Below, piece after piece: positions 1 through 27,482 of a stretch of DNA of 27,482 nt. Each line of letters begins with the position of its first letter. The stretch's first letter is position 1. The stretch covers positions 1 through 27,482 of the IMG/VR virus record IMGVR_UViG_3300027808_000130; one strand, written 5' to 3'. Both the position numbers and the translations under genes were made by a program. Under the pieces are notes generated by a model. The model was not told the DNA's origin and did no database searches. It saw only the letters and a list, made by a program, of their open reading frames with translations. This stretch comes from a virus (taxonomy: Duplodnaviria; Caudoviricetes).

Positions 1-85
1 CTAATTTAGCATATGTTAATAAAACTTCTTCTCTCTCTAATGAAAGAACAGTTAATATTTTATTTAGTACTTGTTTTGCGTTCAT
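1..85 (-). CDS. N-terminus of a probable head scaffolding protein (truncated by window edge)
   Basis: ATG at 85 opens MNAKQVLNKILTVLSLEREEVLLTYAKL, open to the window edge; AATTGTTAAATA motif upstream. Scaffold role is inferred from recalled resemblance to Bacteroidota phage head genes. Confidence 0.5.
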   Translation of the reverse strand, partial: MNAKQVLNKILTVLSLEREEVLLTYAKL

Positions 86-101
86 ATTATTTGTATTTAG
101 T

Positions 102-113
102 TATTTAACAATT
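102..113 (-). promoter_or_regulatory. Putative late promoter motif AATTGTTAAATA
   Basis: Exact 12-mer also at 3826 and 21934, 11/12 match at 8278; always just upstream of a minus-strand ATG. Confidence 0.55.
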
Positions 114-137
114 ATATATAAAAATATAGTAATTTTT

Positions 138-3100
138 TTATCTTATTGGAATAAAGTTCCCACTTGCGGTAAATGTGTGTAATGTATAGTAAGAACCAGA
201 TATTAATCCAGTTTCTATTTGTCCACCTGTTGCTCTAGAAGTACCAGCGTAACTAATTTGTATTTTACCACTACCACCAGCACCGCCAAATTGACCAGGA
301 TTTCTACCTCCTCCACCACCACCGCCTCTATTAGCCGGCGCTGCTGAACCAGAATTTGGTGGGTTTGTTGTTCCACCGGCACCTCCAAATATAGTTACAT
401 TATTTCCAGAATTAGTTGGTCCACTCCAAGAGTTTCCTCCACCACAAACACCTATTGGAGTAAATGATAAATCATATTTACCTATTCCACCAATACCTGG
501 TGCTGTTGGACTCTGGCTTCCATTACTACCACTATTAGCAGCTCCTCCTCCTCCACCAGCTTCTGCAAAACTAGGGTCAGCTGAACCTCCACCAAATCCT
601 TGCGTTTGTGATGATGATACATAAAAATTGTAATTTATAAATCCAGGGAATGCAACACCTCCACCACCGGCGTTTGATGCACCACCACCCGAACCACCAT
701 CTACTCCAAATCCAGCACCACCACCTTTAGCAAATATTAAAACTTGTCCATTTGATGTATCAGTAATAAAAGAATTACTTCCAGAACGAGATGCTGTAAT
801 TTGATTTACAGCAGGTTGTCCAGCTCCTACAGTTACTGTGTATGTTCTACCAAGTTCATAGTAAGTGTATGGGTTATATGAATAACCACCGGCACCACCA
901 CCTCCACCTTCATCAGTACCACCAGAGCCGCCACCAGCAATTACTAATGTGTCAGTTCTCCAAATATAATTTTGTTCTTCAGGGTTTGGTTTTGGTTCGT
1001 ATGTATAATAGAATGAACCTGTATTTTTAATTAAATGCCAAGTCACACCATTTGAGAATGTTGTAATTGTTCCGTTAGGTACTGTTAGTTTAGTTGAGCC
1101 TGAATAAGCAATTATAACTGCTCCACCCATCCCATTACCACCTATCAAAGAAGATGATGCAAATGCACCACCACCTCCACCACCTAAAGCAGTTGCGTTA
1201 TTTCCATTTCCAGTTTGAGAACCAAATCCACCTGAACCAGTCCAAGTAAACGAAGCAGAATGAAAGAATATTGTTGGTGCTATTGAACCAGAACCATTAT
1301 AAGAACTTTGCCAAGCACCACCACCACCACCTAAGTTTAATCCACCACCTGCCGCTAGTGCACTATCTCCAGCTTGTCCACTTCCAGTTATTCCACCACC
1401 ACCACCAGCATTATCATTTGTAGCTCCTGCTCCTCCTGCTAATGATGATTTTTGTGCAATAATTGTATATACTCCATTTGGTGTATGTGTTAAACTAGCT
1501 GCACCGCTATCACCACCATTTTGATTGAAGTTAGGTCCGTTAGGATTTTCTTGAGCTCCTTCTCCACCTCCAGCTTCTAATGAACCAGTACCATTTGCAG
1601 GAAATGGACCTAACCATACTTTAACTAAAGTATTTGTTCCGTTTTGTGCAACCTTTGTTCCAGCATTAGAACCAGTACCAGCAGCTCCTACTGAAAGAAT
1701 ATCATAAGATACATTTGGAACTATTGGAAAATCATATTGTAAGAACCCACCAGCTCCACCTCCGCCACCAGCTACATCTCTACCACCACCAGGGTTTGTA
1801 GAGCCTCCACCAGCTCCACCTCCGCCACCTAATACGATGATAGAAACATCAAATGCAGGTATCTTATTGATAAATGCAGAAGCAGTTATGTTATATGAAG
1901 CTGTATAAGGCAATTCGGTATATGAAAATATACTACCAGAATCATTTCTTAAAGAAGATGTTCCAGCAGGAGTTATATCCAATGATGTAGTTGGGTATGT
2001 ATGAACTTGATATATTGGATATGTTCCACTTTCAGTTACTTCAGTCTCAAAATTAAATGCGTATTGTGTTTGTAATATACCTGATTTAGATGCAGTTAAA
2101 GGATATGCTAATAAATTTACATTTTGCTGAACTACAATTGGATTTACATTAATATCTTTAAAAATATTGAATTGTGTAGGTATAGTATATATTGAATAGC
2201 TATCATAGTTTGAACCTGTAGCTAAAAAATTAAGTTTTGAATTCCAAATATTACCTTTGTTGTTAATAATACTTGCTGTAATATTATAAGAAGATGAATT
2301 TGTTGTTGCTGCAAATGAAGAACTAAATATATAAACTCCAGCAGATGTTTCGTTAAAAAACCTAGATGAAGTTGAAAATCCTATTTCAGGTATAATCAAG
2401 CTCATTGTTACCGAGCCTGTTGTATTTGCTGATATACTAGCAGTTAAAGAAGATGTTATATTAAATGCATAATCATTACTAAATGTACCATTGTGTGATG
2501 CACTAGCGTAAGGATAAGCAATAACTGATACATTTCTATCTTTAACAATATTAAAAGATGATGAGTTACCATTTATAAAATTACCATCATTTTCTAAATC
2601 TTGCGAATCTGATTTAGCTATTTGATTCCAATTAATTGAAGCAGTAGATAAATTTCCTTTATTGAATATTACACTTGATGTTATTGAATAAGGAGAATTA
2701 CTCATTGCTACAAAAGAACCAGTAGCATAAGCTACAGTTGTATTTGGATTAAAAAATCTAGCCGTTTGAACTAGTCCAGCTTCTGGTATTTCAAATGACA
2801 TCGTTGTTGAACCTGTCACATTATTTACATTTGATGTAAATGATGCAGTTATGTTAAGTGCATAGTTGTTATTAAATGAACTAGATTGCGCACTACCAGT
2901 TACTTCTTGAATACTTGCTAAAGATTCATTTAAATTTTTTACTATACTAAATGATGCTGAATACCCATTTATTTGAGTAAAATCATTAATAGGAGATACA
3001 TTTTTTGTTCTCCAATTAATTATTGGGTTGTATATATTTCCTTTTGTATGAAATATTCTTCCATCAGTATAGAATCTAAAAAATTCAGATGCTGAAAAGC

Positions 3101-3509
3101 TATTTGTTATTTTACTACCTGTATAGCTTGGATTATTAAAAATATCCAATGCAGATGCACTTATAGCTGCAAAGTAATATTGATTTACTGATGCTGGGTC
3201 ATAAGTTATACCTGATGTAAGTAAACTCATTGTAGTTGAACCTGTTATAGGCCAATTACTACCAGTCATACTAGCAGTTACTGGAAACTGAGCATCAGTT
3301 GTAAAATCTCCACTATTATCATTAGATACCTGAATACAGTTTGAATTAGGTGCATTAATGCTCATTGTAGCAAATCCTAATTCACCTAAATCAGTACTAT
3401 CAGAAGCACTAGCGAATGATTGAAAAGTCCAATTAATAGGAGGTTTTACATCCTCATTCTTCTTCTCTTGTTGAAGTGGTGAGTTTATATTAAGGTTGTA
3501 ATTTAACAT
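138..3509 (-). CDS. Virion fibre/adhesin-like protein: tandem Ser/Thr/Asn-rich repeats plus two C-terminal glycine-rich domains
   Basis: 1123 aa ORF; repeated TGS(T/V)TMS, RFFN and KGN motifs; two Gly-rich units (IIVLGGGGG...GAVIIAY and LVIAGGGSGG...GSGKIQISY...HTFT). Confidence 0.7.
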   Translation of the reverse strand: MLNYNLNINSPLQQEKKNEDVKPPINWTFQSFASASDSTDLGELGFATMSINAPNSNCIQVSNDNSGDFTTDAQFPVTASMTGSNWPITGSTTMSLLTSGITYDPASVNQYYFAAISASALDIFNNPSYTGSKITNSFSASEFFRFYTDGRIFHTKGNIYNPIINWRTKNVSPINDFTQINGYSASFSIVKNLNESLASIQEVTGSAQSSSFNNNYALNITASFTSNVNNVTGSTTMSFEIPEAGLVQTARFFNPNTTVAYATGSFVAMSNSPYSITSSVIFNKGNLSTASINWNQIAKSDSQDLENDGNFINGNSSSFNIVKDRNVSVIAYPYASASHNGTFSNDYAFNITSSLTASISANTTGSVTMSLIIPEIGFSTSSRFFNETSAGVYIFSSSFAATTNSSSYNITASIINNKGNIWNSKLNFLATGSNYDSYSIYTIPTQFNIFKDINVNPIVVQQNVNLLAYPLTASKSGILQTQYAFNFETEVTESGTYPIYQVHTYPTTSLDITPAGTSSLRNDSGSIFSYTELPYTASYNITASAFINKIPAFDVSIIVLGGGGGAGGGSTNPGGGRDVAGGGGGAGGFLQYDFPIVPNVSYDILSVGAAGTGSNAGTKVAQNGTNTLVKVWLGPFPANGTGSLEAGGGEGAQENPNGPNFNQNGGDSGAASLTHTPNGVYTIIAQKSSLAGGAGATNDNAGGGGGITGSGQAGDSALAAGGGLNLGGGGGAWQSSYNGSGSIAPTIFFHSASFTWTGSGGFGSQTGNGNNATALGGGGGGAFASSSLIGGNGMGGAVIIAYSGSTKLTVPNGTITTFSNGVTWHLIKNTGSFYYTYEPKPNPEEQNYIWRTDTLVIAGGGSGGTDEGGGGGAGGYSYNPYTYYELGRTYTVTVGAGQPAVNQITASRSGSNSFITDTSNGQVLIFAKGGGAGFGVDGGSGGGASNAGGGGVAFPGFINYNFYVSSSQTQGFGGGSADPSFAEAGGGGGAANSGSNGSQSPTAPGIGGIGKYDLSFTPIGVCGGGNSWSGPTNSGNNVTIFGGAGGTTNPPNSGSAAPANRGGGGGGGRNPGQFGGAGGSGKIQISYAGTSRATGGQIETGLISGSYYTLHTFTASGNFIPIR

Positions 3510-3525
3510 TACTTAATTTTATTTA

Positions 3526-3807
3526 TTATCTTAAAGCCACTACATTGTTTGCAGTAGATGATGCACTAACAGCAGTAAATATACCAGGTAAAAATCCTGA
3601 TGCTGATACTAATGTTAAAACTGAACCATCCCATGTCTTAGCCACTAATGTACCAGTATTTCCAACATACAATCCTCCAGCTACAAATCCAAATTGAGGA
3701 TTGTTTGCTGATGCTGATGCAAATGCTGAGCCAGATATAAATGATACGGCTACACCACCTACGAATTGAGGATTAGTGATATACGAATTTTGAGTTTCTA
3801 ATTTCAT
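3526..3807 (-). CDS. Small virion-associated hypothetical protein
   Basis: 93 aa, beta-rich, GLYVGNTGTL motif; A-rich leader; within the fibre cluster. Confidence 0.65.
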   Translation of the reverse strand: MKLETQNSYITNPQFVGGVAVSFISGSAFASASANNPQFGFVAGGLYVGNTGTLVAKTWDGSVLTLVSASGFLPGIFTAVSASSTANNVVALR

Positions 3808-3825
3808 ATTATTTGTTTATTTTAT

Positions 3826-3837
3826 TATTTAACAATT
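3826..3837 (-). promoter_or_regulatory. Putative late promoter motif AATTGTTAAATA
   Basis: Exact repeat, 18 nt upstream of ATG 3807. Confidence 0.55.
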
Positions 3838-3870
3838 GTAAACTTAATTTTAGTGATTAAGGTCTGCATA

Positions 3871-4251
3871 TTAAGAATTTGTAATCTCTACCCAATTAAC
3901 TATTTCTTCATTCCATACAAAGAATTTACCTTCTTCATTTGGAACTTCTATTGGTGCTTTCCAATCACATATTTCTTCATTAAAAAGAAAAGATGGGAAA
4001 GGCTGAGGAGGAATAAAAGCATCTTTGCTTTCATCGTATGTATATCCTAATCCAGCATAATTTATTCTGAATGGAGTACCGCCTAATTTGTGTACTCCGT
4101 GGAAAGTATTATATGAAGTTCTTTTAGCTCCATAATATACTTCCCAATTATAAGGATTTCCGTTTTCATCAAGTACTATTTCATCTTCGTCTTTTCCAAC
4201 GAACATATCTACTACTATGTTATTTTCATCTAATACTGCGTAATGTGCCAT
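3871..4251 (-). CDS. Phage protein of MAH(Y/F)A type, possible fibre assembly partner
   Basis: 126 aa; MAHYA...RTSYN...PFRINYAGLGYTYD...DAFIPPQPFPS...W.AP pattern, which I recall beside Gly-rich-domain genes in aquatic phages. Confidence 0.65.
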   Translation of the reverse strand: MAHYAVLDENNIVVDMFVGKDEDEIVLDENGNPYNWEVYYGAKRTSYNTFHGVHKLGGTPFRINYAGLGYTYDESKDAFIPPQPFPSFLFNEEICDWKAPIEVPNEEGKFFVWNEEIVNWVEITNS

Positions 4252-4271
4252 ATATTATTTATTTTTATTTA

Positions 4272-7200
4272 TTAACTAAATGTTATTGTATCACTTGTTC
4301 CTGCTGCAGTGATTGTATAAACAGTTCTTCCACCAACAACTGCATTTGTTTGAGTTACTCCTCCACTAAATGCTGCAGTTGTGCCCGAAGGTACTGATAT
4401 AATTAATATACCACTACCACCTGTACCTGCTGTTCCTAATGTTACAGCTTCACCACCACCACCAGCTCCTGTGTTAGTTCCTCCATTACCACCATTACCT
4501 GCCGTAGTACCATTACCACCAGTATTTTTAGCACTACCGCCACCAGCACCTGCAGCAGTTCCAGCAGAAACACCGCCTCCGCCACCACCACCAATACCGC
4601 CGGCTCCACCAGTAACAGTACCATTTTGGCCACCTCCTCCACCACCAGCTGCCCAGTAGTAGTTATTTCCATCAATGTTATGTAATATACCAGCTCCACC
4701 AGCTCCTGATACCGAACCAACTTTAGTTCCACCTACTGCACCTGCTCCACCACCACCTCCTGAAAAGTAAGGTGCTGGTGCAACTGTTGCATGGTTTCCA
4801 CCAGCAAATCCTTCATTTGCAGTTCCAGCTCCTCCTGTTGCACCAGATGCATCAGTTGTTGAACCTCCTCCACCACCGGAGCCTCCAGCTCTACCTGCTT
4901 TATTTGTAGTGAAACCTCCACCACCACCACCTCCAGTAGATACAATATAAATTCCACTACCTGTAATGTATGAAGTTCCACCATCACCACCTTGAGCTGA
5001 TGTTCCAGTTCCAGCTGATGCTCCAGCAGCACCTACTTTAATATTATATGCTACGCCTGTATTAGGAGTCCATGCAGCTTCTGCAGCTCCACCACCACCT
5101 GAACCGGTAATGTTTGAGCGGAATCCACCACCACCTCCGCCACCAGCTCCACCGCCTCCTCCGCCTCCAGCTGCTACTAAATAGAATACTGAAATTGAAA
5201 CTGAAGGAGGAGGTGCAGTTTGTGCAAAATTTGTTGTATTTGTAATTAATACTTTATTTGTATCAAAGGTAAATAATTCTAAAAGGTCTAATGAACCAAT
5301 TGTTGGAGTAGGTACATATTGTGAACCTGATTTCTGATATACATTTGAACTAAATCCTATTGAAGAACTTGTAGCCAATGTTGTTACTAATATTTGTGAA
5401 CTTTGTCCACCTAAAGATGCTGTTATATTAAAATGTGTATTACCTGTACTTACGCCTGCTGTAAAGAAATTACTCTTTCTTAAATCAATTGAAGATGTTG
5501 TAGATGATATAGAAGATGATATTACTACATTTCTAATACTACCTGTCACAATTAATGAACCAGTTATTTCAGCTGAGCCACTAAAAGGGAAACCAGCTCC
5601 ACTTACACCAGATGTTCCTGATGTACCATTTGAACCTAATCCAGAAGTTCCACTAGTACCGGAAGTACCACTACTTCCAGCTACTCCGTTTATTCCAGAA
5701 GTACCTGATGTACCTGAAGTACCACTTGTGCCAGATGTTCCTGAACTTCCTGCTACTCCGTTGATTCCAGAAGTACCCGATGTTCCTGAAGTACCACTAC
5801 TTCCTGTTACCCCGTTAATTCCAGAAGTACCAGATGTTCCTGAAGTACCTGATGTGCCACTACTACCATCACCACCATTTATTCCTGATGTACCACTAGT
5901 CCCAGAAGAACCTGATGTTCCACTAGTCCCACTACTACCTGAGCTTCCTCCACTACCAGCAGTTCCGTTAGTCCCAGAAGTTCCGGATGTACCTGAAGTA
6001 CCGCTACTTCCGCTTGAACCAGAACTACCACTAGTCCCACTTGTTCCAGATGTACCGCTACTACCTGATGACCCACTTACTCCACTAGTACCAGAAGTTC
6101 CTGATGAGCCTGAGCTACCACTAACTCCGCTTGTTCCGCTTGTACCACTAGTTCCGTCACTTCCACTTACACCAGATGTACCTGATGTTCCTGAAGTACC
6201 GCTTGAACCAGAACTACCACTCACTCCACTAGTCCCACTCGTACCGGAAGTTCCTGATGTACCACTACTTCCAGCAGTACCTGTTGTACCATTAGTACCA
6301 GAAGTACCTGATGTACCTGATGAACCATCTCCTCCACTAGCTCCATCTAAGTTTACAGTCCATGCTGAATATGTACCACTACCAACAGTTCTAGTTGGTG
6401 CTGCGAATTGTAATGCACCTGTTCCACTATTATAAGTTATTACCTCACACTCTTGAAAGTTTGAAGTATCAAAAACTACTATTATTGATTGAGCTGGAGA
6501 ATATGCTAATGCAGTTGCTACTGTTATTGTTCCTGCATTACCTAAAGTAAATGAACTTACGGATGTTGTACGATATAAATCACCACTAACACCACTTGTA
6601 CCAGATGTACCTGAAGTTCCACTAGTCCCACTGCTTCCACCACTACCTGCCGTACCATTAGTACCGCTTGTTCCGCTTGAACCAGATGTACCTGAAGTAC
6701 CTGATGTACCACTCGTTCCACTGCTACCTGAGCTACCTCCACTTCCTGCAGTACCATCAGTTCCGCTTGTACCAGAAGTGCCTGAAGAACCTGATGTTCC
6801 ACTAGTCCCACTGCTACCGCTTGTTCCACTACTGCCTGAGCTTCCTCCACTTCCTGCAGTTCCGTTTGTTCCTGAAGTGCCTGATGTACCACTACTTCCG
6901 CTTGTGCCACTTGTACCAGACGAACCTGTTGCTCCAGATGAGCCTGTTGCTCCTGAAGTACCAGATGTGCCTGAAGAGCCTCCACTACCAGCCGTACCAT
7001 TTGTACCACTAGTCCCACTTGAGCCGCTTGTACCACTGCTTCCTGAAGAACCTGATGTACCAGAAGTTCCTGATGTTCCACTACTACCTCCGCTACCAGC
7101 AGTTCCGTTTGTGCCTGATGTTCCGCTTGTGCCAGAAGTACCTGAGCTACCTCCACTTCCTGCTGTACCATTTATTCCAGATGTGCCTGAAGTACCTGAT

Positions 7201-7817
7201 GTGCCACTTGTTCCAGAAGTTCCAGATGAACCACCACTACCAGCAGTACCACGAGTTCCTGATGTGCCACTTGTACCTGAAGTACCAGACGTACCAGCAG
7301 TACCCGATGTTCCTATTGCTATGAATGAAGATGTTGCTACTAAATTATTAACATTACCTACTCCACCTATCCATGCATATCCTTGTCTTAATGATGCTGT
7401 AAAAGCTCCACTTGCTGATATGTTTCCGTTTATTGTTTGATTACCTACGAATATATTTGAACCTGTTGTAGCTAATGTTGATGAATTTACTGTTACAGTT
7501 GCTATTGAAGATGCTACACCTACCGTTATAATAGGTCCTACAAAGTTCATTGTTGTAGCTGAACCTTGCGATACACCTTCCTCTTGTATTATTATACCAC
7601 TACCAGATAATACCAATGCGTTTACCTGATTTTGTACTGATGCTACACTACCTGATAAAGAAGCTGAATCAGTATTATATTGTCCTTCATCAACTAAAGA
7701 ATCAATCATATCAGTATTGAATCCTCTTAATAGTAATGGAGTAATTGCGCCCGTATTGTTATTGGGGAAGCTACTTTGATTTTCTGCTTCTAGCTGTGTT
7801 TTATTTAATTGAGACAT
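4272..7817 (-). CDS. Collagen-like (Gly-Thr/Ser-Ser) tail fibre protein with C-terminal glycine-rich domain
   Basis: Long G-X-Y runs in two blocks, then a VFYLVAAGGGGG...GGSGILII domain. Start placed at ATG 7817 (MSQLNK) because the 7853 start overlaps the upstream gene. Confidence 0.75.
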   Translation of the reverse strand: MSQLNKTQLEAENQSSFPNNNTGAITPLLLRGFNTDMIDSLVDEGQYNTDSASLSGSVASVQNQVNALVLSGSGIIIQEEGVSQGSATTMNFVGPIITVGVASSIATVTVNSSTLATTGSNIFVGNQTINGNISASGAFTASLRQGYAWIGGVGNVNNLVATSSFIAIGTSGTAGTSGTSGTSGTSGTRGTAGSGGSSGTSGTSGTSGTSGTSGINGTAGSGGSSGTSGTSGTSGTNGTAGSGGSSGTSGTSGTSGSSGSSGTSGSSGTSGTNGTAGSGGSSGTSGTSGATGSSGATGSSGTSGTSGSSGTSGTSGTNGTAGSGGSSGSSGTSGSSGTSGTSGSSGTSGTSGTDGTAGSGGSSGSSGTSGTSGTSGTSGSSGTSGTNGTAGSGGSSGTSGTSGTSGTSGVSGDLYRTTSVSSFTLGNAGTITVATALAYSPAQSIIVVFDTSNFQECEVITYNSGTGALQFAAPTRTVGSGTYSAWTVNLDGASGGDGSSGTSGTSGTNGTTGTAGSSGTSGTSGTSGTSGVSGSSGSSGTSGTSGTSGVSGSDGTSGTSGTSGVSGSSGSSGTSGTSGVSGSSGSSGTSGTSGTSGSSGSSGSSGTSGTSGTSGTNGTAGSGGSSGSSGTSGTSGSSGTSGTSGINGGDGSSGTSGTSGTSGTSGINGVTGSSGTSGTSGTSGINGVAGSSGTSGTSGTSGTSGTSGINGVAGSSGTSGTSGTSGLGSNGTSGTSGVSGAGFPFSGSAEITGSLIVTGSIRNVVISSSISSTTSSIDLRKSNFFTAGVSTGNTHFNITASLGGQSSQILVTTLATSSSIGFSSNVYQKSGSQYVPTPTIGSLDLLELFTFDTNKVLITNTTNFAQTAPPPSVSISVFYLVAAGGGGGGGAGGGGGGGFRSNITGSGGGGAAEAAWTPNTGVAYNIKVGAAGASAGTGTSAQGGDGGTSYITGSGIYIVSTGGGGGGGFTTNKAGRAGGSGGGGGSTTDASGATGGAGTANEGFAGGNHATVAPAPYFSGGGGGAGAVGGTKVGSVSGAGGAGILHNIDGNNYYWAAGGGGGGQNGTVTGGAGGIGGGGGGGVSAGTAAGAGGGSAKNTGGNGTTAGNGGNGGTNTGAGGGGEAVTLGTAGTGGSGILIISVPSGTTAAFSGGVTQTNAVVGGRTVYTITAAGTSDTITFS
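5595..6345 (-). repeat. Coding G-X-Y repeat block 2 (GTS/GSS/GVS/GIN)
   Basis: Degenerate 9-bp periodic repeats; boundaries approximate. Confidence 0.85.
6582..7315 (-). repeat. Coding G-X-Y repeat block 1 with recurring GT(N/D/R)GTAGSGGSS unit
   Basis: Degenerate 9-bp periodic repeats; boundaries approximate. Confidence 0.85.
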
Positions 7818-7833
7818 TATTCTATCTTTTTTA

Positions 7834-8082
7834 TTATATATTTCCGATATCAAATCCAGATGAGAACCCAGAGCTAAATGCTCCTCTTTGTACTTTTGCT
7901 GATTGAGTAGGACCTATTGTTTGTCCTATAAGTGCTCCATTACAACAATCCATACTATAAGTGTCCGAATCAGCACATAAACAAGCTCTACGCTTATTGT
8001 GTGGTACTGCTCTTCCTCTAGTCTCTCCGAAGTAAACACCACTATTAGCTCTCTGATTTGCATTATAAGAAGGATTACCCAT
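7834..8082 (-). CDS. Small Cys-rich protein (CLC-x4-TYS-x2-CC)
   Basis: 82 aa ORF, RRACLCADSDTYSMDCC, with C-terminal AFSSGFSSGF. Confidence 0.7.
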   Translation of the reverse strand: MGNPSYNANQRANSGVYFGETRGRAVPHNKRRACLCADSDTYSMDCCNGALIGQTIGPTQSAKVQRGAFSSGFSSGFDIGNI

Positions 8083-8083
8083 A

Positions 8084-8263
8084 CTACGTTGTTTTATAAA
8101 TTAATCCTATTCCTTGTGCCATCATACTTTTATCACAGCATTTAATAGAGTAAGTGTTCTTATTTCTACAAAGACATCCAACCCTACTATCTTTTCTTGG
8201 TGAACTAAACGAAGGTATTGGTTTATCAATATGGTTTGGGACCTGTACTGTTTTTAACTTCAT
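8084..8263 (-). CDS. Small Cys-rich protein, paralogue of 7834..8082 (not in ORF track)
   Basis: 59 aa MKLKTVQVPNHIDKPIPSFSSPRKDSRVGCLCRNKNTYSIKCCDKSMMAQGIGLIYKTT; its stop lies 1 nt before the next ATG. Confidence 0.75.
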   Translation of the reverse strand: MKLKTVQVPNHIDKPIPSFSSPRKDSRVGCLCRNKNTYSIKCCDKSMMAQGIGLIYKTT

Positions 8264-8277
8264 CTGATTTGTTTATT

Positions 8278-8289
8278 GATTTAACAATT
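8278..8289 (-). promoter_or_regulatory. Putative late promoter motif AATTGTTAAATC
   Basis: 11/12 match to the repeated motif, 14 nt upstream of ATG 8263. Confidence 0.5.
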
Positions 8290-8310
8290 ATCCTAACAAA
8301 AGTAATATAC

Positions 8311-8581
8311 CTATCTGATTTTCTTCATAGCATCTTTGTGCATCAAATCTTCTAACTCTACTTTATCTGATTGATAGGCTAACCATAACAAACATTTTTC
8401 TAATGGTTCTTTTACTACTTCATCCATCTTATCTATATTATTACCTGAGAGTTGGATAAGTGAGCTATAGCTTTTCCATTTGCGTCCAAAATTGATTTGA
8501 TGTTGATTGGTAGCTCCTCCATCTTCAAAGAGCTCAGGGTACAACTCAACAAGTCTTTTAGTAAACTTATTAAAAAAAAAA
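8311..8581 (-). CDS. -1 frameshift extension of the 213 aa gene (fusion about 254 aa)
   Basis: The -1 frame is open from the T10 run: FNKFTKRLVELYPELFEDG...KKIR. The track's own start is only a TTG inside the upstream gene. Confidence 0.65.
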
Positions 8582-9074
8582 GTGTACCAAAATGCACATC
8601 CATATTTACGTTGAGGAATTTATCCCCATCTATTATACCATCATATGCTTTAATACTGTATAGAGTTTTATTCTTCCTCACAACAGGTCTATATAGAATA
8701 CTCATTATATCTCCCCACTTATCATCTATACCTATGTTATCGTATTTAGATATATCCACATAAGCACCATAAGCTATCTTACTTAAATCAGGTTCAAATC
8801 CATATTCAATTCCATCTATACTGATAAATCTTTGTAACGGCTGTTCTGTTTTACCTAAGAATCCTAACAAGTCATCTTTAATAGCTGAATAGGTCTCAAC
8901 ATCTAATCCTTTCAAATAATCTACTGGGAAGTGGCATAGGTGGTGAAACATACAAGCTACTACTGCTTCAGGTTCATCTTTATACGTTTCCATATCCTTA
9001 CGAAGTGCTAAGTAATCTTTAAGGGATACTGCACTCCATTCTTTAGGTACTTTGATTTCTATTTCTTTATTCAT
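8433..9074 (-). CDS. Probable tail assembly chaperone-like protein (0-frame product)
   Basis: 213 aa; YGFEPDL...YGAYVDI...IMSILYRP; contains CTT TTT TTT TTA and an overlapping -1 ORF, as in lambda G/GT. Confidence 0.55.
   Translation of the reverse strand: MNKEIEIKVPKEWSAVSLKDYLALRKDMETYKDEPEAVVACMFHHLCHFPVDYLKGLDVETYSAIKDDLLGFLGKTEQPLQRFISIDGIEYGFEPDLSKIAYGAYVDISKYDNIGIDDKWGDIMSILYRPVVRKNKTLYSIKAYDGIIDGDKFLNVNMDVHFGTLFFLISLLKDLLSCTLSSLKMEELPINIKSILDANGKAIAHLSNSQVII
8572..8581 (-). other. Slippery site (10 T) for -1 recoding
   Basis: A10 on the plus strand; contains the X XXY YYZ-type heptamer T TTT TTT/A. Confidence 0.65.
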
Positions 9075-9400
9075 ATTTTATTTGATTTAGGTGTTGTTAT
9101 TACTCTCCCTTCAGGTACTCCCCATTGTTCTGGGTTTATCAATTCTATGTTTGATAGGTTTGTTACTATTGCCTGTGTAATAGGGATTGTTTGTTGTACT
9201 CTTTGTTCTAATACACTTCTTAGCTTGCTTTCCGCACTTGCTCTTTGTTGTAGTGTAGCAGCTAGATATGCTTTAGCATCTTTAAGTTCTTCCAATAGTT
9301 TAGCATTGTTTTGTTCTAAATGATTAATGTATGCTGCCATTTCCAACACTGCTTTCTCATCTATTTGAGCTTCTCCGATTTGTAGGTATTTGTTATCCAT
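9071..9400 (-). CDS. Hypothetical coiled-coil protein
   Basis: 109 aa with a heptad-like helix; 4-nt overlap with the next gene. Confidence 0.7.
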   Translation of the reverse strand: MDNKYLQIGEAQIDEKAVLEMAAYINHLEQNNAKLLEELKDAKAYLAATLQQRASAESKLRSVLEQRVQQTIPITQAIVTNLSNIELINPEQWGVPEGRVITTPKSNKI

Positions 9401-9417
9401 TTGTATATATTTATATA

Positions 9418-10578
9418 TTATCTTATTGAAATGATGTATTTGCCGGCTGATGTTGCTTTATTACTTAACCTCATCATTGAAGCGTAACGAGCTGCATCTA
9501 TTAAGTGATTCATATAATCTACTGGCTTATCCAATTGCTTTCCAAATCTATCACTACTCCACTCATACGAATAAAACTCATTGATTAGATTCTGACATGT
9601 CTTTGGTATGTTTATAGTATAGTTCTGCATTACCTGAATACCAAAGTTAATGCTATCCTTTCCTTTGATTACCGGCTTTATGTTCCAACCTAGCTTATAC
9701 AATTCATCTATTAGTCTTGGTTCTGCACTATCTGCCCATATCTCCTCTCTACCATTCACAACGCCTTTCAACATATTATCAATGTCCGAAGTTGTCATTC
9801 CTTTTTCATAGCAATGTTCTACCAAATAGATTTCATTATCTTGCTTCCATAAACTTACTAATGCCGTAGCATCCGCAGAATATCCAAAGTCCATACCGAA
9901 ACAAACTAATGTAGCTGTATCAGGTAACCATTCTATTGTATTGAATTGGAATATTGCTTTCTCATTTGATACATACTCTCCTAAACCATATACTTGCCAT
10001 GCTTTTGGATTTGTTGTTCTTAATTCTTCAATAGCTTCTTTAAGTGTTCTATCTAAATAAGGGTTGTTCTTATATGTTGTGAAGTAACGAGTACAATCTT
10101 GCATTTCACGAACCCAGTGCTGGGGTGAAATTGTTGGGTTATAACTTAATATGATTGGGCCTGTTGTTCTGATTTGTAATTGAAAATAAGATTCACTATC
10201 AATTTCCTGTGCTTCTTCAAGCCATAAGATTGAGCTCTTAAGCCCACGAAGCTTATCTGCATCATCGGTTGAAATGAATTGTATTACTGAATCGGTATAA
10301 AATGTATATATCCTATCACTTATATTAAAATCATTCTCATTCCAAACTCCCAAGCTCTGCATGATATCTTTAAAGTCTTTCATAACAGTTCGCTTGAGAG
10401 ATGGAATGGTTTTACGAACAATGGTTATAGTTTCTTTATTACTCAGCGCCTTTACTATACACCAAAAAATTAAAGCCCAAGTCTTTCCGCTTCTTGTGCC
10501 GCCAATATGATGAGTTACACGTGTTGTTGTATCTTCCTGATGTTGGTATGTAATCGTAGTATTAACTTCCAGATTCAT
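9418..10578 (-). CDS. terL: Terminase large subunit (PBSX-like)
   Basis: Walker A GGTRSGKT, Walker B LWLEEA, coupling motif YNP, nuclease motifs GMDFG, ADSAEP and NHLIDAARY. Confidence 0.95.
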   Translation of the reverse strand: MNLEVNTTITYQHQEDTTTRVTHHIGGTRSGKTWALIFWCIVKALSNKETITIVRKTIPSLKRTVMKDFKDIMQSLGVWNENDFNISDRIYTFYTDSVIQFISTDDADKLRGLKSSILWLEEAQEIDSESYFQLQIRTTGPIILSYNPTISPQHWVREMQDCTRYFTTYKNNPYLDRTLKEAIEELRTTNPKAWQVYGLGEYVSNEKAIFQFNTIEWLPDTATLVCFGMDFGYSADATALVSLWKQDNEIYLVEHCYEKGMTTSDIDNMLKGVVNGREEIWADSAEPRLIDELYKLGWNIKPVIKGKDSINFGIQVMQNYTINIPKTCQNLINEFYSYEWSSDRFGKQLDKPVDYMNHLIDAARYASMMRLSNKATSAGKYIISIR

Positions 10579-10870
10579 CTATTACCCTTTGAGTTATGTT
10601 TATATTGATTGCCTGAATCCTTTGTTCTATCTCAGCTTTAATCTCAGTCCTTCCCAATTTAGGTATGACATATTCCATCATCTTAAGTGATAGCTCTATT
10701 GCTCTTTCAGGATCTTTCTTTCTTATCTTCTCTAAATCCTCAGCTATGTTGTTGAGTGTATTATTTGCAGCTCTAGCTAATGTTAATTTCATTTGCTCCG
10801 TAGAACGATTCAATGCTCCTGCCGGTCTGCCTGTTTTGTTTATTCGGGTATCCCCTTTACTAAATCCCAT
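10562..10870 (-). CDS. terS: Probable terminase small subunit
   Basis: N-terminal FSKG...N..GRP.G motif; overlaps the terL start. Confidence 0.7.
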   Translation of the reverse strand: MGFSKGDTRINKTGRPAGALNRSTEQMKLTLARAANNTLNNIAEDLEKIRKKDPERAIELSLKMMEYVIPKLGRTEIKAEIEQRIQAININITQRVIDESGS

Positions 10871-10971
10871 TGTAATTGGTTGTATTTAACTATGTTATAT
10901 ATTTTAACATACTACCTCACCTTTGTAGTGAAGTACCTCAGGATTAGGTTATAATAGGGTTGTACCTAATT

Positions 10972-11058
10972 CTACATAGCTATCCAATATACTAATAGGA
11001 TTGCTATCCCATATACTATTCCTAATACTAATAGGTCTTTGTTATTATTCTTTTTCAA
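10972..11058 (-). CDS. Possible 28 aa single-pass membrane peptide (not in ORF track)
   Basis: TTG start, MKKNNNKDLLVLGIVYGIAILLVYWIAM; overlaps the upstream stop. Confidence 0.4.
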   Translation of the reverse strand: MKKNNNKDLLVLGIVYGIAILLVYWIAM

Positions 11059-11602
11059 TAAAGGGATTGTTAAGTGTTTCTCTTAAATGCATCTTAGCTT
11101 TCTTAACATTAGTAAAGGAGGTTGATTTACATATTTTAATTTCATTAGATAGTTTTTCCAATGTCATATTAGGAGTAAACCAATATATTTGTGCTAACTT
11201 ACTTGCTGGCCAGTTACGGCTTCTTTCCATATTCTTTAATTCAGCTACTACTTCATTATATGATTCTTCTAGCTTTACATCCCACTCCTCATCATATTCT
11301 GTATCTACTCTATTATCAATTGGATTTTCCGCTTGGTATTTAATCTTCTTATCTCTCTTAATCTTATTTAGGAATCTACTCTTTACAAACGAGTAACAAT
11401 ACATTACGTTGAATGATTTACCCCACCATATATGAGGTCTTACCTTCTCACCTAAATACACATATAAATCTCCAACTAAATCATTAGCCGTTTCTTTATT
11501 CTTTACAATATTAAAAGTTGCTGAGCAAAGCCATAAATGCGATTCTCTATAAAGAACTTCTAATCTTTTATTATTTTCTATTTCTAATTTTGATAATGGC
11601 AT
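11045..11602 (-). CDS. ECF/sigma-70-like factor
   Basis: 185 aa; region-2-like ETANDLVGDLYVYL and a C-terminal HTH, MTLEKLSNEIKICKSTSFTNVKKAK. Confidence 0.6.
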   Translation of the reverse strand: MPLSKLEIENNKRLEVLYRESHLWLCSATFNIVKNKETANDLVGDLYVYLGEKVRPHIWWGKSFNVMYCYSFVKSRFLNKIKRDKKIKYQAENPIDNRVDTEYDEEWDVKLEESYNEVVAELKNMERSRNWPASKLAQIYWFTPNMTLEKLSNEIKICKSTSFTNVKKAKMHLRETLNNPFIEKE

Positions 11603-11829
11603 TAACTTCTTTCATTAACAAACTTACGAAGTACTGCAACACAGTCTCCCCATAAACCAGCTGCTGAAGAACAACCACAGGGCTGATTAATTCTTTCACC
11701 TCTTATTCTATTACACTTTTCCCAAAAGTGTCCCATTAGGTGTTCAGGTAAGAAAGCTTTGATACCTTCTAAATTACCTTTCAATTCTATAAACTCTTCT
11801 TCTGATAATGGTATGTATTTGTTTTCCAT
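11602..11829 (-). CDS. Hypothetical protein with PCGC motif
   Basis: 75 aa; stop/start coupled to the next gene. Confidence 0.7.
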   Translation of the reverse strand: MENKYIPLSEEEFIELKGNLEGIKAFLPEHLMGHFWEKCNRIRGERINQPCGCSSAAGLWGDCVAVLRKFVNERS

Positions 11830-11830
11830 A

Positions 11831-12487
11831 TTATTTTAATTTATAAGCTAATTCTGCTGTAATCTCCCATCTTAATCCACAGCCTGAAGTATTGTTTGAA
11901 TTGAATAGTTTATTAGGTAATTCTACAAATCCATAACTTTCCATTTCTGCTTTCCACATATCAACTGATTTAACGTTACAATGAACTCTATCTACTTCAC
12001 CTACATAAGCCCAACTTGCTGCAGATGCATATATAACTGAATCTTTATGCATATGCTTTTTTATATTCTTTATAAATTGTGGGAATGTATCTGATTGTAT
12101 ATGCTCAAAGTGCTCAAATGAAGTTATTACATCAAATTCAATTAAATCACTATTCTCATCCACCAATGTATAATCAACATCAGTTCTTAATATAAAATGA
12201 TATTTGCTATCAATAGTATCCAATTGTAAACTTTCATAATTACCATCTAAACTAACTGCTAAATAATCTTCACCAAATTCTCTTACTCTTTTTGATAAGA
12301 ATGCAGCGCCACTACCAATATCCAAAAACTTTCTAGCATTAGGATACATAGTTTTTAAATCATCAGCGAATGCGTACATATCATGCTCAATTGCTTCTGA
12401 TAGGTTTATACCATCGTGGTGTTGATAGCCAGGGAATTCCATATCATCAATACCTTTATTTTGTTTGTTTAGCTGTACTACTTTCAT
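11831..12487 (-). CDS. Class I SAM-dependent methyltransferase (non-DNA type)
   Basis: FLDIGSGAA motif I and FDVITSFEHFEHI; no DPPY/NPPY or PCQ motif. Confidence 0.85.
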   Translation of the reverse strand: MKVVQLNKQNKGIDDMEFPGYQHHDGINLSEAIEHDMYAFADDLKTMYPNARKFLDIGSGAAFLSKRVREFGEDYLAVSLDGNYESLQLDTIDSKYHFILRTDVDYTLVDENSDLIEFDVITSFEHFEHIQSDTFPQFIKNIKKHMHKDSVIYASAASWAYVGEVDRVHCNVKSVDMWKAEMESYGFVELPNKLFNSNNTSGCGLRWEITAELAYKLK

Positions 12488-12489
12488 TA

Positions 12490-12687
12490 TTATAATTTTA
12501 TTCCATTACATTGTCCATCATAGGACTTATTAGTTAATCTATTTAACCATTGTTTTCGTTCACAACAACCACATGATTTGTATCCTAATAAATCTATTGC
12601 TATCCATTCTGACAATCTTTGTCCCCAACCTAAAGTAAATAAATCTATTATCCATTCTAACCAAGTTCCAATTTGTATTTTATGCAT
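12490..12687 (-). CDS. Hypothetical protein with CGCCERK-x2-LN motif
   Basis: 65 aa; overlaps the end of the HNH gene. Confidence 0.7.
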   Translation of the reverse strand: MHKIQIGTWLEWIIDLFTLGWGQRLSEWIAIDLLGYKSCGCCERKQWLNRLTNKSYDGQCNGIKL

Positions 12688-13057
12688 TTCTATTTGGTTT
12701 AGTTATTGTATGATAATGAGTAACGTTTTGTTGTCTTGTCATATACTCTAAGTTATCAGGGTTATTATTATGTTTATCACCATCTTTGTGGTTTACTTCT
12801 AATCCTTTTGGTATCTTACCTAAAAAGGTTTGAGCTATTAAACGATGCCCTCTCCTCCATAATCTTTGTTTGTTAGGTCCTTTACCTACGAATAATCCAT
12901 AGTATAAATACCCTGATGGATGTGTACGTGGTTTAAGTACTCTTAAATCACCATTAGGATTGTACCTAGGTGATATCTTTGTTGTGTAGATTAATCCATC
13001 ACTACCAGCATAATAGTCAGGTAATCCGTTTAAATCTTTAATTTCAATCTTTGCCAT
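12680..13057 (-). CDS. HNH endonuclease (HNH_3 type)
   Basis: HRLIAQTF...EVNHKDGDKHNNNPDNLEYMTRQQNVTH. Confidence 0.9.
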   Translation of the reverse strand: MAKIEIKDLNGLPDYYAGSDGLIYTTKISPRYNPNGDLRVLKPRTHPSGYLYYGLFVGKGPNKQRLWRRGHRLIAQTFLGKIPKGLEVNHKDGDKHNNNPDNLEYMTRQQNVTHYHTITKPNRNA

Positions 13058-13075
13058 TGTATATTGTTTTGTGTT

Positions 13076-13093
13076 TATAAATATTAGTAGTTT
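13076..13093 (-). promoter_or_regulatory. Putative middle promoter AAACTACTAA-TATTTATA
   Basis: Near-identical to 14536..14554; lies between a terminator and ATG 13057. Confidence 0.5.
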
Positions 13094-13108
13094 CGTTTTA
13101 GTTTAAAT

Positions 13109-13141
13109 AAAAAAAGGGAGCCATAAATGACAATGACTCCC
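13109..13141 (-). terminator. Intrinsic terminator
   Basis: GGGAGTCAT/ATGGCTCCC stem followed by a T7 tract. Confidence 0.75.
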
Positions 13142-13201
13142 TATTGTATAGGATAATAGTTCCGGAAAATCCAAATTTTGGCAAATTAAAAAACCGGAAC
13201 T
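13109..13201 (-). ncRNA. Candidate structured 3' RNA: large-loop hairpin plus terminator
   Basis: Perfect 8-bp stem AGTTCCGG/CCGGAACT with AATTTGCCA in the loop; same layout as 18670..18748. Confidence 0.4.
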
Positions 13202-13237
13202 GATTATAAGTATAAAACTATGTAACATATTATTATC

Positions 13238-13387
13238 CTAATTATTTTGTGCTAATCTTTGTCTTTCGTTTTCTTGCTTTGTAAAATCATCCATTATATT
13301 TTTCCAATCTAAGTTATCAAATATATAAGCGACTTCTTCTTTAGTTAAGTCCGCTAATGGTTTCTTTAATAATTCATCTATATTCAT
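13238..13387 (-). CDS. Hypothetical 49 aa protein (not in ORF track)
   Basis: MNIDELLKKPLADLTKEEVAYIFDNLDWKNIMDDFTKQENERQRLAQNN; starts 1 nt after the upstream stop. Confidence 0.7.
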   Translation of the reverse strand: MNIDELLKKPLADLTKEEVAYIFDNLDWKNIMDDFTKQENERQRLAQNN

Positions 13388-13388
13388 T

Positions 13389-13937
13389 TTATTTCTTTTT
13401 AGTTGCTGTGTTATTAATTAAATCTATTGTATATGTTTCACCAAATAGTTTTTCTATCTCTCTTTCTTTAACTTCTCTTTCAATTGGGTCTAAATCATAC
13501 TTGCTTCCAAAATGATTATTAATCCATTTATTCATATCAAGTGTCAGTTTATTCTTTGAATCATTCTGAGCTTTAGCTTGCATCTTTGCTTTTTCTGCAT
13601 AAGCATCATTCTCATTACTTTTTATATCATCAAGGCGAGTCACATCATTAAACAAATCATCAAAAGCATCCTTTATCTCTATATCTGATAGAATACTTGT
13701 TTCAAATTTATTTTTAACGCTTTCCAAATATTCATCTGTAATATTATAGTCATTACCCATTACGTTCCTCAAATATTCATCACTATTTGAATTTATATAC
13801 TGCTGAATGTATTGTTGGATATCTAATGCCATATCAGCTGCATCCTCTATATCTAATTCAATAGATGTTTCAGTTTTAGTTACTATTGTTAGTACAATCT
13901 TATCACCCTCTTTTTTTACATAGAATTCGTTTGCCAT
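13389..13937 (-). CDS. Hypothetical acidic protein
   Basis: 182 aa ORF with its own promoter and A-rich leader. Confidence 0.75.
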   Translation of the reverse strand: MANEFYVKKEGDKIVLTIVTKTETSIELDIEDAADMALDIQQYIQQYINSNSDEYLRNVMGNDYNITDEYLESVKNKFETSILSDIEIKDAFDDLFNDVTRLDDIKSNENDAYAEKAKMQAKAQNDSKNKLTLDMNKWINNHFGSKYDLDPIEREVKEREIEKLFGETYTIDLINNTATKKK

Positions 13938-13958
13938 ATTATATTGTTTATTGTTTTG

Positions 13959-13990
13959 TAAAGATACGAAATAAATCTCAAACTACCTAC
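13959..13990 (-). promoter_or_regulatory. Bacteroidota-type promoter (-7 TATCTTTA, weak -33)
   Basis: 7/8 match to TAnnTTTG, upstream of ATG 13937. Confidence 0.55.
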
Positions 13991-14508
13991 TAATTTCTTA
14001 TATAATTTAATATATCTTCTTGAGAAAGATTTGAATTAAAAATATCAGCAAATGAAGTAGCACTGTTACCTGGTATACTGTTAATCTTTTCTTGTATATT
14101 CTTTTTTAATATTATCTTTTCTTCTTCTTTCTTTTCTTTAGATACAGGTTCTCCACCTGCCGATAATCTACCTGCGGTTAATCCACCATCGGATAATCTA
14201 TCAGTAATAAGGTAATGATAATTAAATCTACCTAATGCAGCTCTCTCTTTTATTACTTTAATATATCCATAATCAACACACTCTTTCCATACTCTATTGA
14301 ATTTAACTCTATTCATATTAAGAGCTCTTTGTACTTGACCTTTGTATATAATCCAATTTTCAGGTAAAGAAATAATAAACATAACCAAAGCCCTAGCTTC
14401 TAAAGTTAGTTTAGTATTTTGAATTAATTCGTTTGAAATAGGTGTGAAGTTGTGTTTAGAAGTATTAACACTTCTTATAATCTTAGTTGTGTTTTGTTGT
14501 GTTGCCAT
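13990..14508 (-). CDS. Replication initiator-like HTH protein
   Basis: NFTPISNELIQNTKLTLEARALV..IISLPENW...GYI resembles replisome-organiser N-termini; internal DNA repeats. Confidence 0.65.
   Translation of the reverse strand: MATQQNTTKIIRSVNTSKHNFTPISNELIQNTKLTLEARALVMFIISLPENWIIYKGQVQRALNMNRVKFNRVWKECVDYGYIKVIKERAALGRFNYHYLITDRLSDGGLTAGRLSAGGEPVSKEKKEEEKIILKKNIQEKINSIPGNSATSFADIFNSNLSQEDILNYIRN
14153..14210. repeat. 15-bp tandem repeats (putative iterons)
   Basis: CCACCTGCCGATAAT, CTACCTGCGGTTAAT, CCACCATCGGATAAT plus a partial fourth copy. Confidence 0.6.
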
Positions 14509-14535
14509 ATTATATTGTTTATTGTTTATCCTATA

Positions 14536-14568
14536 TATAAATACTAAGTAGTTTTTGCAAACACCAAA
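14536..14568 (-). promoter_or_regulatory. Putative promoter AAACTACTTAG-TATTTATA with upstream TTTG
   Basis: Shared with 13076..13093; upstream of the rep-like ATG. Confidence 0.5.
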
Positions 14569-14570
14569 AA

Positions 14571-14579
14571 TGTGGATAA
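14571..14579 (-). promoter_or_regulatory. DnaA-box consensus TTATCCACA
   Basis: Perfect match, intergenic, upstream of the rep-like gene. Confidence 0.45.
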
Positions 14580-14581
14580 CT

Positions 14582-14893
14582 TTATAATATTTTTTTATTT
14601 ATAATCTTATAGAAACGGATAACTCCATTCTTTTGTAATCTATCCATTTCAGGTTTAACATAAACTGTACTACCTACATATATTGCATCCTTATCACTCC
14701 ATGCCCATATGTTATCAATAGTGATAGGTTTAGTACCCTTATCAGTTTCAATAAGGAATTGTACTTTGTATTGTGTACCAGTTTCCTTTCTTAGTATAAA
14801 CTTTTCTTCTTCTACTCTATCCTTCATTTCTTTAGATAGAGAATTGAGAAGCGCCGTTAAGCGCCTCTCTAATGATAATATTCTTTCTTCCAT
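14582..14893 (-). CDS. Hypothetical protein
   Basis: 103 aa ORF in the early operon. Confidence 0.7.
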   Translation of the reverse strand: MEERILSLERRLTALLNSLSKEMKDRVEEEKFILRKETGTQYKVQFLIETDKGTKPITIDNIWAWSDKDAIYVGSTVYVKPEMDRLQKNGVIRFYKIINKKIL

Positions 14894-14907
14894 AACTTAT
14901 TTTTTGT

Positions 14908-15102
14908 TTAAGCTTGATTGTAATAAATGTTATTTAATTGATTTAGTATCCATGCTTTTCTGAATACTAGCTTACCATACTCTGTATTAACTCCAGTAGT
15001 ATTAGTATGTAATCTACTCTCAACCTCTCTGATTTCATCATAGGTTGAATCTAATTGTTGGTTTAAGTACTCTTTTAGGTACTCAATGTTTGAATTTTCC
15101 AT
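14908..15102 (-). CDS. Hypothetical helical protein, paralogue of 17537..17695
   Basis: 64 aa; LKEYL...D.TY..I and FR..W...QLN. Confidence 0.7.
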   Translation of the reverse strand: MENSNIEYLKEYLNQQLDSTYDEIREVESRLHTNTTGVNTEYGKLVFRKAWILNQLNNIYYNQA

Positions 15103-15111
15103 TTTGTTTAT

Positions 15112-15411
15112 TTATTTAATTGTTTGAATAAAATTGATTGTTTTAGATTGTGTGGAATAATGTTGTTCTAAATCATATTCATAAGATTGAAAACCTTCAT
15201 AAACATAATCTATTAAATACTTTTCTGATGTAAAAATCAGGCCTGATTCGTGAGTTGTTAGATAGTTTATTTCACTATTTGTTAATTCAAACTCCCAAAC
15301 ATTATTAAATCTTTCCGCAACACATTTAAGAGTAATTGGAAACATTGAAATTTTTGGATTGTTAATTTCCTTTTCAAAGGAATACTTTTTGAAAGCGATT
15401 TTATTTTCCAT
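15112..15411 (-). CDS. Hypothetical protein
   Basis: 99 aa, tightly packed in the operon. Confidence 0.7.
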   Translation of the reverse strand: MENKIAFKKYSFEKEINNPKISMFPITLKCVAERFNNVWEFELTNSEINYLTTHESGLIFTSEKYLIDYVYEGFQSYEYDLEQHYSTQSKTINFIQTIK

Positions 15412-15412
15412 T

Positions 15413-15655
15413 TTATTTGTTGTTTAAATTGTTGATTGAGTATTCCATCATACCGATTGTTTGCGAAACATTGTTTGGATTTAATTTAACATATAAATCA
15501 TCTAACTTTTGGATAGAATCATTATACGAATCCCATTCTTCTTCATTAAAATTATCGGTAACGTAATTAACATTATCAATAAGTTTACGAATTGTGTTTT
15601 TCAAGGCAGTTTCAAATTCATTTTTACCTAATTCACTTTTAATTAACTGTACCAT
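15413..15655 (-). CDS. Hypothetical protein
   Basis: 80 aa; first gene after a promoter cassette. Confidence 0.7.
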   Translation of the reverse strand: MVQLIKSELGKNEFETALKNTIRKLIDNVNYVTDNFNEEEWDSYNDSIQKLDDLYVKLNPNNVSQTIGMMEYSINNLNNK

Positions 15656-15705
15656 TTTGTTTTTTTCTCCGTTTGGTTACCTACGGGGATATAGAGGTTT
15701 TTTGT

Positions 15706-15884
15706 TAAGTTGAAGAATACCCTCAACCCTTATATACATAAAGATACTACAAAAACTACTAACCACCAAATATTTAAGTAACTATTTTTCATATATTTTT
15801 ATTTATAATACATAAAACGTTGATAATCAATAAACTATTTTCTAAGTCATTGATTATCAACGAGTTACATATTAGCCCCTTTTT
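15706..15884 (-). promoter_or_regulatory. Early cassette copy 1: two palindromes, host-type promoter, leader hairpin
   Basis: TTGATWATCAA at 15820 and 15850; TTTG(15767-70)-N20-TATCTTTA(15739-46); hairpin 15709-15727. Confidence 0.75.
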
Positions 15885-15932
15885 AACCCTTTTTAGAGGG
15901 TCTAATCCCTTTTGAGGTATTATCCCTACCCA

Positions 15933-15960
15933 AACAAAAAACCCCCATTTAAGGGGGTCT
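15933..15960 (-). terminator. Intrinsic terminator
   Basis: ACCCCC-TTAAAT-GGGGGT followed by a T tract, after the 254 aa gene. Confidence 0.75.
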
Positions 15961-15978
15961 CTGTTAGTCTATATATGT

Positions 15979-16743
15979 TTAGAATCTTAAATCGTCTAAT
16001 GAAAATCCACCAAACTTTTCTTTTTTGGTTTTATATGGAACGAATTGTTTTTCCATAAACTTAGCGTACTTTTTATACGCATCATTTATAGTTTCTCTAT
16101 TCCATTCTTTGTATTTGGTTTGTTTCAAATCTAACCACCAAAACCCATTTGGATTTGATTTTTTTCTTTTATCATAAGCCCTCAATAGTTGAATGGTTTT
16201 TGATTTATTCTTTTTAAGAAAAGCAGTAATCGTTTCGTCTTTAAGTTTAGTTGTAACACTACCATAAGGTAATTTAGTATCAGCATCTTTTTCAAATCCT
16301 AATGCTTTAATAGCCATATCAGCATATTTGTACTGATATTCTCTAGCATCAACTTCCCAAGGTGCACTCAAATATTTTCCCCAATAATGTTTACCTTTCC
16401 AATTATCACTAATATATGGATTTCTACCTTTACCCTCTTTGAAACGGGAACCATTTAACCATTTTTTATCGTATTGGATAGCATGTCTAATCTCATGTCC
16501 TAGTACAGCTAAGATATCTTTTATTGAATTACCATAAAGGTTACGAATGTTTATTCTTATCTCTTTATTTGCATCTCTATAAAAACCTGCATAATATACG
16601 TCATTACCCCAATTAACCTCTCTACTGAATGTTAATTTGGTATCAACTCCAAATTTTGTGTTTAACCACTTATGTGCTTCTATACACATATTAACTGCTG
16701 TTTGCTCTGCGTTGTTTCTTACAACTAATCCTACTCTACTCAT
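15979..16743 (-). CDS. Zincin-like metallopeptidase domain protein
   Basis: VLGHEIRHAIQ (HExxH) plus downstream PWEVDA (probable third-ligand Glu); no promoter spotted in the short gap upstream. Confidence 0.7.
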   Translation of the reverse strand: MSRVGLVVRNNAEQTAVNMCIEAHKWLNTKFGVDTKLTFSREVNWGNDVYYAGFYRDANKEIRINIRNLYGNSIKDILAVLGHEIRHAIQYDKKWLNGSRFKEGKGRNPYISDNWKGKHYWGKYLSAPWEVDAREYQYKYADMAIKALGFEKDADTKLPYGSVTTKLKDETITAFLKKNKSKTIQLLRAYDKRKKSNPNGFWWLDLKQTKYKEWNRETINDAYKKYAKFMEKQFVPYKTKKEKFGGFSLDDLRF

Positions 16744-16770
16744 AACTTATTTTTTTATTTGTTTATAATT

Positions 16771-17274
16771 TTATTTATTTGGATAATACATTAAAGCCGG
16801 GCATTGCCAATCATATGATATAAATCCAAATGATTTGTACCATTCTCTCAACCATTTAAGATAATCTATATCTTTTTGCTGATTCTCAGTCATATATGAA
16901 TTATCATAATCAACAGGTAAAACTCTAATTTGAATACCTAATTCGTCAGCTGTATCTAATAATAGATTCATTATTTGTGTACCTCTACCTTTACACCTTT
17001 CTTTAATTTCAATCCATTGTAATTCTACACAATTAGCACTTTCAGCATAATCAGTTAAATATAATTTAATACAATCGTCCTCATATTTCATTACGTGAGC
17101 GTAATCGTTTGTTTCAATATATCTACGATTGTTATCTATATCCATAACATTAGAGGAATAACTACCTATTGTTGGTTTCCAATCCTTTGGAGTTATACCC
17201 ATTTTTTCACTAAATGCAGTAGTGTAATTTTCTAATAATTGAATTGAAAATTTGTTAATGTACTTTTTTGCCAT
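16771..17274 (-). CDS. GNAT-like N-acetyltransferase
   Basis: CKGRGTQIM (motif A-like), ADELG and LREWYKSFGF (motif B-like). Confidence 0.7.
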   Translation of the reverse strand: MAKKYINKFSIQLLENYTTAFSEKMGITPKDWKPTIGSYSSNVMDIDNNRRYIETNDYAHVMKYEDDCIKLYLTDYAESANCVELQWIEIKERCKGRGTQIMNLLLDTADELGIQIRVLPVDYDNSYMTENQQKDIDYLKWLREWYKSFGFISYDWQCPALMYYPNK

Positions 17275-17296
17275 GTTTTTTTGTTTTATTTGTTTG

Positions 17297-17462
17297 AGTT
17301 GAAGAATACCTTTAACCCTTATTTACATAAAGATACTACAAAACTACTAAACTACCAAACATTTAAATAACTATTTTTGGTTGCTTCTGCTAACGTGTTG
17401 ATACTCAATAAACTATTTTCTAACGTGTTGATAATCAACGTAATACATATTAGCCCCTTTTT
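17297..17462 (-). promoter_or_regulatory. Early cassette copy 2
   Basis: Palindrome cores at 17398 and 17428; TTTG(17356-59)-N20-TATCTTTA(17328-35); hairpin 17298-17316. Confidence 0.75.
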
Positions 17463-17536
17463 AGGGGATTTGAGAGGGTTAAAGGATACAATAAGGGAAA
17501 AGCTTACCATACCCAATAACCTCTCAGGAAGCCCCC

Positions 17537-17695
17537 TTAAATTGAGTTTAATAGGTTAAGTTGGTGCTCCAACCACTTTAATCTAAACATAGATACTTTC
17601 CAATTTTCACTATCTACGTGTAGTTTTACAATCTGCTTGTAGGTTTTATCTATCTCTTTACGAAGATATGATTTAAGTTGATACATACTGTTCAT
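17537..17695 (-). CDS. Hypothetical 52 aa protein (not in ORF track)
   Basis: MNSMYQLKSYLRKEIDKTYKQIVKLHVDSENWKVSMFRLKWLEHQLNLLNSI. Confidence 0.7.
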   Translation of the reverse strand: MNSMYQLKSYLRKEIDKTYKQIVKLHVDSENWKVSMFRLKWLEHQLNLLNSI

Positions 17696-17702
17696 AACTG
17701 AT

Positions 17703-17891
17703 TTATTTAATTGTTTGTAATTGATTTTTTAGATTTGATATGATTGTTCTTTTGATATGATAATACTCTAAATCATACTTTTGAACTTGTGTGAGTTTTA
17801 CTCCACTACTTTTTAGTTCTTGTAATTCTTGAATATTGATAATAGCGTTATCAATACACGATTGTAAAAATTCACTTTGTTTCTTGTTCAT
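17703..17891 (-). CDS. Hypothetical protein
   Basis: 62 aa; leader AAAACAGTT-ATG resembles that of its neighbour. Confidence 0.65.
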   Translation of the reverse strand: MNKKQSEFLQSCIDNAIINIQELQELKSSGVKLTQVQKYDLEYYHIKRTIISNLKNQLQTIK

Positions 17892-17913
17892 AACTGTTTT
17901 TTTTATTGTTTAA

Positions 17914-18147
17914 TTATTTTGTACCATAGTAAGATAAAGTAAAATCAATAGCATCATCCACATTTGATTGTGGTTTTGAGTTTTTTAAGAACACATAGTG
18001 AACAAAACTTAATGTTTGGAAATCAAACATAGTTTTATCATTTTTTACTTTGTTAAAAGCTGTAGTTAGCTTTTCATCATTTTGATTAACGAATTCTTTT
18101 AATTCATTAATAGTTTCAATTTTCATTGTTGTAATATCAAAATTCAT
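17914..18147 (-). CDS. Hypothetical protein
   Basis: 77 aa; first gene after cassette 3. Confidence 0.65.
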   Translation of the reverse strand: MNFDITTMKIETINELKEFVNQNDEKLTTAFNKVKNDKTMFDFQTLSFVHYVFLKNSKPQSNVDDAIDFTLSYYGTK

Positions 18148-18188
18148 AACTTTTATTCGGTTACCTAATTACACCGAAAGGTTTTATT

Positions 18189-18451
18189 TGTTAAGTTGAA
18201 GAATACCCTCAACCTTTTACTATACAACATTACGAGCTTTTTCTCACAATTCCAAATTATTTTGGAACTATTTTTAATAAAGTTATACACATTTTTATAA
18301 CGTGTTGATACACAATAACTTATAGTTTATGGTTATTTTTAAGGTATAACTGGTTAATTATCAGTAAGTTAAGCATAACGTGTTGATTATTAATGAGTTA
18401 TGAAAAAGTACCCTAAAAATTAGGTAGTTACAGTAAAAAGGTGTATCTTTG
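18189..18451. promoter_or_regulatory. Divergent promoter region (cassette copy 3) with three degenerate palindromes
   Basis: Minus strand TTTG(18253-56)-N20-TAATGTTG(18225-32); plus strand TATCTTTG at 18444-51; palindrome cores at 18305, 18354 and 18383; hairpin 18195-18213. Confidence 0.7.
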
Positions 18452-18472
18452 GGTATAACCAAATAATAAAAA

Positions 18473-18688
18473 ATGGCAAATTTAAACAAAACAATTGAAG
18501 AATTACTACAAAACTATTCTCTTACAGAATTAGTAGAATTATCTCCAGAATTTAGAAAATCAATATTTGATGCTAATAAAGCAGATATTATGAAATGGTT
18601 TGGAATATCTCTATCAGATGCTACCAAAATTAAAAATCATGCTACTACTTGTTTAGCAGACATGGAAATAAAAAAGACCCTCAATTAG
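18473..18688 (+). CDS. Small helical protein, possible helix-hairpin-helix
   Basis: 71 aa with a perfect -7 box upstream; DIMKWFGISLSDATKIK. Confidence 0.65.
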   Translation: MANLNKTIEELLQNYSLTELVELSPEFRKSIFDANKADIMKWFGISLSDATKIKNHATTCLADMEIKKTLN

Positions 18689-18696
18689 AGGGTCTT
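18670..18696 (-). terminator. Intrinsic terminator between convergent genes
   Basis: 9-bp stem AAGACCCTC/GAGGGTCTT with a T tract on the minus strand. Confidence 0.8.
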
Positions 18697-18748
18697 ATAG
18701 GGGATAGGAAATATATAAATGGCAATTTAGAATAGATAAATCCCCTAT
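18670..18748 (-). ncRNA. Candidate structured 3' RNA with anti-start-codon loop
   Basis: Stem ATAGGGGAT/ATCCCCTAT; loop contains AATTGCCATTTATATATT; abuts the terminator. Confidence 0.45.
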
Positions 18749-18753
18749 TTAGT

Positions 18754-19074
18754 TTAATCTTTTATAGGTACACAATTTGGTACTTCTCTACCATCTAGTG
18801 TCTTAGTTCCAATTTGTTCGTACCCATCCCAGCATGGACCATCTTCCCCTTCAGGTGCTAAATTTATTCCTTCGTATTTTTTATCAAAGTTTAATTTAGA
18901 TTGTACTCTACTTTGTAAATCTGAAAACTTTTGTTTACTAAGTTCTTTTCTTTCATAAGTAGAAATACAAATGGCCACTGCTTGGTCTTGTTCATACTCA
19001 CCTTTAATTTCACTCATACAACGCCCCACATAATCGTTTTGGGTTTCTGCTGCAGTTGGTTTTGGTATTGGCAT
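18754..19074 (-). CDS. Small two-motif phage protein
   Basis: MPIPKP...RCM...QAVAIC and CWDGYEQIG...VPNCVP motifs. Confidence 0.75.
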   Translation of the reverse strand: MPIPKPTAAETQNDYVGRCMSEIKGEYEQDQAVAICISTYERKELSKQKFSDLQSRVQSKLNFDKKYEGINLAPEGEDGPCWDGYEQIGTKTLDGREVPNCVPIKD

Positions 19075-19127
19075 ATTATTTGGTATTTTTATAATTTTTT
19101 CCTAGCTTGTCTAAATTAGGAATTAAT

Positions 19128-19159
19128 TTTGTTTTTATGAGATATTATTCGTATCTTTA
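19128..19159 (+). promoter_or_regulatory. Bacteroidota-type promoter
   Basis: TTTG-N20-TATCTTTA upstream of ATG 19212. Confidence 0.7.
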
Positions 19160-19211
19160 CAGTCTAACAACTGAATTACAATTTGTTATAATAGTAATAA
19201 ACAAAGTTACA

Positions 19212-20075
19212 ATGCCAAAGAAAAAGAATCCATCTAATAATTACTTCCATTCGGGTGTGGAAGAAGCGATTCAATTATATAATAAAGCAGAAACTCAAGA
19301 AGAAAGAGATAGGTTATTTCGTATAATCTACCCAGCTATCTATAAAATTTCTGAAGTAATGTATAATAAAATTAAACCAACTTATATTGAAGGTGAGTCA
19401 TTAGAAATTATGATGGATTGTACTTGCTATCTTACTGAAAGATTACATAGAATTAGAGAAGGTAAAGGTAAAGCATTTAGTTATTTCACAATATGTGCTA
19501 AAAACTATTATATATTTCACAATCAGAAAGCATATAAGGAAATACAAAAAACTCTTAAGTTAGATGTATTAAATGAAAATTGGGATATAGCTGATATAGA
19601 TACAGGTAGAGTAGAACAAATGGAACAATCAGCTAAATTACTATCCGCATTCGTAGATTATATAGATGAGAATAAGGAAAGGTTTATTAATACTAAGAAA
19701 GGAAATATAGTAGTAGCTGCGGTTATTGATTTATTACGTGATGTGGATTCTATTAAAGATTTCAATCGTAGAAATATAATGAATGACTTAACTGAAATAA
19801 ATGGATATACAGTTGATAGACATTATATCACAAAAGTATTTAATAGATTACAAATGCACTTTGGGGTATTTAGTAGGGAATGGATTAAAACAGGTAAAGC
19901 AATTCCTTTTTGGGAGAAAGATAGATTAACTGCAGAAGAAGTAAAATTTTGTATAGAAAATTACACACCAAATAAAGGTGGACTTAGTATTGTTGGATTA
20001 TCTAAAAAGTTCCATGTAGAGGAATATACAATAAGAAAAGAATTATATACAGTTGGTTTAGCCGCTTATATTTAA
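19212..20075 (+). CDS. Sigma-factor-like protein (287 aa)
   Basis: Region-2-like GKAFSYFTICAKNY and a C-terminal HTH, LSIVGLSKKFHVEEYTIRKEL; start moved to ATG 19212, downstream of the promoter. Confidence 0.5.
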   Translation: MPKKKNPSNNYFHSGVEEAIQLYNKAETQEERDRLFRIIYPAIYKISEVMYNKIKPTYIEGESLEIMMDCTCYLTERLHRIREGKGKAFSYFTICAKNYYIFHNQKAYKEIQKTLKLDVLNENWDIADIDTGRVEQMEQSAKLLSAFVDYIDENKERFINTKKGNIVVAAVIDLLRDVDSIKDFNRRNIMNDLTEINGYTVDRHYITKVFNRLQMHFGVFSREWIKTGKAIPFWEKDRLTAEEVKFCIENYTPNKGGLSIVGLSKKFHVEEYTIRKELYTVGLAAYI

Positions 20076-20392
20076 ATGATATCGTACTTAACTCCATCCT
20101 GCTCAAAGGCAGTTATTAAATCATATACAAAAGTTCTATAAGCTCCTTTATTCATATCATAGAATATCATATATCCAAAAGCGTTATAGTTGTATGGAAC
20201 GCCAGGTGAACGAGATGGACCTGCGAATGAAAACATTTCTCTTCCTGAATAGGTATCTCCTTCAATAGTTGTACCCCATATTTTAAATGGTTGGTTATAT
20301 TGTAAAGTTCTACTTCTAAGTGTTCTACGAGTAATGAAATTGGGTTTAGCAAATTCACTTAATAGTCTTTTATATACAGAAGTTATATTCAT
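20072..20392 (-). CDS. Hypothetical protein, possible SH3/WYL-like fold
   Basis: 106 aa; YMIFYDMNKGAYRTF; coupled to the protease stop. Confidence 0.6.
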   Translation of the reverse strand: MNITSVYKRLLSEFAKPNFITRRTLRSRTLQYNQPFKIWGTTIEGDTYSGREMFSFAGPSRSPGVPYNYNAFGYMIFYDMNKGAYRTFVYDLITAFEQDGVKYDII

Positions 20393-21927
20393 TATTTTGC
20401 TTTCGGATGTCCTTTAGGTAATAAATCAAAATCAGTATCGTACTTTGGATTCTCAGGTCTACCATTCTTTAATAGGTATAGATAAGCGTTTACTCTTGCG
20501 AATGCCCATTGAGAAGCTGATTTAACTAATGGTGAATGTGATGTATTGAATGCACCTAATCCTCTTTGGAATACTGATTTAAGTTGCCCTAATGTAGCTC
20601 TACCATTTTTAGTATTACTTTCTTTCTCATTAAATTCATCAACCTTACCTTGTAAAGTTTTCTCTTGCTCAACAGTTACCTTTGCACTCTTACCACTTGC
20701 ATCTCCTTTAGCACTACCTTCTCCCTTTGGGTCTTTGTTTGGTGTATCACTCTTAGGTGCTTTATCACTTTCTCTAATTCCACCTTTAGGTCCTACCTCT
20801 GCTAATGTTTGTGGTGCTATTGAACCAGATGCTGCTTGACCAGGGTATGTAGAATTAATTGATGGCTGCGCTTCTAAATCTTCTTTGTGATAAAGATATT
20901 CACTATCTTCAGTATGTACCTCACCAGTCATTAATCTACCTTCACTATCTTTATGTGTAGGGCCTTCATATAGTTTACCATCTTTTGTGTAATGTGGTAC
21001 TCCTACTTCACCTTCTTCTAATAAACCTAATTCTTTTAATTTATTTCTACTATATGATAATCCTGCTTTTCCTCCCCAGAGCAAAAACGAAATCGTCCCG
21101 CAAGCATTCATATCCGTTTCATCGTAATATACTTCTGCTCTACTAAGGTATGAATACATACGCTTCAGAGTGTCTATTGATATTGGCTCTCCCGCTTCTA
21201 GCTGTGCGCTTCTAACTTTACCCACTTGCGTGGCACATTTGTTACCATTCTTTTCGTTTAATTCTCTACCTCTTTTTGCATTTCCTTTAACCCCATCACC
21301 ATAATCGGATACAGATTCAAACATAGTTCTAATCTTAGTTAGTAGCATTGCCGCTTCATCTTCGTTTAAATCGCTTATCTCTTTAGTTAGGTACAATTCA
21401 TCCACTAATGCTGCAGATACCAAATTATGCCCAAATAAGCCCTCTATTGAGAATCCCTTAACCTCACCAGTCTTTACATAGTTATTCCAAATATCTTCGT
21501 TATCAACTTTGAAAGTACCCATCCAAGTACCCACAGGTACTGAAAGGCCGTATATAGCTGATTTGTCTTGCGTTGTACTTTCTACAACCCAGCTCTCAAC
21601 TAAAGTAACACCATCAATTTTTGCATTATGTTCTAATGTTGATTTGTCTGTGTATTTCTTTTTAAGATACATTTCAGATAACTTCTTAATAGTTTCTGGT
21701 TTAAAGAATACATGGTATGGTTTTCCTTCTCCATCCACTCTTAATATCTTTTTATCAGGTATTAGAATAGGGCCCATCAACAATTTCTTTTCATCATTTA
21801 CTGCTGCAAATTGTACTTTTTCTTTATCAAAAAATACAAAGTCCATTTCAATAGCTGGTTCTTCTACTAAACTAATAGCAAAAACCTCATCTATATTCTC
21901 ATCTTCTATTACTAATTCGTATATCAT
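20392..21927 (-). CDS. XkdF-like putative prohead serine protease with extra C-terminal domains
   Basis: AISLVEEPAIE, GPILIPDK, STLEH, VESW, GTWM and VKGFSIEG motifs. Confidence 0.8.
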   Translation of the reverse strand: MIYELVIEDENIDEVFAISLVEEPAIEMDFVFFDKEKVQFAAVNDEKKLLMGPILIPDKKILRVDGEGKPYHVFFKPETIKKLSEMYLKKKYTDKSTLEHNAKIDGVTLVESWVVESTTQDKSAIYGLSVPVGTWMGTFKVDNEDIWNNYVKTGEVKGFSIEGLFGHNLVSAALVDELYLTKEISDLNEDEAAMLLTKIRTMFESVSDYGDGVKGNAKRGRELNEKNGNKCATQVGKVRSAQLEAGEPISIDTLKRMYSYLSRAEVYYDETDMNACGTISFLLWGGKAGLSYSRNKLKELGLLEEGEVGVPHYTKDGKLYEGPTHKDSEGRLMTGEVHTEDSEYLYHKEDLEAQPSINSTYPGQAASGSIAPQTLAEVGPKGGIRESDKAPKSDTPNKDPKGEGSAKGDASGKSAKVTVEQEKTLQGKVDEFNEKESNTKNGRATLGQLKSVFQRGLGAFNTSHSPLVKSASQWAFARVNAYLYLLKNGRPENPKYDTDFDLLPKGHPKAK

Positions 21928-21933
21928 ATTATC

Positions 21934-21945
21934 TATTTAACAATT
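21934..21945 (-). promoter_or_regulatory. Putative late promoter motif AATTGTTAAATA
   Basis: Exact repeat filling most of a 20-nt intergenic gap. Confidence 0.5.
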
Positions 21946-21947
21946 AA

Positions 21948-24275
21948 TTATCCAATTGTACCACCACTAAAGGTAGCTGCTCTTGTTGTTCTTCTATCTA
22001 AAGCCTGTTGAGAAGTTACATCTCCACTCACCACATATGCCTTAATTGGGTTTCCAGATGCTTGAGCTAATGTACCTGCTATTTGTGAACCAGGTGTAGC
22101 TGGTGTTTGTGCTCCTGTTATAGTTGGTGCAGCTAATTTATTAATAGTTGGTGCTGTTGGTGCCGCTGGTGCAGATGATGATAATGTTGGTGCACTACCT
22201 CCACCATCAAACTTAACTTTATCAATATTCTTAATTTGTATAGCTGTTGATACTGCTAATGCAGCAGCGTTTATACCTTTTACAATAAAATCAAATGGTG
22301 ATGGTAATGTAGATGGTTGTGTTAAGATTTGTACTAAACCAGATGCTGCAGATAATAGAGCTGTTGCTTTTTGTAATTTCTTTCTCTTATTAAATGCTTC
22401 TTCTGATGTTTTAGCTTCTTCATCATATCCACTTGCTATTGCAGATGATAATCCACTCAATGCATCTAATGTAGCAGATATTACTCTACCAGTTGCTGCA
22501 AGTTCATCTTCATCTAATTGCTGTCTTAATTTAGAATACTTTTCTTTAATTGCAGTTTTCTCACCTTCAGTAATATCAATTTTAGCTAATTCTTTCTTTT
22601 CTTCCTCATCTAATATTGCTGCTCTACCTTCAAAGTATGCTTTAGTACCTGCTAATAAACCAGCATTTCTTAATTCTAATAATCTTAACTCATCATCAAT
22701 AACCTTAATATCTTTTTCGTTTTGTTTAAGTTTAGCATCATCATCAATTTTAGTTAAATCATTTTGTAATGCTGTAGCTAAATCTTTTCTTACTTGATTC
22801 TTTTCTTCCTCACCTTTCTTAATGAATTCTTTATCAGCTTCTAATGTTGCTAAATCCTGTTCGTATTTACTTTGTCTTTCTGCTTTAACTCTTTCTTTCT
22901 CATTAAGGATAGCAGATATTCTTATATCATTAATTCTATTATCAAATTCTTTAACCTTAGTTGCTTGTTCTTCTTTCTTATCTAAATCTTCTTTATCGTA
23001 TTTAGATTCTATATTTTGTACATCAATACGATTTGCTTCCTTAGCAGCTTTAATTTTATCACCAAATTCAGTTTCAATTGAAGTTATATCTTTAACTCCT
23101 TTCTCTCTTGCTTCTTTTATTCTAACATTCTTAGCTGCTTCTAATGTATCAATATCTTCTGATAATTTGATTCCTCTTTCGTATATCTCTTTATCTCTAT
23201 TAGTTAGTGTAGTTAAATAATTTTCTACTTCTACCTTTTGTGCTGCATCAATTAGTTTCTTTCTTTCTTCTAATTCTTTAGCTTTAGCTGCATTTGCTTT
23301 ATCACCAGCTGCTTGTTGTTTAGAAAGTAAATCTTTATTATGTGTATCTGTTTCTTTATTTTCAGTTGCTCTATTATCATATCCTAATGATAGATAATTT
23401 GCATATGCATCTTTTGTAGCTGCTTGTTTCTTATTTAAATTTTCAGTTAATGCTTTAGCTCCATCTACATCTGCATCTTTTATTTTTGCATTATATGTTT
23501 TAACTGCTTCAACTTCTGCAGCTTGTGCTGCTGTATATGCATCATATGAACTCTTAAGTTGAAAATCTCTAATTTCTTTTTCACTAGCTCCTGCTGCTTT
23601 CATTTGAGATATACGAACTTTATTAGCTCTATCAAATGATGCTTTATTTAAATCTAATAATTCATTTTGTGATGCTAATGTTCTATTCAATGCATCTGCT
23701 GCCTGTTTAGCTTCTTCTTCACCACTAGCGAAATCTTTTATAAGTTCAATTAATGCTCCAACTGCTGCTAATATTAATCCAATACCTAATGCATTTAATG
23801 CTGCAGAAAACGCTCTAGCTGCTACCGTAGCTGTAGTTGCACTAATACCAACTGCTTGAAATGCTGTTGATAATCCTCTAGCAGTACTAGTATATGCTTT
23901 AGTAATACCTGTAAGTTTACCTAATCCTCTTGCTGCATCTGCTAAATCTTTTCCTAATTCAGTAAATGAAGCTTGTATATCAGTTAATTTTAATGCTCCA
24001 AATTGCTTTAATGTATTAACAGTAGAACTTAATGAATTACCTATATTTCCAATAGGACCAGGTAATTGTCCTAATACCTCTGTAAAGTTAGATGCTCCAG
24101 TCCTTGCAGACTTAATAGCATCTTCCATATCATTAATCTTTTGCTGTAAGTTTTTGAAATCATCAGAACCTGCTGCAGTATCTTTTAACTGTTTCTTTAA
24201 TTTCTTTAATTCTGCAATTGAGGGTTCGGTATCTATTTCTATTACCGCTTTGTAGGTTGATGTATTCTCTGCCAT
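21948..24275 (-). CDS. Tape-measure-like protein
   Basis: 775 aa Ala/Lys/Glu-rich helical protein with hydrophobic stretch ALGIGLILAAVGALI and C-terminal KAYVVSGDVTSQQ. Confidence 0.7.
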   Translation of the reverse strand: MAENTSTYKAVIEIDTEPSIAELKKLKKQLKDTAAGSDDFKNLQQKINDMEDAIKSARTGASNFTEVLGQLPGPIGNIGNSLSSTVNTLKQFGALKLTDIQASFTELGKDLADAARGLGKLTGITKAYTSTARGLSTAFQAVGISATTATVAARAFSAALNALGIGLILAAVGALIELIKDFASGEEEAKQAADALNRTLASQNELLDLNKASFDRANKVRISQMKAAGASEKEIRDFQLKSSYDAYTAAQAAEVEAVKTYNAKIKDADVDGAKALTENLNKKQAATKDAYANYLSLGYDNRATENKETDTHNKDLLSKQQAAGDKANAAKAKELEERKKLIDAAQKVEVENYLTTLTNRDKEIYERGIKLSEDIDTLEAAKNVRIKEAREKGVKDITSIETEFGDKIKAAKEANRIDVQNIESKYDKEDLDKKEEQATKVKEFDNRINDIRISAILNEKERVKAERQSKYEQDLATLEADKEFIKKGEEEKNQVRKDLATALQNDLTKIDDDAKLKQNEKDIKVIDDELRLLELRNAGLLAGTKAYFEGRAAILDEEEKKELAKIDITEGEKTAIKEKYSKLRQQLDEDELAATGRVISATLDALSGLSSAIASGYDEEAKTSEEAFNKRKKLQKATALLSAASGLVQILTQPSTLPSPFDFIVKGINAAALAVSTAIQIKNIDKVKFDGGGSAPTLSSSAPAAPTAPTINKLAAPTITGAQTPATPGSQIAGTLAQASGNPIKAYVVSGDVTSQQALDRRTTRAATFSGGTIG

Positions 24276-24277
24276 GG

Positions 24278-24427
24278 CTATTTTTTACTTTTCCAATTTC
24301 TTTTTATAATTTCCTTAACATCTTTCCAATTATTAGGTCTTTTATTAATACCTTTTGCAATATCAATATTCTTTGATATCCCATAATAATCTTCCATATT
24401 TAATAAATCAATTATACTCTTTATCAT
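24278..24427 (-). CDS. Hypothetical 49 aa basic protein (not in ORF track)
   Basis: MIKSIIDLLNMEDYYGISKNIDIAKGINKRPNNWKDVKEIIKRNWKSKK; fills the gap and stops 2 nt before the TMP ATG. Confidence 0.7.
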   Translation of the reverse strand: MIKSIIDLLNMEDYYGISKNIDIAKGINKRPNNWKDVKEIIKRNWKSKK

Positions 24428-24440
24428 ATTGTTATAACAT

Positions 24441-24968
24441 TTATTGGTTTACATTTAACGAACCCTCCAAAATAGGTCCTAATAATTGGATACTACACTC
24501 ACCCGTAGATAAATTGTAGTCATTGATTGCACGAAGGTGATAATCGTTGCCTCTAAATTCAACAATATCATTTAGCTCCATTTTAAAATAATCGGCTAAT
24601 GGAATGATAGCTGATGCATTCATTAATCTAGTTCTAGGATTATATAATAGGTTTACATATTTAGACCAATAATTTGAATATAATGAATCGGTAGGAACTT
24701 GCCCATACACTGCTTCTTCATTAAAAAATAATAAAGAATCTGAATTAGTTGTTGGGAATGAACCTGATACCACATTGTAATTATCAAAGTAAGGAAATTT
24801 TGTTTGTCCAAAAGAAACTCCACCAACTGCAGATGACCCGCTTTCTAAATACCATTCTTCAGAATCTATCAAACCATTATAAAATAATAATCTTGGTAAT
24901 ACTCTAGTAGGATTATAATTCTGGTCTGAAATGTAAGTTGGTATGTATATTGGTATAATTTGACTCAT
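24441..24968 (-). CDS. Tail/baseplate-associated protein (C-terminal-half-like)
   Basis: 175 aa; YWSKY...LNDIVEF...YNLSTGE; in the tail cluster. Confidence 0.6.
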   Translation of the reverse strand: MSQIIPIYIPTYISDQNYNPTRVLPRLLFYNGLIDSEEWYLESGSSAVGGVSFGQTKFPYFDNYNVVSGSFPTTNSDSLLFFNEEAVYGQVPTDSLYSNYWSKYVNLLYNPRTRLMNASAIIPLADYFKMELNDIVEFRGNDYHLRAINDYNLSTGECSIQLLGPILEGSLNVNQ

Positions 24969-24979
24969 AATATTTTATT

Positions 24980-26989
24980 TTAGCAGAAAAATCCAGTTCC
25001 GTATCCTATTACTCCGGTTGTAAAGTTTATTTCATACACCTCATTACCACCACCATATGTAAAGTATCTATATCCAGTAATTGGTGTAATACCATATTGG
25101 TCATAATATGCAATTTGTCCCGGTGATATCATACCATCTGCAGTGTACATATCAATTTCAAATGGTGAACCACAAGCTGCACCTTGATAAGTTTCACTTG
25201 TGAAGTGTTGGGAATTTACAAAGTATTGTGTAACAGTTGGATTTAATCCACTAACACTACCACTCAATCCCGTTCCTGCAATTTTTAATAAAGGTGAACT
25301 TGCTAATGTTGTTTTAACTTCAAACTTACCTTGCGAAAAGAAGTTATTAGTATCTACATAATATTGTTTTGAGTATTCTCTATTTGCAGCTTTACTAAAT
25401 TGCTGTGATACATAATCAGTATCTAATGTATCTCCAAAGTTTAATTCGTTTACTGCTAAGTTGTTAGCTGGAATTACTTCTATCTTATCATTAAGGTTTA
25501 CATATTTGTTAAAATCCCATCTTCTGCCTGTGTTATACCAATTGTTAAATGATTCAACAATAAATTGATTTATTACGGTTTTAGATGGATATATTACAAG
25601 ATTATATTTCTTTTGTACTCCAATTAAAAAATCAATTAATTTAATACCTTGTGTACCAAATGGCATATTGGATGGAATATCAAGCACCCTACCATCAGCT
25701 GCTTGACTTACTTCTGTTATTTGTAAAAATGATTTAGTTGTTCCTTGCGGGTCCATTGTTACAATTGGTGCAGCTGCTACTGCTGAATCAGGACTTTGTT
25801 TTATTTGAAAATAATAATTACCTACCGGTATTGAACTAAGTTTAAATTCAGTTGCTAATTGATATGTTGTATCAATAGCACCACTTCTACTTTTTTGCAA
25901 CTGGTCAAAGAAAAATATATAAGATTGTATTGCTTGTGTTGAATATGGTGTAGAGCTACCTGTTTCTATCATTCGTATTTGCCATGTCCCATTTGCTGAT
26001 AAAGTACCAGGCATATTATTTACTGAACAACTTACATTTATGTTTAGGTTTAATACTCCTTTTAAATTAGTCATTTCTTTAACTTCGTATGCTCCATTAT
26101 TGTAAAACCCTTGTTGGTCTGATAATACGTTATACCAAGGTAATGTAGTAAATGAACCAGCAGTTAAGACCTTATCAGTCATACCACTACCGGATATTGC
26201 ACCTATTTTTATTTTACCATATGTTTCTAAATCAACACCTGCGTATTTAGGATACTTTAATGCATTATCACAAAGTAAATAAACATCATCTAAAAATGGT
26301 TCATTAAAAAAAGAACTTGAATATGTGTATCCTGCGTAATCAAATATAGCATCCCATACTTTCTTTAATCTAATAGCTGGTTTAAAGTTTTGTACTCCTA
26401 ATGCACCATTCTGGTCATCCATACCAAATAATTCGTATTGACCTGATGTAAATTGATAACCACTACCATAATCAGCTAATGGATAAACAATACTACCACT
26501 AAATAAACTACCACTCCAAGATGATGTGACATTATTATAAGAAGATGTGTGATTATATACTGATAGATTAGTTAAATCAGTTAGATAAGACCTATTAATA
26601 GTTCTAGCAAAAGAAGATACTGCTCCAAAGATTGTTACCTCATATGAATCAATAAATTTATTTTGATATAAACTTACTTTATTTAATTGTAAATAACCTT
26701 GCGATAAATACAATCCACCAAAATCTAAATAGGCTGGTACTTTTATATTAGTTGCAAAGGTATCAGGAGATTGAACACTAATATCATACACATGTTCAAA
26801 AAACGCATTGTTTTTCTTTGTACCTGGTAATGTAATCTGTCTTGTAAAATCAGCAGGTATAATCCCAAGATCAAAAAGACCCGTAACATTATCAGAAAGC
26901 TTAATTTCCTCATCGGCAAATAAGTCTAATATTTCTCCATTTGCAACCAGTTGAAATTCTATTCCCTGTTGTGATATAACTCCTCCCAT
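24980..26989 (-). CDS. Tail/baseplate hub-like structural protein
   Basis: 669 aa; LDLFADEEI...FTRQITLPGTKKNN...YPLADYG...FKPAI. Confidence 0.65.
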   Translation of the reverse strand: MGGVISQQGIEFQLVANGEILDLFADEEIKLSDNVTGLFDLGIIPADFTRQITLPGTKKNNAFFEHVYDISVQSPDTFATNIKVPAYLDFGGLYLSQGYLQLNKVSLYQNKFIDSYEVTIFGAVSSFARTINRSYLTDLTNLSVYNHTSSYNNVTSSWSGSLFSGSIVYPLADYGSGYQFTSGQYELFGMDDQNGALGVQNFKPAIRLKKVWDAIFDYAGYTYSSSFFNEPFLDDVYLLCDNALKYPKYAGVDLETYGKIKIGAISGSGMTDKVLTAGSFTTLPWYNVLSDQQGFYNNGAYEVKEMTNLKGVLNLNINVSCSVNNMPGTLSANGTWQIRMIETGSSTPYSTQAIQSYIFFFDQLQKSRSGAIDTTYQLATEFKLSSIPVGNYYFQIKQSPDSAVAAAPIVTMDPQGTTKSFLQITEVSQAADGRVLDIPSNMPFGTQGIKLIDFLIGVQKKYNLVIYPSKTVINQFIVESFNNWYNTGRRWDFNKYVNLNDKIEVIPANNLAVNELNFGDTLDTDYVSQQFSKAANREYSKQYYVDTNNFFSQGKFEVKTTLASSPLLKIAGTGLSGSVSGLNPTVTQYFVNSQHFTSETYQGAACGSPFEIDMYTADGMISPGQIAYYDQYGITPITGYRYFTYGGGNEVYEINFTTGVIGYGTGFFC

Positions 26990-26992
26990 ATA

Positions 26993-27481
26993 TTATAAAA
27001 TTAGTTTGTATCCTTGTCCTAAATTGAAATTAAATCCATATTGTATTACTTTATCATTAACTCCTGTCTTAAATACAATAGAATCAGTTGCTATGGTAAT
27101 AGGCGTCAGTGTGGTTGAGCTTTCATCCTTAATCCAATATACCTCCTCACTTACTAATAACTGCTTCAGGATATCGTTATAAGCTTCAGGAATCCAATCC
27201 GTATTAACTGCGATAGATTGTTTACTATCTACAATATAATTCAAATTTGCACTATCTCCGCTATTATATGATAGAGATGTACCTGTCCACGTTCCTAATT
27301 GTGGTTGATATCCTCTTGCTGTTGTGTTAAATGATTGTTTATTAACCATATCAAAATTGAAATAATCAAATTGTCCAAATCTATTTTTCCATTTAATTCT
27401 TACGTTAGGATATTTCTGCTCACACTTACTACCAAAATAAATTGGTGTACCTAATGAAGTACTACCACTAAAAGCTTGTAT
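26993..27481 (-). CDS. C-terminal part of a tail structural protein (5' truncated)
   Basis: Frame stays open past 27349 to the window edge: ...CEQKYPNVRIKWKNRFGQFDYFNFDMVNK... Confidence 0.65.
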   Translation of the reverse strand: MQAFSGSTSLGTPIYFGSKCEQKYPNVRIKWKNRFGQFDYFNFDMVNKQSFNTTARGYQPQLGTWTGTSLSYNSGDSANLNYIVDSKQSIAVNTDWIPEAYNDILKQLLVSEEVYWIKDESSTTLTPITIATDSIVFKTGVNDKVIQYGFNFNLGQGYKLIL

Positions 27482-27482
27482 A

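Follow-up and report, generated by a model that had tools for sequence, protein, structure and literature searches.

A conserved, terminator-linked phage hairpin with an anti-AUG-GCA loop: a candidate multi-copy antisense RNA

The window, i.e., the whole stretch of 27,482 nucleotides analysed here, belongs to a phage record that is about 84% complete and holds terminase, head protease, tape measure, tail fibre, HNH and replication-initiator-like genes. Bacteroidota start translation without Shine-Dalgarno pairing, and TAnnTTTG is a promoter-like consensus of this phylum. The leaders in the window are A-rich and devoid of Shine-Dalgarno motifs, and the top cultured matches of the terminase are Flavobacterium phages, at only 37% identity. 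Given these leaders and matches, together with promoter-like TAnnTTTG boxes, the host is probably a member of the Bacteroidota. A genome scan for the host returned two contigs, in Cyanobium and Ruminiclostridium bins, neither of which is Bacteroidota. According to the accessible part of PMC6847099, translation in Flavobacterium relies on an unstructured, A-rich start region.

The features of the element, of its sister site (site B) and of the neighbouring genes are as follows.

12680..13057, minus strand: HNH endonuclease gene, start AUGGCAA; candidate target of the window-copy RNA and of the sister RNA
13108..13204, minus strand: sister RNA (site B), before the endonuclease gene
13201-13158, minus strand: site B hairpin with a UUUGCCA loop
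13142-13115, minus strand: site B terminator, loop UUGUCAUU
13205..13212, minus strand: box TACTTATA before the sister RNA, putatively promoter-like; similar boxes at 14543 and 13083
13389..13937, minus strand: gene with start AAUAUAAU-AUGGCAA; candidate target, 13 bp with one bulge
13990..14508, minus strand: replication-initiator-like gene, start AUGGCAA; candidate target
18473..18688, plus strand: convergent gene of 71 aa, start AAAAUGGCAAAUUUA; candidate target, 13 bp with one bulge
18670..18696, minus strand: intrinsic-terminator-like hairpin (18696-18674) and U run, overlapping the stop of the convergent gene 18473-18688
18697..18748, minus strand: outer hairpin P1, 9-bp stem and 34-nt loop (from the fold; covariation in 6/6 modelled pairs)
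18748-18740 and 18705-18697, minus strand: P1 arms, AUAGGGGAU and AUCCCCUAU
18739-18706, minus strand: P1 loop of 34 nt, containing AAUUGCCAUUUAUAUAUU
18716..18729, minus strand: inner AU helix presenting UGCC (fold prediction)
18725-18718, minus strand: anti-start core UUGCCAUU, complementary to AUG-GCA starts
18754..19074, minus strand: conserved phage gene of 106 aa, function unassigned; the element sits in its 3' UTR

The element lies on the minus strand, 5 nt past the stop of gene 18754-19074, and the terminator-like hairpin with its U run follows directly. Its fold has -28.1 kcal/mol (z = -4.82), a stability that none of 200 shuffles reaches. Fold and coordinates agree with the preliminary description of a 9-bp stem and 34-nt loop linked to a terminator, and everything that this description states about the sequence itself holds. 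The terminator has the GC hairpin followed by a U run that characterizes intrinsic terminators, and 7/8 of its pairs covary. In the fold prediction the P1 loop is partly closed by a 5-bp AU helix (UAAAU/AUUUA), only UGCC being unpaired (0.99), and CAUUU is mostly paired. Of seven RNA runs listed, four were analysed, all as contigs; these span 18754-19080, one of them extending to 18721 and thus covering 33 nt on either side of the stop of gene 18754-19074; strand, ends and level are unreadable from contigs and DNA carry-over is possible, and these contigs are not counted as support for expression of the element as a discrete RNA.

On the plus strand, the ATG said to head no real gene lies at 18719 and indeed reads M-A-I-stop. 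With its good leader and early stop in the window, it could be taken for a ribosome-trap minigene reached by read-through from gene 18473. This is hardly credible, as the mini-frame is not preserved (there is a one-base difference between L010 and L022), the opposite transcript terminates before reaching the minigene in three genomes (G001, G004 and G005), and TGGCA, the reverse complement of TGCCA, occurs in 0/93 clustered pre-terminator regions, where 2.3 are expected. The same three genomes have back-to-back terminators, each strand with its own UGYCA loop. These paired terminators and the unkept mini-frame indicate that the UGCCA (minus) strand is likely the working one.

Relatives of the upstream gene 18754-19074 were found in 394 and 576 confirmed stretches, of which 80 were kept from each (160 loci). 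A terminator lies 20-125 nt behind the upstream-gene family in 29 of these loci, in 19 distinct forms; in 96 loci the script detected no terminator at this distance. Among the 19 distinct terminators right behind the family, TGCCA is present in 17 and TGGCA in none; a strong stem encloses the loop in 11, versus 2.4% in shuffles. TGCCA is present in 29 of the 93 clustered non-coding pre-terminator regions (mean of 2.7 and maximum of 7 in 300 shuffles), of which by eye at most six may be true opposite-strand gene starts. CAT, counted over all terminator loops, is not enriched (8 versus 7.5). Loops of the UGCCA type occur in 27 of 31 whole or near-whole related phage records, for a total of 40 loops; five doubtful loops were removed and two window loops added for the analysis of arms and partners.

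Variable stems around a conserved UGCCAU loop had been proposed as the pattern to look for in related phages, and this pattern is what the relatives present: TGCCATT is invariant in 15/15 aligned close relatives, and stem sequences differ wholly between relatives, with compensatory changes and UGCCA retained. In an alignment that was fitted to the model, each of the six modelled P1 pairs shows two-sided changes and 82.4% of P1 cells are paired; scored over the whole structure, covariation exceeds 500/500 shuffles and 6/6 slides. A plain terminator stabilised by a hairpin before it, with a loop that is a copied start region without present function, would agree with the clear terminator and with the fact that no specific target of the window copy was found. 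Nonetheless, an invariant loop core between rewritten stems is the opposite of what a stability hairpin predicts, and we regard this explanation as very unlikely.

The covariance model, built on 15 copies, yielded 35 matches, all within family loci and 0/23 in outside loci; the model is narrow, missing many family copies, and has no match in Flavobacterium phage Fpv5. An exact-pattern scan returned at least 120 stretches and, among the matches listed, 10 are family elements by eye. Of 34 model hits, 18 have a TA-rich box immediately before them, a raw count without control. The window copy has no such box and is therefore taken to be a 3' UTR.

L001-L008, which are closest by protein (88% for the upstream one), carry CCUGCCAGCG, without CAU. 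In the CCUGCCAG form of the closest relatives, a GC helix still bears the UGCCA hexaloop, while CAU and U-rich arms are absent; no extended complement or partner was found for it in 15 records, and it is poorly explained by the antisense reading. This form, and the predicted open stretch consisting of UGCC alone, would suit a protein-binding or decoy loop whose likeness to AUG-GCA is incidental at the window site. Against such a fixed motif, the family variants UGUCAU, UGCUAU, UUCCAU, AGCCAU and UGCCGU keep start pairing, several of them with matching partner changes; a protein-binding or decoy loop is judged distinctly unlikely. As a separate observation, in L001 (5917-5996), L002-L008, L015, L016 and L019 the element is replaced by a nested helix that displays CCUGCCAGCG or CCUGUCAGCU and lacks both CAU and U-rich arms.

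AUGGCA is the commonest start in the family, heading 148 of the 1096 genes predicted. It also heads structural genes, the tape measure gene among them (18/30); an antisense RNA would affect these too, which counts against the antisense reading. In the window, the five AUGGCAA starts described initially (13057, 13937, 14508, 17274 and 18473) are present, three of them with AAUAUA leaders, and AUGGCA starts also occur at 4251 and 24275. The best partners of the loop among the 38 window starts are 13057 (-12.5), 13937 (-12.4), 14508 (-12.2), 18473 (-12.0) and 24275 (-12.0 kcal/mol). Hence, as loop targets, four of the five named genes are among the best, while 17274 falls outside the top ten. Before unfolding is taken into account, these weak duplexes reach about -12 kcal/mol. 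The best-partner score of the window copy is equalled by 7/150 full shuffles and by 56/150 arm-only shuffles, which indicates that the core carries the pairing signal and that the arms add nothing measurable. Scored on starts, loop arms presented 4.81 versus 4.64 ± 0.18 for shuffled arms, and 4.95 versus 4.93 ± 0.08; the share of U opposite position -3 is only 43%.

Window-site loops do not fit the starts of their own record better than those of other records (p = 0.58, n = 23; p = 0.20, n = 17), and the genome-wide mean rank of loops on their own starts is 0.53 (n = 40). No cis target for the window copy was found by duplex energy (among the results listed), by anchored scoring or by the site-restricted test, and no same-strand gene follows within 500 nt of the element. 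Given that the upstream gene 18754-19074 starts with AUGCCA and ranks 16/37 as a partner, self-pairing is excluded; the upstream gene is the best partner of only 3/33 loops. Next to changing neighbour genes, the loop remains the same (L080/L235, L246, L247 and the window). A constant loop, changing neighbours and no tuning to own starts fit an anti-AUGGCA RNA that is generic and acts in trans; phage and host targets both fit.

The same antisense chemistry could be directed, by the window copy, mainly at host AUGGCA mRNAs, either as broad damping or against one gene. The constant loop and the lack of own-start tuning agree with this, as do Bacteroides sRNAs, which act next to start codons in the accessible part of PMC11697453, yet the sister-site loops track phage genes, and on balance a mainly host-directed window copy is unlikely. 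One fixed host gene was dropped as a target because the third codon that such a target would need is not constant (I, V, F, K, T, E, L). Three other ideas were also dropped: a mimic of the initiator-tRNA anticodon, given that U and not a purine follows CAU, kissing with the tRNA-Ala anticodon, and an rRNA mimic.

Site B lies between the replication genes and the endonuclease gene (HNH or homing endonuclease). The covariance model built on the window element retrieves counterparts, in relatives, of the site at window positions 13108-13204 with E values of 0.002-0.02, which bears out the repeated design that had been suggested from the element at 13109. In newly fetched loci, the core is present in 42/50 terminator/next-gene units, versus eight with its reverse complement. 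At site B, terminator loops match the start that follows them better than they match swapped ones, both in the earlier set (8.12 versus 6.80, n = 13, p = 0.0002 by permutation) and among terminators new to the set (8.24 versus 7.04 ± 0.39, n = 11, p = 0.002), with the scoring rule written after the listings had been seen (i.e., not blind), relatives that are not independent, and one new row (L378) nearly identical to an old one (L060). Examples of loop/start pairs changed on both sides are UGCCAUGUUU/AAACAUGGCA (G020), UUGUCAUACU/AGUAUGAUAA (L398), UAGCCAUUU/AAAUGGCUA (L060), UUGCUAUU/AAUAGCAA (G012 and L377) and UUCCAUUU/AAAUGGA (G026). For pre-terminator loops, the type of the window copy, co-variation is weaker (p = 0.11 for the 12 new loci and p = 0.01 for the 24 old ones), and pooling all terminator/next-gene units gives p = 0.17 (n = 75).

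Because site-B terminator loops co-vary with the start of the next gene, start-codon pairing is supported. The initial proposal of a 3'-derived RNA that blocks start codons is thus partly supported, as regards start pairing through site B, but not as regards a specific target for the window copy (p = 0.58). The joint change of loop and neighbouring gene start in sister copies suggests that the family is likely a translation-blocking RNA.

Further observations were made at site B. In six copies (G012, G026, L377, L380, L386 and L350) the pairing partner of the loop is an AUG-like word that precedes the called start by about 9 nt; these words are AUAGCAA, AUGGAUA, AUGGCAC and AAGGCAC, the upstream AUG being lost in some with pairing retained. 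In G008, G012, G013, G014, G016 and G028, a second upstream hairpin shows AGCAUU or GGCAUU, complementary to AAUGCU/AAUGCC starts. The HNH gene of G015 has no site-B RNA, and a long inverted repeat covers the promoter region just upstream of its AUGGCA start. G021 (L333:876-2248) has two near-identical endonuclease genes, head to head. A TAYTTATA box (minus strand; 14543, 13212 and 13083) stands before each of three features, namely the replication gene, the sister RNA and the HNH gene, and may be a phage promoter; genome-wide, the box is not enriched (36 sense and 51 antisense of 1096).

The phage element is real, uncatalogued and multi-copy. Neither the window nor eight loci contain anything that reaches an Rfam gathering score; the weak hits are at chance level, the best being Trp_leader (30 bits versus a cut-off of 41). 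The c4 RNA of phages P1/P7 is a loop-displayed antisense against phage translation starts. It is entered as an antisense RNA in a table of PMC2864571, and c4 (RF01695) has no match here at gathering score or at E values up to 5-10. Like c4, the present family is a phage-encoded structured RNA with its antisense shown in a loop; unlike c4, it is a simple hairpin plus terminator, with an anti-AUG-GCA seed, several copies per genome and no Rfam match. As for the c4-type pairing of a loop with a phage gene start, site-B loops fit their own start and the window copy does not (p = 0.58).

In the accessible part of PMC11697453, the FopS/GibS sRNAs of Bacteroides are multi-copy, terminator-ended, with one copy reported in a phage, and act next to the start codon to block translation; they use a single-stranded 5' stretch as seed, target susC mRNAs of the host, and bind RbpB. 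As far as that part describes them, the present family is similarly multi-copy and terminator-ended and is predicted to block translation at starts, but its seed lies inside a closed loop with a covarying stem and not in a single-stranded 5' stretch; neither Rfam nor sequence matches link FopS/GibS to the element. By analogy, the element would resemble c4-type and FopS-type antisense RNAs in action, while the traits compared place it outside both groups.

Two further systems were compared on the accessible portions of their sources. In T4, an RBS-sequestering hairpin limits translation of homing endonuclease genes, which have their own promoter (PMC2988022). Similarly, the gene after site B is an HNH or homing endonuclease gene, but its pairing partner is a loop 50-110 nt upstream, across a terminator and with no SD, and the window copy has neither an endonuclease neighbour nor an adjacent hairpin to be read through. 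In icaR of Staphylococcus aureus, a 3'UTR motif pairs with the initiation region in the 5'UTR (PMC3868564); the 3' UTR motif here is likewise complementary to an initiation region, but not to that of its own mRNA, by the ranks given above for the upstream gene in the window (16/37) and across loops (3/33). In the literature searched, we found no RNA control of translation described for Bacteroidota phages, nor this RNA; supplements may hold undeposited motifs.

On the established structure, strand, conservation, stem covariation, complementarity and site-B loop/start co-variation, we favour, with some reserve, a conserved hairpin and terminator that form a 3'-end antisense RNA damping early and middle phage genes that start with AUGGCA. 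Its partners would be AUGGCA(A) starts within the phage itself, those of the HNH endonuclease, the replication initiator and neighbouring early and middle genes, and pairing would likely lower their translation. The open UGCC would nucleate on GGCA, after which the weak inner helix would open and CAUUU(AUAU) would zip over the AUG and the A-rich leader, which serves Bacteroidota ribosomes instead of a Shine-Dalgarno sequence. The window copy may be made as the 3' UTR or processed end of a late transcript and may act in trans on several mRNAs, while relatives with the upstream TA-rich box would make the element as a stand-alone small RNA. A bolder and rather doubtful extension has anti-AUG RNAs forming a modular set, equivalent in an SD-less setting to anti-Shine-Dalgarno control, in which gene-specific copies track the start of the neighbouring endonuclease and the late-operon copy is a generic anti-AUGGCA RNA shutting early phage genes and host AUGGCA mRNAs together.

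The family gives natural seed/target pairs with compensatory changes, directly testable in Flavobacterium reporters. If confirmed, an antisense RNA would recognise a start site through the AUG and second codon alone, and a compact repressor scaffold would be suggested for Bacteroidota genetics.

Some minor observations concern other parts of the window. The orphan gene 18473-18688 (plus strand), for which no relatives were found in viral contigs, has a promoter-like box TATCTTTG; in the Atlas, weak leads (0.82) point to clusters of HhH and RNA polymerase alpha-CTD. The unannotated proteins at 19212-20075 (plus) and 11045-11602 (minus), which by eye resemble sigma factors, have no Pfam or PHROG matches. 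At 15740-15960 and 17290-17540 a promoter/leader block occurs twice (GTAGTATCTTTATGT at 15747 and 17336), with repeated GTTGAT(A/T)ATCAAC palindromes that may be an operator or origin.
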